Source: a virus (taxonomy: Duplodnaviria; Caudoviricetes). Taken from it: a stretch of 64,000 bases of DNA. The notes under the pieces are model-generated. The model was not told where the DNA came from. It ran no database searches and worked only from the letters and a program-made list of their open reading frames with translations. Shown piece after piece: positions 1 through 64,000 of this stretch; the stretch's first letter is position 1; each line of letters starts with the position of its first letter. Location: the IMG/VR virus record IMGVR_UViG_3300033463_000045, positions 1-64,000 of that record, one strand, 5' to 3'. Position numbers and translations under genes: made by a program.

Positions 1-2
1 CG

Positions 3-728
3 ATAGTAAATGCAGGAACTGCATTAAAGAATGCTTATTTCTATATAGTATCTGCAGCAGGAACTACATTAGCAGAAAAACAAGATGCAACTTCTAATTA
101 TATTCCATCTGATAAAGGTGTTATGTATATTCCAGATAGTTGTACAATGGGTGATGCAACAATTACTGTTCCATTTGAAATTGCTGCACTATATGCGTGG
201 GCAACTACTTATAATGTAAATAGATATTATGCTCCAGCCGGAGTTAAGAGAGGCGTATTAAATTTAGTATCTAATGTTATAAATAATTTAACTGACTTAG
301 ATGCTGAAGTAATCTATAATGCTGATGTTCCAGCAAACCCAGTTAAATATCTAACTAATTATGGATTTACTATATATGGACAAAAGACTATGGATGCTTC
401 TCAAGTATTTACAAATAGAATTAATGTAAGTAACTTAGTTAATTATATTAAAATTCAAGGTAATATTATATTACAACCATATCTATTTGAATATACACCA
501 GTTAGTACTTTCCAAAAAGTATATATGGATTTAGATAAATTATTATCTGGTTTAGCAACTCAAGAAGTATTATATGATGATTATCAAATAGTTTGTGATA
601 TATCAAATAATACCGTTGAAACATTAGCAAATCATGAATTACATGCTGCTATCGCTATTAGACCTATTAATGTAACTGAATATATCTATTTAGATTTAAC
701 TGTTACTGATAAGTTAGGAGGAGAATAA
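3..728 (+). CDS. Contractile tail sheath protein, C-terminal part (5'-truncated by the window edge)
   Basis: The frame is open from nt 3, upstream of the ATG at 123. Sheath C-terminal motifs: YAPAG..RG, NPV..GFTIYGQKT, RINVSNL, YLFE, CDISNNT, IRPINVTEYI. Directly precedes the tube gene. Confidence 0.9.
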   Translation: MVNAGTALKNAYFYIVSAAGTTLAEKQDATSNYIPSDKGVMYIPDSCTMGDATITVPFEIAALYAWATTYNVNRYYAPAGVKRGVLNLVSNVINNLTDLDAEVIYNADVPANPVKYLTNYGFTIYGQKTMDASQVFTNRINVSNLVNYIKIQGNIILQPYLFEYTPVSTFQKVYMDLDKLLSGLATQEVLYDDYQIVCDISNNTVETLANHELHAAIAIRPINVTEYIYLDLTVTDKLGGE

Positions 729-729
729 T

Positions 730-1344
730 ATGGAGAAGAGATTACCATTAAATATTCAATTATTTGCTGATACTCAATTAATGCCTTTAAGTGATGAAAA
801 CATTACACCAGTATTAACTCCAGACTTTTTCAATACAGATGATTATCAATTACAATTACAAGAAAACTTTATAGTAATATTTGAAAGTAAAGATGGATTT
901 GATGGTTTTGAATTACTTGCTGCAAGTGTTACACTTCCTACTCGTAGTTATGAAGCACTTCAAGTAAATTATGCAAATAAAACTATAAATGTTGCTGGTC
1001 GTGTATCATTTAGTAATATGTCAATTGTAGTTAGAGATGTTATTAGTAAAGACACTGAATTACAACTTACTAAATGGGCTGAATCTATCCTATCTGTAAA
1101 GAAAGGTACTAGAGGAAGTATTGAAAAATACAAAGTTAATGTTGAAGTTATTCCACTAAGTCCAAATGGAGATAAAGGAAGACCTTCTATTGCTAGAGGT
1201 TGTTTCCCTGTAAGTATTAACTGGGGTGATTTAAGTTATGATAACACTGGAATCAGAACTTTAAATATTGAACTTGCAGTCGATGACTTTGCTCGTAAAG
1301 AAGTATGGACTGGCGCTGTAGACCAATCAAGCTTTGAAAGATAA
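730..1344 (+). CDS. Tail tube protein (T4 gp19-like) with N-terminal LNIQLF|A extension
   Basis: Follows the sheath gene. SVTLP...AGRVSF, GCFPVSINWGDLSYD tube-like pattern. A terminator follows. Confidence 0.85.
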   Translation: MEKRLPLNIQLFADTQLMPLSDENITPVLTPDFFNTDDYQLQLQENFIVIFESKDGFDGFELLAASVTLPTRSYEALQVNYANKTINVAGRVSFSNMSIVVRDVISKDTELQLTKWAESILSVKKGTRGSIEKYKVNVEVIPLSPNGDKGRPSIARGCFPVSINWGDLSYDNTGIRTLNIELAVDDFARKEVWTGAVDQSSFER

Positions 1345-1356
1345 TTAGAATATTAT

Positions 1357-1389
1357 AAAAAGAACTATTAATTTAGTTCTTTTTATTTT
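1357..1389 (+). terminator. Intrinsic terminator
   Basis: AAAAAGAACTA-TTAATT-TAGTTCTTTTT hairpin plus U-tract. Confidence 0.8.
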
Positions 1390-1400
1390 GCTTTAATAAT

Positions 1401-1416
1401 TTCATAATATATAATA
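1401..1416 (+). promoter_or_regulatory. Phage-specific promoter-like motif TTCATAATATATAATA
   Basis: The same 16-mer recurs just upstream of SD sites across the window (see findings). Confidence 0.7.
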
Positions 1417-1482
1417 AGAGGTGGTATTAAATGAATTGATACCAAAAACATAATTATATAATAGAAGGAGAGAAAATATATT

Positions 1483-2799
1483 ATGAATATAATTATTGAA
1501 GGACCTGATGCAACAGGTAAAACAACTTTAGCTGAAAAGCTACAAAAGAAATATGGAATGGGTTATTTACATAGCACTTCTAAAACACCTAATGATTTAA
1601 AATATCATATGGACTTATTAGATAAAGATAATATGGTATATGATAGATTTATGTGTGGTGAATTAGTATACCCAGAAATATATGGTAGAGAACCAAAAAT
1701 GAATATCGATGAAATCTTACAAGTTATGCAAAAGATTGTAGATAATAATGATATTTTAATTATTATGTATGCATCTAATTTAGATACTTTAAAAGAAAGA
1801 TTAGTTGCTAGAGGAGAAATAGATTATCTAAAAGAAATTGAACAACAAAATATTTTATTTCAAAAAGTTATTTATGTTTTAGATGCTTATGAATATAAAC
1901 ATTTCTTAGCTGTCGATGTAAGTAAAGCAGAAAATTATGATAAATTAGATAGCTATATTGATAGAGTATTTAATCAAAAAACAGTAAATATTCAATATAG
2001 ACAAGCATGTAGAGATTTATTAGAAAAAGGACATGAAGTAGAAAGTCCAAACGCATCTAGAGGTAATTCATTAGAATTAAATAATTATATGTTTACTGTA
2101 GATGACATTGAAGATAATGTTGTTACTTTAAAAACTAGAGATACTTCATTAACTTATTTAGCCGCAGAATTATTATGGTATTGGCAAAGTAGAAATGATG
2201 TTGACTTTATAGGTAAATTTGCTAAATTATGGAAAAGAATATCTGATGATGGTAAAACAAGTAATTCTGCTTATGGTTATTTATTACAAGAAAAACATGG
2301 ATTTAATCAAATAGAAACTATAATTGATTTATTACAAAAAGACCCATCATCTAGAAGAGCCGTATTAAATTTAAATGTTCCTAATCCTAATGTAGCAACT
2401 ACTAAAGATGAAATTTGCACTATTTGCTTAAATTATTTTATTAGAGATGGAAAATTACATTGTACAGGAATGATGAGAAGTAATGATATTATATTCGGTT
2501 TGACTTATGATATTACTTATTTTACTCAATTACAAAAATATATTGCTAGAAGATTAAATATTCCTACTGGAAGTTATACTCATTTTGCAACTTCAATTCA
2601 TGGTTATGATAAAGACTTTGATAAAATAAGAGATATTGCTAATGGAGATTTAACAACTATAGATAAAAGATTAGATATAGATTGGTTATTAACAGAAAAG
2701 AATATGAAAAAATTAACTGATTATGTAGATAATGAATTTGTATCTAAAGAAGATTTTACTGAACAATGTCAAACATTAGGAGTTATTAGAAGAAGATAA
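1483..2799 (+). CDS. Fusion of dNMP kinase (N-term) and thymidylate-synthase-family dCMP hydroxymethylase (T4 gp42-like)
   Basis: P-loop GPDATGKTT and DR motif at the N-terminus. C-terminal NSAYG, catalytic C in ICT, and RSNDIIFGLTYD with Asp at the position that is Asn in dUMP-specific TS. Confidence 0.85.
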   Translation: MNIIIEGPDATGKTTLAEKLQKKYGMGYLHSTSKTPNDLKYHMDLLDKDNMVYDRFMCGELVYPEIYGREPKMNIDEILQVMQKIVDNNDILIIMYASNLDTLKERLVARGEIDYLKEIEQQNILFQKVIYVLDAYEYKHFLAVDVSKAENYDKLDSYIDRVFNQKTVNIQYRQACRDLLEKGHEVESPNASRGNSLELNNYMFTVDDIEDNVVTLKTRDTSLTYLAAELLWYWQSRNDVDFIGKFAKLWKRISDDGKTSNSAYGYLLQEKHGFNQIETIIDLLQKDPSSRRAVLNLNVPNPNVATTKDEICTICLNYFIRDGKLHCTGMMRSNDIIFGLTYDITYFTQLQKYIARRLNIPTGSYTHFATSIHGYDKDFDKIRDIANGDLTTIDKRLDIDWLLTEKNMKKLTDYVDNEFVSKEDFTEQCQTLGVIRRR

Positions 2800-2800
2800 T

Positions 2801-3931
2801 ATGAAAGTAGCAGTAATTAAATTAGGAAGTAGAATAGCAATATCTTCTAGAGGAACTTCAGGAGGAACTGGAGAAGCATTATCAATTATAAAAATGTTGA
2901 CAAATGCAAAAGTTGATGTAGATGTATATACTGAAATATTATCTAAAGATGAGATTAATGATTTAGATTTTAATATTTATAATATTGAAGATACATATAA
3001 AGATATAAATAATAAAGATTATAATGCTTTAATAGTATTAAATGGAAATGTTAATTATTTTGGAGGAGTTGATTCTCCTTCTCAAACATTAAATTATTAT
3101 ATAATTAATAATTTTAAAGGAAAAATATTCTATATTTTATGTGATTGTAATTTATTATTAAAACAAGTATGGAAATCTATTGAAAATAAAGATTGGGTAA
3201 ATAATTATAAAAAAGATGATATAAATATTACTAGAAATGATATAATTTATATATCTCAACCTAGAGATATAAGCAAATTAAAAAACAAGCTCTCTAAGCT
3301 AGATATTATAATAGATGATATAATTCATTACCCATTTGAAAAGTTTCCTCTGGTGACATCAGAATACCTCCAGATTAATCCTAAATATGAATATGACATA
3401 TCATATGGCGGAACATTTAGAGGAGGTAAAAGAGAGAAAGATATGGTTAAATTTTACTTTGACTATCCAGAAGATATTAAAGTAGAAATGTTTGGAAAAA
3501 TAACGGAATCTAATTTTAATAAAGATTTAATAAAAGATTTAAGATTACCTATATTTAATAAAGCAGTTCCATATAATGAATTTAATAATAAAATGTCTAA
3601 TTCATTAGCAACAATAATAATTGGAGACCCATTATATAAGCAATTAGATGACTTAGCTCAAAGAATATATGAATCTATATTAGTAGGAAATATAGTATTT
3701 ATAGATAGTAGTTATGATTATAATAAAAGAGTATTTAAAAATGAAGAATTAATTAAATTTAATTATGTATCTAATAAAGAAGAAGTTATAGATAGAATAA
3801 GATTATTAAAAGAAAATGAAGAATTAAGAAATCATATAATAGAATTACAAAGACAAGATACTGAAATAGATATTAATAAATATTGTAATGATTTTGTTAA
3901 TATAATAAAGGAGAAAATAAATTATGAATAA
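2801..3931 (+). CDS. bgt: DNA beta-glucosyltransferase homologue (T4 BGT family)
   Basis: Collinear matches to T4 BGT: NGNVNYFGG (NSSINFFGG), YGGTFRGGKREKDMVKF (YGGSFRSGQRESKMVEF), IIIGDPLY (LIIGDKNY), RIYE, FID..D, E.IDRI.LLK. Confidence 0.88.
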   Translation: MKVAVIKLGSRIAISSRGTSGGTGEALSIIKMLTNAKVDVDVYTEILSKDEINDLDFNIYNIEDTYKDINNKDYNALIVLNGNVNYFGGVDSPSQTLNYYIINNFKGKIFYILCDCNLLLKQVWKSIENKDWVNNYKKDDINITRNDIIYISQPRDISKLKNKLSKLDIIIDDIIHYPFEKFPLVTSEYLQINPKYEYDISYGGTFRGGKREKDMVKFYFDYPEDIKVEMFGKITESNFNKDLIKDLRLPIFNKAVPYNEFNNKMSNSLATIIIGDPLYKQLDDLAQRIYESILVGNIVFIDSSYDYNKRVFKNEELIKFNYVSNKEEVIDRIRLLKENEELRNHIIELQRQDTEIDINKYCNDFVNIIKEKINYE

Positions 3932-4940
3932 AGGAAATATAACAATTTTATCAGGAGGTTCTGGTAATACAGCAATAATTAATGCAATATTACCAAATCC
4001 AGATATTAATTTACAAATAATAACAAATGCATATGATTCAGGAAAATCAACTGGAATATGCCGTAAAATAACAAATACATTAGGAGTATCAGATATTAGA
4101 AAAAATCATTTTAAAGTATATAAAAATTTACATAAAGATGATTTAGATAATAATTTAGTAGAATTTTATAAATCTAGATTAGATTTAACTAAAGGAAAAG
4201 AATTAGAAGAGGTAAAAGATTTCCTAGAAAAAAATAATTTATCTAATCTTATTAAATATGCAGAAAAATTCTTTGAAAGAGAAGAAGCAAATAAATATGA
4301 ATATAAAGATTTTAGCATAGCAAATATTATATATTCAGAGATGTATGCTGAAATTGGCTATAATATGACAAATGATTATTTTACTGATTTATTAAAAATA
4401 CCTAGCTGTGTTAAAATAAATTCATTTGATGATGCATATATAAATGCAATAACTTATAATGGTAATATTATTCCAGATGAAGGAGATATTGTTGAATATA
4501 AAAATTCTGAAGATAAAATAAAAGATATTTTATATACGAATGTTACTAAATCAAATGGTTTAAATCCAGAAGTTGTAGATATAATTAATAATTCTAATTA
4601 TATTATAATTTCTACTGGAACTTTCTGGTCTTCATTATACCCTACATTACATTATTTAGATTTTTATAAATTAATTAATAATTCTAATGCAAAGAAAATT
4701 TGGATTATTAATACTGAAGAAGATAAAGATTCTTATGGTGTAAGTAGTAATATGTTTATAGATAGATTAGAAGAATTAGGATTAGATTTATCTAACTTTA
4801 TTATAGTAGAAAATCTAGATGCAATTGATTCATTAAAAGAAAAGAATGAAAAACATAATATATTATATAAACATTTAGGAAATATAAATGGTTTAAATGA
4901 ATCAGATTTATTAAAAGAGTTATTTAGTGAAATAGAATAA
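3924..4940 (+). CDS. CofD/YvcK (UPF0052) family protein
   Basis: LSGGSG, NAYDSGKSTG..GVSDIR, GTFWSSLYP motifs typical of CofD-like/YvcK proteins. Confidence 0.75.
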   Translation: MNKGNITILSGGSGNTAIINAILPNPDINLQIITNAYDSGKSTGICRKITNTLGVSDIRKNHFKVYKNLHKDDLDNNLVEFYKSRLDLTKGKELEEVKDFLEKNNLSNLIKYAEKFFEREEANKYEYKDFSIANIIYSEMYAEIGYNMTNDYFTDLLKIPSCVKINSFDDAYINAITYNGNIIPDEGDIVEYKNSEDKIKDILYTNVTKSNGLNPEVVDIINNSNYIIISTGTFWSSLYPTLHYLDFYKLINNSNAKKIWIINTEEDKDSYGVSSNMFIDRLEELGLDLSNFIIVENLDAIDSLKEKNEKHNILYKHLGNINGLNESDLLKELFSEIE

Positions 4941-4953
4941 GAGGTAATTATAT

Positions 4954-6288
4954 ATGATTAATTTATATGATTTTGATGATACATTATGGAGTAGAAATCC
5001 AGATGAGATAGAAAAATCTATTGAAAATATTAAATTACTAAATGAATTACCTGATACTTATATTGTGTCAGGTAATTCATATCAACATATTAAAGAAAAA
5101 ATCGAGTTGGCTTTAGGAGATATAAATAATTGTAATATAAATATAATTGCGGATGCTAACACTAATTTATATAAAAATAATAAAATTATTTCAAGTATAA
5201 AAAATATGTCTATAACTAATTATGAAGAGATAATTAAAAAAATTGAAAAATTAGGTTATAAAAATAAAATGACAATATTATATAATATTAATAATGAACC
5301 TATAAATATAAAAATAAAACCTTTAGATAACGATGAAAGAGATTATTTATATTATGAATTAAATGATAATATAAATAAAGTAGTTAAAGCAGGTAAAACA
5401 ACAATTGATATATTAAATATTAATAATAACAAAATAAATATTTTTAATTCTTTTAATATAGATAGAAATAACTGCATTTATTTTGGTGATGAAATTAAAT
5501 ATGGTAATGATAAAGATATTGCATTATTATGTAAAGAATATATTGAAATAGATTCTATATATAAAATGAATAAAATATTAAATAGAGGAAAATTAATTTA
5601 TGGTTTAATAATTGCTGCCGGAAATCAAACAAGATTTAAAACAGATATTCCTAAAGCAATTATGCCTATAAATAATACAACATTATTAGATATAAATATA
5701 AAATCAATGTCAAACTATACAGATAAAATATATGTGGTTTGCTCATATAATAATAAAGATTATTTTGATAATTATAATACAATTATAATAAATTCAGGTA
5801 AAGGTTGTGGAGATGCTATTTTAAAAGCATTAGATTATTTATCTGATAATAATGATTGTTATATTAAATGGGGAGATTCATTACATTTAGACGATATTTA
5901 TAATAGAATGAATATAAATAATAAAATGGTAATTCCTGTTAGATATGAAGAAAATCCATATGTTCAAATAATAGCAAATGAAAATAATAAAATAGAGAAA
6001 ATATTATTTTCTAAATATGGAGAAAATATAACTGATGGTTATCATGATTTAAGTTTATTTTATGCAAATATTGGTTATTTAAAATATTATTTAAAAGAAT
6101 TTGCTAATAAAATATTAGATAAAGAAACAAATTCATATATTCATAAGCATAATAATGAATTACAATTCTTAGATGTTTTTAATGAAACTGAAATAGAATG
6201 CTATATTGATATATTAAATGGAATAAATGATTATTCATTTAATACGTTAGAAGAATTTAATAAGTTATTTAATGAACAAACAAAATAA
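4954..6288 (+). CDS. Fusion of HAD-IIB phosphatase/phosphomutase and NTP-sugar nucleotidyltransferase
   Basis: N-term DFDDT, SGN, GKTTIDI, FGDE..GNDKDI (PMM/Cof-like). C-term IIAAGNQTRFKTDIPKA, GCGDAI, WGD (GlmU/MobA-like). Confidence 0.78.
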   Translation: MINLYDFDDTLWSRNPDEIEKSIENIKLLNELPDTYIVSGNSYQHIKEKIELALGDINNCNINIIADANTNLYKNNKIISSIKNMSITNYEEIIKKIEKLGYKNKMTILYNINNEPINIKIKPLDNDERDYLYYELNDNINKVVKAGKTTIDILNINNNKINIFNSFNIDRNNCIYFGDEIKYGNDKDIALLCKEYIEIDSIYKMNKILNRGKLIYGLIIAAGNQTRFKTDIPKAIMPINNTTLLDINIKSMSNYTDKIYVVCSYNNKDYFDNYNTIIINSGKGCGDAILKALDYLSDNNDCYIKWGDSLHLDDIYNRMNINNKMVIPVRYEENPYVQIIANENNKIEKILFSKYGENITDGYHDLSLFYANIGYLKYYLKEFANKILDKETNSYIHKHNNELQFLDVFNETEIECYIDILNGINDYSFNTLEEFNKLFNEQTK

Positions 6289-6290
6289 AT

Positions 6291-6306
6291 TTCATAATAT
6301 ATAATA
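6291..6306 (+). promoter_or_regulatory. Phage promoter-like motif copy
   Basis: TTCATAATATATAATA followed by GAAAGGA SD. Confidence 0.7.
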
Positions 6307-6320
6307 GAAAGGAAGATAAT

Positions 6321-6791
6321 ATGAAATATTTTATTGATTTTGAAGAACTAATTTATGCAAAAACAACTGAAGTTAAAAGTCCAATAAGAGGACATGAAAA
6401 CGATGCTGGTATTGATTTCTTTGTACCAGATAATTTTGAAAAAGTTACACTACTTCCAAATGAAGATATAAAAATTGATTCTGGAATAAGAGTTATAGTT
6501 CCTAATAATTGGGCATTTATATTTAAAGAAAAATCTGGAGTAGCAACAAATAGAAAATTAACTTGCGGAGCAGCCGTAATTGATTCTGGTTATAGAGGTA
6601 ATGTTCATTTTCATCTATTTAATAATGGAACAGAACCTCAAACAATTGAAGCTGGAGATAAAATAACTCAAGCATTAATTATTCCAGTGTCATTGTGTCA
6701 ACCTAAAGAAATATCTTTAGAAGAATATGAAAAAATGTATAATGATACATCTAGAGGTTCTAAAGGATTCGGTTCAACTGGTACAAAATAA
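6321..6791 (+). CDS. dut: Trimeric dUTPase
   Basis: AGIDF, KSG, VIDSGYRG, GDKITQ, RGSKGFGSTG motifs I-V. Confidence 0.93.
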   Translation: MKYFIDFEELIYAKTTEVKSPIRGHENDAGIDFFVPDNFEKVTLLPNEDIKIDSGIRVIVPNNWAFIFKEKSGVATNRKLTCGAAVIDSGYRGNVHFHLFNNGTEPQTIEAGDKITQALIIPVSLCQPKEISLEEYEKMYNDTSRGSKGFGSTGTK

Positions 6792-6810
6792 AAAGTAAGG
6801 AGATGAAATA

Positions 6811-7197
6811 ATGGATTCAGAAAAAGTTTTTAATTATAATAAAGATATGGAATTTAAAATTTATATTAATTATATGCAATCTGGTGATAGTGAACCATAT
6901 ATATTTCGTGATATTTTAACAATTAATAATTTAGACTTTATAAGAAAATCACAATTAACTGGAGATTATAAAAATGATTTATATGTATATTATAAACAAG
7001 TAATGTCTAAAATTTATAGAAAATATGGAAAATTAAAACCTGGAAGTGAAGTTGCAATAGTAAATGATGAAGTATTATATGTAAATGATTTTAATCCATT
7101 TGAAAAACCATTTAGATATGAAAAAGATTTAGATAGTCCTGATAATCTTAATTATCTAGATGAAAGAAATAAACCTGGTGAATACTCTTTTATTTAG
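6811..7197 (+). CDS. Hypothetical protein
   Basis: ORF with AAGGAG SD; no recognised motif. Confidence 0.6.
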   Translation: MDSEKVFNYNKDMEFKIYINYMQSGDSEPYIFRDILTINNLDFIRKSQLTGDYKNDLYVYYKQVMSKIYRKYGKLKPGSEVAIVNDEVLYVNDFNPFEKPFRYEKDLDSPDNLNYLDERNKPGEYSFI

Positions 7198-7244
7198 ATA
7201 ATAAAAATATATTATAAAAATAAAACATTCACCAGAATGTCTCT

Positions 7245-7274
7245 AAATAGTCAATATTAATTATTGACTATTTT
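7245..7274 (+). terminator. Intrinsic terminator
   Basis: AAATAGTCAATA-TTAAT-TATTGACTATTTT. Confidence 0.7.
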
Positions 7275-7338
7275 AATTTAATTTATTAAAAATTTTCATT
7301 AATTATAGAAAGGAATTAGACAAATAAGGAGGTAATTT

Positions 7339-8970
7339 ATGTTAAATATTCAATTATATAATAGAACTAAAAATACTTCTGGTTACATAGATAAATATGG
7401 TATAATTCAACACGATTTAGATGCTTATTGGGTTACTACAGATTATATGCAAGTTACTCCAGAAAGCAAATGTACTTATAATGGTCTTAGTTTTGTAGAT
7501 GAAAATCAATATGGTGCATTTTATGATATAGACATGAATTTTATGTCAACATTTAATTTACAAGCAGAGGAAACAGAAATAACAATTCCTGATAATGTAT
7601 ATTATGTTAGATTTAGTTTATGTCGTCATACTAAAATGAACTTATTTAGTCAAGAATTAGAAGTAGGTTCAATAAATGAAATATCTGGTTCTAATGAAGC
7701 AGGAGATACATTTAGAAGAACTATTGGTTATATAGATGCTGATAATTTATCTGATATAATTCCAGGTAATAAATATACAATATCAACAACTTCTCCTGTA
7801 TATCAAATGGTATTATATTATTATCGTAAAGCTCATGATGAATCTATTATTTATAATTCTTATATGACAACTCCATTTAATGAAGAAATAGATGAATGCA
7901 CTTTTACAGTTCCTAATATAGAAAACCTTTATGGAATAAGAGCAAAATTTTATAATCCAGAAGGTATTGATTTTAATGTAATGTTAAATTCAGGAGAAAA
8001 TTCATTACCTTATGTTCAATATACAGAAACAAATAATGATGATACAACTACATTTAATTTTTATATCTGGGCAGAAGCTTACACTGGATTTAGAGATGAG
8101 TTATATCATTGGATGAAGGAAACATTATCACCAAATTTAACTGAAGGTGATTTAGATATTATAGTTAAATTAATGTGTTATATATTTGGTGATTTATCTG
8201 GTTTAGTATATAATTTAAAAGCACAAATAGACCCAGATAAAGCAGAAGAAATATATTTAAGACATTTAGGTTCAAATATTGGTTATGAATGGAATAATGC
8301 ATTAACTGCAGAAGAACAAAGAGAAGCAATTAAATTATATATTGATTTACAAAAGAAGAGAGGTACAGTATTTAGTTTACAAAACTTAATTGCTGTATTT
8401 GGACAAGATAGAGATAGTTATTATTCTACATCTGATTTAAGAGGAGTTAATATTATTGAAGGTGGAAAAGATGGAGAACCTGTTGGAACAGCAGATTCTA
8501 ATGGATTATATCCTGGAGATATAATGATAGAAATTCCTCAATATAGTAATATATTAATAGATGCAATAGATAATATAAGATTAATAGGAACAAGAATTAT
8601 ATTTACTTATGTAATATATTGTGGACCATTTGATTTATCTATTAATACAGATGCAGGACATGAATTAAATATGTTCTTTGACCCAGCATATTGGGGATAT
8701 GACCCTACAATAGAAGAATTTACATCTATTGTTGAAGATATGTATGGACAAGATTATACAATAGATAATATTAAAGATTGGCCAATTGTAAATACAAGAG
8801 TTAGTAATTGTCAAGCAAATACATGTTGTGTAGTTTATACTTCATATAAAGAACCATTTGAAAAAGGTTTTGTATGGCATGAAGCTGGAAATACTAATTA
8901 TCAAGGATTTATGATGGATGATGATACATTAAAAGAAGACGATTCAATGTATGGTTATGGTCATGAATAA
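7339..8970 (+). CDS. Baseplate wedge protein with P2 gpI-like domain
   Basis: IDPDKAEEIYLRHLGSNIGY..QREAIK..KKRGT pattern of the tail_P2_I / gp7-like domain. Confidence 0.7.
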   Translation: MLNIQLYNRTKNTSGYIDKYGIIQHDLDAYWVTTDYMQVTPESKCTYNGLSFVDENQYGAFYDIDMNFMSTFNLQAEETEITIPDNVYYVRFSLCRHTKMNLFSQELEVGSINEISGSNEAGDTFRRTIGYIDADNLSDIIPGNKYTISTTSPVYQMVLYYYRKAHDESIIYNSYMTTPFNEEIDECTFTVPNIENLYGIRAKFYNPEGIDFNVMLNSGENSLPYVQYTETNNDDTTTFNFYIWAEAYTGFRDELYHWMKETLSPNLTEGDLDIIVKLMCYIFGDLSGLVYNLKAQIDPDKAEEIYLRHLGSNIGYEWNNALTAEEQREAIKLYIDLQKKRGTVFSLQNLIAVFGQDRDSYYSTSDLRGVNIIEGGKDGEPVGTADSNGLYPGDIMIEIPQYSNILIDAIDNIRLIGTRIIFTYVIYCGPFDLSINTDAGHELNMFFDPAYWGYDPTIEEFTSIVEDMYGQDYTIDNIKDWPIVNTRVSNCQANTCCVVYTSYKEPFEKGFVWHEAGNTNYQGFMMDDDTLKEDDSMYGYGHE

Positions 8971-9026
8971 AAATAAACTATTTAATAATTAATTTCATAT
9001 TATAATATAAATAAGGAGATTGAGAT

Positions 9027-9458
9027 ATGTACGGAGCAATAACTGATGAAGTAAATAAATTATATGATGAAGAAAAAGAAACTCAAGATATGACTTCTAT
9101 TGAAGATTTATATAATGAATTATATTATACTAAAACAGCATTAGAAAATTTAGATACAAATAGAAATCATACAGAATTAACTGATGATGACTTTAAAAAG
9201 TTAAAAGAATTAGTAATACAAGGTAATTCATTAACTGAAGCATATATGAATATATTACCTAATGATGTATTAAAAGATTGTAAAGATGTTATTAAAAATT
9301 ATAATGATGAATTATTAGATGCAATAGTTAATAGTAAAAATGTTAGAGATTATAATGCTAATATACAATTATTAATAGATAATTTATCAACTATATATGA
9401 AAATAAAGAATATTCTTTAGAAGAATTAAAAAATATATTAGATAATGAAAATTTTTAA
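9027..9458 (+). CDS. Hypothetical acidic helical protein
   Basis: ORF with SD and an upstream promoter-like variant at 8994. Confidence 0.6.
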   Translation: MYGAITDEVNKLYDEEKETQDMTSIEDLYNELYYTKTALENLDTNRNHTELTDDDFKKLKELVIQGNSLTEAYMNILPNDVLKDCKDVIKNYNDELLDAIVNSKNVRDYNANIQLLIDNLSTIYENKEYSLEELKNILDNENF

Positions 9459-9470
9459 GGAGGAATTTAA

Positions 9471-10082
9471 ATGAACAGTGAAGATTATAGTGGTTATATT
9501 GCTACTCAAATAAGAAAAACTCAAGTAGTTACATTATATCAAAGACAAAAACAAATGCAAGATTTTTATAATAATGAAGGAACATCATATATAGGACTTG
9601 CAAGAACAACTCCATGGTCTGATGAAAATGATGCAGATATTTCTGATACATTCCCACCAATTCCAGATGAAACAATGACTCAATTAGATGACTTAGTTGG
9701 AATGCAAAGAATTACATGGAAGAAATATGCTAAACCTTATGTTGCTCCAACATCTGAACAAAAAGATGCTGAAGGAACAGTTTATTATAAAGGTTTATAT
9801 TATGAAACTACTAATGATTTAGAATATGCATTACAAAATGGTTTTACTGCAGTAATGTGTTTAATGACTGCTGATAGAGATGAATATTTCCCAGTAGGAA
9901 TAAGTATTAGACAAGTTGGATTATTTGTAAATGTAAATTCAACTAATAGATATTTAGATAATCAAGAATATGAACAATTATCAACTGATGATAAAGGTCA
10001 TTTAGTAGCAGTAGAAAATTTTATGCCTATATCTAGACAAGAAGACCAATTAGAAAAATATTATTTCTTAATGCAATTTTAG
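9471..10082 (+). CDS. Putative baseplate structural protein
   Basis: YIGLARTTPW...PP and IRQVGLF motifs resemble myovirus baseplate (gp8-like) proteins. Confidence 0.55.
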   Translation: MNSEDYSGYIATQIRKTQVVTLYQRQKQMQDFYNNEGTSYIGLARTTPWSDENDADISDTFPPIPDETMTQLDDLVGMQRITWKKYAKPYVAPTSEQKDAEGTVYYKGLYYETTNDLEYALQNGFTAVMCLMTADRDEYFPVGISIRQVGLFVNVNSTNRYLDNQEYEQLSTDDKGHLVAVENFMPISRQEDQLEKYYFLMQF

Positions 10083-10106
10083 AACCTTAATTGGTTCTTT
10101 TATTTT
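10081..10106 (+). terminator. Intrinsic terminator
   Basis: AGAACC-TTAATT-GGTTCT-TTTATTTT. Confidence 0.7.
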
Positions 10107-10147
10107 GCTTTAATTTTCATAATATATAGAAAGAGAGGTAATTTATA

Positions 10148-10768
10148 ATGAGATTAAAATTATCTGAATCTGGTCAACCTATTAATAGATTAGAACAAAA
10201 TATTTCAAAAAATATTTTACCTAAATTTAATAATTATGGTATTAAATTTAATAAAAATCCTAATCAAATAAATAAATATAAAAATATGTATACGGGTGTA
10301 GGTGAAGGTTTAATTTGTAAATTATATTTAAATACAACAAATCCTATAATAGATGATTGGAATGAAAATAATTCTGATTTATATGTTGCTGATTTATATG
10401 GTGAATTAAAAATGAATGGTAAAATAGAACAATTAGGACCATTATCAAGTAAAGATTCAAGTTCAGTAGATGAAGCAATGAAAGAGATAAATGTATCATC
10501 TAATAAAATGGCTTCTGATGAAGAAATCGAAAATGGCAAGATATATCCACCAAAAAGTAAATCTGGTAGTTTAAAACCTATGACTAAAAAACAATGGATT
10601 AATATGAAGAATGCTCTTGAAAATGAATTAAATGAAATTAAAGCTCAATTACAAAAAGCTGACGAAGAAGATGACGATGAAACTTATTATAATTTATATA
10701 AATATACTTATAAAGATAAGAGAGATTATTTTGATAAAGTATTTATGCCAAATTATCCATTTATTTAA
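10148..10768 (+). CDS. Hypothetical protein with N-terminal L-x-E|S motif (MRLKLSE|S)
   Basis: ORF with SD; promoter-motif variant at 10116-10130. Confidence 0.6.
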   Translation: MRLKLSESGQPINRLEQNISKNILPKFNNYGIKFNKNPNQINKYKNMYTGVGEGLICKLYLNTTNPIIDDWNENNSDLYVADLYGELKMNGKIEQLGPLSSKDSSSVDEAMKEINVSSNKMASDEEIENGKIYPPKSKSGSLKPMTKKQWINMKNALENELNEIKAQLQKADEEDDDETYYNLYKYTYKDKRDYFDKVFMPNYPFI

Positions 10769-10777
10769 GGTGATATT

Positions 10778-11398
10778 ATGATAGATAATGATTTTAAAGA
10801 TTCAATAAGAAATACAGATAATAAAGGATTCTTATTACCTAATGAAATGGCATTAGAATATTTTAGAAAAAACTTTGTTCAAAGTGCAAAATCTCAAGGA
10901 AGAATAGGAAAGTTTTATCAAGTTAAATCATTTAAAGCTAGTGGTACAGATAAATATTTTGAATATAAGGACCCTGTAGATGTAGCATATCATTTAGATA
11001 CAACACCATCAAGAAAGTTATTAACAAGATATGGTTGGTTTGTTGAAGGTGCAGATTCAGTTCCAATAGTATTATATTTAACATATTATGATATGAATAA
11101 TAATATGATTAGTATAGATGAAGGAGCTAAAATAGAATTATCAGGTAAAAGAACAATAATTGAAAATGATTTTCAAATTGAACAATTTCAAATAACCGAT
11201 TTACATACTGATTTAGAATTAAATCAATGTGTATGTAAAGTAGTTCCAGTAAGAGAAGAACAAAAAGAAAATGTTAAAGTTCTTGCAGATAAGAAAGACC
11301 CTATATTAGAAAATGTATATTTAGATAGAAAAATATATTACACTGAAGATACAGGAGATGATACAGATGAAGACAACAAATTTATTAAAAGAAATTAA
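10778..11398 (+). CDS. Putative neck/head-closure protein (T4 gp14-like)
   Basis: KLLTRYGWF motif and beta-rich C-terminus (FQITD) resemble neck proteins. Weak evidence. Confidence 0.45.
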   Translation: MIDNDFKDSIRNTDNKGFLLPNEMALEYFRKNFVQSAKSQGRIGKFYQVKSFKASGTDKYFEYKDPVDVAYHLDTTPSRKLLTRYGWFVEGADSVPIVLYLTYYDMNNNMISIDEGAKIELSGKRTIIENDFQIEQFQITDLHTDLELNQCVCKVVPVREEQKENVKVLADKKDPILENVYLDRKIYYTEDTGDDTDEDNKFIKRN

Positions 11399-12479
11399 TA
11401 ATAATTATAAATCTTTTGTATTTTTAGATGAATCAGAATTTTTTAAAGAAGCAAATCTATTAGATTTATATAGTAAAGCTAAAAGAGAAGATTCATTAGC
11501 TGGTATAAATAAAACTACAGGTAAAGGTAGAATCGATAGAGGAAGAGATTTAAAAAGTAAAGTTAGGTATTTTGGTTTATCAAATGATGGTACATTAAAT
11601 TTTAAAGTTGCATCAGGAACTAGAGCAGGTAAGTTCCATTATGTATTTTTAGAAACATTAATAACTGATTTTGATAAATATTATGAAGAAACTGTTATTG
11701 AAAATAGACAACATTTACAAGCAAAAGATTTAAATTTATTAATTACTAATTCAAATAATTTTAGAATAGGCTGCACTTGTGAAGATTTCTTATATTTTGC
11801 TTTTCAATATATGGCAACTCAAGGAGATTATGAAGCAAAAGATTTTGTTGAAACGAGAGCTCCAGAAAGAAATAATACAGGATTACATGGCGCTTTTTGT
11901 AAACATATAGTTGCAGTAATAGAAAATATTAGTACTAATACTAATATGAGAAATCAAATTGCTAAAGATATAGAAAACTTTATTTTATATTCTAATGATA
12001 TGGATTATGAAGAATTTCAAACACAAAATGCAGCTAATATGATTAAGCAAAGAAAACATAGTTCTAAATTTAAAAAGAAACCTAGTGATTATTGTAATGA
12101 ATATTTTGCTAGACTTGCTAAAACACATCCATTCTTAGATGATAAAGATATTAAACGTAGTTTAAAGATGGCAATGAATACTTATATTCATAATAATGAA
12201 GATGCTACTATAAATGGTTTCTTAAAAGATTTCTTTAAGATGACTATTGATGGTTTTGCAGATGAAATGAAATTACCTATTAGTGATGTTGAAGATTACT
12301 TTAATGAATTAGGATTTACTTCTAAAAGAGAAAAACAACAACAAAAAGTTAATAATATAATTAGTAATAATGCCGCTAATATAGATAATGAAATAGAAGA
12401 TATTGAAGATATAGAAACAGGACCTATTGAAGATAATAAAGCAAATATATTAAATAATAATAGAGGAGGAAATAGATAA
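11358..12479 (+). CDS. SWIM zinc-finger protein
   Basis: CTCEDF...FCKH SWIM signature. The N-terminus has LKE/LDE|S/FKE|A motifs. Confidence 0.7.
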   Translation: MIQMKTTNLLKEINNNYKSFVFLDESEFFKEANLLDLYSKAKREDSLAGINKTTGKGRIDRGRDLKSKVRYFGLSNDGTLNFKVASGTRAGKFHYVFLETLITDFDKYYEETVIENRQHLQAKDLNLLITNSNNFRIGCTCEDFLYFAFQYMATQGDYEAKDFVETRAPERNNTGLHGAFCKHIVAVIENISTNTNMRNQIAKDIENFILYSNDMDYEEFQTQNAANMIKQRKHSSKFKKKPSDYCNEYFARLAKTHPFLDDKDIKRSLKMAMNTYIHNNEDATINGFLKDFFKMTIDGFADEMKLPISDVEDYFNELGFTSKREKQQQKVNNIISNNAANIDNEIEDIEDIETGPIEDNKANILNNNRGGNR

Positions 12480-15418
12480 TGAACTTATATAGCAATATTA
12501 AGAAGAAGTTAAACGAATCTGATGACTATGAAGCCAATAGAAATGATATAATTAAGCAAGCAGCAGAATATTTATTTAATGATGTTAATGGTGATTGGGA
12601 TGAATCATTACCTGATTATGAAAAATTTACTGATTATTATATGGATTTAAATAAAAGAGATTATAATAAAGCAGTTAAATTAGCAGAGCAAGCATTAGGT
12701 AATTATGCTGAACATCATTATTATGATAGAGATTTTAATAATATCAATAAAAGTGGCGGGTTATTAGAATTAAATGATAATCATACTATGTGGGAATTAA
12801 ATAATCCAACATTAGATAATTCTGATTCAGCTTGGTATTTATATGACGATATAGTAACTCGTAAAATTAATGATTTTAAAGAAGAAACAGGAGAAGAACT
12901 ATATGGATGTGGTAGAAGTGGTAGACATATCTGTGTAGAACCAACTTTTGAAAACTGTTTAAATTTTTATAAATTACAAGAAGTTCAAGAAAGATTAGAA
13001 CAAGAAGCAATAGATGAATTTAATAATTATAGACCAGAAGAATTTAATGAATCTTCAATGTTAAAAGAAGAAGTTTGGAATGATTTTGGAGATAAAGAAT
13101 ATAAAGGAATTAAAATATCAATTGAAAAAAGTGATAAAGGAAAGACATGTTATATTCCATTACAAAACGATAAATTTAAAGTCGAACCACAAACGCAATT
13201 CTTTAATTGGAAAGATACTAAAAAATATATAGATAAAAAGTTAAATGAATCTGAAAAATTAAAAGAATCAGATACATCTGATATTACAAATAAAATAAAA
13301 AATGATGTTGGAGAAATAATAAGAAAACATTGGTCTACTATTTATAGTGATGAATGGTTCGATAAAAACGATTTAATAATTTCATTACCTGGAGATTATG
13401 ATAAACAAGAAGTTGTTATAGATTTTAAAAATAGAAAAGAACCATATTATCTTGTTAATTCTAATGAATTAAAAGAACTAAAAGAAGATTTAAAAGCTCT
13501 TGGATTAAAAGGATTACATATAAAAACTAAAATAATTAAACCTAGTTGGGAAGATAGAAAATACACAGAATTATTAAGCATAAGTTATATTTATGATGAT
13601 GAACCAAGAAAAGAAATTCATGAAGCAGAAAATAAAGATAATAAAATATATTATTTTATGGTAGGTATTTGTTTAGATAAAAATAGACCAAATGCTATTA
13701 AAGAAGATTTTGCTGATTGGCCTTGGACAAAAATACCTTATAAATTATTAGATGAAAACTGGGGTGTAGATAAAACAAAAGAAGAAGCAGTCAATTGGGT
13801 TAAAAATTATATTGCTGATGGCGTTCCTGGAACTTTTGGTATTGTTACTGAAGCAACAGAACCTTATGAAGGATTTAAAGAAGAAATTCATAATGGTAAT
13901 CATAATGACATGGATTGGTCAGATATTCAAAAAGGAAAATTAATTTATTCAGCTTATAAAGAAGATAAAAATCCAGAATCTATAAAAGTTATTGTTGATG
14001 AATCTCAAAAATTAGATGAATCTGAAGAAAAAGTAGTAACTAATTTAGATACTAATAATATGGTAGATGAATTAAGAAAACATTTTAAAAATATAACTAA
14101 TAAAAATTATATAAAAAATTCATTAAAAATGCATTTAAATAAAGGTTTTATAACTAAAGAAGAATATAATAAATTAAAAGAAGAATATAAATTAAATGAA
14201 TCTGAAAGTAATTATCAAAATGGAGAATTTATAGAACCAAAATGGTTTAAAGATAAAACATTATATAATGAATTTAAGAAATTTGTAGATTCACAATTAA
14301 GTGATGGTGCAATAGATGACCCTGATTATGTTAATACATTATCTCCAGAAGAATATGAAAGTTTATTAGTAAATACTTGGATGAAAGACCAAGAAGAAAT
14401 AGATATGTTTGAAGAACATATTAAAAGTGGTTATTATGGAGAAAAAGCAAAATCTTTAGTAGAATCTGATACAGAATCAGATATTATAGATGATGTTAAA
14501 ATGCCAAATGACCCTAATTTAGCTATTGGTGATAAGATTTGGGTTATAACTTATAATAACAAAAAACCAAAACTCCACATAGCAGAAGTTGTTAGTATGG
14601 CTGAAAATGGAAGATTTATTGGTTATCATTATTATTATGGTTGGAGTTCTTTATGTACAACTAATCATGGTTTTATGGCAGACCTATATAAAGCAGTAGA
14701 TAATAGAGATTTATCTAAAGATTATTTACATGAATCTGAAACAGAAGATTATTGGGATGCTACTGAATTAGATAGAGTAGGATTTATGGCTTTATTAAAA
14801 TTTAATAATCCAGAAGAACATTTAAATCCATCAATGCAATATATAATTACTAATGATAATAATGAAGTTTATAGATTTGCAATGCAAGGTGAAAATGAAA
14901 AGAATAAAGATATAGGAGCTAAAATAGAATTTAGAAAATATATTAATAAAGAAGAATCTGAAAAATTAAAAGAAGCAGTTGAATTATCTTATGATGATTA
15001 TTATGATTTTGGAAATGAAGATAATGAAGATGAATTATTCTGTGCTCAATGTGGTAATCCAGTAAAACCAGATTTCTGTTATGTTGTTGATGAATCAGAC
15101 CCACATTCAGAAGTTTATTGCTGGAGATGTTATGAAGATTTAAATGAATCTCAAAAATTAAATGAGTCAATTAGTTATGCTTCAGAAAAAGAAATTAAAG
15201 ATATGACAGATGAAGAATTAGAAGATTATTTAAAATACTTAAAAGATGAAATGATTTATCACACAACAAAGAAAAAAGCAGAAATTGAAAAAGAAATTGA
15301 AAAAATCACAAAAATATTATATGATAGAGACTATTATATTGATTATAGTAATCCGGATGTTAATACAATAAAATTTGATAAAGACGGTAATGAAATAACT
15401 ACAAAAGAAGACAAATAA
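12479..15418 (+). CDS. Putative virion-internal polyprotein: leader plus about 10 modules separated by LxE|S linkers
   Basis: Leader MNLYSNIKKKLNES. Internal FNESSMLKEE, LNESEKLKES, IHEA, VDESQKLDES, LNES, LVES, LHES, EESEKLKEA, LNESQKLNES. Confidence 0.7.
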   Translation: MNLYSNIKKKLNESDDYEANRNDIIKQAAEYLFNDVNGDWDESLPDYEKFTDYYMDLNKRDYNKAVKLAEQALGNYAEHHYYDRDFNNINKSGGLLELNDNHTMWELNNPTLDNSDSAWYLYDDIVTRKINDFKEETGEELYGCGRSGRHICVEPTFENCLNFYKLQEVQERLEQEAIDEFNNYRPEEFNESSMLKEEVWNDFGDKEYKGIKISIEKSDKGKTCYIPLQNDKFKVEPQTQFFNWKDTKKYIDKKLNESEKLKESDTSDITNKIKNDVGEIIRKHWSTIYSDEWFDKNDLIISLPGDYDKQEVVIDFKNRKEPYYLVNSNELKELKEDLKALGLKGLHIKTKIIKPSWEDRKYTELLSISYIYDDEPRKEIHEAENKDNKIYYFMVGICLDKNRPNAIKEDFADWPWTKIPYKLLDENWGVDKTKEEAVNWVKNYIADGVPGTFGIVTEATEPYEGFKEEIHNGNHNDMDWSDIQKGKLIYSAYKEDKNPESIKVIVDESQKLDESEEKVVTNLDTNNMVDELRKHFKNITNKNYIKNSLKMHLNKGFITKEEYNKLKEEYKLNESESNYQNGEFIEPKWFKDKTLYNEFKKFVDSQLSDGAIDDPDYVNTLSPEEYESLLVNTWMKDQEEIDMFEEHIKSGYYGEKAKSLVESDTESDIIDDVKMPNDPNLAIGDKIWVITYNNKKPKLHIAEVVSMAENGRFIGYHYYYGWSSLCTTNHGFMADLYKAVDNRDLSKDYLHESETEDYWDATELDRVGFMALLKFNNPEEHLNPSMQYIITNDNNEVYRFAMQGENEKNKDIGAKIEFRKYINKEESEKLKEAVELSYDDYYDFGNEDNEDELFCAQCGNPVKPDFCYVVDESDPHSEVYCWRCYEDLNESQKLNESISYASEKEIKDMTDEELEDYLKYLKDEMIYHTTKKKAEIEKEIEKITKILYDRDYYIDYSNPDVNTIKFDKDGNEITTKEDK

Positions 15419-15480
15419 GAAACATTCTAAATAAAGATAATAAAATATATTAGAAATATAAAAAGTGTCTCAGATGACTT

Positions 15481-15512
15481 AAAAATAGCTAATAATTAAA
15501 TTAGCTATTTTT
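15481..15512 (+). terminator. Intrinsic terminator
   Basis: AAAAATAGCTAAT-AATTAA-ATTAGCTATTTTT. Confidence 0.75.
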
Positions 15513-15659
15513 ATTATTATTTAATAGTTTTTTTCATTATAATTAGAAGCTAAATTATACAGTAAAAATACCAATTTCTACAAATAATATTCCAAAAGTT
15601 AGTCTATTTTTATTGTATATAGATTAACTTCAGATATTTAGATGTAGAAGGAGATATTT

Positions 15660-16496
15660 ATGGAAAATAATTTAGAACAAACTTTAAACAAAGATGATAT
15701 TTTAGAATCTTTAGAAAATTCTAGAAAACAAGCGAAAGCTGATGAAATTAAGGCAAATGAAAGTACAACTACTGTAAAATTGCCTAGTAATGGATTAATT
15801 AATCCAAATATTACAGAAGTTACATTAAAAAGAATGTCAACAAAACAAGCAAAAGCATTATATACTACAAGTGATTCTAATTATTTAACTACTTTATTAA
15901 TGAGTTGCATTGTAGAACCTGTTAATATTAAAACAACAGATTTGCACTCAAATGATATTATCTATTTATTATTTATTTTAAGATATATATCAAGTCCTAA
16001 ACAATTAGAACAAAGAGTTATATGCGATAATCCTGTTTGTAGACATGATTATATCGAAAAGATTGATATTCAAAAATTAAATGTTACTTATGCTACTCCA
16101 GAAGAATATAAAATGACTTGTAAATTACCTGATTCTGGAGATATAATTGAATTTAAAATTCTTTCTGAAGGTGAATTAATTAATTGTGAAAATATTGCTA
16201 ATAGAAAAATTAAACAAGATGGTGTAAAACCTTCTGATGAAGAATGGACTAGAGCAATTTCTAAAATAGCATATATGATTAAAACAGTAAATGATAAGGA
16301 ATTTGATACATTTAAAGAGAAATTAGATTATATAGAAAATTTATCTTATTATGATTTTGAAACATTTAATAAACAATATAATGATATTATTACTTCATTT
16401 GGAGTAGATAGAAAGATAATTAGTACTTGTCCAGAATGTAATAATACTAATGAGGTAATGGTGTATATATCACCAGATTTCTTTCGTCTTATATAA
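15660..16496 (+). CDS. Baseplate hub / tail-assembly chaperone (T4 gp26-like)
   Basis: VKLPSNG, D..YLL..LR, CxxxxC, LPDSG..I.F, CPEC, C-terminal DFF. Lies just upstream of the tape measure. Confidence 0.75.
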   Translation: MENNLEQTLNKDDILESLENSRKQAKADEIKANESTTTVKLPSNGLINPNITEVTLKRMSTKQAKALYTTSDSNYLTTLLMSCIVEPVNIKTTDLHSNDIIYLLFILRYISSPKQLEQRVICDNPVCRHDYIEKIDIQKLNVTYATPEEYKMTCKLPDSGDIIEFKILSEGELINCENIANRKIKQDGVKPSDEEWTRAISKIAYMIKTVNDKEFDTFKEKLDYIENLSYYDFETFNKQYNDIITSFGVDRKIISTCPECNNTNEVMVYISPDFFRLI

Positions 16497-16500
16497 TACA

Positions 16501-16731
16501 TTGCATAATATTTATATTGATGAAGAAACAAAAAGATATTGTTTAAGATATTCAAGAAATAGTTATAAAGAAATTATAAATGCACAAATATTTTTAGCAG
16601 ATAATAAAATATCATTTACTTATACAGATTCAATTTCAATTAGTGAATTATTATATTTATTAGAATCTCTAAAAGATTACATAAAAGAGAAAAATAAAGA
16701 TATTACACAAGGTCTAGAAGAATTACAATAA
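16501..16731 (+). CDS. Small tail-chaperone-like ORF (gp51-like), possibly reached by frameshift
   Basis: TTG start with no SD; its frame is open from 16459; it lies between the chaperone and tape measure genes. Confidence 0.5.
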   Translation: MHNIYIDEETKRYCLRYSRNSYKEIINAQIFLADNKISFTYTDSISISELLYLLESLKDYIKEKNKDITQGLEELQ

Positions 16732-16744
16732 GGAAGTGATTTAA

Positions 16745-19700
16745 ATGGCAATTTTAAATAATGATGATATTAAAATTGATAATACTCCTAATCATGATGG
16801 TAGAAGAAGTCTTTCAAAACAAGTTTCAGATATTACTGATGCTAGAAAAGAAATTTTAAAGCAAAATTCTATATTAAATGATAGAGTTAGAGATTTCAAT
16901 GATAATAAAAAATCTTTAGATGCATCAATGCAAACTTTTAATAATCAATTAGATACACTAACTAAAAGTTTAGACAAGATGGATAAAGATAGTGCAAAAG
17001 CAATAAGAGCATTATTATCTAGTATTGGTTTAACTGAAAAAAGTATGGACAAGATGTCTCAAACATATAAAGAGAATAGTGAAGCTCTTAAAAAGATGTC
17101 TAATGACCATACAGCTACTGGAAAACAATTATTAGAAACTTTAGATTCATTAGATGAAGTTACTAATAATATAGGCGATATTAGTGAAATACTTGAAGAA
17201 ATAATAAACAATAATTATAAATTAAATAAACAGCAAAAAGAAACCATTAAAGAATCTGCGGCTATATATAAAGCATATCAACAAGAATTAAAAGATGCAC
17301 AAGAAGCAAAAAGAAATACTTATATAGATAAAGAAAAAGTAGCAAATGAAAATCTATCAACTGCTGTTAAAGAAGAAATAGGAAAACTTGGTGATAATTT
17401 ACACCAAATGATTGATACATTAAATGTATATAAACTTGCTGACAAAGTTGCTGTTTCTGCTAAACAACAATTACAAGGTGAATTACAAACAAATTATAAT
17501 TTATCTGGTAATGAATTTGAATCATTTAAAAGAGGTCTATATAAACAAATAGATACTTCAATATATACTAATAAAGAAGTATTTGATGCAATGCAAACAT
17601 TAAATACTACTGCATTAGGAAATACTCAAACAGCTACTAAATATTTTAATGATATTATAAGAGGACAAAAAGTCCTTGGAATGACTAGTGAAACTCAACA
17701 ACAATTATTAAAATTAGGAAATATAACAGGAAGAAATGAATTAGCATTTTATCAAGGTACTGTTGCTAAATTCTTAAATTCTAATTTAGGTTTAAATAAA
17801 CAACAATTAAATGAATTAGTACAAATGAATGCTACATTAGCAATGCAAGCAGCAGATTTAGGAATTGCTTCAGAAGCATTTGAAAGAGCAAATTTGGAAT
17901 CTCAAGCGGCATTAGAAAGAACAGAAAAGGGAGCAGGTTCTAGATTAGTTAATGCGGAATCATTCTTATTGGCAAATACTAGTGCCACTGCAAGTTTACT
18001 TGGTATGGATTCAGGTGAATTATCTAGAAGATTAAATAATGGAGAACATATTACAGATATATTAAGAAACTCAAATGGCGCTGCAAAAGAAGTAATGAAT
18101 GCATTTAGAACTGGTGATACTGAATATATTACTAGAATGAGAGAACATGCTTCATCTGCATGGGGTGCTGATAATGATGCAATATGGTCTACATTAAGAA
18201 TATTAGCAACTCAAGAAGAAGAGTTTAATCAAAATTATTTAACAGCTACTCAATCTCAAACGCAAGATTTAGAAAATGCATTAAACGCAGTAACAGAAAA
18301 AGAAACTGAATCATTAACCTGGTTTCAAAAAGCACTTAATAAAGCAACTAATTTCTTTGATGGAGCAATTCCATGGGCATTTGGAGCACAATTAACTTCT
18401 ATTATAGTTGGAATATCTACTATAATATCACTAATGAAAATAAATAATAATTTATTAGAAATAGGAAGAGGTTTAAGTGGCGGAAAAGGAGCAAAACTAT
18501 TATCTACTAAAGGACTTGCTAGTAAAATAGGAGGTCTTACTATTGGTAATGCTACTGGCAGTGCAGCTTTAGGCGGAGCTTTAGGAGTTATTGGTGGAAC
18601 TGTTATGGGAATTTCTGATGCAATATCAATGCAAGGTTCTACTGGATATGGCGTTTTAGCAGATGTTGGAAGAGGCTTATTCTTTGGAACAGGTTCTAAA
18701 GAACAAACAAATGACCAAAAATTAAAATCAATTGGTAGTAATACACTTAAATATGCCGCATTTGGCGCTGGCATAGGAACATTCTTTGGACCGGGTGTTG
18801 GTACCGCTATTGGTGGTGGAATTGGTGCATTAGTTGGTTTAACAACAGGTTTAATTGGTATAAATAAAGAAAATAAAAAATTACAAGAAGAACAAAATAA
18901 TAAGTTAGCTGAAGTAGAAAAAAATACAGCAACAACAGCAAATAATACTGCAAGAGATAATGTAGGAATAGTTTATAGATATAGAGGAACAGATAATTAT
19001 TCAAGTGCTTCTGGTAGTGGAGCAATAGGTTCTATTGGAGGAAGTTATCATGGATATGTTTCTAAAGGTCCTATTGGAGCTATGACAGATGCTGGAAAAC
19101 CTATTACATCATATTGGGGACAAAAAAGAACTTATAAAGCAGAAGATGGCAAATGGTATACAGATATTCATAATGGAGCAGATTTTGGTGTTCCTGAAGG
19201 AACAAAATTATATAGTAATGCTGATGGTTATGTATCTATGAATTTTACAGAAAAATCGGGTGCTAATATTGTAGGTATTACAGATAAAGCAGGATATACT
19301 CATTTATATGCTCATATGCAATCAAGGTCTCCATTAAAAATTGGAACTGAAGTACATAAAGGAGATTTTGTTGGTTATTCAGGTAAAACTGGTAGAGTAA
19401 CAGGAGCGCATTTACATTATACAGTATTAAAACCTGGACAAGAAGCAAGAAATAATTATTGGGTATTAGGTAATACTATAGACCCTGCTCCATTCGTATC
19501 GTCTAGTATATTTAATGGAGATGCTTCAACAGTTATTTCTTCAGCAAATAAAGCATCAACAAATTCTAATGTATCTGATATATTAGGAAGAAATTCTGCT
19601 ATTCTAAGTTTAGAAAGTCTTGGAAGTATTTCTGGTCCAGTAGTTAATAGTATTACAGATTTAAAACAAACAATTATAGATTTAAGTGCTAAAACAGATA

Positions 19701-19759
19701 GAAATGAAAAAATACTTAATATGCTAACTAATAAAATGCCAGAAAGTCCAATAGCATAA
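16745..19759 (+). CDS. Tape measure protein with C-terminal M23 peptidase
   Basis: Long helical N-terminus, Gly-rich hydrophobic segments, M23 motifs HNGADF, YAHM, HLH. Confidence 0.88.
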   Translation: MAILNNDDIKIDNTPNHDGRRSLSKQVSDITDARKEILKQNSILNDRVRDFNDNKKSLDASMQTFNNQLDTLTKSLDKMDKDSAKAIRALLSSIGLTEKSMDKMSQTYKENSEALKKMSNDHTATGKQLLETLDSLDEVTNNIGDISEILEEIINNNYKLNKQQKETIKESAAIYKAYQQELKDAQEAKRNTYIDKEKVANENLSTAVKEEIGKLGDNLHQMIDTLNVYKLADKVAVSAKQQLQGELQTNYNLSGNEFESFKRGLYKQIDTSIYTNKEVFDAMQTLNTTALGNTQTATKYFNDIIRGQKVLGMTSETQQQLLKLGNITGRNELAFYQGTVAKFLNSNLGLNKQQLNELVQMNATLAMQAADLGIASEAFERANLESQAALERTEKGAGSRLVNAESFLLANTSATASLLGMDSGELSRRLNNGEHITDILRNSNGAAKEVMNAFRTGDTEYITRMREHASSAWGADNDAIWSTLRILATQEEEFNQNYLTATQSQTQDLENALNAVTEKETESLTWFQKALNKATNFFDGAIPWAFGAQLTSIIVGISTIISLMKINNNLLEIGRGLSGGKGAKLLSTKGLASKIGGLTIGNATGSAALGGALGVIGGTVMGISDAISMQGSTGYGVLADVGRGLFFGTGSKEQTNDQKLKSIGSNTLKYAAFGAGIGTFFGPGVGTAIGGGIGALVGLTTGLIGINKENKKLQEEQNNKLAEVEKNTATTANNTARDNVGIVYRYRGTDNYSSASGSGAIGSIGGSYHGYVSKGPIGAMTDAGKPITSYWGQKRTYKAEDGKWYTDIHNGADFGVPEGTKLYSNADGYVSMNFTEKSGANIVGITDKAGYTHLYAHMQSRSPLKIGTEVHKGDFVGYSGKTGRVTGAHLHYTVLKPGQEARNNYWVLGNTIDPAPFVSSSIFNGDASTVISSANKASTNSNVSDILGRNSAILSLESLGSISGPVVNSITDLKQTIIDLSAKTDRNEKILNMLTNKMPESPIA

Positions 19760-19775
19760 GAAGGGAGTTAGTATT

Positions 19776-20567
19776 ATGGCAAAATCAACTTATTTAGATA
19801 ATTTAATTAATGGTAAATTACCTGATACTATACACAGTACATATTTAAATAGACTATGGAGAAATCTTACTGATGGTACTATTTCTCCAGTTACTAGTTC
19901 TATTTTTACAAGTTTAACAAATGATATTGATTATATATTAATTGGTAGTGATTATTTAAATTCATTAAGTAGTAATATTAAAAATAATTTAGTTACTGAT
20001 ATGTCATCAACATATATGGGTAATATTACATTAGATAAAAGATATTTACCTATAGAAGCAAGACAAACTGTAGGACAAAATAAAGATAGTAATGCTCCAG
20101 GTAATAGTAGATATAACTTATCTATTAATACACCTCCAGAATATTTACCTGCAATTATTACTAGAACAACAAATGGAGAAAATAAAAATATACCTATTTT
20201 ATTTCCTAAATCATTTAGTAGAAGTATTCAAGCAAATTTTGCTAAAGAAAGTCCTGTTGGTAGTACATCTCCAATAACTGCTTATAGTTATACTGGAGCT
20301 GAATCAATTCCAATTGAATTTGATGCTTTATCAGATTATTTACCAGCTGGTTATAATACATTAAATGAATATGTTGAAGATATTATTAGTCTATTAAAAC
20401 CTAAAGTAACTAATTCAACAATATTTGAACCAACAGTTACTGTAACTTTTGCTGATATATCATTTTCAGGAATTTGTGAATCAGTATCAATAAGTTATGA
20501 TAATTTATATGATTATAAATCATTTACTCATGCAATAATAAGTTGTCAATTTACAAAATTAAGTTAA
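19776..20567 (+). CDS. Tail tube initiator / baseplate tube-like protein
   Basis: Position after the TMP. FPKSFS..YSYTG..PTVTVTF..GICESVSISY tube-fold-like pattern. Confidence 0.6.
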   Translation: MAKSTYLDNLINGKLPDTIHSTYLNRLWRNLTDGTISPVTSSIFTSLTNDIDYILIGSDYLNSLSSNIKNNLVTDMSSTYMGNITLDKRYLPIEARQTVGQNKDSNAPGNSRYNLSINTPPEYLPAIITRTTNGENKNIPILFPKSFSRSIQANFAKESPVGSTSPITAYSYTGAESIPIEFDALSDYLPAGYNTLNEYVEDIISLLKPKVTNSTIFEPTVTVTFADISFSGICESVSISYDNLYDYKSFTHAIISCQFTKLS

Positions 20568-20586
20568 TTAGAAAGGAGTATCAATT

Positions 20587-23067
20587 ATGGAAAAAAGACA
20601 AATGATTATACTTTGTTCAATTGGTGGAAGAGATATTAATTTTAAATCAATAACTGATATTAAAGTTGAAAGAAATTTCTCTGATGTTGGTAATAAATTT
20701 AGTATCGATTTAGTTGATAGTCCTCAAGTATTTACATATGATTTAGAATTATATATGAATGCTGGTTATAGAAATATTGAGTTTAAATATGGTGATTTAG
20801 GCACAAATAAATTGACATCTTATAAAGGAACAATTTGGGATTACACAAATACATTTGTTGGTAATATAAAAAAATTAACTATTACAGGTATTTGTGATAG
20901 ATATATAAATAATTCAAGAGGAGCATCTACATATTTATATAATATTGATTGGAATAGTTATTTTAATAAAAGAGAAAATGAAACTCAGCCATATGGTGCA
21001 ATACAAATAGCAAATATTAGAGAAGGTTTAAATAAAAAATATTCTCCAATATTATATGATACATATAGAAATAATTTAATTATAAATTCTAAACCTTTAA
21101 AATTAACTGGTCCTAGTGGTAAAACGATAGATTTACCTATACCAGATTCATTTTTCTTTACAACGAATATACCAGAAAATCCTGAAGATGTTGATAATAT
21201 TGACCAACAAAAATATCCAGAATTTTATTCAATGATAAACGACCCTAATAATATGTATTGGGGAAAATTAAGACCAGAAAAAACAACAGATGAAGAAATT
21301 ATTTGTAATTTTCCTAATCTAGGAGCAGCACATACATTATATAAAAAGAATGGAGAAATAGTTGCTTGTTTAATTAAACAAGATTCAGGTAAAAAAGCAA
21401 GTAATTCAGAATATGTGAATAATGGTGACCATTTATATGCTAATGTTAAAAAACTTATAGAATTTAAATCTGATAATGAAAATTCAGTTGCAAAAAATTG
21501 GCCAGAAAATTTTAATGCTTATACACAAGAAACAGCATTACCACAATGGTGGGTAGGTAGTCCATTAAAAAATAAAAAAGAATATTTTAATGATACACCT
21601 TATATTAATGTTTATAATAAAAATAATAATCTAATAGGTTTTAGAACTGATGGAGATGAAACAAAAACTGATAATGATGTATTTATAGATTTTACTTGTG
21701 ATGATGCATTAGGAGCAGGACAATTATCAAAAGGAATGATTACAGCAAATTTAGAACAAGTTCAACAAGCAACTACTTCAGCACAAATAGTAGAAGATAG
21801 AACAGGTTATTTATATTTTTATCAAAATAAAACCCTTAGAGGTTTTGTAACAAAAAATAGAAGTACAAATCAATACGAAGCATTTTATTTACAAGCAAAT
21901 CCAAATAAAGAAGGATTTGGTGGAGCTGGATTAGTTAAATCTGGTGAAGGTGTTAATATTTCATGGATAGTTAAACAGTTAGCAACTTTAGAAGGTTGGA
22001 GATATAAAGATGAATATATAGTACAAACAGAGTTAGTTCCAAATTCAGATGCATTTATAATGCAAGGTCAATCTGCTTTTGAATTTATACAAAAGAATTT
22101 AATTCCTAAAGCAGTAACACCAATAGGAAAATATACAGATTTAAATGGAAAAGAAGTTGAGGTAACAAGAGCTCAAGGTGGCTTTGGAATATTTTTTGAT
22201 AATAATGGTGATTTACATTTTCAACCAATATCTCAAACAAATCTTCAAGATTTAAATATTGATAATTTAGGTTATAATGTACCTAATTCTCCTACTATAT
22301 CATTTCAAGTAAATACAAAAGGAACAGCTTTTTATAATTTTCAAAAAACAGTAATTAATACAACATATATAACATCTGGAATAGAAGTAGAAAGAACAGA
22401 AGTTCTTTCAGATGATGAATCAGAAGATATTAGAAAAACTAAGGGACATAATGATACATTTGATTCTTGGTTAGGATTAAAATATAATACAGTTCAAAGA
22501 GCAATAGATAAAAGTGAATTAACTGAAGATTGTTCATCATATGGAACAGACATACAAAATATTGCTATAGGTTTAGCACAAAATGCATTAATATCTTCAC
22601 CAACAACAAAATTATCTTCTTCTGGTGCTTATAATTCAATAGATGTTACTGGTAATATTAAAAAAGCAATAAAAATAATTGAAGACTTTACAGTTACTGC
22701 TAATATGAATATGTGGGGAGATTACAGAATTAAACCTGCTGGAGTAATAAATATAACTAATATGGTTAAAGGTGGAAGATATAATAACAATTTTCCAGAA
22801 AAACATCCATCATCTGGTAGATATGTAATTCAATCAGTATCAGAATCCATATCATCTTCAAGTTATACTCAATCACTTAATTTATTAAGATTTACAGAAG
22901 ATTTAGAAAAATTAATAAATCCATATAATATAGATTATTCTAAAGATTTTTATATTCATGATAAAGCAGATGATAATAAATTAGTATGTAAAAATTGTGA
23001 TGACCCTATTATTGAAAGTACTAAAGTACCTGAGTATTCTGTTACTGTTCAAGGTAAAAAGAGGTGA
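20587..23067 (+). CDS. Baseplate hub protein (gp27/gpD-like) with large insertion
   Basis: Position before the spike gene. GDYRIKPAG..SGRYVIQSVSESI..YTQSLNL C-terminal hub pattern. Confidence 0.65.
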   Translation: MEKRQMIILCSIGGRDINFKSITDIKVERNFSDVGNKFSIDLVDSPQVFTYDLELYMNAGYRNIEFKYGDLGTNKLTSYKGTIWDYTNTFVGNIKKLTITGICDRYINNSRGASTYLYNIDWNSYFNKRENETQPYGAIQIANIREGLNKKYSPILYDTYRNNLIINSKPLKLTGPSGKTIDLPIPDSFFFTTNIPENPEDVDNIDQQKYPEFYSMINDPNNMYWGKLRPEKTTDEEIICNFPNLGAAHTLYKKNGEIVACLIKQDSGKKASNSEYVNNGDHLYANVKKLIEFKSDNENSVAKNWPENFNAYTQETALPQWWVGSPLKNKKEYFNDTPYINVYNKNNNLIGFRTDGDETKTDNDVFIDFTCDDALGAGQLSKGMITANLEQVQQATTSAQIVEDRTGYLYFYQNKTLRGFVTKNRSTNQYEAFYLQANPNKEGFGGAGLVKSGEGVNISWIVKQLATLEGWRYKDEYIVQTELVPNSDAFIMQGQSAFEFIQKNLIPKAVTPIGKYTDLNGKEVEVTRAQGGFGIFFDNNGDLHFQPISQTNLQDLNIDNLGYNVPNSPTISFQVNTKGTAFYNFQKTVINTTYITSGIEVERTEVLSDDESEDIRKTKGHNDTFDSWLGLKYNTVQRAIDKSELTEDCSSYGTDIQNIAIGLAQNALISSPTTKLSSSGAYNSIDVTGNIKKAIKIIEDFTVTANMNMWGDYRIKPAGVINITNMVKGGRYNNNFPEKHPSSGRYVIQSVSESISSSSYTQSLNLLRFTEDLEKLINPYNIDYSKDFYIHDKADDNKLVCKNCDDPIIESTKVPEYSVTVQGKKR

Positions 23068-24041
23068 TTAAATTGATACAAGATAATACTACATATTTTA
23101 ATACTAATTCATTTGTAGGAAGTAATGCAGATGTAGATACAATAGATAAATTTGATTTTAATTCCTTTTATAGAGCATATGTTATTGATAATCAAGACCC
23201 TGATAAATTAGGAAGAGTTAAAATTAGAATACCATCATTACATGGAACTTCTACAACATATCCTTGGGCATATCCAGCAAGTTTAACTGGTTTTGGATTT
23301 CAAACAGGAATGTTTATATTACCTCCAGTTGGAGCAATGGTATGGGTTACATTTGAATATTCAGATGAACATAGACCAATATATTTTGGTGGTATTCCAA
23401 CAACTTATGCTGAAGGTAAATCACAAAGTTATGGACCATTTATAAATAATGGTTATCCTGTAGCAGTAACAAATGATGACTTACCATTTGAATATACAGG
23501 AACTCAACAAATAATATATAAATCTCCAAAAAGTTCTATATTATATTTTGATAGCAGTGATATTAATAATTTAATAGTAATGAAAAATATTAATGGTCAA
23601 GGAATAGAAATTGCATCATTATATGATATGGAAACTGGTTTATATGATAGATATACAAAAATGTCTTATGATGATAAAAATTATATTAAATTAGAAGAAA
23701 ATAAATTTAAATTAGTTTTAGATGGAGAGGAAATAACATTTGAACCTGGTAGTTTTAATAATTATAATGAGTTAACAAATAAACCACAAATAAATGGAAT
23801 TACATTACAAGGAAATCTAACAGCAGAAGATTTAAATATAAATGAAGATAAAAATTTTGTATATACTCAAAATACAGCTTCTGATACATGGACAATACAG
23901 CATAATTTAAATAAATATCCTTCAGTAACAGTAATAGATAGTTCAAATTCTGTAGTTGATGGAGATATTACATATATAGATACAAATAATTTAACAATTA
24001 AATTTAAAGGCGGATTTAAGGGTAAAGCAACCCTAAATTAA
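23064..24041 (+). CDS. Baseplate spike protein (gp5/gpV OB-fold)
   Basis: YRAYVIDNQDPDKLGRVKIRIP..WA.P..LPPVGAMVWVTFE. C-terminal WTIQHNL..YPSV module. Confidence 0.85.
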   Translation: MIKLIQDNTTYFNTNSFVGSNADVDTIDKFDFNSFYRAYVIDNQDPDKLGRVKIRIPSLHGTSTTYPWAYPASLTGFGFQTGMFILPPVGAMVWVTFEYSDEHRPIYFGGIPTTYAEGKSQSYGPFINNGYPVAVTNDDLPFEYTGTQQIIYKSPKSSILYFDSSDINNLIVMKNINGQGIEIASLYDMETGLYDRYTKMSYDDKNYIKLEENKFKLVLDGEEITFEPGSFNNYNELTNKPQINGITLQGNLTAEDLNINEDKNFVYTQNTASDTWTIQHNLNKYPSVTVIDSSNSVVDGDITYIDTNNLTIKFKGGFKGKATLN

Positions 24042-24056
24042 TAGAGAGGTGATATT

Positions 24057-25388
24057 ATGGCAAAAAGTATTTTAGTTGATTTAAATTTAAATCAAAACGA
24101 ATTACAAAATTCAGTAATGCAGAATCTTGCTAGTAATCCTGCTAGCGGCGTTGCAGGTCAAATGTATTTTAATACAGCAGTAAATAAATTAAGAGTATAT
24201 GATGGAACAGATTGGGTTAATTTAGAAAGAGGTACAGGAACAGTTACAAGTGTAGCTATTGATAATGATACTGACGGTGGTCTTACTGTATCTGGAAGTC
24301 CTATTACAAGTTCAGGAACAATAACATTAGGACATAGCAATGTTTTAGGTTCTGCGCAAACTACTTCAGGAATCTATCCTATTAAAATAGATAAAAATGG
24401 ACATATTACAGAATACGGTACAGCATTAGGTACGGTATCAACAACTGCTGATGGTTTAATGCCAGCAAATAAAAGTGCAAATCAATCTAGTACACCAGTT
24501 GGTTCTAATAATTATGTTTGGGATGCTACTCAAGCAAAATATGCTAAATTACCAGCAACAGCATTTAGTGATACTACTTATACAGATGGTACAGCAGGTT
24601 ATACATTAAAAGCAAAACAAGACGGAAATGGAAATCAAATTGATACAACTTATGCTCCAATCGCAAGTCCTACATTTACTGGAACTCCTACTGCTCCAAC
24701 AGCGACAGCGGGTACTAATACAACACAAATAGCAACAACTGCTTTCGTTACTACTGCAGTAAGTGCTATTAGTGGAGGTATGGTTTATAAAGGTACAATA
24801 GGTACTGGTGGAACTGCTGGTTCTACATTACCAACAACAGGAGTTAAAGTTGGAGATACTTATAAAATTATTACTGACGGTACTTATGCAGGTCAAGCAG
24901 CTAAAGTTGGTGACATGTTTATTGCGACAGCAACTACACCAACATGGTCATATATTCCATCAGGTGATGATGACGCAGTTACTCAAGTTACTGCCGGTGT
25001 AGGTTTAAATACTACAAGTGATGATACTTCTGTTGATGGAGGTTCAATTACTACAACAGGTACATTGTATTTAACTAAATCAGGAGTAACTGCTGGAACA
25101 TATCAAGGTATTACTGTTGATAAATATGGACGCGTTACTAGTGCATCAAATATGGGTTATTCTACACTAAAGAAATATACAGGAACTATTACTGGAGATG
25201 GAACTACTTCAAGCTTTGATATTACTCATAGTTTAGGTTCTAGAGATATAACAGTTCAAATTTATGATGGAACTACTTATGAAGATGTTATTGTAGATAT
25301 AGTTAGAGCAACAACATCAAAAGTTACTATATCATTTGCTACTCCTCCAGTTAGTGCAAAAACTTATAAAGTAGTATGTATAGGTTAA
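24057..25388 (+). CDS. Tail fibre / virion structural protein
   Basis: Thr/Gly-rich. SPTFTGTPTAPTA..IATTAFV and VDKYGRVT fibre repeats. Confidence 0.75.
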   Translation: MAKSILVDLNLNQNELQNSVMQNLASNPASGVAGQMYFNTAVNKLRVYDGTDWVNLERGTGTVTSVAIDNDTDGGLTVSGSPITSSGTITLGHSNVLGSAQTTSGIYPIKIDKNGHITEYGTALGTVSTTADGLMPANKSANQSSTPVGSNNYVWDATQAKYAKLPATAFSDTTYTDGTAGYTLKAKQDGNGNQIDTTYAPIASPTFTGTPTAPTATAGTNTTQIATTAFVTTAVSAISGGMVYKGTIGTGGTAGSTLPTTGVKVGDTYKIITDGTYAGQAAKVGDMFIATATTPTWSYIPSGDDDAVTQVTAGVGLNTTSDDTSVDGGSITTTGTLYLTKSGVTAGTYQGITVDKYGRVTSASNMGYSTLKKYTGTITGDGTTSSFDITHSLGSRDITVQIYDGTTYEDVIVDIVRATTSKVTISFATPPVSAKTYKVVCIG

Positions 25389-25438
25389 TAATTTTATGAT
25401 ATAATATAATTAATAAATAAAAATAAAGAGGTGATTAT

Positions 25439-26788
25439 ATGAAGCTTCTTGGAGCAATAGATGAAGATGCTGATGTAGTTAATAAGAAATATGTTGATGA
25501 TAAAGGAACTACAATAGAAAGTGCATGGTATTGCACTTGTTCTACTGCAGCTAGCACATCAGCAAAAGTTCTTACTTGTAGTGAAAATGATTTTGCACTT
25601 AAAATAGGAATTATAATTTCTGTAGCATTTGACCATAATAATACAGCATCTTCTGTTACTTTAAATGTAAATTCTTCTGGAGCAAAACCAATAGGTAATA
25701 GAGGAAGTCAATATACAGGAACAGACCCAGAAATAACAGGTTATGAAGGAAGATTACTTTATTATGTTTACGATGGAACATATTGGAGTTGGCTAAATGT
25801 ATTTGCAGAAGAAGATAATAGTGCAGGTTCTTATATTCCAATAGGAACAATGACAATGTTTGCTGGTTCTACACCACCTGAAGGTTGGTTAATATGTGAT
25901 GGTTCAGCAATTTCAAGAACTACTTATGCTTCATTATTTAATAAAATAGGAACTACTTATGGAGCAGGAGACGGTTCTACAACATTCAATATACCTAATT
26001 TCAAAGGTAGAGTTCCTGTAGGTTTAGATTCTAGTCAAGGTGAATTTGATACATTAGGAGAAACAGGTGGAGAAAAATATCATACATTGATTGCATCAGA
26101 GTTACCATCACAACCAAATTATTGGGGATATGCTGGTGAAAATACAGATTGGCCAATTGTAAGTAATCTCGGATTAGGAACACAAACAAATTGTGAACAC
26201 TATGTAAATGTTGGGGGTACGATGAGTAGTGGTACTACTTCTGTATATACAATTCGTTCGAGTGGAGCAAACCATCCAACTACGCATGACCAAGCTCATA
26301 ATAACTTACAACCATATGGAGTAACTAATATTATAATAAGAGCATTAAATACTGTAGCAGAAGAAGCTCCAGTTGATAGTTTACCTATAGGTAGTATATT
26401 AGAATATGATGGTGATACCGTACCTGAAGGTTATAGTCAAGTAGCAGATGAAATGGTTATTTTATATAGTGATGCAACAGGTTCTAATACAAGTGTAACT
26501 TTAAGTGATTCTCTTGCAAATTATACTTATGCAGAAATAATTTATCGTTCTAATGATGGTGAGGGTTATAAAAATAGTACTGGGAAAATATGGCATCCTA
26601 ATGCAAATCACGTTACGATGACATATTGGTTCCTTTTTGGATATTTATATGTAAAATATTCAAATGCTTATCTAGATGGGACATCAATAACACTAACAGA
26701 TTCAACAGAAATGTATTGGACATCAAATTCATTTGTACAAACTAGTTCAAATAATATATATATAGTTTGTGTAATAGGATATAGATAG
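25439..26788 (+). CDS. Tail fibre protein with collar domain
   Basis: PIGT..FAGSTPPEGWLICDGSAISRTTYASLF..FNIPNFKGR collar motif; HNNLQPY. Confidence 0.88.
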   Translation: MKLLGAIDEDADVVNKKYVDDKGTTIESAWYCTCSTAASTSAKVLTCSENDFALKIGIIISVAFDHNNTASSVTLNVNSSGAKPIGNRGSQYTGTDPEITGYEGRLLYYVYDGTYWSWLNVFAEEDNSAGSYIPIGTMTMFAGSTPPEGWLICDGSAISRTTYASLFNKIGTTYGAGDGSTTFNIPNFKGRVPVGLDSSQGEFDTLGETGGEKYHTLIASELPSQPNYWGYAGENTDWPIVSNLGLGTQTNCEHYVNVGGTMSSGTTSVYTIRSSGANHPTTHDQAHNNLQPYGVTNIIIRALNTVAEEAPVDSLPIGSILEYDGDTVPEGYSQVADEMVILYSDATGSNTSVTLSDSLANYTYAEIIYRSNDGEGYKNSTGKIWHPNANHVTMTYWFLFGYLYVKYSNAYLDGTSITLTDSTEMYWTSNSFVQTSSNNIYIVCVIGYR

Positions 26789-26799
26789 GAGATATAAAT

Positions 26800-27483
26800 A
26801 TGAGAATTAAAAAAATGTATCAAAGCGGTTTACCTGCAGGAAGTGTATTAAATACAGATAGTAATAGTCAAACAAGTACTTTTAGTTGTAATTATATAAA
26901 TGATAATTTCTTTAATAATATAACTAAACCATTAAAATTTAATCATGCTTCAAATTCAGTTACGTTAGGAGCAACAAGCACATGGATTCCTACTTCATTA
27001 TCAGATAGAGGAGCAACTAAATGTTTTGCTATTACAGAAGAAAATGGAGAAGACTACGGTATGGCTAAATTAAGTGGTCAAATGCATGTTTATACAGACG
27101 GTAAATTTTGGCAAAATGAAGGAGCATACCCTTGTTTAGATACTTCTTCAGTTAGCCTATTATGGAGTGATTATAATAGCTCATATCAAGAGGATGTAAA
27201 TCTAGATTCATCATATTTAACTAACTGGGATTTCTTACTTATAATGGCAGACCACGCAACACAAATAGTTAGTACTAGTTGGATAACTGGTGGATTAATA
27301 TATTGCGATTGGAATGGTTCTGCTGATAGAGTGTTTACTAGAGCTATTAATTATAACGCTGATACACAAGGTATTAAAATTATTAAATGCTTTGAAAGAG
27401 GATTAAATGGAACTACAGGCGCTGGTTATAATGGTTATTACTTAATTGTTAGACAAGTATGGGGAATTAAAATATGGAAATAA
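26800..27483 (+). CDS. Tail-fibre-associated / receptor-binding protein
   Basis: Follows the fibre genes; beta-rich, C-terminal VRQVWGIK. Confidence 0.5.
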   Translation: MRIKKMYQSGLPAGSVLNTDSNSQTSTFSCNYINDNFFNNITKPLKFNHASNSVTLGATSTWIPTSLSDRGATKCFAITEENGEDYGMAKLSGQMHVYTDGKFWQNEGAYPCLDTSSVSLLWSDYNSSYQEDVNLDSSYLTNWDFLLIMADHATQIVSTSWITGGLIYCDWNGSADRVFTRAINYNADTQGIKIIKCFERGLNGTTGAGYNGYYLIVRQVWGIKIWK

Positions 27484-27553
27484 GTATTAAATATCTTATA
27501 ATTTAATATTTATTTTCATATATTATAGATATTAATTATAAAGGAGAGATATT

Positions 27554-27958
27554 ATGGTAATAACAAGTAATCCTTATCAAAAACATTTAGAACCAACAGC
27601 AAAAGATATTTGGTATAGTTCTTTAGTTACTAATGTCGCTAATAAAAGAACAAATTCAACATTAGATAGATATGCTAATAAAAATAGAATAACTATGTAT
27701 GATGGTACAACATTTATAGAATTTATTAGAAAATCTATGCTATATACAGAAGTTAAAGATACAGACCAATATTATTTTGTTGATGCTGGTAAAAGATTAA
27801 GACCTGATTTAATAAGTTATGATTTATTTGGAACTCCAATATTTTATTGGGTAATATTATCTGATAATAATTTGGTTTCTTCATTACAAACACAAACAAA
27901 TTTAACATTAAGAATACCTGTTTTATCTGATATTGTTAATAATGAAAAATTAATATAA
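27554..27958 (+). CDS. Baseplate wedge LysM-like protein (T4 gp53-like)
   Basis: RPDLISYDLFGTPIFYWVIL..N...LRIP. Confidence 0.8.
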   Translation: MVITSNPYQKHLEPTAKDIWYSSLVTNVANKRTNSTLDRYANKNRITMYDGTTFIEFIRKSMLYTEVKDTDQYYFVDAGKRLRPDLISYDLFGTPIFYWVILSDNNLVSSLQTQTNLTLRIPVLSDIVNNEKLI

Positions 27959-27964
27959 TAATAT

Positions 27965-27995
27965 TTAATATTAGCTTAATATAAGCTAATATTAA
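27965..27995. terminator. Perfect hairpin / possible terminator
   Basis: TTAATATTAGCTTA-ATA-TAAGCTAATATTAA. Confidence 0.5.
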
Positions 27996-28076
27996 TTAGT
28001 TTTAAATAAAGTAATATAAATATATTAAAAATATAAAAAGTGTCCTAGAAAGCACGAATAATGAAAGGAGCTGATT

Positions 28077-28478
28077 ATTATAAACGTACTTGTTATGCAA
28101 GGTATGAGTACTGATAAAGTAATAAATTCTTATGGCGGAATTGGTGTTGTAATGCAACATGAAAAATTACAACAAGATATAAGAACTTTATTATTAACTA
28201 AAAGAGGTTCTGTAATAGGAAATCCCGCTTATGGAAGTAATCTTCATACCTATTTATTTGATAATTCTAGTGATAATACAATTTTATTAGTAAATACAGA
28301 AATAAGTAATATTTTAAAAAATAATTATAATTTTATAAATGATGTAGAAACAGTTTCTAGAGTTGAAGGAACGGCATTATATATTTCTATATCTTATACT
28401 ACAATTAATGATAATTTAAGTACTAAATTAGAATTTAGTATTCCACTAACAGAGGAGGGAATAGTTAGATATGAATAA
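28077..28478 (+). CDS. Baseplate protein gp25-like (probable ATT/ATA start; the ORF track starts at 28095)
   Basis: IRTLLLTKRGS..PAYGSNL..YLF gp25 motif. SD GAAAGGAG at 28063-28070 is positioned for in-frame ATT 28077 or ATA 28080. Confidence 0.82.
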   Translation: MINVLVMQGMSTDKVINSYGGIGVVMQHEKLQQDIRTLLLTKRGSVIGNPAYGSNLHTYLFDNSSDNTILLVNTEISNILKNNYNFINDVETVSRVEGTALYISISYTTINDNLSTKLEFSIPLTEEGIVRYE

Positions 28479-30057
28479 TACTACATATGATAGAAGAAGT
28501 ATTGAATCTATATTTGAATATTTAAAAGAACAAGCAACAGAATTAAGTAGAGGAAGATGGACAGATTTTAGTGCTGGTGATATAGGTTCTGTTATGTTAG
28601 GTTTAATGGCATTTCTTGCTGACCAAAATAATTTTCAAATAGATAAAACAGCATCAGAATTATTCCTAGACACTGCTGTTGAAAGAAGTTCATTAATGGC
28701 GATGTTAAAATTAGTGGGTTATGAACCTAGACATTTTGAATCTGCAAAAACAACTATTGAATTAAATACTTTATTAGAAGATATTAATAATGATATAATT
28801 CCAGCGTATACTCAATTTACAAATGAAGATGGAACAGTATCTTATTATAATTTATTACCTATTATAGTTTCTAATAATAAAGGAACTTGTGAAGAAGTAT
28901 ATGAAGGTACAAGAGTTTCTGCTACATATCAATATTCTAATATTACAGCAGATGGTAAATTATATTTACAAGATTATAGAGTAGGAACAAATACAGTTCA
29001 ATTATATATTCCTTCAGTATCAACAGATTTAATAGAGAGAGTTAAGAATGTTAAATTTACTGCTGGTAAATTTGCTTTTAGTGTTCACGTTAATGAAGAT
29101 GCTCAAGTATATATTCAATTACCTAGTTTCTGGGCAGATGTATTAAATGAATCATCTACATTAAGAGTTAGCTATTTATTAACTAATGGCGAATCAGGAA
29201 GAATTGGTAAAGGAATCTTAAATAGATTTGCTACAGAAGGTAATTTATATACTAGATATAGTGTTACTAATACAGAACAATCTACTGGCGGTTATTTCCC
29301 AGAAACAGTAGATGAAATTAAAATAAGTGCTCCTATTCATGCAAGAACTATGGACACAATAGTTACTAAAAAAGATTTAGATGAATTAACTATGGTAGAT
29401 GATGCTGGTTCTATGGCAATGATTAAATGTGGTGATTATAATGATGATTGGACTGGTTATGTTCAACCAGACGATGCTTATAAATGTAAAGTCTTAGCAG
29501 TTCCACATAATTATGAAGAAATAAGTATTTATTATTATACAAATGATAATGACACAGATGATAATCATATTTATTGGTATGATGAATATAATCAAAAAAT
29601 CTATGATGAAAATATGAATGAAGTTACAGGAATTTATATAGACCAATTAACAAGACATCTAACTGATAAAGCAAAAGAAATGATTAAATATATAGATGAA
29701 AATAGATTAGCAAGTTTAATGTTTACTTATGAAGATGCTAAAAGATATTTACCTAATATTAGAATGAATATTTATACAGACCCTAATGATATAAGAACTT
29801 TAACAATAGCAAATCAAGTAGAAACATTTATGAAGGAATTTTATTATAGAGATAATTTAACAATAGGACAATCTTTACCTGGTTCTGTTATTGGTAGAGA
29901 CATATTAAATAATTTTGATGCAATTACTTATATAGAAATAGTTGAACCTGATATAAATATTGCAGTAGACCCTGATATGTATATTGATATGTATTATGCT
30001 AAATTTAATATTTATGTTAATGACGAGCTAATAATAAATGAATATAATAATTTATAA
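28471..30057 (+). CDS. Baseplate wedge protein (T4 gp6 / gpJ-like)
   Basis: WTDF...ELFLDTAVERSS..LVGYEP, SYLLTNGESG, ETVDEIK..IVTKKD. Confidence 0.88.
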   Translation: MNNTTYDRRSIESIFEYLKEQATELSRGRWTDFSAGDIGSVMLGLMAFLADQNNFQIDKTASELFLDTAVERSSLMAMLKLVGYEPRHFESAKTTIELNTLLEDINNDIIPAYTQFTNEDGTVSYYNLLPIIVSNNKGTCEEVYEGTRVSATYQYSNITADGKLYLQDYRVGTNTVQLYIPSVSTDLIERVKNVKFTAGKFAFSVHVNEDAQVYIQLPSFWADVLNESSTLRVSYLLTNGESGRIGKGILNRFATEGNLYTRYSVTNTEQSTGGYFPETVDEIKISAPIHARTMDTIVTKKDLDELTMVDDAGSMAMIKCGDYNDDWTGYVQPDDAYKCKVLAVPHNYEEISIYYYTNDNDTDDNHIYWYDEYNQKIYDENMNEVTGIYIDQLTRHLTDKAKEMIKYIDENRLASLMFTYEDAKRYLPNIRMNIYTDPNDIRTLTIANQVETFMKEFYYRDNLTIGQSLPGSVIGRDILNNFDAITYIEIVEPDINIAVDPDMYIDMYYAKFNIYVNDELIINEYNNL

Positions 30058-30091
30058 TTATACATAATATATAATAAGAGGAGGATTTAGA

Positions 30092-30604
30092 ATGATTACT
30101 TATAAAGGAAATAAATTAGTTATTGGAAAAAGATTTATTTATGAGAATGAAATATTAAAATATATAGGTAAAATATATGGAGATAAATATAATTTTTCTA
30201 CAGAAAATACTCATAAAGAATATATTTTATCTGAAAGTGAAATAGAAAATCTACAAGATTATAAAGCAGATAAAGATAATACTATTAGTAATAATGATGA
30301 AAATGATTTATTAAAAGAAAAATTAATAGATTATACTGAAAAAGAAATCGCTATATTAAATGATTTAATTAATAATAAATCTAAAGATACTCAAAAATTA
30401 GTAGATTTATATAAAGAAGAATATAATGATTTTAGAACATTAAATAAAAATGAATATACTTCTCAAGCAATAGATACTATCTCATTAGAAGCGCAATTAT
30501 ATTATCTCAATTCAATATATAGAAATATATCAAGTGTAAATGTAATTAATTTATTAGCTAATTTAAAAAGTTATATAAGAAGTTTAGAAAAAGGAGATGA
30601 ATAA
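30092..30604 (+). CDS. Hypothetical protein
   Basis: ORF preceded by the promoter motif (30061-30076) and a strong SD. Confidence 0.6.
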   Translation: MITYKGNKLVIGKRFIYENEILKYIGKIYGDKYNFSTENTHKEYILSESEIENLQDYKADKDNTISNNDENDLLKEKLIDYTEKEIAILNDLINNKSKDTQKLVDLYKEEYNDFRTLNKNEYTSQAIDTISLEAQLYYLNSIYRNISSVNVINLLANLKSYIRSLEKGDE

Positions 30605-30606
30605 TA

Positions 30607-32466
30607 GTGGCAATATTTAATAGAAAAAGTAAAATTAATTTAAATGAATCTCAGAAATTAAATGAAGCAACAAAAGAATTACAATTAGATATGACTTCAA
30701 TGTTTAATCTTCCTTATTATAGTTCTATTCAAAGATTACAAGGTGTAAATAATTCATTTACAATAAATAGTGCTGTTAAGCAATCTATGTTAAAAGACCC
30801 AGTTATTTCAAGAGTTATTAATATGTGGATTTCTGATACATTACAAAAAGATGTATTAACTAAAAATATTTATACTGTAGATATTACTAAAGCAGATGGT
30901 TTATTTGATAATGCTGAAAAAGTATCCGATGAAGAAATTAATGAACTTAATGAATGTATTAAATATTTAAGAAATAACTCAAATATAGATGAAGAATTAA
31001 CTTCTATATTATATCAAGTAATAGTTAATGGTTCTTGTACTGTTAGACTTGGTTTTGTAGATGGCTTTGAGGATACCAAGATAAAATTATTTGAGGGTGA
31101 AAAAGGAAATAAAAGTAAATTCTTAAAAGAAACAGAAAATTTAGATAAAGAAGACTTTAAAAAATTATTAGAAGCTCCTAATTATGATGATTATTTAGAT
31201 GATGAAAATGCTGATAAAAAGAATAAAAAGATTAAAAGATTATCTGGTAGATATTATATTGAAGTTCTACCAAAAAGAATAGTTCCATTAGTTTATAAAG
31301 GAATTACAATCTTATATTTAGATTTAGATAATACAAGAAAAGTATTAAATCCTAAAAATATATCTTCATTTATTAATAAAAAAGGTAATAATAAAACTAT
31401 TTCTATTAAAAATGAAGAAGATGATATATTAAGTGATATTTATACACTAGAATTAGGTGAATCATTTATAGATAATGCTGTTACTCCTTGGTCTATGTTA
31501 AATAGTGTAGAAGATTGCACTATGCTAGCATTAATGACAAGAAGTGCTATTTATAGATTATTTACTATTGAAGTAGGAGCAATGAGTACTAAAGAAACAG
31601 AAAAATTCTTACAAGAATTTAAAAATAGATTAACAACAAGAGAAACTATAAATGTTAGAGAAAAATATTATAGTTCAGCAGAAACTCAATTACCATTAGG
31701 TGATAGTATAGTAATACCTTTAAGAAATGGCATTGGTAATGTTAATTTACAAACAGTAGGAAATGATTTAAAGATAGATACTGATGGACCACTTAAATAT
31801 TTTAGACAACAATTATTAACTGCTTTAGGAGTTCCTGAAGGATTGATATATGGTGATACTGGTAATGGCGGTTTAATTAATACATCAGCAACTAAACAAG
31901 ATATAAGATATTTAAGAACTATTCAACAATTTACTTATATTATGGAAAAAGGTTTAGAGTCTATTTATAAAGATTATTTAAAGATGATTGGTGTAAATCT
32001 AAGTAAATTAGTTATAGATGTTAATTTTGCTCAAATTAATTCTGAACAAGACCAAGAAAGAATTGAATATGAACAAACTAAACAAGAAGCATTAGATAGA
32101 GCAATTACTTCATTAAATAATTTAGGTATTTCATTTGATGAAGGTGGCTATACTGAAACAAGAGAATTATTAATTAAGAGATACTTAGACCAAGAAATCT
32201 TAGATGCTATTAAAAATGATGAAGAAAATATGGATACCGGAAAATCTGATGATTCTAATGGTGAAGGTAAAGACCACGAATCATTACCTAGTGGAAGTTT
32301 AGCTTATTCTGGTGGAGGACCTAATATAGATATTAATATGGGAGAAGAAGAACCAACTGAAGAAGGTCCTGAAGAAAATACTGGAGAAGAAAATACTACT
32401 GAAGATGAACCTATAGATTTAGATAGTCTTGGTAATGAGCCTCCTGAAGCTAATGAAGAATTATAA
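30607..32466 (+). CDS. Portal protein (T4 gp20-like)
   Basis: ED..L.R..RLFTIEVGAM, LKYFRQQLLTALGVP, QDIRY.RTI, acidic tail. N-terminal LNESQKLNEA. Confidence 0.82.
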   Translation: MAIFNRKSKINLNESQKLNEATKELQLDMTSMFNLPYYSSIQRLQGVNNSFTINSAVKQSMLKDPVISRVINMWISDTLQKDVLTKNIYTVDITKADGLFDNAEKVSDEEINELNECIKYLRNNSNIDEELTSILYQVIVNGSCTVRLGFVDGFEDTKIKLFEGEKGNKSKFLKETENLDKEDFKKLLEAPNYDDYLDDENADKKNKKIKRLSGRYYIEVLPKRIVPLVYKGITILYLDLDNTRKVLNPKNISSFINKKGNNKTISIKNEEDDILSDIYTLELGESFIDNAVTPWSMLNSVEDCTMLALMTRSAIYRLFTIEVGAMSTKETEKFLQEFKNRLTTRETINVREKYYSSAETQLPLGDSIVIPLRNGIGNVNLQTVGNDLKIDTDGPLKYFRQQLLTALGVPEGLIYGDTGNGGLINTSATKQDIRYLRTIQQFTYIMEKGLESIYKDYLKMIGVNLSKLVIDVNFAQINSEQDQERIEYEQTKQEALDRAITSLNNLGISFDEGGYTETRELLIKRYLDQEILDAIKNDEENMDTGKSDDSNGEGKDHESLPSGSLAYSGGGPNIDINMGEEEPTEEGPEENTGEENTTEDEPIDLDSLGNEPPEANEEL

Positions 32467-32469
32467 AAC

Positions 32470-32509
32470 AAATAAAAAATACTAACAATTAAGTTAGTAT
32501 TTTTATTTT
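32470..32509. terminator. Bidirectional intrinsic terminator
   Basis: AAAAAATACTAAC-AATTAA-GTTAGTATTTTT, A-tract before and T-tract after. Confidence 0.8.
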
Positions 32510-32697
32510 GTAACAAGTCAATAAGTGGACTACTATTCGGAAATTCGGAATTAACACAAAAACAATAGAAAATTAATATGACATGCTACAAGAGTTGATA
32601 ATTCTTACTATACGTGCGGAATAAAAATTATCATTAAGTTTAGACAGGTGTGATATATAAATAAAGACGAAAGCTTTAAATTTAAATATATATCACA
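32470..32697 (-). ncRNA. Candidate structured non-coding RNA (minus strand)
   Basis: Minus-strand sigmaA-type promoter upstream, three stem-loops, bidirectional terminator at the end. Confidence 0.4.
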
Positions 32698-32702
32698 ATA
32701 AT

Positions 32703-32731
32703 AATATAACATAATTTTTAAAAAATGTAAA
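32703..32731 (-). promoter_or_regulatory. sigmaA-type promoter, minus strand
   Basis: TTTACA - 17 bp - TATATT with TG extended -10. Confidence 0.55.
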
Positions 32732-32787
32732 TATTTTTTAAACGTTTTGGAATTTTTTCATATTATATAATAGAAGGAGAAATAGAT

Positions 32788-34023
32788 ATGACAGAAGTAT
32801 TAAATAATTATAATACTTTAGGTAATGTAATTTTACTTAAAAATAAAATATCTGAACCATTTATAAAAATAGATAAGAAAATAATGAAATCTTTATCTAA
32901 AACAAGATATGGTAGAGATGCAATATTAGTAATATCAGGTATTTTTGATTATTGTAGAAATCCAAAACATAAAAGCGATTCTAAAGCGTGGAATAAAAAA
33001 AGAGTTATGTCTTATTTTAAAGATATGCATATAACAGAATATGCTGTTAATAAAATATTTGCTGAATTAGAAAATGCTGGTTATTTACAATATAAAAAAA
33101 TCTATCCACAAGAAGGATGCAATAGAATAAGACACCAATATATATTTTTCGAAAGTGTTAATTTAAATCCTGATTATAATAGTAAAACTGAAAATCTATT
33201 AAATGATTTAGAAACATCTTTAAAAGATTCAAAACCTATTAAAAAAGAAGAAAAGAAAGAAAAGAATAAAAAGAAGAAAGATAAAGATATTAATTTAAAT
33301 TATTTAGAAAGAATAGAATATAATCATAATAAACATTCAGCAATTAATTTAGCTAAAAAGATATATGATAAATCTATTTTTAATATTTTAAATACTGATA
33401 ATATTTTATTTAAGATTAATTCAGAAAGTAGTTTAGTATTAGATTATAAAAACGTTATTTCAGATATTGATATGGAATCATTATATAAAATAGATAATGA
33501 AGAATTAGCTAAAATTGGTTTTAATATTATATTAAAAGGAATAATGAAATATAAAAATTCTGATATAGAAAATAATTTAAAACATTCAGAAAATCTAATA
33601 AATAAATTTAATGAATATGAATCTAGCAAATTAACTATCGATGCATTATTAAGATTTAGAAATTATAATAGATTATTTACAAAAGATTTAAATAAAAATT
33701 TAAATGATAATACATTTATAAATATTAAAAATATAAAATTAATTTACCCAGATACTAAAGAAGATGATTATTTATATATTTTAGATAATACTATTGAAAA
33801 TGAAATAACACAAAATATGTTAAAGAATTTATACTTCTTAAATTTCTGTTATATAATAGGTTCATATTTATATTATTCAAATAATATTATTAATAAAGAT
33901 AAAAAGTTAACTTATCAAGATATAAATAAATTCGCAAATATATTTGAAAACTATCCTTATTTAATTTATTTACCAATAGATGATATATCTATGAATTTAT
34001 TAGATGAATTATATAATAATTAA
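32788..34023 (+). CDS. Putative replication initiator / winged-helix DNA-binding protein
   Basis: AVNKIFAELENAGYL..HQYIFFES resembles phage replisome-organizer N-terminal wHTH. Lys-rich linker; flanked by long intergenic regions. Confidence 0.55.
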   Translation: MTEVLNNYNTLGNVILLKNKISEPFIKIDKKIMKSLSKTRYGRDAILVISGIFDYCRNPKHKSDSKAWNKKRVMSYFKDMHITEYAVNKIFAELENAGYLQYKKIYPQEGCNRIRHQYIFFESVNLNPDYNSKTENLLNDLETSLKDSKPIKKEEKKEKNKKKKDKDINLNYLERIEYNHNKHSAINLAKKIYDKSIFNILNTDNILFKINSESSLVLDYKNVISDIDMESLYKIDNEELAKIGFNIILKGIMKYKNSDIENNLKHSENLINKFNEYESSKLTIDALLRFRNYNRLFTKDLNKNLNDNTFINIKNIKLIYPDTKEDDYLYILDNTIENEITQNMLKNLYFLNFCYIIGSYLYYSNNIINKDKKLTYQDINKFANIFENYPYLIYLPIDDISMNLLDELYNN

Positions 34024-34128
34024 TTAATTTATATAATTAATAATCTATTTTAAAACTTAATATAAACTATTAGGTTTATTCTTTATGCGAAAATTTAGTA
34101 TATTTCTATTGATTTTTAATAATTTTAA

Positions 34129-34299
34129 TAGAAAAATAGTAATTCTAATTAAATTTTAATAAAAATAAATTTAATTATTAATTTTTTAATTCTCAAGACG
34201 GCTATTTCAAAGTCTTTGAAATGAGGATTAAAATAATAAATTAATAAATCTTTTATAAAGATTTATATAAATAATTAGAATAAGAAATTACTTTTTCTA
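34129..34299. repeat. Nested imperfect inverted repeat (multi-branch hairpin)
   Basis: TAGAAAAA.AGTAATT/AATTACTTTTTCTA, ATTCTAATTA/TAATTAGAAT, inner ATTTCAAAG/CTTTGAAAT and ATAAATCTTT/AAAGATTTAT. Confidence 0.7.
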
Positions 34300-34322
34300 G
34301 TTCCTTATTTTTTAAAATAAAT

Positions 34323-34338
34323 TTCATAATATATAATA
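34323..34338 (+). promoter_or_regulatory. Phage promoter-like motif copy
   Basis: TTCATAATATATAATA then TAAGGAGG. Confidence 0.7.
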
Positions 34339-34357
34339 TAAGGAGGTATTACATTAT

Positions 34358-34624
34358 ATGGAAATACTTAAAATAGTAGGTTATATTTTATTAGGTATAT
34401 TTATATTCTTTATATTAATATCTACAATTTTATCTTTCTTTGGAGAGATAGAAGTATTAAAAGATAGAAAGAATGAAGCTATAAAATATATAGATAAATG
34501 TTTATCTACAGATAATAAATTAGATTTAGATGCAGTATTAATAACAATTAAAAGTATATTAGACCCAGACTTAATAAAGAAGGAAGAAAAGGAATTAAAA
34601 TGTTTAGAAAAAGAAGTCAAATAA
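34358..34624 (+). CDS. Small membrane protein with AIKYI motif
   Basis: N-terminal TM helix; first gene of the coupled small-ORF array. Confidence 0.65.
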   Translation: MEILKIVGYILLGIFIFFILISTILSFFGEIEVLKDRKNEAIKYIDKCLSTDNKLDLDAVLITIKSILDPDLIKKEEKELKCLEKEVK

Positions 34625-34815
34625 TGCGAGATTTAAGTAAAAGAAATTTTGAATTAAATTATGAGAATAAATGTTTAAAGAAAAGAATTAAGAAAGTATT
34701 AAAATATATAAGATTAAATAATTATATAGATTTAAATGGTTATGATATAGAAAAAATATTATATTGTAAGAAAATAAAAGAATTAGAAGGAGAATTTAAA
34801 GATGAAGAAAATTGA
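34600..34815 (+). CDS. Hypothetical small protein
   Basis: Overlapping ORF with VLKYI motif. Confidence 0.6.
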   Translation: MFRKRSQIMRDLSKRNFELNYENKCLKKRIKKVLKYIRLNNYIDLNGYDIEKILYCKKIKELEGEFKDEEN

Positions 34816-35017
34816 AAAGGACTTTAGAAATGAATTAGAAAAATATATTACTATAGAAGATAAGGTTGATTTTTTAATAAATTCTAAATTCCAATTAGTT
34901 ATGATAGAACATTGGGGAGCAGAAGAAGTAGATAAAAATAATATTATACATAAATTAATTTTAGAATTGAGTGAAGATAATGAAGAAAGTAATAAAGGAT
35001 TGGAAGCAATTAGCTAA
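34802..35017 (+). CDS. Hypothetical small protein
   Basis: SD lies within the previous ORF. Confidence 0.6.
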   Translation: MKKIEKDFRNELEKYITIEDKVDFLINSKFQLVMIEHWGAEEVDKNNIIHKLILELSEDNEESNKGLEAIS

Positions 35018-35312
35018 ATTAAAACCTAGTAAAAATTATAGACTAATTATTGGAGATTGTTGTGGTTGGATAGTACCAATTAATGATGAACCTTATCCTC
35101 ATAGAGGAAATTCTGATGAGTTCCAATGTAATTGTAAAATAGATTCTGAAGAATATATAAATTTCTTTGACCATCATATTTATTTATCAACCCATACATT
35201 TTATAAAAATCATTATAAAGAATCAACTAAATTATTAAATAAATATGGTTGGAAAAACATAGAAATAGATAATTGGGATAAGGAGGAAGAAGGATGGAAG
35301 AAAATAAATTAG
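34971..35312 (+). CDS. Hypothetical protein (likely start ATG 34980)
   Basis: CCGW, LSTHTFY, IDNWD motifs. Confidence 0.6.
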   Translation: MKIMKKVIKDWKQLAKLKPSKNYRLIIGDCCGWIVPINDEPYPHRGNSDEFQCNCKIDSEEYINFFDHHIYLSTHTFYKNHYKESTKLLNKYGWKNIEIDNWDKEEEGWKKIN

Positions 35313-35536
35313 TAGAAGAATTAATAGAAGATAGTATTAGTTGTTTATCTAATATGCCAATAGATGATACTACTTATTCAATAGCAAGAGATATAGTAAT
35401 AAATGAATTAATAAATGCAAGAGAAATAATATCTAAAGCAAATAAATATAATGAACATTTAATTAGAGATGCAAAATATCATTTAAATAAAGGTCATCTA
35501 AGAAAAATGAAAAAGATATTAGGAGGTGAATATTAA
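35294..35536 (+). CDS. Hypothetical small protein
   Basis: Coupled ORF ending KILGGEY. Confidence 0.6.
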   Translation: MEENKLVEELIEDSISCLSNMPIDDTTYSIARDIVINELINAREIISKANKYNEHLIRDAKYHLNKGHLRKMKKILGGEY

Positions 35537-35688
35537 TGAAAGATATGTTATTACCATTATCAATATTAATGACTGATTTAGCTGTATTATTTATATTGAT
35601 AAATCAAATATATATTTGTTTAATTATAAATAAATTAACTAAAGATAAAATTAAAGAAAAGGAAGATAAAAATGGAAAAAATAACTAA
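35536..35688 (+). CDS. Small membrane protein (50 aa, not in ORF track)
   Basis: AGGAGGTG SD; MKDMLLPLSILMTDLAVLFILINQIYICLII...KNN. Confidence 0.6.
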   Translation: MKDMLLPLSILMTDLAVLFILINQIYICLIINKLTKDKIKEKEDKNGKNN

Positions 35689-35902
35689 TGAAGATTATAC
35701 TAATGTTTTAGGTTCTTTTATGGAAACATCTTTAGAATGTATAGATAATATAGATAAAGAATTAAAATTAGAAAAAGATAAAAATAATAAAGCAATAGAA
35801 TATATAGAAAGAGATTTAGCTAATATAAATATTCAAGAAAATATAGTAGCAAAAAATGAATTATTACAAATAAAAAGAATACTTAAAGGAGAAGATAAAT
35901 AA
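35672..35902 (+). CDS. Hypothetical small protein (KAIEYI...ILKGEDK)
   Basis: Coupled ORF with the array motif. Confidence 0.6.
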   Translation: MEKITNEDYTNVLGSFMETSLECIDNIDKELKLEKDKNNKAIEYIERDLANINIQENIVAKNELLQIKRILKGEDK

Positions 35903-36153
35903 TGAAACGTTTTTTAATATCGTATAGTATAGTAGCTAGTTTATGTTTATTTTGTTTAATTTTAGTAACATTATATCAAATGAATGAGATAAATGATTTA
36001 AATACTAATAAAGATAATACAATTAAATACATAACAGATTATAAATTAAGACAAGATAAAAAATGCGATGAACTTACAAAAGAAGAAATAGAACTTATTA
36101 AAATTATTAAAGGGGAAGATAAAAATGACCGAGGTATCAATAATCAAAAGTAA
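35902..36153 (+). CDS. Small membrane protein (TIKYI...IIKGEDK)
   Basis: N-terminal TM helix plus the array motif. Confidence 0.6.
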   Translation: MKRFLISYSIVASLCLFCLILVTLYQMNEINDLNTNKDNTIKYITDYKLRQDKKCDELTKEEIELIKIIKGEDKNDRGINNQK

Positions 36154-36694
36154 TAAAAGTATAGTAATTACTAAAGATGATATAACATTTACTCAATTTG
36201 GAATTGCTGATGAAATATTAGATTTAATAAATGAGCAAAAAGAAGAAATAGAAAGATTAAATAAAGATAAGGACGATTTACAAAATAGATTTAATTCATT
36301 GATGGAAGCGCATAAGATTTGTGATGAAGAAAATGAAAGATTAAATAATATACTTAATGAATTAGAAGAATGGTTAGAAGAAGAACAAAAGTTATACGGA
36401 ATAAATCAAGAAGGATTTAGTTGGGGAATTGCAGCAGATTGTTTAGATAAATTAAAAGAATTAAAATTAGAAAAAGTTAAAAATAATAAAGAAGATTGGT
36501 TTTTTAATCTTTTAAAAGAAATGGTTAAAAATAATTATACCATTACTGATGCAGGTAAAATAAAAATACTTAGAGAAAAAAGTAGTTTAACAGCATTTAA
36601 TTTTCATATTCAAATTAATAAGTCAGTTTTTGAAGATGTATTATCTGAAGAAGAAAAAGCAATGCTATGGTTAGAAGGTGATGAAAATAAATAG
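36125..36694 (+). CDS. Coiled-coil hypothetical protein
   Basis: EIERLNK / ENERLNNIL repeats, LDKLKELK. Confidence 0.6.
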   Translation: MTEVSIIKSNKSIVITKDDITFTQFGIADEILDLINEQKEEIERLNKDKDDLQNRFNSLMEAHKICDEENERLNNILNELEEWLEEEQKLYGINQEGFSWGIAADCLDKLKELKLEKVKNNKEDWFFNLLKEMVKNNYTITDAGKIKILREKSSLTAFNFHIQINKSVFEDVLSEEEKAMLWLEGDENK

Positions 36695-36911
36695 AAAAAC
36701 ATTAGAAAAGACATTTTATTTAATTGCTAAATATTGGTTAGGAGAATTAGAAGGCTTTATTAAAATTGGAGATAATAAAGAAGAAATAACAAAATTATTT
36801 CAAGATAAGTATATGAGTACTCCAGAACATGATTTTGGAGTTACTGAAGAATCTTATCAATTATTAGAAGTAAATGCAAAAGATATATCGGGAGATGATT
36901 ATAATGACTGA
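36678..36911 (+). CDS. Hypothetical small protein
   Basis: Coupled ORF. Confidence 0.6.
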   Translation: MMKINRKTLEKTFYLIAKYWLGELEGFIKIGDNKEEITKLFQDKYMSTPEHDFGVTEESYQLLEVNAKDISGDDYND

Positions 36912-37353
36912 AGAAGAAAGAAATAAATTAAAACCTGAATGGTCTGACTATTCAGAATTAACTCTAAATGGAATTAAAAAGTGGGACCTAATAAAATATA
37001 TTAAAAGATTAGAAGAAATAATTTCAACTTATGACGATTTATTAATTAGAGAATTTAAATTAAAAGAAGAGGCAATTACTTATATAGAAAATCATACTTA
37101 TAATGAAAGAACTAAAAATCATAATTATGATTTAATGAATAGAGAAGTAAAAGAATTATTACATATATTAAAGAATAATGATTTATCTAATATAGCAAAT
37201 AAAGATAGATTAAATTGGAATACATTACAAAAATTCGTTTTAACTCAATATAATTATTTTACTAATTGTGATGATATAAATCAAGATATTATTTCTTGTT
37301 ATAAAATTATTATAGATAAAATGGAAGAATTAGAAAAAAATGATTCAAATTAA
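36874..37353 (+). CDS. Hypothetical protein (likely start 36904)
   Basis: AITYI, LNWNTL, DKMEELE array motifs. Confidence 0.6.
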   Translation: MQKIYREMIIMTEEERNKLKPEWSDYSELTLNGIKKWDLIKYIKRLEEIISTYDDLLIREFKLKEEAITYIENHTYNERTKNHNYDLMNREVKELLHILKNNDLSNIANKDRLNWNTLQKFVLTQYNYFTNCDDINQDIISCYKIIIDKMEELEKNDSN

Positions 37354-37711
37354 TAAATATAAGACGAAAAGAAATAAAAAGATTATTCGTCTTTATAAAA
37401 AGATATTAAAAGATAAAAAACTTATGAAAGAGTTTAATGAATGGAGAAAAGATAATATGAAAAAAGTAGATGAAAATGGAAATGTACAACAAGAATATTT
37501 AGATTTTGTGCATAATTTAAAAAGAGAAGATTTAGAAAAATTTTATATAGGAGCTGACCTTCTTATTGAAAGAGTTAAAAAATATCTTAAAAGTAAATTA
37601 GATGAGTGGGAAACTAGTAAAAATGATGATGACTCATATTATAATGAAATACTAGAAGATACTTATATTTTAAATTTACTTAATGGAAAGGAAAATAAAA
37701 ATGAAGATTAA
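37340..37711 (+). CDS. Hypothetical protein
   Basis: Coupled ORF, VKKYL...LLNGKENK. Confidence 0.6.
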   Translation: MIQINKYKTKRNKKIIRLYKKILKDKKLMKEFNEWRKDNMKKVDENGNVQQEYLDFVHNLKREDLEKFYIGADLLIERVKKYLKSKLDEWETSKNDDDSYYNEILEDTYILNLLNGKENKNED

Positions 37712-37898
37712 TATGGAAAAAGTAAATGAGAATAAAGAGGAAATTAAAAAGCAAATTGAGAAAGCAGAAGTAGATATAAAAGAATTATCAGAGACACAAC
37801 CTGAATTAGCTAAACAATTTATGAATGACCTAAATTTATTTAAAGTATTAGTAGGAGAAAAAATAGATGACAACTCTACTGAAGAAGTTTCTTTGTAA
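37683..37898 (+). CDS. Hypothetical small protein
   Basis: Coupled ORF. Confidence 0.55.
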   Translation: MERKIKMKINMEKVNENKEEIKKQIEKAEVDIKELSETQPELAKQFMNDLNLFKVLVGEKIDDNSTEEVSL

Positions 37899-38052
37899 AA
37901 TAGGTTGGCATTCATTTAAATATGATTTAGTAGAAATTCCAAATGATATTCTTTATACTGGGTATTGCAATAAATATAAATGTAAATGGTGTCATGGAAT
38001 AGGTATGGTAGATTCTCAAGGTAATTTATTTAATGTTAAATATGAAAAATAA
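37867..38052 (+). CDS. Small Cys/His zinc-binding protein
   Basis: LCKIGWH...CKWC. Confidence 0.6.
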   Translation: MTTLLKKFLCKIGWHSFKYDLVEIPNDILYTGYCNKYKCKWCHGIGMVDSQGNLFNVKYEK

Positions 38053-38302
38053 ATATTTTAAAGTAGATATTGATTCAAGACAAATAATTATAGATAAAAA
38101 TAAAAAATATAATGTTAATATAGATATAATTAATTTAATAATAGATTTGCAAAAGGAATTAAATAAAGTAAATTTAAATTGGGAAGAATTAAAGCAGGTT
38201 ACTAAAAATTATAAATATACTAATACTTGTCATTGTTATAATTGTAATAAAGAATTATGTGATATTTTATTAGATAAAATGGAAGAACTAGAAAGAGATT
38301 AA
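38033..38302 (+). CDS. Hypothetical protein
   Basis: LNWEELK, CHCYNC, DKMEELE. Confidence 0.6.
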   Translation: MLNMKNKYFKVDIDSRQIIIDKNKKYNVNIDIINLIIDLQKELNKVNLNWEELKQVTKNYKYTNTCHCYNCNKELCDILLDKMEELERD

Positions 38303-38303
38303 A

Positions 38304-38480
38304 ATGTCAGAAGAAATATTTTATGAAGTTCTTATTAGACTTCAACAAGAATTACAATATAGAAAATATACAATTACAGATTTAAAAGAGATAGAAGAAA
38401 TTCTTAAATCTCTTAATTATAAAAATGAAGAAATACAAGTTAAGAAATTAACTTTAAGAAAGGAAAATAAAGATGAGTAA
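38304..38480 (+). CDS. Hypothetical small protein (58 aa, not in ORF track)
   Basis: ATG 38304 to TAA 38480; fills the gap and overlaps the next start. Confidence 0.55.
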   Translation: MSEEIFYEVLIRLQQELQYRKYTITDLKEIEEILKSLNYKNEEIQVKKLTLRKENKDE

Positions 38481-39225
38481 AAATGTATTAATAGTTGGTT
38501 ATGGAATAGTAGGTCATAATCTACATAAAGAAATACAAAAGCTTAATCCAGACATTTATGATAAATATAAAGTAGAATTTAATACTGATAGAGATATTAA
38601 ATATAATTTAACATTTATTTGTGTCGATACTCCATTAGAAGATGGAACTTTAAATACATCACAAGTATTAGTTGCAATAAATGAACATGATTCTGATTTA
38701 TATATTATTAAATCAACGTGTCCTATTGGAACATTAGACCAATTAAAAGAAGTAACAGATAAAAGAATTATATTTAGTCCAGAATATTATGGTAATACTC
38801 CACATTGTAATAATTTTGAATTTAACTTTACTATCTTAGGTGGAGATAAACAAGATTGTATTGATGCAATTCAAATATTACAACCTTGTTATGATGCTAG
38901 ACATACATTTAGAATAACTGATGGTAAAACAGCCGAATTAGTTAAATTTATGGAGAATGCATTTTTAGCTACTAAGGTGTCATTCTGTAATCAATTTTAT
39001 GAGATATGTATAAAATATAATCTATCATATGAAGAATTAAGAGAGCTATTTATATTAGACCCCAGAGTGAATCCATCACATACGTTTGTATATAAAGATG
39101 CTCCATATTGGGATTCTCATTGTTTAAATAAAGATGTTCCTGAAATTGCTTATAATGAAGAAGCAGAATTATTACAAGCAATATGCAAATTTAATGATAA
39201 GCAAAAAAGAAATCATAATAAATAA
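38473..39225 (+). CDS. Short UDP-glucose/GDP-mannose dehydrogenase-family protein
   Basis: GYGIVG Rossmann, CVDTP, KST, FSPEY, AELVKFMENAFLATKVSFCN, SHCLNKD (catalytic Cys). Lacks the C-terminal UDP-binding domain. Confidence 0.85.
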   Translation: MSKNVLIVGYGIVGHNLHKEIQKLNPDIYDKYKVEFNTDRDIKYNLTFICVDTPLEDGTLNTSQVLVAINEHDSDLYIIKSTCPIGTLDQLKEVTDKRIIFSPEYYGNTPHCNNFEFNFTILGGDKQDCIDAIQILQPCYDARHTFRITDGKTAELVKFMENAFLATKVSFCNQFYEICIKYNLSYEELRELFILDPRVNPSHTFVYKDAPYWDSHCLNKDVPEIAYNEEAELLQAICKFNDKQKRNHNK

Positions 39226-39240
39226 TATAGGAGGTATAAT

Positions 39241-40161
39241 ATGACAGATAAGTTTATAATAGATAATTATCAAATAATAAGACATGGAGAAATAGAATTT
39301 AGACCAGGAATAACTTTAATAACTGGAAGTAGTAATAATGGAAAGTCTAGTATTTTTAAAGCATATAAACAACTTGTTTATAACTTATCTGGAAATACTT
39401 ATATTAATCAATATGCAGATAAATGTAAGTTAACTTTAGAAAATGAAGATTATAAAATAGTTTATAATAAAACTAAAACAAAATCAAGTTATGATATTAC
39501 AACTAAAGAAGGAAATATATCATTTGATAAGTTAGGCGTTAATCAAATTAAAGAAATAAGAGATTTGATACATATAGATAAGGACTTACATTATAATTTT
39601 TGGGAACAACTAGAGAAACCATTTTTAATAAATAAAACTAATAGAGAGCAATTTTTATTATTACAAGAAAGCCCTATTAGTGGAAATTTATTAAATATAC
39701 AAGAAAATATTAAATCAGATATAAAAGCATTAAAAGATGATTTATTAATTAAACAAGGTAGTTTAGAAATAGTTACAGAAAATATTTTAAAAGAAGAAAA
39801 AGTATTAGTTAATAGTGATGATATAAATTCATTAGTTGAAAATGTTGCTAGATTAATAGAAACTTATAATAAGTTAACTAATATAAAAAATAATTTAATA
39901 ACTTTAAATAATATAGATATTGAATTAGAAAAAGTAAATAATATAGTAGATATTAAATTTGATTCTACTATTGAAGAAAGTTATAATGAATATTATAACT
40001 TAAAAGAGAAGATTTCTAAATTTGTTAAATTTAATAAATCAATTGAAGAAGTTAATAATGAATATGATAATATTAATAATAAGTTAAATAATTTATTAAA
40101 TGTTATTAGTTCAAAATTTAGTATCTGTCCTATCTGTGGTCAAGAAATTCATAATATATAA
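39241..40161 (+). CDS. SbcC/Rad50-like ATPase, N-terminal half
   Basis: Walker A GSSNNGKSS, Q-loop, coiled coil ending in the CPICG zinc hook. Confidence 0.82.
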   Translation: MTDKFIIDNYQIIRHGEIEFRPGITLITGSSNNGKSSIFKAYKQLVYNLSGNTYINQYADKCKLTLENEDYKIVYNKTKTKSSYDITTKEGNISFDKLGVNQIKEIRDLIHIDKDLHYNFWEQLEKPFLINKTNREQFLLLQESPISGNLLNIQENIKSDIKALKDDLLIKQGSLEIVTENILKEEKVLVNSDDINSLVENVARLIETYNKLTNIKNNLITLNNIDIELEKVNNIVDIKFDSTIEESYNEYYNLKEKISKFVKFNKSIEEVNNEYDNINNKLNNLLNVISSKFSICPICGQEIHNI

Positions 40162-40176
40162 TAGGAGGTACTTAAT

Positions 40177-40485
40177 ATGAATATAGAACAAATATTATCA
40201 AATCCTGATTTAATAGATACATTAGATAGTAATACAAAAACACAACTATATTTATCATTAATTAAAACAAAAACAGAATTAAATAATAAATTAAATGAAT
40301 TAAAAGCTAAAAAAGAATTATTAGAAAAGCAAAAAGAAGAATTAACAAATGAATTATATACTGAAAGTAATACTACAAATATGGAAGAATTAACTAAATA
40401 TATAAAAGAAGTAGAAACTAAATTCAATGAAGATTTTAAAAAAGAAGTAATTAATTTAAATAGTATAAAAGAAAAACTAAATTAG
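40177..40485 (+). CDS. Coiled-coil protein (possible middle piece of split Rad50)
   Basis: Heptad-rich; lies between the two Rad50 halves. Confidence 0.55.
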   Translation: MNIEQILSNPDLIDTLDSNTKTQLYLSLIKTKTELNNKLNELKAKKELLEKQKEELTNELYTESNTTNMEELTKYIKEVETKFNEDFKKEVINLNSIKEKLN

Positions 40486-40493
40486 GTGATTAT

Positions 40494-41135
40494 ATGAATT
40501 TAAATGAATTAATAAATGAAACTACAAAGATAAAATTAAATTTTGAAAATATCGTAAAAGATTATAATAATAATATTCAAAAGAAAGAAGAACTATTAAA
40601 TAAGATAACTGAGAATACTCAAAATATTGCATTATTAGAAAATACTCAAGAAGTTTTTAAAACATTAGAGAATAAATTAAGTGAAGCAAATATTATACAT
40701 GTAGAACAATTATGTAATCAAGCATTAAAAACAATATTTAATACAGATGAAATAGAATATACAATTAAAATAGAAACATTAATACAAAGAAATAATAATC
40801 AAGTTCAATTCTATTTATATGAAAAAGATTTAGTTAATAATACTGAAGTTAAAACAAGATTAGAAGATAATGGATTTGGAGTGATGTCAACCATTGGACT
40901 TGTACTTCAAATATATTTTATTATTATTCATAAGCAACAACATATATTATTTTTAGATGAATCATTAACTGCTATTTCTGTAGATAAATTAGATAAATTA
41001 AAAATATTTTTAGATGAGATAAGTAATAAATTAGATTTCAAATTTATATTAATAGCACATATGGAAAGTTTATTTAAATTAGCAGATTATAGATATAATG
41101 TAGAAAATGGAAAAATAGAAGAGATAATTTCATAA
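40494..41135 (+). CDS. SbcC/Rad50-like ATPase, C-terminal half
   Basis: Coiled coil, signature-like NGFG, Walker B LFLDES, H-loop IAH. Confidence 0.82.
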   Translation: MNLNELINETTKIKLNFENIVKDYNNNIQKKEELLNKITENTQNIALLENTQEVFKTLENKLSEANIIHVEQLCNQALKTIFNTDEIEYTIKIETLIQRNNNQVQFYLYEKDLVNNTEVKTRLEDNGFGVMSTIGLVLQIYFIIIHKQQHILFLDESLTAISVDKLDKLKIFLDEISNKLDFKFILIAHMESLFKLADYRYNVENGKIEEIIS

Positions 41136-41160
41136 TATATAATATAAGGAGTTAATTATT

Positions 41161-42093
41161 ATGTCAAAAGTTTGTATAGTGGGAGATACGCATTTTAGTC
41201 CTAAACAACCTGTATCAAGAAAAGATAATTACCCAGAAACATTATTAAAGAAATTAGATAGCTTATTAGAATTATGTATAGATAATAATGTTAGAGATGT
41301 TATATTTTTAGGAGACCTAATTAATAATAATCAAATGACTATGGAATATTTTATTATTTTATATAGATATTTTTCTCAATTTAGTAAATTTAATATAAAA
41401 CTCCATACAGTAATAGGTAATCATGATATTAATCACGGCAATGAAGAGTTTTTAGATAAATCTCCATTAGCGATATTATTTGAATCCAAATTATTTAATA
41501 ATAAAGATTTTATAAGAGATAATTGTAAATTTACTTTAAAAAATTATTATGATACAATAGATAAATTAGAACCTATAAAAGAAGGCGGAGTAAATATATT
41601 AATAGGTCATTATTTTTATTTAAGTGGTTTTAATGATATATATCATACTTTATCTCCAGAAGATTGCAAAAGATTAGGTTATAATTATTATTTTCTAGGA
41701 CATGACCATACACCTTATGAATCATTAAGAATAAATGGTTATGAAGTTCATAGACCAGGAAGTTTTAGTAGAGCAACTTCTGATACTTGTCAAGTTACAA
41801 GAGATAATATCAAAGTTTGTTTATTTGATACTGAGACATTAGGAATATCATATTTAGATATACCAAATGTTTTACTTAGTAAAGATGTATATAAAGAATC
41901 AAAATTAATATCTAAATTAATAGATAAAGATAATATAGATACTACATTAAGTCAAGATATAGATGATTTAATTAATGATTTATCATTTGATTTTTCTGGA
42001 GACATTTATAAAGTATTAGATGAAATGAATTTAGAAGATAAAGTAAAAGATGCAGTAATTAAATATTTAGAGGAAGAGGGAATGTACAGATGA
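41161..42093 (+). CDS. SbcD/Mre11-like metallophosphoesterase nuclease
   Basis: GDTH, GDL, GNHD, GH, GHDH, PGS. Confidence 0.88.
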   Translation: MSKVCIVGDTHFSPKQPVSRKDNYPETLLKKLDSLLELCIDNNVRDVIFLGDLINNNQMTMEYFIILYRYFSQFSKFNIKLHTVIGNHDINHGNEEFLDKSPLAILFESKLFNNKDFIRDNCKFTLKNYYDTIDKLEPIKEGGVNILIGHYFYLSGFNDIYHTLSPEDCKRLGYNYYFLGHDHTPYESLRINGYEVHRPGSFSRATSDTCQVTRDNIKVCLFDTETLGISYLDIPNVLLSKDVYKESKLISKLIDKDNIDTTLSQDIDDLINDLSFDFSGDIYKVLDEMNLEDKVKDAVIKYLEEEGMYR

Positions 42094-42500
42094 TTTCAGA
42101 ATTTACAGGAGGATTTGTTATAGGAATATTAGTAGCATTATTTTTATTTTTCTTATTTAGAGATTTATTATTAAGAATGATTTTAAAGAGTGCTGTTCCT
42201 ATGATAAAAGATAATAAAACTGGAGATATAGTTGAATTTGAAGAATTTAGAGAAGATGCATTAAAGAATATAGAAACAGATTTAATATATAGTTATAAAT
42301 TATTAATGTTATTAAAGACAACTATCGCATTACTTTTAGAAAAAGAAACATTAGGTGAAGATGAAATAGAAGTAAAGATAAAAGAAGTTTTACAAAAGAA
42401 ACAATTAGAAATTATTGAAGCAGTAGAAGATTATAGAAAATTATTTGAAGCTAGAGGAATAGATATTGACTCAATTTTAAATAATAATAAAGAAGTTTAG
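42090..42500 (+). CDS. Membrane-anchored hypothetical protein
   Basis: N-terminal TM helix. Confidence 0.6.
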   Translation: MISEFTGGFVIGILVALFLFFLFRDLLLRMILKSAVPMIKDNKTGDIVEFEEFREDALKNIETDLIYSYKLLMLLKTTIALLLEKETLGEDEIEVKIKEVLQKKQLEIIEAVEDYRKLFEARGIDIDSILNNNKEV

Positions 42501-42503
42501 GAT

Positions 42504-43652
42504 GTGATATTGATGAATAATGAATATAATTTTATAAGTGATTTAGAAATAAAAGATATAAAAGATTATTTGTCAATTAGTTCATCTGATTTTTTAAATA
42601 TATTATCACAAATAAATATAATTATTAATAATAGTAAATCTGCATCTAAATTAGCAAGAGGAATAGTATTAGAAATAATTAATAATAATCATATAAAAGT
42701 AATTTATCCAAATGAGCTATATTATTTTACTGCTAAATTAGATTGTATAACAACATTTGAAAATGGTACTCAGATTTATTTAAATCATTTATTTTTAACA
42801 AAGTTATCTAAATACTATGGAAATGTATTTTATATATTTAAATTTAATGATAAATATTATTTAAAATTAGAGACAGGAAATTTAGAGTTATTAAATCCTG
42901 AATTATTAGAATCAGAAAAAGAAAAGATAAAAAATAATTATGAAATAAAAAGTTATTATTCATCATATAAAGTAGGAGATATTTATAATAAATTAAAATC
43001 ATTACAAGCAATAACAGGTTTTGAAGTAGAAGAGAATAGAAAGTTTATAAATTGTAATAATAATATAATTACATTTAAGTCGCCTTTATTAATGGCAAAA
43101 TCTGAGTTTACTTTTTTAAATACAATATTAGATTATAAGTTATTAAATTATTTAATTTATATATGTAGTTTATCTTTAGCAGATGAAGATATAGAAATAT
43201 ATAATGTTGATTATAATATTATACCTAAATATGCTATTAAATTTAAAGATACATATTTAATATCAAATTACCCTGAAAGTAATCCTAATACTAGAATAAA
43301 TAATATATTTTTAGATTTACCAGAATTTACAGTAATAGATTATGCAAATCTAAAATATAAATTAGAATATGCTGATAGTATTATATATGCTAAAGGAATT
43401 GTAACATTTATAAATAAAGATGGAAAATTAGTAGGTAAGATAAAATTAAATAATAATTCAGATTCTGAAATAGAAATACCAACATTAAGTGAATTATACT
43501 TAAAACAAAATCAACAAATTAGAGTTAATTATAAAACATTATTAGTTGCTTTATCAGCATTAGATTCATCATTAGAAACATTCTTTGGTTTAAAAGATGG
43601 TTTATTATATATAATTAATAGTGATATAAGTTTAGCTTTATCAACATTTTAA
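42504..43652 (+). CDS. Putative DNA sliding clamp (Pol III beta-like)
   Basis: About 380 aa, three-repeat alpha/beta pattern, IRVNYKTLL..L C-terminal pattern, clamp-loader genes nearby. Confidence 0.55.
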   Translation: MILMNNEYNFISDLEIKDIKDYLSISSSDFLNILSQINIIINNSKSASKLARGIVLEIINNNHIKVIYPNELYYFTAKLDCITTFENGTQIYLNHLFLTKLSKYYGNVFYIFKFNDKYYLKLETGNLELLNPELLESEKEKIKNNYEIKSYYSSYKVGDIYNKLKSLQAITGFEVEENRKFINCNNNIITFKSPLLMAKSEFTFLNTILDYKLLNYLIYICSLSLADEDIEIYNVDYNIIPKYAIKFKDTYLISNYPESNPNTRINNIFLDLPEFTVIDYANLKYKLEYADSIIYAKGIVTFINKDGKLVGKIKLNNNSDSEIEIPTLSELYLKQNQQIRVNYKTLLVALSALDSSLETFFGLKDGLLYIINSDISLALSTF

Positions 43653-43662
43653 GGAGGAAATT

Positions 43663-45105
43663 ATGAATACAAATGAATTAGGAACTAAATTATATGAAGG
43701 AGATGTAAAAGAATTATTTATAAATGCATCTACAAAATTATATAATTCAGTAGTACATACTTTAGGACCTGATGGTCTTAACTCAGCAATACCAACAAGT
43801 AATCAATATTTAAGTATAATTAATGATGGTAAAACAATTTTAGAGACATTAAGTTCTGGAGATATAGCAGAAAAATTAGCAATAAATACATTAAAAGAAT
43901 CTTCATTTGCTACTAATAAAAATGCAGGTGATGGAACAACAACTACAATAATAATGCAACATGAATTATTATATAATATTCAAAATTATAATATTAATAA
44001 TGAAGAACAAATAACAGCAACATATTTAACAGATTTAAGAGATGATTTATTAGAAAAATTAAAAGATTTTAAATTAGATATTAAATCAGATGATGATTTA
44101 AAAAAGATTATTACTGTTTCTTTAGGTTCAAATAAATTTACTGATACAGTATTTAATGCTTTTAGTAATTTATCTATAAGTCAGAAACCTACATTAGTAA
44201 AAGTAAATACAAAAAGCACAACAGATTATGTTGAAATAGATGGAGTAAATTTAGCTCCAGTAGAAGTTAATCCAGTAGTATTAAAATCAATTAGTCTTAG
44301 TGGAGATGAACCATTAAACGTATTAATATTAAATCAAGAAGTATCAAGAATAGATAACTCATTTGCTGCTTTATTAACTAAGATTAGTAAGAGTAATAAA
44401 AAGACAATATTATTATATACAGATATAAAACCAAGTGTTATGGACCAATTATTATATAATATTCAAGAAGGAGCATTAAATCTTATTCCTGTAAGATTAG
44501 CAATGCCAATAACTCAAATAGATGAAATAATTTCAGACCTTGAAGAATATTTTAATTGTAAAGCATTAAGTGATATGTTACCATATCAAACTAATCATAA
44601 TAATGAAGAGATTTTTGGAAAAGGAATCGGTTATATTTTAAATAAAGATTCTGTAATAATTAAGAATGATAATGAAGAATATAATAATAAAGAACATTTA
44701 GTTCCATCTCATTCTTCAGCAATAGAAATTGGATTTATTACATTTAGTCAACAAGATGAAGATTATAGAAGATTAGAAGATGCTGTACAATCTGCATATA
44801 ATGCAAGAAATTATGGTTATGTATTAGGAGCAGGTTATACTTATTATTGTTTAGGTTGTTTATTAGATGATATAGAAAAGAATAAACCTATAATAAGTGC
44901 ATTACAAACTATATTTAATAGATTATCTCCTATAGATATTAAAAAAGAAGAATTTATTATTTATATAAGAGATAATATATTTGATAGTTATAAAGTAGTT
45001 GAACAAGTAATATTAAATTCATTTACTGTAGTTGCTCAAATATTATCTACTAATTGTGTATTAGTTCCATACCAAAGAAATAGAATAAATGGAAATATAG
45101 AATAA
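43663..45105 (+). CDS. GroEL-like chaperonin
   Basis: TLGPDG, INDGKTI, AGDGTTT, EDAV, GYVLGAG, IFDS.KV. Confidence 0.9.
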   Translation: MNTNELGTKLYEGDVKELFINASTKLYNSVVHTLGPDGLNSAIPTSNQYLSIINDGKTILETLSSGDIAEKLAINTLKESSFATNKNAGDGTTTTIIMQHELLYNIQNYNINNEEQITATYLTDLRDDLLEKLKDFKLDIKSDDDLKKIITVSLGSNKFTDTVFNAFSNLSISQKPTLVKVNTKSTTDYVEIDGVNLAPVEVNPVVLKSISLSGDEPLNVLILNQEVSRIDNSFAALLTKISKSNKKTILLYTDIKPSVMDQLLYNIQEGALNLIPVRLAMPITQIDEIISDLEEYFNCKALSDMLPYQTNHNNEEIFGKGIGYILNKDSVIIKNDNEEYNNKEHLVPSHSSAIEIGFITFSQQDEDYRRLEDAVQSAYNARNYGYVLGAGYTYYCLGCLLDDIEKNKPIISALQTIFNRLSPIDIKKEEFIIYIRDNIFDSYKVVEQVILNSFTVVAQILSTNCVLVPYQRNRINGNIE

Positions 45106-45247
45106 TATATTGGCATTTATAATTATATTAACATTAAATTAGACATTCTTTTTCATAATGATAGTGATGTCGCCTCCAAAACATTTTAATTTTATATAAT
45201 TATAATGTAAGTCCAAGGCATATTGTGCATTCGTGCACTCCCTAATC

Positions 45248-45285
45248 AAAAGGTATTCATTTAATTATGAGTACCTTTTTATTTC
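45248..45285 (+). terminator. Intrinsic terminator
   Basis: AAAAGGTATTCAT-TTAATT-ATGAGTACCTTTTT. Confidence 0.8.
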
Positions 45286-45314
45286 ATAATATATAATATA
45301 AGGAGAAATATTTT

Positions 45315-46487
45315 ATGGCAAAGAAAAAAGAAGAAAAAGATACAAATGAATTTTATGCTTTTTTAGAGAATAAGTATAAAGCATATTTTGAACCTGATGT
45401 ATACAAAACTGGAATTGTTGCATTAGATGAAGTTTTAAATGGAGGATTAGAAACTGGAAGCTTAATAGAATTATCATCAGAATCTCAAGCAGGTAAATCT
45501 ACTTTAGTATTGCATTTAGCTAAGAATTTTGCAGAAAAAGGATTAAAAACATTATATATTGACTCAGAAGGTTCTGTTAAAAATGATATGTTAAAAGGAA
45601 TAGGTTTATTACCTTATTTAAGTACAGCAGATAATAAAAGAAATATGTTTACTTTAGTAAGAGAAAGCGGTTATTCTAAAGTAGAAGAATTAATATCAAT
45701 GGCATTACAAAATGAAGATTTTAAATTATTTGTTATTGATAGTTTAACAGCCTTAACTTATGATGATTATTTAGATTTAGACTCTAAAAAAGATATAGTA
45801 GACCATCAAATAGGTTTAGATGCTAGATTAAATGGTAGATTATTAAAAAAATTAAATGCATTAAAAACAACTTATAATTGTATATTTATAATTATAAATC
45901 AAACAAGAACTAATATGGGTGGTTATGTTGTAACAAAAGAATCAACTGGAGGTCAAGCTGTTAAGTTCTATCCAGATGTTAGATTATTTATGAAAGTAAA
46001 AGAGAAGATTCAAGATGAAAAAGAATTAATTATCGGTAAACAAAAAATATATATTGGAGCAAATTGTACAATTGAAGCAAAGAAATCAAGAGTAGGTTCT
46101 GGTTTTATACAATTTCCTATTACAATTTATTATGGTAAAGGAGTAAGTAATTTAACAGCTTATGTTAATTTATTACCAACAATTAAAGTAAATGGAAAAC
46201 CTGTATTGAAACAACTATCTCCTGTATCTTATGAATTAAATGTTAATGGTAAAAAATATAATACATCAAAAGGTAAGAATGGTCTAAATACTTTAATTGT
46301 AGAACATTATGATGAATTAGTTCCAATAGTTGAAGAACATTTAGAGAATTTCTATAAAAAAGTAGCTGATGGTTTAACTGATATTGAAAGTGAAGAAATT
46401 ATAGAAGAAGTTCAATCTGAAGATTATGAATTAGACGATACATTAATTGAAGAGGAAAATGAACAAACAAATAATCAAATCGATTAA
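45315..46487 (+). CDS. recA: RecA/UvsX recombinase
   Basis: TGIVALDEVLNGG, SQAGKS, YIDSEG, VIDSLTAL, INQTR, TGGQAVKFY, acidic tail. Confidence 0.92.
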   Translation: MAKKKEEKDTNEFYAFLENKYKAYFEPDVYKTGIVALDEVLNGGLETGSLIELSSESQAGKSTLVLHLAKNFAEKGLKTLYIDSEGSVKNDMLKGIGLLPYLSTADNKRNMFTLVRESGYSKVEELISMALQNEDFKLFVIDSLTALTYDDYLDLDSKKDIVDHQIGLDARLNGRLLKKLNALKTTYNCIFIIINQTRTNMGGYVVTKESTGGQAVKFYPDVRLFMKVKEKIQDEKELIIGKQKIYIGANCTIEAKKSRVGSGFIQFPITIYYGKGVSNLTAYVNLLPTIKVNGKPVLKQLSPVSYELNVNGKKYNTSKGKNGLNTLIVEHYDELVPIVEEHLENFYKKVADGLTDIESEEIIEEVQSEDYELDDTLIEEENEQTNNQID

Positions 46488-46581
46488 TTATTTAATCGGA
46501 ATCATTTAGATATATTTACTGGAGGCATTTAGATGACCTCTGGTAAATGTTCTAATTAAAGTTATATAAATATATGAAAGG

Positions 46582-47685
46582 ATGATTAAAGTGCTAGTTT
46601 TAACTGAAAAACCGAAGACATTTAGAGAGATGGTAGGACAAGAATTAGTTAAAAAATCTTTATTAAAAATAAGTAAAAATCCAGAAACATCACCAAGAAT
46701 AATATTATTAAGTGGAGAATATGGAACAGGAAAAACTTTAGCTTCAAAAATATTTACTAGTGCTTTAAATTGTCCAAATAAATTAGCTGATGGAGATGCT
46801 TGTGGCAAAGAAGATTGTCCTATATGTGGACAAAAAATAGAAGAAAGCATGTTTTATGAAGAATATGATTCAGCGATTGTAGGTAATGTAGATACAATAA
46901 AAGAATTAAGAGGAACTTTTTATTTTGGTTATACAAAAGGTTATAAAGTTATTGTATTAGATGAATGTCAATTAATATCAAAAACAGCACAAGGAGCATT
47001 ATTAAAGATATTTGAGCATCCAGAACCAAATGTCTTTTTTATTATATGTACAACTGACCAAGATAAACTTCTGCAAACAATTGTATCACGTAGCCTAGTT
47101 TTATGTTATAATAAAATTAATTATAATGATATAGAGGAGTATTTGCATAAAATAGTTAATAAGTATAGTCAAAGGTGCAGTGAATTAAGCACAGATGAAG
47201 TAGATACAAATATTAAATTAATTGCAAGGAAAAGTCAAGGTCATATAAGGAATGCATTAATGTTATTAGATAATATGTTCTTATTAGGAAAAGATTTTAA
47301 AAATTTAATTAAAGATATAAGACCTCATTATTTAGAATTACTTTCAATGGGGTTAAATTATAATGATTATATAAAAAGATTTGATAAAAATGAAGTAGAT
47401 AAAAATATAAGTCGAATAATAAATGACTTATTATATTTCCCAATTTCAGAATTAAAAACCGAATATGAATTACTTGTTTTAGATATTAGCAAATATATAT
47501 TTAATATTAATAGTAATAATGAATTAGATAGTATTATAAGTAAGTTTAGAAATAATATTAAATTATTTAATATTTTAAATGATAAAGTTATTTATAATTT
47601 ATTTACTGATGACATACAATTTCAAATAGCGATGCTAATATTAATAAAAAATTTAAGTTCTTTAAAAATAAATAATGGAGGTTAA
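46582..47685 (+). CDS. dnaX: Clamp loader large subunit (DnaX gamma/tau-like)
   Basis: PKTFREMVGQ, GEYGTGKT, LNC..ACGKEDCPIC, LDECQ, ALLK, TIVSR, GHIRNAL. Confidence 0.88.
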   Translation: MIKVLVLTEKPKTFREMVGQELVKKSLLKISKNPETSPRIILLSGEYGTGKTLASKIFTSALNCPNKLADGDACGKEDCPICGQKIEESMFYEEYDSAIVGNVDTIKELRGTFYFGYTKGYKVIVLDECQLISKTAQGALLKIFEHPEPNVFFIICTTDQDKLLQTIVSRSLVLCYNKINYNDIEEYLHKIVNKYSQRCSELSTDEVDTNIKLIARKSQGHIRNALMLLDNMFLLGKDFKNLIKDIRPHYLELLSMGLNYNDYIKRFDKNEVDKNISRIINDLLYFPISELKTEYELLVLDISKYIFNINSNNELDSIISKFRNNIKLFNILNDKVIYNLFTDDIQFQIAMLILIKNLSSLKINNGG

Positions 47686-48169
47686 AATGTTTGAAGATGA
47701 AAGTTCATTTGATATAATTGATAAAGCTATTAAGTCTGTTATTTTTAAATATAAAAATAGAGATTTTTATAATGATTTATATCAAGAATGTTATTGTAAA
47801 ATCTTAGAAATGTTAAAAAATAGTATGTATAATCCTATAATGAATTTATATGGTTATGCATATACAATTTCAAGAAATCAAGTAACATATTATATGTATC
47901 ATAATCATAATGTAAATAGAATAACGACTTTAAAAGAAGATAGATTATTTGACTCAATAGAATCTTCAGAAGAATTATTAGTTAATAATATTGAATTTAT
48001 AGATTTTGCAGATGAAATTATAAATCAATATTCTAATGTTATAGATAATGAATTTAAATCAGAAGACTTGCTTAATTTATTATATAAAGAAGATAGCGAA
48101 ATTGCGGAATTAAAATATAGAATTTTAAAAGGAGAGCTATTATGGAAGATAAGCAAGACAAGAACATAG
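47675..48169 (+). CDS. Sigma-factor-like protein (region 2 only)
   Basis: DLYQEC..KILE...YGYAYTISRNQV resembles sigma70 region 2. Confidence 0.6.
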   Translation: MEVKMFEDESSFDIIDKAIKSVIFKYKNRDFYNDLYQECYCKILEMLKNSMYNPIMNLYGYAYTISRNQVTYYMYHNHNVNRITTLKEDRLFDSIESSEELLVNNIEFIDFADEIINQYSNVIDNEFKSEDLLNLLYKEDSEIAELKYRILKGELLWKISKTRT

Positions 48170-48573
48170 ATAGAGAAGTTCAGTCGAGATTTTTACCAAT
48201 AGGCAACTTATCTCAAACTAAAAAGTTATCATATGACGATATATTAATTATGGCTGATATGCTTGTTCCATATAAAGAAATGATTTTACTTTTATTAGAT
48301 GTATTTAAATCTGAAGAAGAATTAATTAAATTTTTAGATTTATTTGCTGGAACTACTATTAAATTACCATCAAGAAGTAGAATTTATCATGTTATGGAAA
48401 ATATATCTATTTATAGATATTGGCAAAATCATATAACTGATGAAGACCCAGAAAAATCAACAGCAAAACATTTTAATATAACAAGACAATATGTTACTAG
48501 TATAATAGAAAGAGTTAATCATAGAGATAAACATTCTTTAGATATAGATAATATAACAAAATTAAATAAATAA
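48142..48573 (+). CDS. Mor-like HTH DNA-binding protein (activator or small terminase)
   Basis: FLDLFAGTTIKLPS...TAKHFNITRQYVTSII; immediately upstream of terL. Confidence 0.6.
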   Translation: MEDKQDKNIDREVQSRFLPIGNLSQTKKLSYDDILIMADMLVPYKEMILLLLDVFKSEEELIKFLDLFAGTTIKLPSRSRIYHVMENISIYRYWQNHITDEDPEKSTAKHFNITRQYVTSIIERVNHRDKHSLDIDNITKLNK

Positions 48574-48589
48574 TAAGGAGGTATAATTA

Positions 48590-50422
48590 ATGACAGCAGA
48601 AGATAAATTAATAAATGAACTAAAAGATATTAGTAGAACATCAAAAGCTGAATTAATTAGACCAATAGTTCCTATAGAAGAGTGGATTGATTCACCTTAT
48701 TATTTAGGAGACATTTGCTATACATTATATCCAAAATATAAACAACACTTAAAATCTATATTTGATTCAGAAAGAGACGAATCAGATTATATAGATGAAA
48801 TAATAATGAAGACTTCAATTGGTGGAGGTAAAACTTCTTTCATTAATGTTGTATTAATTAGAAAATTATATGAATTAAGTTGTTATTCAGATATTAGACC
48901 ATTATATAATTTAATGACATCAAAGAAATTATTAATGGTATATTTTTCTATAACTAAGAAAGTTGCTGAAGATACTGGTTATGCTCAATTAAGAAATATG
49001 TTATTAACAATTCCATATTTTAGAGATAACTTTTTACCTAATACAAAGAAAAGTTCAGATATAGAATGGCCAGATAAAAATATGGCTATTACTTCTGGTA
49101 GTAATGCAAATCAAGTTATTGGAACAGACGTTATCGCATCAGTAGTCGATGAAGGTGATTTCTATGGTAGTACAAGTGTTACACCAGATGGTCAAGCACT
49201 ATCTAAAGCACAATTATTATATACATCAATAAAACAAAGAGGTAGGTCAAGATTCATGGTTAATGGAATAAATCATTCATTAAATTGTGTATTATCTTCA
49301 CCTACATATGAATCTAGTTTTATAACTAAATTAATAAATAATTCAAGAGGAAATCCACATACTTATATAATAGAGGAAACATTATGGACAATAAAACCTA
49401 AAGGAACTTATTCAGATGTAATGTTTGTTGTATTTAAAGGAACCAATTTATTAGACCCACAAATAGTTGAAGATGCAAAATTTTATAATGAATTATTAGT
49501 TAGTTTATATAAGAAACCAATAGATATAAAAAATAAATCTATTAATGAGATATTAAAAGATTTACCAGAAGATATAAAACAATATTTTATAGAAATACCG
49601 ATAGACTTTTATGAAGATTTTAAACATGATTTATTAAAAGCATTACAAGATATTGGTTCTGTTGCGATCGCACCAGAAGGAAGATTATTTTCATCAAATA
49701 AATTCTATAATAAAGCATTATTAATAGATAACCCATTAATACAAGAAGAAATAACAATATCAACAAATAGATTAGATGAAAGAACAATTCAATCTTATTT
49801 TAAAGCAGATTATGTTCCTAAGCATCCAGAATTACCAAGATTCTTACATTTCGACCAATCATTAACAGGTGATGAAGCCGGTGTAGCTTGTAGTTATATA
49901 GAAACAAAAATAAATCCAGATAATACAATAGATAAAAAAGTAACAGTTGAATGGTTAATAAGAATAAAACCACCAAAGAAACCAGAACAAATAGATTTAA
50001 AGAAATTAAGAAGTATAGTTTATTATTTAAGAGATATATTACATTTAACAATAGGAAAGATAACTTTCGACTCATATGCTAGTGAAGAAGCTGTACAAGA
50101 TTTAAAATTACATAATTTTAATTGTTCTACATTATCAGTAGATAGAGATGATAAAGCATATCAAGCATTAGTTCAATTATATTATACAGAAAGTATAAAG
50201 CATCCAGAGCATCAAAGATACCATGAAGAATTATTTAGTTTAATATGGTATAGAGCTAAAAGGAAAATTGACCATCCTGCAATGATAGGAAATGATGTTG
50301 TTGGAGATAAAGGTGTTACAGATGCAGTTTGTGGTTCAGTATATAATGCATTATTAGATGCTGATGTAGTATATTCAAATTTAAGACAAGAAGATGCTAA
50401 ATCAGTATTAGATATTTTATAA
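48590..50422 (+). CDS. terL: Terminase large subunit
   Basis: IEEWIDSPYYLG, SIGGGKT, VVDE, LSS, HFDQS, ITFDSY, KIDHP..KGVTDAVCG. Confidence 0.9.
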   Translation: MTAEDKLINELKDISRTSKAELIRPIVPIEEWIDSPYYLGDICYTLYPKYKQHLKSIFDSERDESDYIDEIIMKTSIGGGKTSFINVVLIRKLYELSCYSDIRPLYNLMTSKKLLMVYFSITKKVAEDTGYAQLRNMLLTIPYFRDNFLPNTKKSSDIEWPDKNMAITSGSNANQVIGTDVIASVVDEGDFYGSTSVTPDGQALSKAQLLYTSIKQRGRSRFMVNGINHSLNCVLSSPTYESSFITKLINNSRGNPHTYIIEETLWTIKPKGTYSDVMFVVFKGTNLLDPQIVEDAKFYNELLVSLYKKPIDIKNKSINEILKDLPEDIKQYFIEIPIDFYEDFKHDLLKALQDIGSVAIAPEGRLFSSNKFYNKALLIDNPLIQEEITISTNRLDERTIQSYFKADYVPKHPELPRFLHFDQSLTGDEAGVACSYIETKINPDNTIDKKVTVEWLIRIKPPKKPEQIDLKKLRSIVYYLRDILHLTIGKITFDSYASEEAVQDLKLHNFNCSTLSVDRDDKAYQALVQLYYTESIKHPEHQRYHEELFSLIWYRAKRKIDHPAMIGNDVVGDKGVTDAVCGSVYNALLDADVVYSNLRQEDAKSVLDIL

Positions 50423-50453
50423 TTCATAATATATAATATAAGGAGTTGTTAAT

Positions 50454-50774
50454 ATGTATAGATTAATATTTTTAGATAATTCAATGTTAGAATTAAAAGA
50501 TTTAAAATCAATGGATGTAGAAACAAGTTTTTGGAATGGTCAAGGCAGACCTAAATATTTAAAATTAATATTTAGACAAAAGAAAAATCCAGATTTAAAT
50601 TTAGAGCAATTAAAAGAAGATTTTTATTCTAAACAATTAACAAAATTATTTATATATTCAGAAGATGGACAAAAATTAGAATATGAAATACCAATTCCAA
50701 CAAGAATTGATGTTGTAAATTATGCAGAAGAAAAATTAGAAGTAGGCTATGGAGACCCATTATATTATAAATAG
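50454..50774 (+). CDS. Hypothetical protein
   Basis: Promoter motif at 50423-50438 plus SD. Confidence 0.6.
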   Translation: MYRLIFLDNSMLELKDLKSMDVETSFWNGQGRPKYLKLIFRQKKNPDLNLEQLKEDFYSKQLTKLFIYSEDGQKLEYEIPIPTRIDVVNYAEEKLEVGYGDPLYYK

Positions 50775-50782
50775 AGGTAAAT

Positions 50783-51496
50783 ATGGAAGCATTAGATTTA
50801 AATTATAAACAAATTAAATGTTATTTAGATACTAAGACAATAGATTATAATGCATTATCTATATTACAAATGTTATACCCAACATATCAAACAGTTGATT
50901 CGACATTTAATATATACCCAGATATACCTTTTATTTATATAGGTGATTTAAAATATATAAATATTATTAATAATAGACCAGAACCACATATAATAGTTGC
51001 TACAACTGGAGAATATGATTTTACAGATAAAGAAACATTATTAAAAGTTGCTTATTTAAAGCATAATAAAAAGATACCAAAATATATATTAGAGATATAT
51101 AAAACATGGAGTAATGAACAATTTTATAATAACATTAAATATATAATTTTATTTGGAACTTCAATAGATAAAGAATTAAATAATAATATGGTTTTATTAA
51201 ATATAATTAATAATATAACAAATCCTATAAAAGTAATTAAATCATATTTAGAAGATATAGAAACAAATGATGTTATATATTTAGAAAATGATTTATTATC
51301 ATTTATAGATAGATGTAATAATTTAAATATAAATACTACAAAGAATAAAAAGACATTACAATTAAGAGCAAGATTTTATACAATGAGTAATAAAAATATA
51401 AAAGACGCTATTAATAATTTAATAGATTCAAATATAGATAATTTAGAATTAAGAAATTTAAATTTTATATTAGACTTAATTTGGTTAAATAGATAA
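50783..51496 (+). CDS. Hypothetical protein (possibly a divergent clamp-loader small subunit)
   Basis: ORF with SD; function is a guess from size and context. Confidence 0.5.
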   Translation: MEALDLNYKQIKCYLDTKTIDYNALSILQMLYPTYQTVDSTFNIYPDIPFIYIGDLKYINIINNRPEPHIIVATTGEYDFTDKETLLKVAYLKHNKKIPKYILEIYKTWSNEQFYNNIKYIILFGTSIDKELNNNMVLLNIINNITNPIKVIKSYLEDIETNDVIYLENDLLSFIDRCNNLNINTTKNKKTLQLRARFYTMSNKNIKDAINNLIDSNIDNLELRNLNFILDLIWLNR

Positions 51497-51508
51497 GGAG
51501 ATAAGACA

Positions 51509-52069
51509 ATGACAATTTTAGAATATTTACAGGAAAAGAATATATCATTTAAAGCTGCATCCCAGCAATTAGGAGTAGATTCATCTAATTTTAGTAAAGT
51601 TGTTAGAGGAAAAATACCAGTAAGTATCTTATTTTATAAAAAAGTAAAAACTTCTTTTTTAAAAGATTGTTCATTAGATGATTTAACATTTTCAAAAGAA
51701 TTGATAAATAAGAAACCTATTATAGATATGCAGGTTGAAGAAGAATTAAAAAATAGAAAAAATAAAGAATCAACTGAAATAAATGAAATAGATTTAAATT
51801 TTAGATTAGCAAATAAAGAAAATAATAATGAACAGAAAAATAAAATAATAAATATAGATAGAAATTTACCTAATGAAATTAAAGCTAAAACTGATGATAT
51901 GAAAAAGATAATTGAAGAAAATAAAAAATTATTTAGAATTAATTTCAAATATGCTACTCAATTACAAAATGCTTTAGATTGTTTAGATGATTTAGAAATT
52001 CAAATACAGATATTAAGAAATATTATTAATAGAGATAAATATTTGCAAGAATTACAAAATTTAAAATAG
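51509..52069 (+). CDS. XRE/Cro-type HTH protein with coiled-coil C-terminus
   Basis: ISFKAASQQLGVDSSNFSKVVRGK. Confidence 0.75.
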   Translation: MTILEYLQEKNISFKAASQQLGVDSSNFSKVVRGKIPVSILFYKKVKTSFLKDCSLDDLTFSKELINKKPIIDMQVEEELKNRKNKESTEINEIDLNFRLANKENNNEQKNKIINIDRNLPNEIKAKTDDMKKIIEENKKLFRINFKYATQLQNALDCLDDLEIQIQILRNIINRDKYLQELQNLK

Positions 52070-52078
52070 AAAGAAGAA

Positions 52079-52324
52079 ATGATTATTATGGGTAAAAGTA
52101 AAGGTAAAGGTAATAGAGCAGATGGTTCAGCACAATATTCTATTACTGCTAAAAATTTAGCTAGAAAAGGAAAGACAAATAAAAAATTAAAATTAAATCC
52201 TTTAGCTAGTAAATATGAAACTACAGAAAATAATAAATTAAAAGAACAAGCATTAGAAATGATAAAGAAACATCCAAAAGGAACTGGCTATAAATATAGA
52301 AAAAATAATAAAGTTGAGAAGTAG
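52079..52324 (+). CDS. Small basic protein
   Basis: Lys/Arg/Gly-rich ORF. Confidence 0.55.
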   Translation: MIIMGKSKGKGNRADGSAQYSITAKNLARKGKTNKKLKLNPLASKYETTENNKLKEQALEMIKKHPKGTGYKYRKNNKVEK

Positions 52325-52335
52325 CGAGGTGTACT

Positions 52336-52674
52336 ATGGGTAATTCTAAGTATAGATATTATAAATATAATAAACTTCGTAAATATAATACAATATTAGA
52401 AGATAATAAAAATTTAAAAGAAAATCTAGACATTGCAGAATCTTTGTATAAACACGAGTTATTAAGATTAGAATTAGAAATATTATCTTATCATGATGAT
52501 ATAGAAAGTGTTCAAGAGTTAATAGATATATATTCAAATGAACAACATGAATTAATATATTATGAGAAGACCCATTCTTTATTAATTAGAGGAAGTATGA
52601 GAGTAGATGTATTTCATAAATTTATATTAGACTCTAGAAAATTTAATTTTACAAATATTACATTAGAGGGATAG
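52336..52674 (+). CDS. Hypothetical protein
   Basis: ORF with GAGGTG SD. Confidence 0.6.
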   Translation: MGNSKYRYYKYNKLRKYNTILEDNKNLKENLDIAESLYKHELLRLELEILSYHDDIESVQELIDIYSNEQHELIYYEKTHSLLIRGSMRVDVFHKFILDSRKFNFTNITLEG

Positions 52675-52675
52675 C

Positions 52676-53227
52676 ATGACAGATATAGAGATAAAGAAAT
52701 ATTTAGCGAAAGAATTAACCAAAGAAAATGTATTTAAAAATAAGACAACTTTATTAATAGGAAATGCAAGTAGATTATTCAAATCTATTTATAGTGGTGA
52801 TATAATAAGTATTAATACAGCAGAAGAGATAAAAGAATTTATAAATGAATATAATATACAATCAGATAGACCATTAGTATTTGAAGACATATCATTAATG
52901 CAACAAAATGTTCAATCATATTTATTAAAGTTTATAGAAGATTTTCCGAGACCATTAATAGTATTAGCTAGTTTAGATAATATATCACCAATAATATTAA
53001 GTAGATTTAAAAGAATAATAAAGATACCTATTGAATATAAATATTCAAATGTAAGTTTAGATAAATTCTTAGAAGAGCATCAAAATGAATTAAAATCTAA
53101 TTATATTTTACCAGAATTAAAGACTGAGAGTTTATTATATTGTCCAGAATATTATTATAAATATATAAAATTAAATTTATCTAATCATGATAATAAAAAT
53201 AGAAATCAATTAATAAAATTTATGTAA
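52676..53227 (+). CDS. Clamp loader small subunit (delta'-like)
   Basis: QSYLLKFIEDFP..IVLA..ILSRF resembles the inactive AAA+ NALLKxxEE..TIxSR pattern. Confidence 0.65.
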   Translation: MTDIEIKKYLAKELTKENVFKNKTTLLIGNASRLFKSIYSGDIISINTAEEIKEFINEYNIQSDRPLVFEDISLMQQNVQSYLLKFIEDFPRPLIVLASLDNISPIILSRFKRIIKIPIEYKYSNVSLDKFLEEHQNELKSNYILPELKTESLLYCPEYYYKYIKLNLSNHDNKNRNQLIKFM

Positions 53228-53253
53228 TAATATAGTAAAGGAGGTTAAATAAC

Positions 53254-53508
53254 ATGATTTTAGGTAGAAAAGATAAAGAACATGTAAGATTATTAGAAGA
53301 AGAAAATGATATATTAAAATATAATCAAGACCATGATGCTGTTAATTTCTTAAATTATTTACATGATGAATTAGGTATAACTTATGCAAAAATCTCTTCT
53401 ACATTAGGAGTATCACAGCAATATATTAATAGCATATGTATTAGAAAAACTAAAGTAAGAAATGAATCTTTATATAAAATAATGGCAAAATTATTTAAAA
53501 AAGACTAA
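53254..53508 (+). CDS. XRE-type HTH protein
   Basis: GITYAKISSTLGVSQQYINSI. Confidence 0.7.
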   Translation: MILGRKDKEHVRLLEEENDILKYNQDHDAVNFLNYLHDELGITYAKISSTLGVSQQYINSICIRKTKVRNESLYKIMAKLFKKD

Positions 53509-53556
53509 AAATTTAATAAAAACTGTAAATTTCCCGGAAAAAAGTGAAAGAAAATG

Positions 53557-53585
53557 TGTACATTTATGGCAAAATATGGTATAAT
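53557..53585 (+). promoter_or_regulatory. sigmaA-type early promoter
   Basis: TGTACA - 17 bp - TATAAT with TG extended -10; near-identical copy at 59956. Confidence 0.75.
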
Positions 53586-53645
53586 ATAATCAGATAATTA
53601 AAATTATTATCTGATTTTTTAATCAAAGGAAAGAAGGAATTAAAT

Positions 53646-54914
53646 ATGGACTTTAAAGAAATTTTAAAAGATGCCATAAAAAACAACACAAAAATAATTG
53701 TAACAGGAAAATCTGGTTATGGAAAATCAGAAATGGTTAAGCAAGTAGCTGAAGAACTTGGCTACGAACTAATCGATTTCAGATTATCAGAAATATTACC
53801 AGAAGATTTAGTAGGTATTCCAAAATTAAGAGATGACTACTATGAATATGTACCACCTAAATGGTTGTATGAAGTAAAAGAAAATCCAGATAAGAAATAT
53901 TTACTATTCTTAGATGAAATTACTCAAGGAACCCCTGAAGTTTTAAATATTTGTTATAAAATATTTGATAAGGTTACTAAAGTAGGTAATTATGAATTGC
54001 CAAATGTAGCAGTTGTAGGAGCAACAAATTATTCAGACGAATCAAATTATTTAAATGATTTACCAATACCACTTAAGAATAGAGCATGTAATATTGAGTT
54101 AAATCATTCAAGTAAAATATATATTGATTATCTAATGAATAAATATAAAGATAACTTCTCAGAAGCTCAAAAGAAAACAAAGAATGAATTAAAAGAATTA
54201 TTAAAACAAATAATAGAAGATTCTAATCCAAGAAGTGTAGATAAAGCAATAGAATTAATTAATAATAATTGTTGTAAAGACATAGTTATTCCATATATTG
54301 GTTATAATAACTATTCAGCATTAAGAGGTTACTTATTAAATACAGCATCAGATATTTCAACATTATCTGGATTAGAAAAAGCAGAAATAGATTTAGCAAA
54401 TGGTTTTACAATAGTTCATGGTAAAAGATTTAATATTGATGAACCTGTAGATTTACAAGCTAAATATGAATTAACAGATGAAGAATATGAAATAGTATAT
54501 AATAAATTCTATTCAGATTATACTAATAAAGGTGATAATAAAACAGATGTATTATATAATATATTAAAATATTCAGATATTCCAATTAAAAAAGATGCAT
54601 TTAATAAGATATTAAGTAAAACAACAATGTTAGACTTAAATAAATATATGAAGATAATGAACTTACAACCTAAAGATACGGAATTAACAAATGCAGCAAT
54701 AGACCAAATAGAAGTCATTTGTGAAAAACTACAATATACTAAAAAAGACTTCTTCGAAAAGATTGGTTCAAATATTCAATATGTATCTATTGCATTATTA
54801 GATAAGTATAATGAAAGTATAAATTGGGAATTATATGCAGATTTATATAAAGCAAATAGAATAGGACAAGCTAAATATGATGCATTAAGTAAATATTTTA
54901 AACAATATATTTAG
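53646..54914 (+). CDS. MoxR/dynein-related AAA+ ATPase
   Basis: GKSGYGKS, DLVGIP, LFLDEI, GATN, PLKNR, NPRS. Confidence 0.85.
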   Translation: MDFKEILKDAIKNNTKIIVTGKSGYGKSEMVKQVAEELGYELIDFRLSEILPEDLVGIPKLRDDYYEYVPPKWLYEVKENPDKKYLLFLDEITQGTPEVLNICYKIFDKVTKVGNYELPNVAVVGATNYSDESNYLNDLPIPLKNRACNIELNHSSKIYIDYLMNKYKDNFSEAQKKTKNELKELLKQIIEDSNPRSVDKAIELINNNCCKDIVIPYIGYNNYSALRGYLLNTASDISTLSGLEKAEIDLANGFTIVHGKRFNIDEPVDLQAKYELTDEEYEIVYNKFYSDYTNKGDNKTDVLYNILKYSDIPIKKDAFNKILSKTTMLDLNKYMKIMNLQPKDTELTNAAIDQIEVICEKLQYTKKDFFEKIGSNIQYVSIALLDKYNESINWELYADLYKANRIGQAKYDALSKYFKQYI

Positions 54915-54928
54915 AAAGGAAGATATAA

Positions 54929-56161
54929 ATGTTACTATTTGAAAAAAGATTTAATTTATTACAATATGCAGCAGATAAAAAATTACCGAAGGTATATGAT
55001 TTATTAAACGTAATAAAAAATGATAATTCAATTCAAGTTGCAGCAACTGATGGTACAACAGTATATGTTAATATAGATGAATTTAATAAAAGAGATGTTG
55101 AGTCAGAGTTCTTTATATTATGTCATGAATTATTACATATATTATATCATCATTTAGATAAAGACTATTATCCAGAAGATATATATCAAAATAAAGAATT
55201 ATTGAATATGTGTCAAGACGTAGTAATAAATGAATTTTTAGTACAAAGATTACTTTATAAAGAACCTAATGGTTTATATTTAGATAACATAGCTGAAGCA
55301 TTATATGCTAGAGGACTTAGACATACACCATATCTTAGCTTTGGTGGAGGACAATTAACAACAAAATATTTATATAATTATTTATTAGGAAGATATGATG
55401 AAGATAGTCTAGAACAAATGATGCAAGATATTGGTTATAATAGTGAAGATGATAGACTTCAAGATGATAGACTTCAAGATGAAGGTAATCATCAACAAGG
55501 AACAAAACAAGCAATTGATAATGTTATTAATCAATTAACAAAAGCATTAAAAATTAATCCTAAAATGTTATTAGAAGAAAATATAGATAAACAAGCAGGA
55601 AAAAGTAATGAATATTCAGGAATGGTTAGTTCAAGAGCAGAAGTAAATATTATATCAACAACAGAAATGGTTAATTATATTAATTCATTTATAGGAACTA
55701 ATGCTATTGAAAAAGGAAGAAATAGAACATATAGCAGACCATCAAGAAGAATTAATTTATCAAATGATATGGTAGCAGCTGGTTATAAGCGTTATAAGAA
55801 TATTAAAAAAATATCAATATATTTAGATGTTTCAGGAAGTATGGACGACTCATTAGTTACAACATTATATAAAACATTAAAACTATTATATAATAAAGTT
55901 GAATTTGATTTTTATACATTTAATGGACAAATAGCTAAAATAGATATTAAGAATACTCAAGAAATAGAAGTAAGCGGTGGAACTGATATAACTAATGTAT
56001 TAAATAATATCGAAAAAGAAAAACAAGATGTAGCAATAATGATTACAGATTGCGAAGATTACTTTTCATTAGATAACGTTAAATCAAATTTAATGATATA
56101 TACAAATAACTTTTCAGTTAAGAATAATAATCCATTAGTAAAGCTAACATATTTTCAATAA
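54929..56161 (+). CDS. HEXXH metallopeptidase-like plus vWA domain protein (DUF2201-type)
   Basis: AATDG, HELLH, D.VIN; vWA DVSGSM, GGTD, ITD. Confidence 0.85.
   Translation: MLLFEKRFNLLQYAADKKLPKVYDLLNVIKNDNSIQVAATDGTTVYVNIDEFNKRDVESEFFILCHELLHILYHHLDKDYYPEDIYQNKELLNMCQDVVINEFLVQRLLYKEPNGLYLDNIAEALYARGLRHTPYLSFGGGQLTTKYLYNYLLGRYDEDSLEQMMQDIGYNSEDDRLQDDRLQDEGNHQQGTKQAIDNVINQLTKALKINPKMLLEENIDKQAGKSNEYSGMVSSRAEVNIISTTEMVNYINSFIGTNAIEKGRNRTYSRPSRRINLSNDMVAAGYKRYKNIKKISIYLDVSGSMDDSLVTTLYKTLKLLYNKVEFDFYTFNGQIAKIDIKNTQEIEVSGGTDITNVLNNIEKEKQDVAIMITDCEDYFSLDNVKSNLMIYTNNFSVKNNNPLVKLTYFQ
55446..55482 (+). repeat. 15-bp in-frame tandem duplication (DDRLQ x2)
   Basis: AAGATGATAGACTTC x2 + AAGATGA. Confidence 0.9.
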
Positions 56162-56214
56162 TTAATATGTTAGCTTTTCATATTATATAATAAGAAAGAA
56201 GGTGACTTAATAAT

Positions 56215-56418
56215 ATGGAAGATTATGATTATGTTGAAGAAAATATAAGAGCAATAGATTTATCAGATGATGAGTTAAAACAAGCATATAAATACTATAA
56301 ATATTGGTATGATTATATGAGAGAATTTAAAGTTAAATCATTAAGTGAAGAAGAAATAGATTGGTATAATGAATTAAAGAATGAAATGTTTAATAGACAA
56401 TTAAAATTAGATGATTAG
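56215..56418 (+). CDS. Hypothetical small acidic protein
   Basis: Promoter-motif variant at 56177-56192 and SD. Confidence 0.6.
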   Translation: MEDYDYVEENIRAIDLSDDELKQAYKYYKYWYDYMREFKVKSLSEEEIDWYNELKNEMFNRQLKLDD

Positions 56419-56519
56419 ATATATATTAGAGATATGATAATAATAAAATAATATAAATATATGTTAATATTAAAACATATACCAGAGTGTCTCAGAATGC
56501 ATAAGAAAGGATGTGAATT

Positions 56520-57755
56520 ATTATAAAATTAAATGAATTAAAAGATAAATGTAATCAATTAAAAATTATTCCACAACCAACAAGAAAAAGAAGAAATCCT
56601 GATAGATTAGAAGTTTGCGCTGATGATTGTATAAGAGCAATTCAAAGATATAGTATAGACCAAAAGAAATCTTATGGTCTATATGACTTTAATTTAGAAG
56701 CATTAATTGGTATTAAATCACCAATGTTAGCATTATTAATTAAGCATCAACCTGAAGATGTTCAAAAAGAAATATGGAATGATAATAATTATAATTGGAG
56801 ATTTGAAAAGAAATATAATGGCGTAAGATGTTTTATTTCATATAATAATGAATTGAAAAAGATTTTTATATATGGAAGAGAACTAGATAATGATACATTA
56901 TTGCCAAAAGATTATACAAATAGATTTCAAAAAATAGCATCTGATGTTTTTGATTTATTTCAAGCTGGATTAGTTGGTTATAGTTTTGTTATAGATTGCG
57001 AATTAACTATTAACGATTATTCAAAAGATATAATAGAAGATATATTAAATGACCCATATAAAGATATGGAAGCATTTAAATATGAATTTAATGCCTTTGA
57101 TATATTTTCTACATTAAGAGATGGAACAATTTATAGTTTAGCAAGATTATCTGAAAGAATAAATTTATTAGAAAAAACAATGCAACGTCTTACTCCATAT
57201 AATTTACCAATATATTTAGTAATGTCAAAACCCGATAATGTGTCAAAAGAAGATTTTTATAAATCAATAATTCGTAGTGGTGGAGAAGGAGTTATTGCTA
57301 AAGATTTAAATTCATCTTATGATTTTCGTGGTAAAAGAAATGGTGATTGGACTAAAATTAAAAGATTAAATTATGAAGGAGTTGAAAATTTAAATGCAGA
57401 TACTTACGATTTATTTGTATCTGATTGTATTATCACTGATAATATGGTTAGCGGTTTAGAATTAAGTAGTTATTTAGTTAATGATAATAATGATTTTATA
57501 TATGATAGATTTAATAATCAAATTCCAATAACATTAGGAATATTATATGACTTATTACCAGAAACTAAAAAGTTATTAACATTATATGATAATAATGGAA
57601 AGCCATATATAAATCCAAGATTTTTAGATATTGTTGTAGAAGTAAGGTCTACAGGATTTGATGATTATGTTAATCAATTACAAAATTTAAAATTTGTATG
57701 TTGGAGACTAGATAAAAATTCAAGAGATTGTAAATTTAATAAAGATAAAATATAA
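56520..57755 (+). CDS. ATP-dependent DNA ligase (probable ATT/ATA start at about 56520; the ORF track starts at 56724)
   Basis: SPMLA, EKKYNGVR, IDCEL, AFDI, GGEGVIAK, WTKIK, WRLDK. The frame is open from 56517 behind the SD AGAAAGGATGTGA. Confidence 0.85.
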   Translation: MIKLNELKDKCNQLKIIPQPTRKRRNPDRLEVCADDCIRAIQRYSIDQKKSYGLYDFNLEALIGIKSPMLALLIKHQPEDVQKEIWNDNNYNWRFEKKYNGVRCFISYNNELKKIFIYGRELDNDTLLPKDYTNRFQKIASDVFDLFQAGLVGYSFVIDCELTINDYSKDIIEDILNDPYKDMEAFKYEFNAFDIFSTLRDGTIYSLARLSERINLLEKTMQRLTPYNLPIYLVMSKPDNVSKEDFYKSIIRSGGEGVIAKDLNSSYDFRGKRNGDWTKIKRLNYEGVENLNADTYDLFVSDCIITDNMVSGLELSSYLVNDNNDFIYDRFNNQIPITLGILYDLLPETKKLLTLYDNNGKPYINPRFLDIVVEVRSTGFDDYVNQLQNLKFVCWRLDKNSRDCKFNKDKI

Positions 57756-57768
57756 AGGAGGAGATAGC

Positions 57769-58116
57769 ATGTATAATTTAAAGTTACTTAGAAATATTAA
57801 AGATAGTAGTGAATTATCGTTTTTTAAATATTTTCCTTATAATTTATGTAGAGAATTATCTCTTTGTGGATTTATTGATTATCATATTATAAATGATAAT
57901 AAAAATCTTAAAAACGATTTAATTGAAATAATAAATGAATTACCAGAAATAGAAAAAAGAATTATAGAATTAAGATATGGCGTTAATGATAATAAACTAA
58001 TAACACAGAAAGAAATAATAAATGAATTGCATCTTACTAAAAAATGTTGCGACAATTTTAATTATCATATATTTAAAGCATTTAGACAAATAGCAAATAA
58101 ATTAAATAAAATATAA
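57769..58116 (+). CDS. Sigma region-4-like HTH protein
   Basis: INELPEIEKRIIELRYG..TQKEI..KAFRQI. Confidence 0.7.
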   Translation: MYNLKLLRNIKDSSELSFFKYFPYNLCRELSLCGFIDYHIINDNKNLKNDLIEIINELPEIEKRIIELRYGVNDNKLITQKEIINELHLTKKCCDNFNYHIFKAFRQIANKLNKI

Positions 58117-58128
58117 GGAGGAATAGAT

Positions 58129-58371
58129 ATGGAAGAAAAAGTAACATTTACAACATCAATAGATAAATGTGGTAGATTTGTAATACCAACAAAAGTTCTT
58201 AAGACATTGTCTTGGGACAAAGGAATATTAGCATTTGGAGAAGTTAATGAAGATTATATCATTATTAAAAGTTTAGGTGAACAAGTAAAGTGTAATAAAT
58301 GTAATAAAAAATATAATTCTCAATATAATTATTGTCCAATATGTGGAGAAGTATTAAAAATTAATAAATAA
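58129..58371 (+). CDS. AbrB-like DNA-binding protein with zinc ribbon
   Basis: SIDKCGRFVIP; CNKC..YCPICG. Confidence 0.75.
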   Translation: MEEKVTFTTSIDKCGRFVIPTKVLKTLSWDKGILAFGEVNEDYIIIKSLGEQVKCNKCNKKYNSQYNYCPICGEVLKINK

Positions 58372-58490
58372 TTGACACCCAGAGGCATTGAAATATAGTT
58401 AGATTAATAATTATATTACTCAAAGTAATATAACAAATCATTTTATATATATTTTCTCTAATAATAAAAAGAAATAAGAGGAGAATATAT

Positions 58491-58709
58491 ATGAGAAAAG
58501 AAAGTTTAAGATTATTTTCAGAAATTATTATATCTATGTTAGCAATAGATAGTTTAAATAAAGACCAATTATTAATATTAAAAAATAAAATAGAGGAGTT
58601 AAAAAAGATACCTCAAGATGATAGACTTGAATTAATGATAAATTGTTATCATTTATTTGATGAAAATAAATATGAAGATAATATTGATATTTTATCAGGT
58701 AGAAAATAA
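58491..58709 (+). CDS. Hypothetical small protein
   Basis: ORF with GAGGAG SD. Confidence 0.55.
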   Translation: MRKESLRLFSEIIISMLAIDSLNKDQLLILKNKIEELKKIPQDDRLELMINCYHLFDENKYEDNIDILSGRK

Positions 58710-58729
58710 ATATAAAGGAGATGATATAG

Positions 58730-59353
58730 ATGGACTCTAATCAATTTAAAAATATCTATATTGGAATAGACCCATCTTTAAGTGGTTTTGGAATTTCAAT
58801 AATAGACACAAATAATAAACAAATTATATTAGATGAATTTAAAGCAGATAATCATCATAATTTTATATTAATGTGTTGGTCTATTTCGAATTTATATAAT
58901 AATATATTTGAAAAATATAAAAATTATATTGATAAAGAAACAAATATAGCACAAGAATTACCTATTTCATCTGGAATTAATTCTGGCAAGTTAAATGCAT
59001 TAGGCATGCATTTTTATAATGAATTAGGAAAATATAGTAAATATACAAATATATATTGTTATCATCCAATTAAGTTAAAAGTATTTCATCATAAAAGAAA
59101 ATATGATAAGAAAGATACAATAAGAGTTATTGAAGATATATTAGAGATATTTAAGAAGAATAATTATAATATTGATATAAGATATTCAAGAACAAAAAAG
59201 AATTTAAATATTACTAATAATGAAGCAGATTCTTTTATGTATGCAATAAGATTATATATGAATAAGAATGATGACATAATAACTAAAGAGATATTAGATA
59301 AATACCCAAGATTTGAAAAGATAGTTTCTTTAAATGAGGAATTAGGAATGTAA
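58730..59353 (+). CDS. RuvC-like Holliday junction resolvase
   Basis: IGIDPSLSGFG, AQE, P..LK, NNEADS. Confidence 0.8.
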   Translation: MDSNQFKNIYIGIDPSLSGFGISIIDTNNKQIILDEFKADNHHNFILMCWSISNLYNNIFEKYKNYIDKETNIAQELPISSGINSGKLNALGMHFYNELGKYSKYTNIYCYHPIKLKVFHHKRKYDKKDTIRVIEDILEIFKKNNYNIDIRYSRTKKNLNITNNEADSFMYAIRLYMNKNDDIITKEILDKYPRFEKIVSLNEELGM

Positions 59354-59354
59354 T

Positions 59355-59882
59355 ATGCAAAATAATACTCGAAAAAGTAAAATGACTCAACATGTAATTA
59401 AAAGAACTAGAGAAAGAGCAGACTTAAATGGTAAGTCAGCAAATACTTTAGTTAAAGAAACAATGCAATACGGGTTATCTCCAGGAGATTTTGTAGGAGA
59501 TTTCTATTCATATTTGCATTATATAAAAGGTAAAAAATATAAATCAATTGGGATTAGAGTATTTGATAATAATATATTAGTATATAATAAGAAAAGTAGA
59601 AAAGCAATAACACTTTATCAAGTTCCAGAAAAGTTCTTACCAATAGAGCAATATAGAATATCTAAAGCAAATGAAAAATTAAATGAATTGACAAAGACTA
59701 TTAAAAAATTATTTAAAGATAAAGTAGATATAGAATTACAGATTTTAGTAGATAAACCAAAAGACTTTGTTGCTGGATTAGTTATTAATAATGTATTTCA
59801 ATGTTTTGGTAAAGGAAAAACAAGATTTGAGGCTGAAGAGAATGCAGTTCAATTATATTTAGACAAATTATATAAGAAATAA
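59355..59882 (+). CDS. Protein with N-terminal HxxxRxxER domain and C-terminal dsRBD-like motif
   Basis: TQHVIKRTRER..AITLY; F...L.I...GKGKTRFEAEENA. Confidence 0.55.
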   Translation: MQNNTRKSKMTQHVIKRTRERADLNGKSANTLVKETMQYGLSPGDFVGDFYSYLHYIKGKKYKSIGIRVFDNNILVYNKKSRKAITLYQVPEKFLPIEQYRISKANEKLNELTKTIKKLFKDKVDIELQILVDKPKDFVAGLVINNVFQCFGKGKTRFEAEENAVQLYLDKLYKK

Positions 59883-59955
59883 TGCATTCAGAGGCATTGA
59901 GATATAATAATATTAATAATTATATTATTTAATTTATATAAACTATAAGAAAAGA

Positions 59956-59984
59956 TGTACATTTGTGGTATTTTATGGTATAAT
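59956..59984 (+). promoter_or_regulatory. sigmaA-type early promoter
   Basis: TGTACA - 17 bp - TATAAT with TG extended -10. Confidence 0.75.
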
Positions 59985-60017
59985 ATAATTATATAAATTA
60001 TATTAAAGGAGGAAATT

Positions 60018-60260
60018 ATGGAATTTGGTGGACATAAAATAATAGGAAATGATTATTATTCTATAAGAGGAAATATTATTGAATTAAATAATATAGACAC
60101 AATAATACCAGAATATCATAATAATCATAGAAGTATATATCTTAAAGTTATTAAAAAGAATAAAGGCAAGACTATAATTAAAATGCAAAATAAACAAGAA
60201 TATAATTATACAATTAAAGCAATTAATATACTTACAGATTTAAAATTAGAAGAAATATAA
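60018..60260 (+). CDS. Hypothetical early protein
   Basis: AAGGAGG SD after the early promoter. Confidence 0.6.
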   Translation: MEFGGHKIIGNDYYSIRGNIIELNNIDTIIPEYHNNHRSIYLKVIKKNKGKTIIKMQNKQEYNYTIKAINILTDLKLEEI

Positions 60261-60289
60261 TTTTATTTAGTAGATTGGAGGCGACTTAA

Positions 60290-60625
60290 ATGAAATTTGA
60301 TGAAAGTAGAATTATAACAGATGAAACTGGTTATAATTATGTAAGAGTAACCCCACAAGAAATATTAAATTGGGGAGGTTATTGTATTTGCAATGGTTGC
60401 AATAAACAATTTTTAGATGAAGATATGAATCTCTTCTTTGGTTGCACAGATACTTATTGTGATACTTGTTTTGATAGAATGAAACAAAGATGGAAAACAT
60501 ATTCTAAAGAGGATATAGAATATGATATAGCTATTCAAAAAGAAGAATCACTAAATTGGTATAAATATCATTTAGATGATGAATATAGGGAAATGATAAA
60601 TAATCAATTTAATAATGATTACTAA
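60290..60625 (+). CDS. Zinc-finger hypothetical protein
   Basis: ICNGC...YCDTC. Confidence 0.65.
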   Translation: MKFDESRIITDETGYNYVRVTPQEILNWGGYCICNGCNKQFLDEDMNLFFGCTDTYCDTCFDRMKQRWKTYSKEDIEYDIAIQKEESLNWYKYHLDDEYREMINNQFNNDY

Positions 60626-60631
60626 GAGGAG

Positions 60632-60907
60632 GTGAAATATATGGAACATGTAACTAGAAATAAAAATGATATGATGAAAGATGTTGTCATTAATTATAGA
60701 GGTTGTGGTCATCATGAATATTATGGAATGTTAGTTTGGAGAGATGGTTTACAATATTGTAGAAGATGCATTCATCAAATTTGGGTTAAAGAAAATCCAA
60801 ATGGTTGGAAACCTGGTCCTGATGAAAAATATTTTCCATTATATGAAGATGGCATAAATTATTATGAACAAGATTTAAAGAAAGGAGAAGATAGCGTATA
60901 TGAATAA
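60632..60907 (+). CDS. Cys/His-rich hypothetical protein
   Basis: GTG start with GAGGAG SD; GCGH..YCRRC. Confidence 0.6.
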   Translation: MKYMEHVTRNKNDMMKDVVINYRGCGHHEYYGMLVWRDGLQYCRRCIHQIWVKENPNGWKPGPDEKYFPLYEDGINYYEQDLKKGEDSVYE

Positions 60908-61202
60908 ACTAGAAAATCCACTATTAGCAGAAATTGATATTAGTGTAACTCATCAAGGTATTGGTGGTAAGACCATAGTAATAGAAAGAGAAGGTACTAT
61001 TTCTTGGGTATTAGATGTACCATTTGATGAGATGACTATAGGATTATCAAACTTTATTAATAGATATAGTATAATGTCTATGCCAGAAGAAACTAAAGTA
61101 TATTATGGTCATGTTGGAAATCTCGGATATTTTGTAGCTGAAAATGAATTACATAATTTAAGAGAATCTACATTGTCTGAAGCATATGAATATTTACAAT
61201 AA
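60900..61202 (+). CDS. Hypothetical protein
   Basis: Coupled ORF. Confidence 0.6.
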   Translation: MNKLENPLLAEIDISVTHQGIGGKTIVIEREGTISWVLDVPFDEMTIGLSNFINRYSIMSMPEETKVYYGHVGNLGYFVAENELHNLRESTLSEAYEYLQ

Positions 61203-61241
61203 GATTAATTACATAATATATAATAGATTGGAGGAATTAAT

Positions 61242-61655
61242 ATGTATAAAGAGATAAAATCTAATTTAAAAGAAACACTAAATTTAGATGAATGTGAAAT
61301 ACTTAATGAAATGGCAACCATTGGACAAGATAATAATGGTTATGTTTATATGATATATAAAAAAGAAGGAGTAATACCTCATTTTCATATATTAAAAGAT
61401 AATAAAACAATTCAATGTATTAGAATAGATAAACCATATTACTTTAGTCATAATGGTAAATACAGTTATAAATTAAATAGTAAAGAAAGAAAAGAATTAG
61501 TATCATTTTTAAATAGATTACATTTCTCTAAGAGACCAAATAATACTATGACTAACTGGGAATTTTTATTAAGTCAGTGGAATATTGAAAATAATACAGA
61601 TATAAATGAAGATTTAGTTATACCTGATTATACTAAATTAAAAATGGATAAATAG
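61242..61655 (+). CDS. PHFH-motif (DUF4160-like) protein with LxE-containing leader
   Basis: MYKEIKSNLKE..ILNEMA; EG.IPHFHI; YF.H; promoter motif at 61210-61225. Confidence 0.6.
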   Translation: MYKEIKSNLKETLNLDECEILNEMATIGQDNNGYVYMIYKKEGVIPHFHILKDNKTIQCIRIDKPYYFSHNGKYSYKLNSKERKELVSFLNRLHFSKRPNNTMTNWEFLLSQWNIENNTDINEDLVIPDYTKLKMDK

Positions 61656-61670
61656 AAAGAAGGAAATAAA

Positions 61671-62156
61671 ATGAGTAGAGAAATAAAAGATATATTTAAA
61701 GACCAAGAATTAATAGACTTATGTAATAATAATATTGAATTAACTTCTAAATTAAATGAGGTTAATTTAGAAATAGTAAATAAATTTAAAGAAGTTACTA
61801 AATCTGATGAAATTGATAATGAAGAAAAAATATTTTTAGCAGAAAGCTTTGTTAATAAAGGTGAGTATGAGGTTTTCTTAAATGATAGATTTGAAGATGA
61901 ACTTTATAATGAAATAGTTCAATTTAATAAATTAAAAGAATCAATTGATGAAAAGAAAGCATTAATTAAGAATTTCTTAGAAGAAAACGGTATGGGAACT
62001 TTTGAAACAAGTACATTAAAAATTAAATATACATCAGCAACTACTGCTACAACAATAGACACAACAAGATTAAAGAAAGAACTTCCAGATATTGCTGCAA
62101 AATATTCTAAAGTATCAGCAAGGTCTTCTTCATTATCAATTGAACCAATAGAATAA
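61671..62156 (+). CDS. Hypothetical protein (YqaJ C-terminal / Gp157-like coiled coil)
   Basis: IDTTRLKKELPDIAAKYSK motif. Confidence 0.5.
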   Translation: MSREIKDIFKDQELIDLCNNNIELTSKLNEVNLEIVNKFKEVTKSDEIDNEEKIFLAESFVNKGEYEVFLNDRFEDELYNEIVQFNKLKESIDEKKALIKNFLEENGMGTFETSTLKIKYTSATTATTIDTTRLKKELPDIAAKYSKVSARSSSLSIEPIE

Positions 62157-62170
62157 AAGGGCGATAAATT

Positions 62171-62395
62171 ATGAATTTATATAGTAATATTAAAAATAAT
62201 ATTAATAGTGCAGATTCTAAGTATATGAAAGAATGGACAGAAATATGTGAAGCATTTTGTAAGAAGATAAATGCTGAACTATTATTTGTTAATCTTGATA
62301 ACTTTGGTTATATGACTAAAGATGGTCAAACTATTCATATGTATGCTGATGAGCTTGCAGAATATCTAAATAATAAAAATAAGAATAATCAGTAA
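62171..62395 (+). CDS. MNLY-leader family small protein
   Basis: MNLYSNIKNNIN leader. Confidence 0.65.
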   Translation: MNLYSNIKNNINSADSKYMKEWTEICEAFCKKINAELLFVNLDNFGYMTKDGQTIHMYADELAEYLNNKNKNNQ

Positions 62396-62418
62396 ACAAT
62401 TTACTGATTATTTTCTTT
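62384..62418 (+). terminator. Hairpin / terminator
   Basis: AATAATCAGTAAA-CAA-TTTACTGATTATT-TTCTTT. Confidence 0.55.
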
Positions 62419-62437
62419 ATATAAGAGGAGATTATTT

Positions 62438-62683
62438 ATGAACTTATATGAAAGTATTGAAAAAAATTTAAAAGAATCAGAAAAATCTTTGGAAGACAAA
62501 TGTAAAGAAATATTTAATAAATATAGAGATGAATTTGATACTATAAATGATGTAAGAGATATTGCAGATTATTTAAATAAATTATATTCAGAAGAAGGAA
62601 TACAAGCTGTAAATGATTGGTTCCTATCGAGTGCAACTGAAGAATACAAAAAAGATTTAAAATCTTTAATAAATAAAAAGTAG
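62438..62683 (+). CDS. MNLY-leader family small protein
   Basis: MNLYESIEKNLKE|SE leader. Confidence 0.7.
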   Translation: MNLYESIEKNLKESEKSLEDKCKEIFNKYRDEFDTINDVRDIADYLNKLYSEEGIQAVNDWFLSSATEEYKKDLKSLINKK

Positions 62684-62697
62684 AAAGGAAAATAGAT

Positions 62698-62967
62698 ATG
62701 AACTTATATGAAAGTATTGAAAAAAATTTAAAAGAATCAGAACATTCTGATGATTATTGTACAATAGCTGCTACAGAATTTGTTGTTGATAGATTACCAA
62801 GTGATTGGAAAAATTTATCTAATGACGAATTAAAAGAATTAGTAAGAGAAGAAGTAAATAATTATAATAATGCTAATGTCGAACCTGAATATGAAAATGA
62901 AGATTTTTATGGTGATGAAGCAGATTATAATAAAGTATTTGATTATATAATATATAGTTATAAATAG
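62698..62967 (+). CDS. MNLY-leader family small acidic protein
   Basis: First 45 nt are identical to those of the 62438 gene. Confidence 0.7.
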   Translation: MNLYESIEKNLKESEHSDDYCTIAATEFVVDRLPSDWKNLSNDELKELVREEVNNYNNANVEPEYENEDFYGDEADYNKVFDYIIYSYK

Positions 62968-62981
62968 AAAGGAAGATTAAA

Positions 62982-63752
62982 ATGAATTTATATGAAAGTA
63001 TTAAAAATAATTTAGATAAAGATTCAGATACAGAATTAGAAATTTTAGATACTCAAATAGATTTTCCTGCCGTGTTTGATTCATTTGATACAAGCGGCAT
63101 TATTGATATAATAAAAGACACTGATTCAAAAGATTTAAGTGCGTGTATTGCAGGAGGAACAAGAAGTTCTCGCGAACAAAATGCATATAATTTATATATA
63201 GATAAATGCATTTTATGTGGCAAAGTAGGTTATAATAATTTTATCCCAGTGCATAAAAATAAATATAAAGATTATAGTTATTGGTCGTATGAAGACAATT
63301 ATGGATGGCCTTTTTCTAATGTTCATTTTCCATCTGAAAAAGTAGCCAAAATAATAGTTAAAATACCTCATAAACAACGCAAAAAAATTTATATAAGAGC
63401 AAGAATATGTTTTTGCAAAGATTGTTATGAGAAAAATGTCGTACCATTTGTGCTTAAAAAAGCAGATGAAATTAAAAAAATTGTCGCTTATTATAGAGAT
63501 AATAATAAATATCCAAGTAAAGGCGAGGTTATAATTTTTGGTAAGGATATATTAGATATAATTAATGACGGGATAATTAATGCTAGTCATTATAATAAAC
63601 ATGAAAAAAATAAAATAATCGATAGATTATATCAAATTGTTGATTTAGAAACACCTTATAATGATGTTGATAAGATTTATGAAAGATTTCTCAAATATTT
63701 TATTTCATCGGGTAACGCTGATGACTCAATTAAATTTAATCCAAAGAAATAG
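62982..63752 (+). CDS. MNLY-leader family protein with CxxC...CxxC
   Basis: MNLYESIKNNL leader; CILC, CFCKDC; atypical codons. Confidence 0.7.
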   Translation: MNLYESIKNNLDKDSDTELEILDTQIDFPAVFDSFDTSGIIDIIKDTDSKDLSACIAGGTRSSREQNAYNLYIDKCILCGKVGYNNFIPVHKNKYKDYSYWSYEDNYGWPFSNVHFPSEKVAKIIVKIPHKQRKKIYIRARICFCKDCYEKNVVPFVLKKADEIKKIVAYYRDNNKYPSKGEVIIFGKDILDIINDGIINASHYNKHEKNKIIDRLYQIVDLETPYNDVDKIYERFLKYFISSGNADDSIKFNPKK

Positions 63753-63766
63753 AAAGGAAGATTAAA

Positions 63767-64000
63767 ATGAATTTATATAGTAATATTAAAAATAATTTAA
63801 ATGAATCTGCAAAATTCTATTATAAAGAATTTAGTGGCGCTGGTGAAATTGATTATGTTGAATTTGAGACAGAACAAGAAGCAAATGATTATGCTAAAAA
63901 AGTTAATGAAGAATCTGGTAATGAAACAGCAGTATATAGAATAGATAATGATGAATGCATTGCTTTATATGACGCATTAAATGAATCTGAAAAGTTAAAA
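63767..64000 (+). CDS. MNLY-leader family protein, probable second polyprotein (3'-truncated; not in ORF track)
   Basis: MNLYSNIKNNLNE|SAKFYY...ALNE|SEKLK runs off the window end. Confidence 0.75.
   Translation, partial: MNLYSNIKNNLNESAKFYYKEFSGAGEIDYVEFETEQEANDYAKKVNEESGNETAVYRIDNDECIALYDALNESEKLK

Follow-up and report, generated by a model that had tools for sequence, protein, structure and literature searches.

A T4-like hydroxymethylcytosine operon joined to a mobile CofD-like cassette and the possible two-stage hypermodification of cytosine in a phage

Operon layout and flanking signals

The operon described here lies on the plus strand of a complete, 112 kb phage genome with a low GC content (25%), within an analysed window of 64,000 nucleotides (positions 1 to 64,000 of the IMG/VR record IMGVR_UViG_3300033463_000045). 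Positions 1483-6791 hold five closely spaced genes, and all the ORFs coincide with those delineated in an earlier, sequence-only reading. The gene set listed there, namely, a kinase-thymidylate synthase (TS) family fusion, a T4 beta-glucosyltransferase (BGT) homologue, a CofD/YvcK-family protein, a fusion of a HAD-IIB domain with a nucleotidyltransferase (NTase), and a dUTPase, was recovered by Pfam, PHROG and structure comparisons. The intergenic gaps are, in order, +1, -8 (an overlap), +13 and +32 nt. This spacing agrees with the description of the genes as one tightly coupled operon, but the dUTPase gene has a private promoter-like motif (6293), which qualifies the description for the last gene.

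One copy of this 12-mer, CATAATATATAA, is located at 1403-1414, 69 nt 5' of the first operon ATG, and a second exact copy at 6293-6304, directly 5' of the dUTPase gene. Altogether, the window contains nine exact copies, on the plus strand only and mostly just 5' of start codons, which is consistent with a promoter role. An AT-rich hairpin followed by a T-run (1357-1389), read by eye 3' of the tail-tube gene, is a likely terminator that would part the structural genes from the operon; it was not called by a consensus terminator scan, which demands G+C-rich stems. Downstream of the dUTPase gene, a 128-aa ORF (6811-7197) shows no family match in Pfam, PHROG or NCBIfam; a search of loci from IMG/VR, phage records and contigs gave no homologue, and the ORF is probably outside the pathway. 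The case for a host consists of two observations, the 25% GC and the Bacillota MAG origin of the closest cellular relatives that the cassette described below has; together, these make Bacillota a candidate host.

Probable hydroxymethylcytosine synthesis and glycosylation

The N-terminal part of the first gene product (aa 1-160; 1483-1962) is a P-loop dNMP kinase domain, with GPDATGKT at 1501-1524, detected by Pfam (Thymidylate_kin, 6e-6; AAA_18, 5e-6; both under Pfam's own cut-offs) and PHROG (thymidylate kinase, 9e-15). In the related loci L005, L020, L022 and L023, a stand-alone kinase ORF adjoins the TS or BGT gene, and the domain presumably phosphorylates hm-dCMP, as T4 gp1 does. The rest of the fusion (1963-2799) is a TS-family domain (Pfam Thymidylat_synt, 6e-27, aa 171-384 of the fusion) with a dCMP hydroxymethylase signature. 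The diagnostic residues of the family (143, 146, 169 and 177, as defined in PMC13326640) are supplied by KDEIC at 2404-2418 (143D and C146) and RSND..YD at 2476-2511 (D169 and 177D). The latter stretch corresponds to the motif RSNDIIFGLTYD at aa 332-343 of the fusion protein (nt 2476-2511), whose final Asp is aligned to N177 of E. coli ThyA and D179 of T4 gp42, bearing out the previously noted dCMP-type Asp. All four residues (C146, 143D, D169, 177D) occur in this phage and in every one of the nine TS homologues encoded alongside both BGT and the cassette. The best PDB match of the domain is the CMP hydroxymethylase MilA (7.5e-27), followed by TS (1e-14) and T4 gp42 (1e-13).

The second gene (2801-3931) encodes a T4 BGT-family DNA glycosyltransferase (GT) (Pfam T4-Gluco-transf, 2.4e-20; PHROG beta-glucosyltransferase, 8e-54) that is 27% identical to T4 BGT, with E22, D100, R191, R195, R269 and E272 conserved. 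To our knowledge, the sole established substrate of this GT family is hmC in DNA. The last gene (6321-6791) encodes a classical trimeric dUTPase with an intact motif V (RGSKGFGSTG; Pfam, 4e-17; PDB dUTPases, 1.5e-17); its identification as a T4 gp56-type dCTPase was rejected given the lack of similarity to gp56, and a search of the phage for a dCTPase found none. A dCMP deaminase is encoded elsewhere in the genome.

The parallel with the T4 pathway thus extends to the TS-family enzyme with 143D, C146 and 177D, the dNMP kinase, the BGT with its catalytic D100 and UDP-binding arginines, the dCMP deaminase and the dUTPase. Unlike T4, this phage fuses the kinase to the hydroxymethylase, has a BGT from a separate subfamily and shows no gp56-type dCTPase; conversely, T4-like phages lack the three extra enzyme domains that stand 3' of BGT here. 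As far as gene content indicates, the phage appears equipped to replace cytosine with sugar-bearing hydroxymethylcytosine, possibly incompletely, as no dCTPase was found.

It is very improbable that the TS-family enzyme instead makes 5-methyl-dCMP or 5-hydroxy-dCMP, with the GT acting on another base or the pathway being inactive. The products of such enzymes can surprise, as in the case of RB69 gp48, which yields 5-hydroxy-dCMP (PMC13326640), and the missing dCTPase is compatible with this possibility. However, all tested 5-hydroxy-dCMP synthases carry D169N, and position 143 is Asp in T4-type hydroxymethylases but Leu in methyl-forming enzymes (PMC13326640). Because D169 is kept, the 5-hydroxy-dCMP synthase signature was rejected for this domain; residue 143 is Asp, and the partner GT is a BGT homologue.

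In the first stage of the pathway that we propose, the TS-family domain would convert dCMP to 5-hydroxymethyl-dCMP, the fused kinase domain would phosphorylate it, a host kinase and the phage polymerase would bring hmC into DNA, and, after replication, the BGT-family enzyme would glycosylate the hydroxymethyl group from an NDP-sugar. This stage is well supported and, in our judgement, very probably correct, given the hydroxymethylase residues in the phage and its nine companion homologues, the cytidylate hydroxymethylase as the best PDB match, the conserved catalytic and UDP-binding residues of BGT, and the dCMP deaminase. The T4-like logic of dCMP hydroxymethylase, dNMP kinase and BGT holds at every diagnostic residue tested.

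A mobile cassette of CofD-like, mutase-type and nucleotidyltransferase domains

The gene overlapping BGT (3924-4940) encodes a CofD/YvcK-fold protein (Pfam CofD PF01933, 5.6e-17, 62 bits against a cut-off of 30) with the motifs SGGSGN, NAYDSGKSTGICR, LGVSDIRKN and STGTFWSSLYPTL. The fold proposed from sequence alone is confirmed by Pfam and by structure, but YvcK/GlmR, rather than true CofD, is the nearer relative: in profile comparisons, YvcK structures score 1e-13 and CofD 0.04, and the predicted structure (pLDDT 94.6) aligns with YvcK at Foldseek TM 0.74-0.81 (2hzb, 0.74/0.80), compared with 0.62/0.67 for CofD (3c3d). With YvcK/GlmR (UPF0052, Bacillota), whose structures and sequence profiles are the nearest, it also shares a glycine-rich N-terminal motif, the D-x-G-x-S-[ST]-G..R and GD.R motifs, and a tie to NDP-sugar metabolism. 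GlmR binds UDP-GlcNAc and transfers uridylyl in vitro, although its uridylyltransferase role in vivo is disputed, and it promotes UDP-GlcNAc synthesis (PMC10128056, PMC13046274). Unlike YvcK/GlmR, the phage protein scores 53 bits against the NCBIfam YvcK cut-off of 196, lacks the yvcJ-glmR-whiA operon context and belongs to a family usually fused to a mutase, GT or NTase, in which an invariant Tyr-Asp takes the place of the catalytic Asp-Asp of GlmR. The family comprises 344 relatives (clusters at 50% identity, E<1e-10) and has 55 invariant residues across 49 aligned homologues; phage and bacterial copies are 50-60% identical. We consider this protein a candidate phosphotransferase that would draw on an NDP-linked donor.

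The following gene (4954-6288) encodes the HAD-IIB-NTase fusion. No Pfam model matches the HAD half (4954-5589), but its motifs I-IV are present (DFDDT, at 4969-4983; SGN; GDE..GND, as GDEIKYGND within 5482-5517), it matches phosphomannomutase 7myv end to end by profile (3.6e-7; also 4bnd, 2i54 and 2amy), and its nearest solved relatives in profile searches are phosphomannomutases (PMM) and one alpha-phosphoglucomutase (alpha-PGM). In the predicted structure (pLDDT 90), residues 1-213 match HAD-IIB folds (Z 15.5-16.8, VIA), whereas residues 213-444 match GlmU pyrophosphorylase domains (Z 23, VIA). The latter part (5590-6288) is a GlmU/RmlA/LicC-type NTase domain, with IAAGNQTRFKTDIPKAI at 5611-5661 (Pfam NTP_transf_3, 1e-7, aa 217-312; Foldseek to GlmU, LicC and RmlA, 1e-13). 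The previously suggested order of phosphomutase, then pyrophosphorylase, fits these relationships, and the two domains together most likely make a dedicated NDP-hexose.

The CofD-like, HAD and NTase domains travel together as a portable cassette: they are neighbours or parts of one fusion in about 45 fetched loci, and in nearly all of these the NTase and the CofD-like protein are encoded by directly adjacent genes or by a single fused gene. The fusions include CofD-HAD (with a HAD domain 35-39% identical to that of the phage), HAD-NTase, GT2-CofD-HAD, single-chain CofD-HAD-NTase (including one giant-virus cluster), and CofD-GT2 and NTase-CofD-GT2 without a mutase; a fused CofD-NTase form is found in giant viruses. 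The cassette is always beside or fused to a GT, the family of which differs between loci: BGT or TAGT in phages (in several IMG/VR phages, TAGT genes flank the cassette), and GT2 or GT8 in gut Bacillota. The cassette tree is decoupled from GT partner and acceptor class, BGT-linked cassettes occur in both deep clades, and their monophyly is rejected by the AU test (p ~1e-49). The cassette is a mobile module, specific neither to hmC nor to DNA. We found no description of it in the searchable literature.

In the co-occurrence analysis that had been called for, ten phage loci, drawn from unrelated lineages, combine a TS homologue with BGT and the cassette, so the grouping is not due to chance; the cassette is directly 3' of the BGT-family gene in all ten, with a start/stop overlap in this phage. 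The whole module is present in the cultured Ralstonia phage RsoM2USA, and a tblastn search of phage records found the CofD-like gene only there and in LR756500.1. The cassette-linked BGTs (46-72% identical to the phage BGT) form a distinct subfamily, strictly co-inherited with the cassette and never met without it in the searched loci. In the phage database, BGT homologues above 31% identity are confined to the two cassette-holding records, and none of the 120 other BGT-bearing phage records has the CofD-like gene. The subfamily differs from T4 BGT at S189T, I238V and M240Y, positions that we take to lie near the donor site in the T4 BGT structure, which hints that this BGT itself uses a special donor.

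Possible roles of the cassette

An unexplained cassette that is joined to hmC genes and reused with unrelated GTs implies that the phage DNA may carry hitherto undescribed base chemistry. In the second stage of the proposed pathway, the HAD domain, as a PMM/alpha-PGM-type mutase, would convert hexose-6-phosphate to hexose-1-phosphate, the fused GlmU-like NTase would turn this into a dedicated NDP-hexose, and the CofD/YvcK-fold enzyme would move hexose-1-phosphate from it onto a hydroxyl of the BGT-installed sugar, or of hmC itself, with release of NMP, as CofD does. The product would be glycosyl-hmC bearing a second sugar through a phosphodiester; the NDP-hexose may double as the BGT donor. 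We favour this two-stage hypermodification tentatively, with a probability of roughly 40%; the second stage as a whole is inferred, including any action of the CofD-like enzyme on a DNA-borne acceptor.

Several lines of evidence point to this second stage. The pairing of NTase and CofD-like protein mirrors that of CofC/FbiD with CofD (FbiA) in F420 synthesis, where X-phosphate becomes NDP-X and a hydroxyl then receives phospho-X while NMP is released; the fold is common, and the Pfam CofD match is above threshold. However, true CofD is distant (profile E 0.04; TM 0.62-0.67), the cassette NTase is GlmU/RmlA-like rather than specifically CofC/MobA-like, and the partners are GTs; no other F420 genes were seen in the fetched loci. 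The second stage is further favoured by the mutase matches of the HAD domain, by the replacement of the GlmR Asp-Asp with Tyr-Asp, and by fusions that link every part of the cassette, with direct GT-CofD fusions fitting two transferases that work in turn on one acceptor. Since every cassette already has its own GlmU-type NTase, the CofD-like protein would be redundant as a second uridylyltransferase of the GlmR type. A precedent is Bacillus phage SP-15, in which a modified-base hydroxyl bears a phosphodiester-joined sugar-1-phosphate, plus a glucose (PMC5977210). That base, glucosyl- and phosphoglucuronolactone-dihydroxypentyluracil, would resemble the predicted one in its non-backbone phosphodiester, but is a uracil derivative, with proposed enzymes that are TagF-like and similar; we found no precedent besides SP-15 for such a linkage on a phage DNA base.

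Other observations disfavour the second stage and suit an alternative that we consider only slightly less probable, in which the mutase and NTase only supply BGT with an NDP-hexose, possibly non-glucose and possibly non-UDP, for transfer to hmC. The YvcK-like protein would then have an accessory role, whether as an auxiliary nucleotidyltransferase resembling GlmR or as an activator that senses the product and stimulates the fused mutase. YvcK/GlmR, the nearest relative of the CofD-like protein, promotes UDP-GlcNAc synthesis; the free exchange among BGT, TAGT, GT2 and GT8 and between DNA and glycan settings fits more readily with a cassette that handles soluble metabolites only; single CofD-HAD-NTase chains resemble a soluble three-step pathway; and the co-inherited BGT is altered at the presumed donor-site positions. 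There is also direct precedent in RB69 and DLP3, which encode NDP-sugar synthesis for DNA glycosylation by a HAD phosphatase and an NTase-kinase (PMC13326640). As in the present phage, the NDP-arabinose route of RB69, DLP3 and HY126 (arabinosyl-5-hydroxycytosine) combines a HAD enzyme and an NTase, encoded next to a TS homologue and DNA glycosyltransferases; unlike here, the base is 5-hydroxycytosine (from a D169N synthase), the HAD enzyme acts as a phosphatase, the remaining steps fall to a kinase and an isomerase, and no CofD/YvcK-fold protein is reported. Against donor supply, mutase and NTase suffice for an NDP-hexose, which leaves the CofD-like protein without a necessary step, at odds with its 55 invariant residues and its 50-60% phage-bacterial identity. 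One of the two GlmR catalytic aspartates is replaced family-wide, the in vivo uridylyltransferase role of GlmR itself is disputed, and the mutase-free fusions speak against a mutase regulator. If donor supply is nonetheless the function, the base would be plain glycosyl-hmC, new only with a new sugar; the sequence-only claim that either route would give an undescribed base thus overreaches, because a cassette making just UDP-glucose would yield ordinary glucosyl-hmC.

Much less probable, and in our view unlikely, is that the cassette merely neighbours the hmC genes and acts off the phage DNA, remodelling a glycan or a polymer akin to teichoic acid on the host surface (as receptor masking or superinfection exclusion) or glycosylating virion proteins. 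Giant viruses glycosylate their particles, and one giant-virus cluster has a fused cassette. In bacteria, the neighbours of the cassette include EpsU/PgaC-like GT2 or GT8 enzymes, a flippase or an ABC-transporter fusion; under the two-stage scheme, the trio beside GT2 or GT8 in gut bacteria would build a sugar/sugar-1-phosphate surface polymer. In contrast, ORF and Pfam annotation of the phage operon reveals no membrane GT or export gene, a BGT-family gene is directly 5' of the cassette in the ten phage loci, and the linked BGT subfamily is not met without the cassette. The TAGT (TET/5mYOX-associated glycosyltransferase) phage systems, whose genes flank the cassette in several phages, likewise glycosylate DNA after replication; published work on them does not mention an NTase, mutase or CofD-like gene, and, unlike these systems, the present phage would make hmC at the nucleotide level and employ a BGT-family GT.

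A modification operon within the structural module

The source IMG/VR virus record is 112,265 bp long, with direct terminal repeats, 25% G+C, and genes that lie nearly all on one strand. Five tightly coupled ORFs were found on the plus strand where the sequence-only reading had placed them, and each of its domain calls was confirmed with Pfam, PHROG and NCBIfam or, for the HAD domain, by profile and structure comparison. These ORFs encode a kinase/thymidylate synthase (TS)-family fusion (1483-2799), a homologue of the T4 beta-glucosyltransferase (BGT; 2801-3931, 1 nt downstream), a CofD-like protein (3924-4940, overlapping the BGT gene by 8 nt), a fusion of a HAD-IIB domain and a nucleotidyltransferase (HAD-NTase; 4954-6288, after 13 nt), and a dUTPase (6321-6791, after 32 nt). 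We refer to the CofD-like protein, the HAD-IIB domain, and the NTase as the cassette. Pfam and PHROG identify tail sheath and tail tube genes ahead of the operon and a baseplate-like gene after it; thus, a nucleotide- and DNA-modification operon lies inside the structural module, where its insertion is bordered by the tail-tube gene on one side (interval 1344-1483) and the baseplate-like gene on the other (7197-7339). In a relative with about 55% identity (GCA_016852305.1), the same five genes are flanked instead by a dCMP deaminase gene and a DNA polymerase A gene. The operon has been relocated as a unit.

The region upstream of the operon contains a hairpin followed by a T-run (1357-1389) and an exact copy of the 12-mer CATAATATATAA (1403, plus strand), and a second exact copy (6293, plus strand) precedes the dUTPase gene. 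The window contains nine exact copies, all on the plus strand (1403, 6293, 30063, 34325, 40150, 41131, 45285, 50425, and 61212), mostly 20-80 nt 5' of start codons; with one mismatch allowed, there are 17 in the window against a shuffle mean of 10.6, a number that is not clearly above expectation. This 12-mer is probably a phage promoter element.

Probable synthesis and glycosylation of hmC

The TS domain is most similar to the cytidylate hydroxymethylase MilA (7.5e-27), followed by thymidylate synthases (1e-14) and T4 gp42 (1e-13). Alignment with E. coli ThyA and T4 gp42 shows that the TS core is retained (Cys146, E58, W80, Y94, R126, R166, S167, H207, Y209). In E. coli ThyA numbering, N177D is diagnostic of dCMP as the substrate, L143D/E of hydroxymethylation (through water access), and D169N of the newly found 5-hydroxy-dCMP synthases of the RB69 gp48 type (Lee et al., NAR 2026, PMC13326640). 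In the same alignment, the window domain carries C146, 143D, D169, and 177D, and this set recurs in all nine TS homologues that adjoin BGT and the cassette elsewhere. The dCMP-type Asp pointed out from the sequence is thus present and, by the published criterion, indicates dCMP rather than dUMP. The residues are those of a T4-type dCMP hydroxymethylase with 5hm-dCMP as the predicted product, and it seems highly improbable that the enzyme makes a different one. In particular, a 5-hydroxy-dCMP synthase of the RB69 gp48 type is rejected because D169 is retained (RSND).

The N-terminal P-loop domain of the same protein is thymidylate-kinase-like (Pfam, PHROG). The gp1 kinase/gp42 pair of T4 is fused into one protein in the window phage, whereas in its relatives the kinase is a separate gene adjoining TS or BGT. 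The operon dUTPase is of the classical trimeric type, with motif V present; a gp56-like dCTPase role was considered and rejected, there being no similarity to T4 gp56. Neither a gp56-like ORF nor a MazG (PF03819) match was detected in the whole genome, and a dCMP deaminase is encoded at genome position 96710-97087.

The claim of a clear T4 BGT homologue is borne out by a score of 73 bits against the PF09198 model (cut-off 27) and by sequence conservation. The protein is 27% identical to T4 BGT and retains D100 and E22, which we take to be catalytic, and R191, R195, R269, and E272, presumably nucleotide-binding; the identity of the six residues at these positions was confirmed in the T4 sequence. 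BGT homologues are present in 122 of 50,697 phage records, and those above 31% identity in only two (48% and 47%), exactly the two with a CofD-like gene. The BGTs linked to the cassette come from very different phages and share 46-72% identity among themselves and 24-32% with T4 BGT, from which they consistently differ at S189T, I238V, and M240Y.

The cassette proteins and their genomic partners

The CofD-like protein scores 62 bits against PF01933 (cut-off 30), and the structures closest to its model (pLDDT 94.6) in a Foldseek search are those of YvcK/UPF0052 proteins (TM 0.74-0.81, E ~1e-15), then CofD 3c3d (E 4e-7, TM 0.62/0.67) and FbiA (0.54-0.60). A profile search yields YvcK at 1e-13 and CofD 3c3d at 0.04, over only 30 residues. 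Assignment to the CofD/YvcK family thus stands, with YvcK the nearer of the two. However, the score against the curated YvcK model (NCBIfam TIGR01826) is 53 bits, far under the cut-off of 196, and the position of the catalytic Asp-Asp pair of GlmR (PMC10128056, PMC13046274) is occupied by an invariant Tyr37-Asp38. With CofD, the LPPG:Fo 2-phospho-L-lactate transferase, the protein shares the Pfam model and the fold but not close kinship to the CofD/FbiA lineage; the F420 context is absent, with no other F420 gene among the annotated neighbours in the fetched loci, and the cassette partners are glycosyltransferases (GTs). By sequence and modelled structure, we assign it to a subfamily separate from YvcK/GlmR. 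In a 90%-identity database, 505 relatives were found at E<1e-5, most of them CofD+HAD fusions of about 570 aa and none with an informative name; an exhaustive search of clusters at 50% identity returned 98 at E<1e-30, 344 at 1e-10, and 860 at 1e-3.

Neither the CofD-like nor the HAD-NTase protein has a PHROG match, and the HAD half has no Pfam match. Nevertheless, HAD motifs I-IV, with DxDxT, are recognizable (DFDDT, SGN, GDE..GND), and residues 1-213 of the model (pLDDT 90.2) adopt a HAD-IIB fold with a C2B cap (Z 15.5-16.8). The profile matches are phosphomannomutases (PMMs) 7myv (end to end, 3.6e-7), 2i54, 2amy, and 3f9r, together with the atypical alpha-PGM 4bnd and ISN1 5'-nucleotidases, and the domain contains the PMM-type cap motif and a long-spaced motif IV. 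Cof-type sugar phosphatases are absent from the profile matches, whereas by structure Cof-type hydrolases score equally high. A product phosphatase coupled to a synthase, as in TPS/TPP, MpgS/MpgP, or the Hib Bcs3 polymerase with its phosphatase domain, is not favoured given that the profile matches are to mutases. Between the 444-aa protein and the CofD+HAD fusions, the HAD domains share 35-39% identity; hence, most genomes join this domain to CofD, whereas the window phage joins it to the NTase.

The NTase half bears the G-x-G-x-R..PK signature (AAGNQTRF..PKA), and residues 213-444 most closely resemble GlmU pyrophosphorylase domains (Z 23), then PntC, IPCT, GalU, LicC, and RmlA, with MobA lower. 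The HAD-IIB plus nucleotidyltransferase fusion proposed earlier is therefore recovered in both halves, the second with a GlmU/RmlA/LicC-type fold. On the natural reading, a mutase and an NTase are predicted to convert hexose-6-P to hexose-1-P and then to NDP-hexose. In a related phage (L005, a 120 kb JGI contig, 3300028833), the HAD-NTase gene contains a one-base insertion (9935-9950; TGG-C-GGA-GAT against TGG-GGA-GAT at window 5869-5877) that places NTase residues 307-438 in the +1 frame. Since the truncated 310/313-aa product is recorded in 22 contigs, the insertion is not an isolated assembly error; possible explanations are a pseudogene, a split gene, and programmed frameshifting.

About 45 loci were collected from phage records, IMG/VR, metagenome contigs, and MAGs; in these, the NTase directly adjoins, or is fused to, the CofD(-HAD) gene. 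Other architectures include CofD-HAD-NTase (about 800 aa; single chains of about 770-810 aa in the related proteins P0241, P0270, P0276, and P0297), GT2-CofD-HAD (about 1010 aa), CofD-GT2 (about 650 aa), and NTase-CofD-GT2 (966 aa). A 773-aa ESM Atlas cluster assigned to Nucleocytoviricota (giant viruses) has CofD in 98% of its members and NTP_transf_3 in 13%. In most loci, a GT adjoins or is fused with the cassette, and the GT family varies. The partner is BGT at ten phage loci, among them those of the huge phage LR756500.1 (462 kb) and the Ralstonia jumbo phage RsoM2USA. In another set of phages, on contigs 13-84% complete, the partner is TAGT (TET-associated glycosyltransferase), so that the phage DNA GTs linked to the cassette represent two unrelated families. 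A search of these TAGT contigs for a TET oxygenase gave no match, and its control search likewise matched nothing anywhere; in one of the TAGT cases, two TAGT genes flank CofD-HAD and NTase in L011 (8679-13284 of an IMG/VR contig about 20% complete, 3300036951).

A third phage group (L007, 3233-11610, and the 410 kb contig that encodes P0022) combines the cassette with genes for Vut_1 (queuosine-precursor transporter family), a short-chain dehydrogenase, and a GDSL lipase. Conserved ORFs of this group, about 297, 376, and 395 aa long, match no family. Neither TS nor BGT is present at these loci, and no GT was identified in this group or at a further locus, L021; the 376-aa ORF, located 3' of the cassette, was tried as a BGT and does not align. 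In gut Bacillota MAGs, the partner is an EpsU/PgaC-like GT2 or a GT8, and housekeeping genes are present. In one 426 kb Clostridia MAG contig (L003, 10618-15741), the GT2/CofD-HAD/NTase genes are followed directly by a Na/Pi cotransporter and then by pgk-tpi-pgm; a phosphate importer beside the cassette would suit a phosphate-rich polymer, in this single case.

The tree of CofD domains does not track the GT partner. It comprises two deep clades (100% SH-aLRT), each with BGT-linked, TAGT-linked, and MAG cassettes, and in one case a BGT-linked and a TAGT-linked cassette form a sister pair (99%). A single BGT-linked clade is rejected by the AU test (delta lnL 254, p ~1e-49), with both the tree and the test resting on a quick tree search.

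Candidate roles of the cassette

Two readings explain most of the data. Under the one to which we assign a probability of about 40%, the CofD-like enzyme would take an NDP-hexose as CofD takes its donor and would move hexose-1-phosphate onto a hydroxyl of glycosyl-hmC. This reading assigns each gene a function consistent with the chemistry of its own family and would explain why NTase and CofD are universally paired and why GTs are fused directly to CofD; the phosphoglucuronolactone base of phage SP-15 is a precedent (PMC5977210). Alternatively, the cassette would do no more than supply the GT donor, and the YvcK-like protein would have an accessory role. The closeness of the CofD-like protein to YvcK/GlmR, the single-chain CofD-HAD-NTase forms, the easy switching of GT partner and acceptor class, and the co-inherited, donor-site-altered BGT subfamily are all compatible with donor supply, which, however, assigns no necessary step to the CofD-like component; we regard this reading as only slightly less probable than the first. 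In a possible hybrid, BGT and the CofD-like enzyme would both draw on one NDP-hexose. That the phage cassette acts on a target other than DNA seems improbable. The probability that remains beyond the named readings goes to explanations not yet conceived.

If hexose-1-phosphate transfer is the correct reading, a phosphate-bearing glycosyl-hmC would come from a new type of transferase. More broadly, we tentatively propose that the cassette CofD/YvcK-fold proteins form a new class of hexose-1-phosphate (phosphoglycosyl) transferases, which would produce a phosphodiester-linked sugar on glycosyl-hmC, an undescribed, negatively charged base, in hmC phages, and sugar-phosphate glycans in gut Bacillota and giant viruses. 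Donor supply, if true, would mean that viruses have a new way of making sugar donors for themselves, and either outcome would provide the first biochemical role for a large YvcK-like subfamily.

The hmC/BGT core is known biology; for the cassette and its association with DNA glycosyltransferases, there appears to be no published description. The searchable literature contains no mention of the cassette and no description of CofD, 2-phospho-L-lactate transferase, or YvcK in phage DNA modification, and the papers on phage TET/GT systems do not mention a nucleotidyltransferase, mutase, or CofD-like gene. The restriction, CRISPR, and glycosylase defences that a phage can evade depend on the hypermodifications of its DNA, and such modifications have supplied enzymes for epigenomics. 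The cassette is widespread in phages (gut and rumen, jumbo and huge) and in gut Bacillota, with the fused form in the giant-virus cluster.

The cultured phage RsoM2USA (MG752970.1) carries the complete module, with ORF10 as its TS-like gene. Its linear record is cut inside the module, which lies on one strand, with the start at 29-3020 and the end at 343044-343793: ORF2 (BGT) and ORF1 (CofD-HAD) are the first two genes and ORF486, which is NTase-like (3.8e-17 to the NTase of the window phage), is the last. All three are labelled hypothetical in the record; the RsoM2USA paper, which includes no analysis of the DNA chemistry, names ORF2 a beta-glucosyltransferase and leaves the cassette genes as hypothetical. 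ORF477 of this phage, absent from the window phage, is a PRA-PH/MazG-like NTP pyrophosphatase and a candidate dCTPase.

Follow-up and report, generated by a model that had tools for sequence, protein, structure and literature searches.

The nearest known kinds to the protein analysed here are the internal proteins of phage T4, capsid-targeting sequences and the "polyvalent proteins" of mobile elements. T4 internal proteins are diverse and alike only in their capsid-targeting sequence (PMC3012670, PMC9026906), by way of which large fusions, for example with beta-galactosidase, can enter T4 (PMC9026906). The T4 ADP-ribosyltransferase Alt is a large enzyme that is packaged in the head and, after gp21 has trimmed both of its ends, passes into the host by ejection (PMC9026906). 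T4 gp22, gp67 and gp68 are prohead core proteins whose pieces are mostly expelled before DNA packaging. In polyvalent proteins the defining feature is a set of recognisable domains, enzymatic or antirestriction, often with an embedded self-processing peptidase (Iyer et al. 2017, PMC5512222).

Here we describe P0001, encoded in a 64,000-nt stretch (the window) of the 112-kb genome (25% G+C) of an uncultured T4-like phage. We propose with moderate confidence that it is a head-targeted multi-cargo precursor. Like T4 IPI, IPII and IPIII, P0001 has a short N-terminal propeptide that is common to unrelated proteins and ends in a hydrophobic-x-Glu site for a gp21-type protease, and its locus, like the T4 internal-protein genes, is hypervariable between related phages (PMC3012670, PMC9026906). 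The phage also shares with T4 the gp20-, gp21- and gp23-type head genes and a T4-like glucosyltransferase. However, whereas T4 has one cargo per gene, P0001 would place about ten cargos behind one leader, with internal cut sites between them; T4 internal proteins are basic (PMC9026906) but most P0001 modules are acidic, and there is no sequence similarity between the two. Single-cargo forms, as in T4, occur among the relatives of P0001, namely P0045 (leader plus module 1) and P0092 (135 aa, leader plus module 4 alone). Alt is one enzyme that is trimmed at its ends alone, whereas several proteins would be released internally from P0001.

P0001 resembles polyvalent proteins in joining many unrelated domains in one mobile-element polypeptide with predicted host entry along with the DNA (PMC5512222), and both are combinatorial in domain content, with ten dissimilar modules in P0001 and 37 cassette families among 13 homologues at its locus. 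Unlike polyvalent proteins, it combines a targeting leader with regularly spaced sites for a separately encoded protease, and none of the polyvalent hallmark domains (MPTase or other peptidase, ArdC-N, DarA, YodL, methylases) scores above the Pfam threshold in P0001. In the giant phages phiKZ, 201phi2-1 and SPN3US a gp21-related protease cuts many head proteins, among them multiply cleaved inner-body and ejection proteins, after the Glu of a short motif, and both redundant sites in the propeptides and paralogues with identical N-termini recur in the P0001 system; the giant-phage motif, however, is Ala/Ser/Gly-x-Glu instead of hydrophobic-x-Glu, and processing mainly strips long propeptides off single mature proteins (PMC5694885, PMC9026906). 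A string of unrelated, exchangeable modules was not found described in this giant-phage literature (PMC5694885, PMC9026906), nor did we find a description of a leader-led multi-cargo precursor that is cut in trans by a prohead protease.

The locus has a conserved position between tail genes, the gene being flanked by wedge/tail proteins and a gp51-like hub protein also in relatives. In polyproteins of eukaryotic RNA viruses, a viral protease cuts at short, conserved motifs between domains, so that several functional proteins arise from one product. These polyproteins serve genome expression and usually contain their protease, whereas the proposal for P0001 is joint capsid loading and a separate head-maturation protease. 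MuF-domain polymorphic toxins of temperate phages and the Dar system of P1 are variable effectors that ride in the head attached to a head-targeting part and are delivered at infection (in part, PMC12810830). The 13-residue leader and the regular protease-linker array of P0001 have no known counterpart in MuF or Dar, and neither a MuF nor a DarA family was matched in P0001 by Pfam. MuF toxins and Dar are targeted via a folded domain or partner proteins, and MuF proteins carry one C-terminal effector.

Dense cleavage-type motifs in P0001

The reading frame is open over 979 aa, as the earlier note had claimed (Table 1). Its start codon shares nucleotides with the stop codon of the preceding tail gene (TAATG), to which it is translationally coupled, and the gene is located in the baseplate/tail cluster, away from the head genes. 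Profile searches with P0001 returned no Pfam or PHROG family above threshold.

Table 1. Features of the P0001 gene, in window coordinates (a slash marks a proposed cut)
Feature	Residues	Position	Strand	Remark
Ribosome-binding site GAGGAGGA		12463..12470	+	8 nt 5' of ATG; read directly
Whole ORF (P0001)	979 aa	12479..15418	+	candidate capsid-targeted cargo polyprotein
Leader	1-13	12479..12517	+	ends L-N-E/S; candidate capsid-targeting propeptide
Module 1	14-191	12518..13051	+	21 kDa, acidic
Module 2	192-257	13052..13249	+	7.9 kDa, basic
Double linker, 6-residue spacer	258-263	13250..13267	+	part of 25-nt repeat family D1
Module 3	264-382	13268..13624	+	14 kDa
Module 4	383-508	13625..14002	+	14.6 kDa; one internal motif match, aa 456-459
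Double linker spacer	509-514	14003..14020	+	low-confidence 506-523, before confident domain
Module 5	515-574	14021..14200	+	7.3 kDa, basic, helical
Module 6	575-662	14201..14464	+	10.4 kDa
Module 7	663-752	14465..14734	+	10.4 kDa, modelled as beta strands
Module 8	753-832	14735..14974	+	9.6 kDa
Module 9	833-890	14975..15148	+	6.9 kDa, zinc-ribbon-like; internal match aa 870-873
Double linker spacer	891-896	15149..15166	+	motif count and 25-nt repeats
Module 10	897-979	15167..15415	+	10 kDa, helical; conserved C-terminal module
AT-rich 14-bp hairpin, then U-run		15480..15513	+	likely intrinsic terminator

P0001 contains 15 matches to [LIVMF]-x-E-[SA], with the P1 Glu at residues 13, 191, 257, 263, 382, 458, 508, 514, 574, 662, 752, 832, 872, 890 and 896. 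All linkers that the earlier note had listed were recovered at the residues it gave; the EE/S cut proposed there at 826/827 lacks a hydrophobic P3 residue. The matches at P1 residues 458 and 872 fall within modules 4 and 9, not at junctions. Seven of the 15 matches are of the K-L-x-E-[SA] type, and four double linkers, E[SA]-x-K-L-x-E[SA], are present. In composition-preserving shuffles of P0001 (n = 20,000), the means for these three patterns were 2.3, 0.08 and 0.001, compared with 15, 7 and 4 observed, and not one shuffle reached the observed value for any of them. The motif density amounts to 1.53 per 100 aa, as opposed to 0.43 across all 141 ORFs of the genome. The motif is several-fold denser than in the non-virion proteome, so that the refuting condition of equal density named in the earlier note does not apply: the observed/expected ratio is 6.5 for P0001, 2.7 for other leader-bearing proteins and 1.3-1.5 for the remaining proteome.

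Among the 13 locus homologues, residues following [LIVMF]-x-E are 4.9-fold (Ser) and 2.0-fold (Ala) above background, and in distant relatives (30-50% identity) the boundary retains hydrophobic-x-E-small amid diverged surroundings. Some junctions have a non-canonical P1' residue (L-H-E/F in P0002, K-L-N-E/E in the P0012-37 family), and modules 5 and 2 are without canonical bounding sites in the latter family. At the DNA level, each of the four double linkers is a 25-nt direct repeat (family D1), with 80-92% identity among them. The motif statistics, together with the T4 analogy, suggest that the protease is specific for hydrophobic-x-Glu followed by Ser or Ala.

A common leader and T4-type head genes

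The leader is common to 13 otherwise unrelated genes, which make up about 13% of the coding capacity of the phage. It starts with M-[NS]-L-Y and in most cases reaches L-x-E/S at residue 13, matching the T4 pattern of diverse proteins with a common capsid-targeting sequence (PMC3012670, PMC9026906). Two of the leader genes immediately precede the protease gene and another immediately precedes the capsid gene, and the same leader opens the locus homologues P0002-P0009. In the P0001 model, residues 2-10 of the leader form a short helix, and confidence is low over residues 11-14.

A prohead protease, which the earlier note had assumed to lie beyond the window, is indeed present: a T4 gp21-type (S77) enzyme is encoded at genome position 82360-83178. 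It matches phrog_207 (head maturation protease, E 5.8e-41) and PF03420 (Peptidase S77/U9, 44.5 bits with a cut-off of 27, E 1.6e-11), the PF03420 match being confined to model positions 56-155 of 198; no solved relative turned up in a PDB sequence search. The protease itself has two motif sites just past its catalytic part. Furthermore, the genome encodes a gp20-type (T4-type) portal and a gp23-type capsid protein with M-N-E/S at residue 63, close to the length of the T4 gp23 propeptide, which has 65 residues (PMC9026906).

Cassette shuffling and autonomy of the modules

The same locus is found in three relatives (L006, L007 and L008), with most flanking proteins 82-93% identical and one small neighbour 61-66% identical. 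As anticipated, relatives carry the same leader at this locus but other module content and order, and most module boundaries are exactly on sites. Some homologues have a GNAT domain (P0011) or, in precomputed matches to PF14191/PF14190, YodL-type domains. The modules of P0001 are also unrelated to each other, as had been claimed, with no pair at E<0.01. Family and fold searches tied the modules to no known family or fold, effector and anti-defence families included.

Several modules recur as blocks next to sites. Module 3 has an 84% identical block in P0004 (aa 380-486), directly after the site at 379, and module 4 a 91% identical one in P0003 (aa 244-368). Blocks that are 89-98% identical to module 7 occur in P0002, P0003 and P0004, each directly after a site, and in P0002 the order is swapped, module 6 being placed after module 7. 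Module 6 also occupies the middle of P0057 and P0189, proteins of 283-291 aa, with M-N-E/S on both sides in P0189 and an N-side site only in P0057. Homologous blocks of module 2 are found elsewhere in the chain in P0012-P0037 and P0041-43, and the P0012-P0037 family also has a block homologous to module 5. Module 9 follows an L-N-E/A site in the leader-bearing P0093 (157 aa). The zinc finger proposed for module 9 is there as a CxxC...CxxC arrangement, but Pfam matches are only sub-threshold (DZR, 15.3 bits).

Nearly all locus homologues retain modules 8 and 10. Module 8 is kept in all 13; a site is no more than 6 aa from the N-terminal boundary of the module in 11 of 11 homologues, and E752 and S753, the cut site itself, are among the invariant columns of its alignment. 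P0002-P0009 end in a block that is 48-60% identical to module 10. Since a fixed structural or assembly role fits such conservation better than freely exchangeable cargo, these two modules may serve in assembly.

One continuous fold, which would have spoken against separate modules, did not emerge: the full-length model has a pTM of 0.39, and confidence dips at the linkers between confident domains. In the models, modules 1, 5 and 10, and partly module 6, fold independently. Support for independent folding is confined to these because most modules, including module 2 with its low-confidence AF2 model, were modelled with low confidence. Modelled alone (AF2), module 1 reaches a pLDDT of 91.4 and a pTM of 0.85; pLDDT is 92-96 over aa 531-570 in module 5 and 89-95 over aa 901-950 in module 10.

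Module 1 represents a widespread, unnamed family with an invariant G-R-x-x-R-H core (alignment A1), and most of the 296 representative matches of P0001 fall on it. Standalone homologues, as expected for an autonomous module, were found: it occurs without a leader as P0155, in a small-gene array with ArdA, and other leaderless genes likewise sit in small-gene arrays. It is also embedded in many other long proteins, where it is mostly motif-bounded, among them long proteins of jumbo phages that likewise encode S77. In embedded domains, a site marks the N boundary in 26 of 36 cases, compared with 19% under the null, and 48 of 51 have one between positions -7 and +10 relative to their C end. Boundary-site results for modules 4, 7, 8, 9 and 10 were similar.

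A putative multi-cargo precursor and its alternatives

To account for these observations, we propose that P0001 is translated late, coupled to tail genes, and that its leader, acting like a T4 capsid-targeting sequence, would draw the entire 115-kDa chain into the prohead scaffolding core. Its size should be no obstacle, because T4 can package large fusions to a capsid-targeting sequence. Once active in the prohead, the S77 protease would cut after Glu at the motif sites, thereby taking off the leader and severing the flexible linkers, and about ten unrelated proteins of 7-21 kDa would end up free amid the packaged DNA. Double linkers would provide redundancy, with the 6-residue spacers released. 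At infection the freed proteins would exit with the DNA and be active in the host immediately, their most plausible task being host take-over or counter-defence. The short conserved linkers, being 25-nt DNA repeats as well, would allow cassettes to be swapped by recombination, and close relatives would therefore carry different cargo sets. What the computation shows is the enrichment of the motif, the common leader, the protease gene, the shuffling of cassettes with boundaries at sites and the autonomy of modules; cleavage, packaging, ejection and anti-defence function are inferred. Every prediction of the earlier interpretation that computation can address came out favourably and lends it support.

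Other explanations have to be weighed against this. It is extremely improbable that the motifs are an artefact of a Glu-, Lys-, Leu- and Ser-rich, AT-biased protein: Glu (11.8%), Lys (11.3%) and Leu (6.9%) are indeed abundant in P0001, but the shuffle test rules out chance, and the sites coincide with homology-block boundaries. An unlikely scenario is an uncleaved polyvalent protein, i.e. a single multidomain chain in which the linker serves as flexible joint and recombination microhomology, not as a protease site. The 80-92% DNA identity of the double linkers and recombinant junctions such as L-H-E/F would fit, and phages commonly encode polyvalent proteins of 2-15 domains, some of them, e.g. 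N4 virion RNA polymerase, being packaged unprocessed (PMC5512222). On the other hand, a mere spacer or DNA-level signal does not predict the specific enrichment of Ser and Ala at P1', nor was hydrophobic-x-E-small lost at boundaries where the surroundings differ. Moreover, the same amino-acid pattern stands at the end of the leader in 13 genes and at the boundary of the capsid propeptide, and the genome encodes a matching protease.

Alternatively, P0001 could be a disposable, prohead core or scaffold-like filler that is cut, with its pieces mostly expelled before packaging and without function in the next host. We consider this distinctly unlikely. Dense protease-type sites, some of them doubled, are known from propeptides built for clearance (PMC9026906, PMC5694885), and the conservation of modules 8 and 10, the overall acidic composition and the lack of a recognised effector family would agree with it; however, the pieces would be folded, domain-sized units of 7-21 kDa and not short peptides. 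The leaderless genes in small-gene arrays, one with ArdA, argue for a function of module 1 outside head assembly, and a cargo that varies between phages with about 90% identical structural genes is what one sees in conflict genes but not in scaffolds. A tail- or baseplate-associated role, for example as internal tail or ejection protein with a motif unrelated to the head protease, is very unlikely, even though translational coupling and the conserved place of the gene point to the tail. P0001 has no similarity to any tail family, its leader is also found on genes beside the protease and capsid genes, and its variable cassettes set it apart from structural tail parts. A neighbouring 1004-aa M23-peptidase protein already fills the tape-measure role; it receives the tape-measure-type profile matches, and the gene order around it is the same as in Listeria phage LIS04. 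P0001 itself was rejected as a tail tape measure, as it has no tape-measure matches and its model mixes helix and strand in separate modules.

If P0001 is indeed a multi-cargo precursor, the T4 rule, in which each internal protein has its own leader, would be extended to one leader with many cargos, and a double-stranded DNA phage would use a polyprotein strategy for virion loading instead of gene expression. This would single out a large set of proteins acting in the first moments of infection, as 13 relatives contain at least 37 cassette families at this locus alone and related multi-module proteins number in the hundreds, and would offer a direct route to mining metagenomes for counter-defence or host take-over proteins. 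Only tentatively do we extend this to the notion that phages with gp21-type proteases evolved a general plug-and-play cargo system, in which any small protein flanked by hydrophobic-x-Glu/Ser linkers and preceded by a leader of roughly 13 residues is packaged, released inside the head and injected. Shuffling polyproteins of many uncultured T4-like and jumbo phages, those with leader variants (M-K-S-I-T type) included, would then encode whole arsenals of early effectors not known so far, many likely counter-defence proteins. One construct built on the leader and linker rules could also load several foreign proteins into T4-type capsids. Module 1 deserves attention for its own sake because it is widespread and folds confidently, with no Pfam family, PDB-sequence or fold match.

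Finally, the hairpin 3' of the P0001 gene has a predicted free energy of -13.6 kcal/mol (z-score -5.1), a stability equalled in none of 200 shuffles. A consensus terminator scan missed it because the scan demands at least three G-C pairs. The hairpin likely closes the operon.

Proposed cut sites and the modules between them

Every linker listed in the earlier note was found in P0001, the candidate capsid-targeted cargo polyprotein. The protein contains 15 copies of the proposed cut site [LIVMF]-x-E/[SA] (the slash marks the cut), compared with 2.3 expected from composition. Seven of the 15 have the form K-L-x-E/[SA] (0.08 expected), and four double linkers, E[SA]-x-K-L-x-E[SA], were observed where 0.001 would be expected; none of 20,000 shuffles matched these counts. 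With an observed-to-expected ratio of 6.5 in P0001 and of 1.3-1.5 in proteins without the leader, the possibility that such motifs are no denser here than in enzymes can be set aside. Two site matches (aa 458 and 872) fall within modules. The ten modules, numbered from the amino terminus, are mutually dissimilar, as had been claimed, with masses of 7-21 kDa and a mostly acidic character. On the DNA level, the four double linkers constitute a 25-nt direct-repeat family of 80-92% identity, which may also serve recombination, as microhomology for cassette exchange.

None of the P0001 modules can be given a function. Scanned against Pfam and PHROG, the whole protein had zinc-ribbon matches only, all sub-threshold, and neither it nor module 1 matched anything among GenBank phages or PLSDB plasmids by tblastn. 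For module 1, nothing meaningful emerged from a Pfam scan of 50 relatives or a profile search of PDB sequences. Modelled alone, this module is predicted confidently (pLDDT 91.4, pTM 0.85); the model had no Foldseek match in the PDB at E<=0.001, its best E in a BFVD fold search was 0.2, and its best score in VIA-align wide (Z 6.2) lay inside the stated noise. T4 Arn was rejected as a fold match, being within noise as well (Z 6.0, rmsd 5.2), and the ESM Atlas offered no usable lead for modules 8 and 1. The full-length AF2 model (pLDDT 58.6, pTM 0.39) is confident for modules 1, 5 and 10 only, with dips at the linkers adjoining them (aa 11-14, from 193, 506-523 and 574-584). Since real alignment depth exists for module 1 only, low confidence outside this module is uninformative; the global MAFFT alignment of mosaic homologues misplaces non-collinear modules and is shallow outside module 1.

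Coordinates of the polyprotein gene, its repeats and related features
Feature	Coordinates	Remarks
Operon with T4-type beta-glucosyltransferase gene	window 1483-6791	
P0001 gene	window 12479-15418 (+)	open; 979 aa
Module 1	window 12518-13051	
Double-linker repeats	window 13245-13269, 13998-14022, 14952-14976, 15144-15168	
M23-peptidase, tape-measure-like protein	window 16745-19759	1004 aa
T4-type portal	window 30607-32466	double linker N-L-N-E/S-Q-K-L-N-E/A at residues 12-21
Six consecutive leader genes	genome 62171-68306 (window 62171-64000 and past it)	74, 81, 89, 256, 289, 1217 aa
Second polyprotein	genome 64653-68306 (L001:653-4306), just beyond window end	1217 aa; leader and 11 sites
Four site-rich genes	genome 77342-81709 (L001:13342-17709)	two with leader
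Fifth gene	genome 81712-82347	
Predicted S77 prohead protease	genome 82360-83178	PF03420 44.5 bits; phrog_207 E 6e-41
gp23-type capsid protein	genome 105890-107275	M-N-E/S at residue 63
P0045 gene and its neighbour	L023:109-3020 (another metagenome)	

Cassette exchange and the module 1 family

Relatives of P0001 numbered 43 in a word-indexed search and 296 in an exhaustive one. The 13-residue leader is common to eight long proteins, P0002-P0009. The genes for P0002 and P0003, for which both loci were fetched, occupy the same slot as the P0001 gene, and most tail genes on either side share 82-93% identity with those of the window (61-66% for one small neighbour). P0002 and P0003 come from samples SRR14517592 and SRR13180943. 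A search for relatives with other module order or content, proposed in the earlier note, was successful: P0002 comprises modules 1, 7, 6, 8 and 10 plus others, P0003 modules 4, 7, 8 and 10, and P0004 modules 3, 7, 8 and 10. Altogether, 13 proteins at the locus contain 37 cassette families, 21 of which are singletons. Most homology blocks start at the residue right after a site, Ser is 4.9-fold enriched following [LIVMF]-x-E, and both residues of the cut site ahead of module 8, E752 and S753, are invariant among the locus homologues. Judged from the junction sequences, the rule that modules end at sites is not universal, the exceptions being K-L-N-E/E between modules 5 and 2 in the P0012-37 family and L-H-E/F in P0002. 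Modules 8 and 10, both conserved, could have an assembly role.

Module 1 belongs to a family of ~170-aa domains in which, according to alignment A1, G-R-x-x-R-H is an invariant core and H-T-x-W a conserved stretch. The family is widespread in phages, its carriers ranging from fragments of 15 kb to genomes of 467 kb. The standalone homologues that were to be looked for do exist: the module occurs leaderless, e.g. as P0155 in a small-gene array that includes an ArdA gene. It also occurs as leader plus module 1 only (P0045) and inside long proteins at varied positions. Of the embedded copies, 26 out of 36 have a site at their N boundary (null, 19%), and 48 out of 51 have one close to the C end. 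Module 4 is found in leader-plus-single-cargo form in P0092, and module 9 comes after an L-N-E/A site in P0093. The P0045 gene is directly followed by that of a 783-aa leader-bearing protein, so single-cargo and multi-cargo genes sit side by side; the contexts of the P0045 and P0168 genes are short contigs. Among IMG/VR phages of 181-413 kb, those whose leader-bearing or multi-module proteins contain module 1 encode an S77 protease, a co-occurrence that is consistent with the cargo idea but not discriminating, because S77 is common in phages of this size.

Leader genes and head machinery

Thirteen genes, spread over the genome and together encoding ~4,500 aa, open with an M-[NS]-L-Y leader. 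The protease gene is immediately preceded by two of them and the capsid gene by one. Their bodies (74-1217 aa) are unrelated. In T4 internal proteins, too, the capsid-targeting sequence is the only common part (PMC3012670, PMC9026906). A site lies within the first 25 residues in 64 of 116 relatives of at least 350 aa, compared with 17 of 128 non-leader ORFs of this genome. Different, analogous leaders of the M-K-S-I-T...L-L-E/S and M-R-L-[IL]-K... types are present in long multi-module relatives (P0010, P0011, P0039, P0049-51, P0073 and others); P0011 has a GNAT acetyltransferase module. The second polyprotein matched no Pfam family at E<=0.01.

The prohead protease, presumed earlier to be encoded outside the window, was located there as a predicted S77 (T4 gp21-type) gene, whose product had no phmmer match among PDB sequences. 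Two sites follow the catalytic part of the protease itself, and the linker in the portal suggests that the N-terminus of this protein is trimmed by the prohead protease. The propeptide removed from T4 gp23 comprises 65 residues (PMC9026906). The four site-rich genes upstream of the protease gene, from which a fifth gene separates them, lack Pfam or PHROG head annotation; they may encode scaffold or core proteins.

Proposed reading, alternatives and gene setting

The best-supported model, which we consider reasonably probable, is that P0001 is a capsid-targeted multi-cargo precursor. Targeted to the capsid as a single chain, it would be cut by the prohead protease into about ten proteins, which would be delivered together with the phage DNA. 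An uncleaved polyvalent protein, in which the linkers are recombination joints, is unlikely. That P0001 is disposable core filler seems a little less likely still. A tail protein is improbable: although the gene lies among tail genes, its leader recurs next to the protease and capsid genes. Chance as the source of the motif pattern can practically be dismissed in view of the shuffles.

The nearest known kinds are the T4 capsid-targeting system, polyvalent proteins (PMC5512222) and multiply cleaved giant-phage head proteins (PMC5694885). As full-text literature searches did not find the leader-led multi-cargo arrangement described, and known kinds are near, we regard P0001 as a novel form of an already known kind.

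The viral contig of 112,265 bp (the window being its first 64 kb) has direct terminal repeats according to the IMG/VR record and an estimated completeness of 80% (CheckV). Its G+C content is 25%, and 140 of its 141 ORFs share the same strand. Among cultured phages, Listeria LIS04, Bacillus HSE3 and SP-15, and Streptococcus GXN1 come closest, with capsid-protein identities of only 23-30%; on sequence grounds the lineage is deep and uncultured, and its host is probably in Bacillota. The tail gene upstream ends in a stop codon that overlaps the P0001 ATG, and a GAGGAGGA ribosome-binding site precedes this ATG. Downstream, a consensus terminator scan made no call; a hairpin that is stable, AT-rich and accompanied by a U-run was spotted by eye and then folded computationally. 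Because of this coupled start and the hairpin, the gene appears to be the last of a late, structural operon.

The operon near the window start encodes a kinase/thymidylate-synthase-family fusion, a CofD-family protein, a nucleotidyltransferase, a dUTPase and a T4-type beta-glucosyltransferase (phrog_7922, E 8e-54). The phage DNA is probably hypermodified, and type IV restriction would then be a relevant threat, as for T4 IPI. The tape-measure-like protein is just 49% identical to its counterpart at L006, a relative's locus, whereas its neighbours reach 88-90%; by this divergence it is a second fast-evolving gene of the tail module.

What the first reader, a model, noticed from the sequence alone, without database searches (positions are those of the whole stretch)
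62171..64000. Tandem cassette array of genes sharing a capsid-targeting-like leader MNLY(S/E)xIxxNLxE|S
Seen: five consecutive genes (62171, 62438, 62698, 62982, 63767) and the distant 12479 gene start with MNLY[SN/ES]I[K/E]xx[L/I], followed by unrelated bodies. The 45 nt ATGAACTTATATGAAAGTATTGAAAAAAATTTAAAAGAATCAGAA is identical at 62438 and 62698. The stretch AAATAGAAAGGAAGATTAAAATGAATTTATA (stop + SD + start) is identical at about 62962 and 63747. The last gene already shows an internal LNE|SEKLK linker at the window edge, so it is probably a second polyprotein. Known analogue: the T4 capsid-targeting sequence and the hypervariable IPI locus. Inference: an expandable array of injected cargo proteins, swapped by recombination at the shared SD+leader sequence. 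The 62171 and 62982 leaders lack a clean LxE and may not be trimmed.
Basis: partly seen in the sequence, partly recalled or inferred. Interest (0 to 1): 0.82.

Follow-up and report, generated by a model that had tools for sequence, protein, structure and literature searches.

The report
Shared head-targeting leader on phage cargo genes
An uncultured 112-kb phage with a T4-type head starts 13 otherwise unrelated genes with the same 13-14-residue leader, which ends in the predicted cut site of its head protease, so these are most likely proteins loaded into the capsid, a larger and modular version of the three T4 internal proteins; no experiment has tested this.

Summary
Observation confirmed and extended. 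The five genes at 62171-64000 and the gene at 12479 do share the leader. A sixth array gene starts at 64653, and the 112,265-bp genome has 13 such genes (12% of its length).

Interpretation supported by indirect evidence only:
- The phage has a T4-type portal, major capsid protein and S77 (gp21-family) prohead protease.
- The leader ends in L-x-E|S, which matches the T4 gp21 cleavage rule (L/I-x-E).
- L-[NK]-E-S is 16-fold enriched in leader and head proteins. It also lies near the N-terminus of the portal and capsid protein and inside the protease.
- Leader positions 4 (Tyr) and 7 (Ile) are nearly invariant. These are the positions that carry targeting in the T4 capsid-targeting sequence.
- Six contigs of related phages carry 1-5 genes with the same leader beside their protease gene, on different bodies.
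- The syntenic locus holds 1, 2, at least 4 or 6 leader genes in four phages.
- The body of 62438 is 95% identical to the last module of a relative's polyprotein. The homology breakpoint falls on the Glu-Ser cut-site codons.

Packaging, cleavage and injection are untested, and the cargo functions in the window are unknown. This is a new variant of the T4 CTS/internal-protein system. The scan has noted similar leader arrays in many other genomes.

The parts
62171..62395 (+). Array gene 1 (74 aa): leader without an L-x-E end, plus a small alpha-3beta-alpha domain ('module A')
   Evidence: ORF and leader. It is 85% identical to the first array gene in L125 and L128. The body recurs as the C-terminal module of 63767. 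AF2 model pLDDT 79, with residues 1-11 of the leader below pLDDT 50. No PDB fold match.
62438..62683 (+). Array gene 2 (81 aa): leader ending L-K-E|S plus a 68-aa acidic body
   Evidence: The body is 94.6% identical to the last module of a 359-aa polyprotein in relative L125. The DNA homology begins exactly at the GAA-TCA (Glu-Ser) codons.
62698..62967 (+). Array gene 3 (89 aa): leader ending L-K-E|S plus a 76-aa acidic body (pI 4.1)
   Evidence: Its first 45 nt are identical to those of gene 2. No family hit.
62982..63752 (+). Array gene 4 (256 aa): leader without a clean L-x-E end; Cys-rich, slightly basic ORFan body
   Evidence: It matched only itself among 1.84 billion representative proteins. 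No Pfam, PHROG, Atlas or PDB match.
63767..64000 (+). Array gene 5 (289 aa, runs to 64636 of the genome): leader ending L-N-E|S plus three modules split by L-N-E|S and I-N-E|S; the last module is a copy of module A
62426..62488 (+). Reference copy of the repeated junction unit (SD, start codon, leader codons). Other copies lie at 62686-62748, 62970-63032 and 63755-63817, and at 64641-64703 outside the window.
   Evidence: the repeat finder family D1, five copies, 65-100% identity. Gaps before the leader genes are mostly a stereotyped 14 nt. The same junction occurs in relatives L125 and L128.
12479..15418 (+). Distant leader gene: a 979-aa polyprotein in the structural region with about seven internal L-[NKD]-E-S linkers
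   Evidence: One module (residues 599-653) matches the polyprotein of relative L127.
30607..32466 (+). T4 gp20-type portal with an I-N-L-N-E|S motif at residues 10-15, which supports the predicted protease specificity
   Evidence: Pfam Portal_T4 2e-24; motif positions.

Best explanation
The leader (consensus MNLYESIKNNLKE|S) is a capsid-targeting propeptide. During head assembly it brings the attached protein into the prohead core. The phage's gp21-family serine protease (genome 82360-83178) then cuts after the Glu of L-x-E|S. This removes the leader and splits the longer members into modules of roughly 60-200 residues at internal linkers that carry the same motif. The mature modules stay in the head with the DNA and probably enter the host with it.

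Because every cassette starts with the same stop+SD+leader DNA, and every internal linker carries the same Glu-Ser codons, recombination or in-frame deletion at these short repeats moves modules. They shift between stand-alone genes, polyproteins and different loci without losing targeting or processing, so the cargo set turns over quickly.

Shown here: the leader family, its conservation, the motif enrichment, the head-gene homologies, the locus variability and one mapped junction. Inferred: targeting, cleavage, retention in the head, injection and any function of the cargo.
For: 1. Thirteen ORFs start with the leader, and their bodies are mostly unrelated by BLASTP.
2. Head genes are T4-type: Portal_T4 2e-24, Gp23 capsid protein 4e-10 and Peptidase_S77 1.6e-11 (above the Pfam cut-off), phrog_207 head maturation protease 6e-41. 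The protease matches 876 phage records, many of them T4-like cyanophages and coliphages.
3. T4 gp21 cuts after Glu in L/I-x-E (PMC9026906). L-[NK]-E-S occurs 27 times in 7,807 residues of leader and head proteins against 6 times in 27,690 residues elsewhere (odds ratio 16, p = 5e-13). It lies near the N-terminus of the portal and capsid protein, and at about residues 150-165 of the protease, where relatives carry related motifs ending in E|S.
4. T4 ipII and ipIII start MKTYQEFIAE and ipI starts MKTFKEF. Targeting depends mainly on residues 4 and 7, and processing on residues 8 and 10. In 35 leaders from this phage and nine contigs of relatives, Tyr4 is present in 34 of 35 and Ile7 in 34 of 35, followed by L11-x-E13.
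5. Selection acts on the protein. Synonymous codons vary at positions 2, 3, 4, 6 (AGT, AGC and TCA), 7, 11 and 14.
6. All six protease-bearing contigs read have 1-5 leader genes beside the protease gene, on different bodies.
7. The syntenic locus between the gene upstream of the array (61671) and the primase (68400) holds 6 leader genes here, at least 4 in L125, 2 in L128 and 1 in L127.
8. Modules occur in permuted order, in other loci, and either free-standing or fused. 69% of homology-block ends lie within 10 residues of a candidate site or a terminus, against 27% for random positions.
9. The breakpoint between the 62438 gene and the L125 polyprotein lies at the Glu-Ser codons.
10. One family member (81371) is a YodL-like domain (2e-10, above the cut-off). 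Iyer et al. list this domain among proteins delivered together with invading DNA (PMC5512222).
Against: - There is no protein-level evidence. The phage is uncultured, so neither virion content nor cleavage is known.
- Two of the five window genes (62171, 62982) lack L-x-E at the end of the leader.
- The window array sits among replication genes, not head genes, and its time of expression is unknown. Promoter scans were uninformative.
- None of the window cassettes has a recognisable function.
- The ArdA-like end of the sixth gene is only a sub-threshold Pfam hit, and neither PDB sequence search nor a poor fold model backed it.
- L-x-E-S is a short motif in a Glu-, Lys- and Asn-rich proteome. 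Its enrichment partly reflects shared ancestry of the linkers.
- If all of the 4,547 residues of leader proteins were packaged in many copies, they would compete with DNA for head space.
Confidence: 0.66

Rival explanations
1. The leader proteins are prohead core or scaffold components, like T4 gp22, gp67 and gp68. They are targeted and cut by the protease, but the fragments are expelled or serve only in assembly and are not delivered to the host.
For: The motif-rich, acidic, multiply cleavable polyproteins resemble T4 core proteins, which gp21 cuts into several fragments. 80042 is basic and conserved next to the protease in relatives (74% and 57% identity), as an assembly component would be.
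Against: An assembly scaffold should be conserved. Most members are instead ORFans or are shuffled between close relatives. Predicted fragments of 60-200 residues are the size of the T4 internal proteins that stay in the head, not of small expelled peptides. The YodL-like domain points to a host target.
Confidence: 0.15
2. The shared start is only a trace of serial gene duplication, or an element kept for translation initiation or mRNA regulation (SD plus an A/U-rich start). It has no role in protein sorting.
For: The conserved unit includes the stop codon and the SD, and is identical at DNA level over 32-45 nt between neighbours. A/U-rich early codons favour initiation in general (established knowledge).
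Against: Residues are conserved through synonymous codon changes, including a switch between Ser codon families. The leader persists in relatives whose protease is 57-88% identical, while the bodies differ. A leader-like segment also lies inside a protein (81712, about residues 77-92), where it cannot serve initiation. The end of the leader coincides with the motif found at internal linkers and in head proteins.
Confidence: 0.1
3. The leader is a sorting or recognition tag for some other machine, such as secretion, membrane insertion, or the phage's own GroEL-like chaperonin at 43663-45105.
For: The phage encodes a chaperonin-like protein. The tag sits at the N-terminus, like secretion signals.
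Against: The leader is short and polar and has no hydrophobic core. It ends in the cleavage motif expected of the head protease, and the genes cluster around the protease gene in relatives.
Confidence: 0.05

Closest known systems
Phage T4 capsid-targeting sequence (CTS) on internal proteins IPI, IPII, IPIII and Alt, and the polymorphic internal-protein loci of T-even phages
   Same: - A short N-terminal propeptide is shared by otherwise unrelated proteins.
- It has an aromatic residue at position 4 and a hydrophobic one at position 7, and ends in L/I-x-E.
- The phage carries a gp21-family prohead protease, a gp20-type portal and a gp23-type capsid protein.
- The genes lie outside the main head-gene cluster.
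- The cargo set is diverse and only the leader is conserved.
   Different: - The leader is 13-14 residues rather than 10, has a different sequence, and in most copies holds two N-L-x-E-S pentapeptides.
- There are 13 genes (12% of the genome) against T4's internal proteins and Alt.
- Several members are polyproteins of 3 to about 15 modules joined by cleavage-motif linkers.
- Most modules are acidic, whereas a T4 paper describes the T4 internal proteins as highly basic.
- The phage belongs to an AT-rich uncultured clade whose nearest cultured relatives infect Bacillus, Listeria and Streptococcus, at 23-30% capsid-protein identity.
- Nothing has been tested experimentally.
Head and ejection proteins of giant phages phiKZ, 201phi2-1 and SPN3US, processed by gp21 homologues
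   Same: Many head proteins are cut after Glu at a three-residue motif by a gp21 homologue. Propeptides are inferred to act as targeting signals. Paralog families vary in number between phages.
   Different: Their propeptides are mostly long (over 100 residues) and are not one short leader shared by unrelated bodies. Their motif is S/A-x-E rather than L-x-E-S. Their genomes are over 200 kb.
Polyvalent proteins of phages and conjugative elements (Iyer, Burroughs, Anand, de Souza, Aravind 2017, PMC5512222)
   Same: Multi-module polypeptides that are proposed to be packaged and delivered with the DNA. They show extensive mosaicism. YodL and ArdA domains are among their parts.
   Different: Here the modules are joined by the head protease's own cut motif and are headed by a CTS-like leader. 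Most modules are small ORFans rather than recognisable enzymes. No MuF or metallopeptidase domain was seen in the proteins scanned.
PeSL cassettes (promoter-early stem-loops) that mediate modular shuffling in T4-type phages (PMC2839356)
   Same: A short conserved unit that flanks ORFans is proposed as the site of homologous exchange, so cassettes move without disrupting their neighbours.
   Different: The repeated unit here is stop+SD+leader codons and in-frame linker codons. It is not a promoter with a stem-loop, and exchange can occur inside coding sequence.

Membership tests
T4-type CTS / internal-protein system | One short N-terminal propeptide shared by proteins with unrelated mature parts | tested here: met
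   13 genes share the leader. BLASTP of the bodies found only two related pairs among them.
T4-type CTS / internal-protein system | The propeptide ends in the prohead protease cleavage motif (L/I-x-E) | tested here: met
   - 7 of 13 have L-[NK]-E-S at residues 11-14.
- 4 more have a variant, or a site within 10 residues.
- 2 (62171, 62982) have none.
T4-type CTS / internal-protein system | The genome encodes a gp21-family (Peptidase S77) prohead protease together with a gp20-type portal and a gp23-type capsid protein | tested here: met
   Pfam S77 44.5 bits (cut-off 27), phrog_207 6e-41, Portal_T4 86 bits, Gp23 40 bits.
T4-type CTS / internal-protein system | Targeting determinants at leader positions 4 and 7 | tested here: inconclusive
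   Tyr4 and Ile7 are each present in 34 of 35 leaders, which matches T4's Tyr/Phe4 and Phe7. Only sequence was compared, not function.
T4-type CTS / internal-protein system | The proteins are present in the virion, are cleaved there and are injected | not testable with these tools
   The phage is uncultured and no proteomic data are held.
T4-type CTS / internal-protein system | Cargo loci are polymorphic between related phages | tested here: met
   The syntenic locus holds 6, at least 4, 2 or 1 leader genes in four phages, and their modules are shuffled.
Polyvalent proteins (Iyer et al. 2017) | Several domains with disparate, recognisable activities in one polypeptide encoded by a phage or conjugative element | tested here: inconclusive
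   The multi-module build is clear. Only a YodL-like domain (as a single-domain gene) and a sub-threshold ArdA hit (20.7 bits against a cut-off of 27) were recognised.
PeSL recombination cassettes | An intergenic sigma-70-like promoter plus a stem-loop flanking the ORFans | tested here: not met
   Most gaps are 14 nt of stop+SD. Promoter-like sites were no more frequent than in shuffled sequence, and no terminator-like hairpin was reported at the junctions between array genes.
ArdA antirestriction protein (C-terminal module of the sixth array gene, outside the window) | Sequence or fold match to ArdA | tested here: inconclusive
   Pfam ArdA E = 6.7e-4, below the cut-off. No PDB sequence hit with a 3-sequence profile. 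AF2 model pLDDT 57, and ArdA entry 2w82 appears only at rank 39 with TM 0.2-0.3.

The most novel reading that the evidence does not exclude
The leader and the L-x-E|S linkers form a combinatorial grammar. The codons of the protease cut site double as recombination joints, so any module can be moved between a stand-alone gene, a polyprotein and another locus and still be packaged, released and delivered. This would be an integron-like cargo library working at the protein-processing level. It would also give a natural, portable tag for loading proteins into the heads of phages of Gram-positive-type hosts.
Probability: 0.35. Interest if true: 0.75.

Novelty: new variant of a known kind. Interest (0 to 1): 0.6.

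Why it matters
If the leader works as predicted, this phage clade devotes about an eighth of its genome to a fast-changing set of proteins delivered with the DNA. That set is a pool of candidate counter-defence and host-takeover factors, and almost none of them has a known family.

The polyprotein build with cut-site linkers shows how a phage can enlarge and reshuffle such a set without reinventing targeting. The short leader could be tested as a tag for packaging chosen proteins into phage heads, as was done with the T4 CTS.

The principle itself has been known in T4 since the 1990s, and this scan has noted comparable leader arrays in many other uncultured phages. The gain here is breadth and mechanism, not a new kind of system.

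Tried and rejected
Searches for kin:
- Exact-pattern scans of IMG/VR for the leader DNA gave nothing with the strict pattern. The looser pattern gave 106 single hits, none continuing into the N-L-x-E-S half of the leader, so they are chance or unrelated.
- The search for related loci with the protease alone found no kin in IMG/VR.
- The genome search cannot draw relatives for a virus record and cannot reach the Logan/ENA records. I could therefore not count leaders over whole genomes of relatives.
- tblastn of a 21-residue leader against cultured phages gave no match.

Cultured relatives: 40-kb stretches around the protease of Bacillus phage HSE3 and Listeria phage LIS04 have no shared-leader family. 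They gave 1 and 2 marginal N-terminal pairs, against 91 pairs in this genome. Only part of each genome was read.

Expression timing: sigma-70-type promoter and terminator scans and a T4-late-type TATAAATA count gave no usable signal.

Cargo function in the window:
- Pfam and PHROGs gave nothing above threshold.
- ESM Atlas scores were at most 0.87, so leads only.
- PDB sequence search gave nothing.
- An exhaustive profile search found the 256-aa protein to be an ORFan.
- The module-A model has no fold match (Foldseek E at least 0.3, best VIA Z 4.7).

ArdA-like module: inconclusive.

I considered I-C-E|A inside module A as a cut site and set it aside. It lies in the confidently folded helix, and the fused copy has Gln in place of Glu.

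Full report
WHAT IS THERE. The window is the first 64 kb of a 112,265-bp IMG/VR virus record with direct terminal repeats. It is about 23% G+C, and all long ORFs lie on the + strand. At 62171, 62438, 62698, 62982 and 63767 five back-to-back ORFs of 74, 81, 89, 256 and 289 aa start M-N-L-Y-[SE]-[NS]-I-[KE]-x-N. The 979-aa ORF at 12479 starts the same way. With the whole genome in hand, the array continues with a sixth gene (64653, 1217 aa). There are 13 leader genes in all: 12479; 62171-68306; 80042 and 81371; 99923, 100292 and 100936; and 105281. Together they make up 4,547 residues, or 12% of the genome. MNLY occurs 13 times against 0.31 expected, and always at an N-terminus.

THE HEAD MACHINERY IS T4-TYPE. 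The portal (30607) matches Portal_T4 and the capsid protein (105890) matches Gp23. The gene at 82360-83178 is a Peptidase_S77 (gp21-family) prohead protease, above Pfam's cut-off, and matches phrog_207 at 6e-41. By tblastn the protease matches 876 phage records, many of them T4-like cyanophages and coliphages. The nearest cultured capsid proteins are only 23-30% identical (Listeria LIS04, Bacillus SP-15 and HSE3, Streptococcus GXN1).

THE LEADER ENDS IN THE PREDICTED CUT SITE. T4 gp21 cuts after Glu in L/I-x-E (PMC9026906). Here LNES and LKES are among the most over-represented tetrapeptides, at 19 and 14 copies against 1.3 expected each. L-[NK]-E-S occurs 27 times in the 7,807 residues of leader and head-module proteins and 6 times in the other 27,690 residues (odds ratio 16, p = 5e-13). 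Apart from ending the leader in 7 of 13 genes, the motif has three kinds of site:
- It separates modules inside the long members.
- It lies at residues 10-15 of the portal, and at residues 32-36 (A-L-K-E|S) of the capsid protein, which also has an M-N-E|S site near residue 65.
- It lies at about residues 150-165 of the protease itself, where the relatives carry related motifs ending in E|S. This recalls the C-terminal self-processing of gp21.

THE LEADER RESEMBLES THE T4 CTS IN THE POSITIONS THAT MATTER. T4 ipII and ipIII begin MKTYQEFIAE, and ipI begins MKTFKEF (read from the T4 record; CTS as quoted). Suppressor studies placed targeting mainly at residues 4 and 7 and processing at residues 8 and 10. 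I compared 35 leaders, 13 from this genome and 22 from nine contigs of relatives. Met1 is present in 35 of 35, Asn2 and Leu3 in 33 each, Tyr4 and Ile7 in 34 each, Asn10 in 30, Leu11 in 24 and Glu13 in 22. Synonymous codons vary at most of these positions, including Ser6 as AGT, AGC or TCA, so selection acts on the peptide and not only on the DNA. In most copies the leader holds two N-L-x-E-S pentapeptides, at residues 2-6 and 10-14.

RELATIVES.
- The protease has dozens of homologues at 55-88% identity on Logan and ENA contigs. Every contig I read (L013, L014, L015, L122, L123, L124) has one to five leader genes next to the protease gene, with bodies that mostly differ.
- The gene just upstream of the window array (61671) served as an anchor for the syntenic locus. 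Between it and the primase this phage has six leader genes. L125, whose anchor is 93% identical, has at least four (74, 371, 357 and over 246 aa). L128 has two (74 and 1094 aa). L127 has one (688 aa) plus a GIY-YIG gene.
- Modules are shuffled. The body of 62438 is 94.6% identical to the last module of the L125 357-aa polyprotein. Module A of 62171 heads the array in two relatives and is also the last module of 63767. The 1217-aa protein and the L128 1094-aa protein share five blocks in permuted order. Modules of the distant genes 100292 and 99923 sit inside relatives' polyproteins.
- 69% of block ends lie within 10 residues of a candidate site or a terminus, against 27% for random positions and at most 42% in 2,000 trials. 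Full-length matches inflate this somewhat.
- A DNA alignment of the 62438 gene with the L125 polyprotein shows unrelated sequence upstream: the leader here and a linker there. About 96% identity begins exactly at the GAA-TCA-GAA codons and runs through the next stop+SD+start junction.

INTERPRETATION. The leader is a capsid-targeting propeptide removed by the S77 protease. The long members are polyproteins cut into modules inside the prohead. The cargo set is reshuffled by exchange at the repeated junction and linker sequences.

I give this account 0.66. The injection step is the weakest part, resting on the T4 analogy and on a YodL-like domain in 81371, a domain that Iyer et al. list among proteins delivered with DNA.

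The main rival is that these are core or scaffold proteins whose fragments are discarded (0.15). A duplication or translation relic (0.10) fits poorly with the codon evidence and with the leader-like segment inside 81712. Another sorting role (0.05) fits poorly with the leader's polar make-up and its cut-site ending.

WHAT REMAINS UNKNOWN. None of the five window cassettes has a recognisable function. The 256-aa protein is an ORFan among 1.84 billion representatives. Module A folds confidently as alpha-3beta-alpha with a low-confidence leader, but matches no solved fold. Most modules are acidic, although the whole proteome is acidic too (median pI 5.1). Expression timing could not be read from the sequence. 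Genes 62171 and 62982 lack a cut site at the end of the leader. In T4 an Asp at the cut position blocks processing but not targeting, so these two may be packaged uncut.

NOVELTY. This is a new variant of the T4 CTS/internal-protein system, not a new kind. The differences are:
- the sequence and length of the leader;
- the size of the family;
- the polyprotein build with cut-site linkers;
- the comparative evidence that leader and linker codons mark exchange points.

Two cultured distant relatives show no such family near their head genes. Within this scan, similar leader arrays have been noted in over 200 other genomes, and this same family was noted from overlapping windows.

Noticed in passing
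window 10148-10768; genome 76145, 76795, 77342: There is a second, shorter N-terminal propeptide type, M-[KR]-[LI]-[KR]-L-..-E|[SA], on head-region genes that lack the MNLY leader (for example M-R-L-K-L-S-E|S at 10148). For 77342 it is conserved in relatives L013, L015 and L123. It probably marks further substrates of the protease.
   Followed up: partly
genome 81712-82347 (L009:17712-18347), just upstream of the protease: In the closest relative this gene is a 98-aa protein. Here it is fused in frame to a leader-like segment (about residues 77-92, ending L-N-E|S) and a further 120-aa body. It looks like a cassette captured by loss of a stop codon.
   Followed up: partly
genome 81371-81709 (L009:17371-17709): A leader gene whose body is a YodL-like domain (Pfam 2e-10, above the cut-off). 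Iyer et al. [quoted passage not shown]
   Followed up: partly
genome 82360-83178 (protease): Two cut motifs, V-P-L-T-E|S and P-I-K-E|S, lie at about residues 150-165, between the S77 domain and a C-terminal tail of about 110 residues. Related motifs occur at the same place in L122-L124. This suggests self-processing like that of T4 gp21.
   Followed up: partly
window 43663-45105: A 480-aa ORF that looks like a phage-encoded GroEL/Cpn60-type chaperonin, judged by eye from the translation. It was not scanned against a family library.
   Followed up: no
L127:12716-13570 (relative): A GIY-YIG homing-endonuclease-like gene sits between the single cargo polyprotein and the primase in one relative, so this locus also takes up mobile endonucleases.
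   Followed up: no
window 62396-62437: This is the only long gap in the array (42 nt). It holds a short inverted repeat, CAGTAAA..TTTACTG, that overlaps the stop codon of 62171 and is followed by a T-rich run. It may be a weak terminator or attenuator after the conserved first gene. It was not reported by the terminator scan.
   Followed up: no
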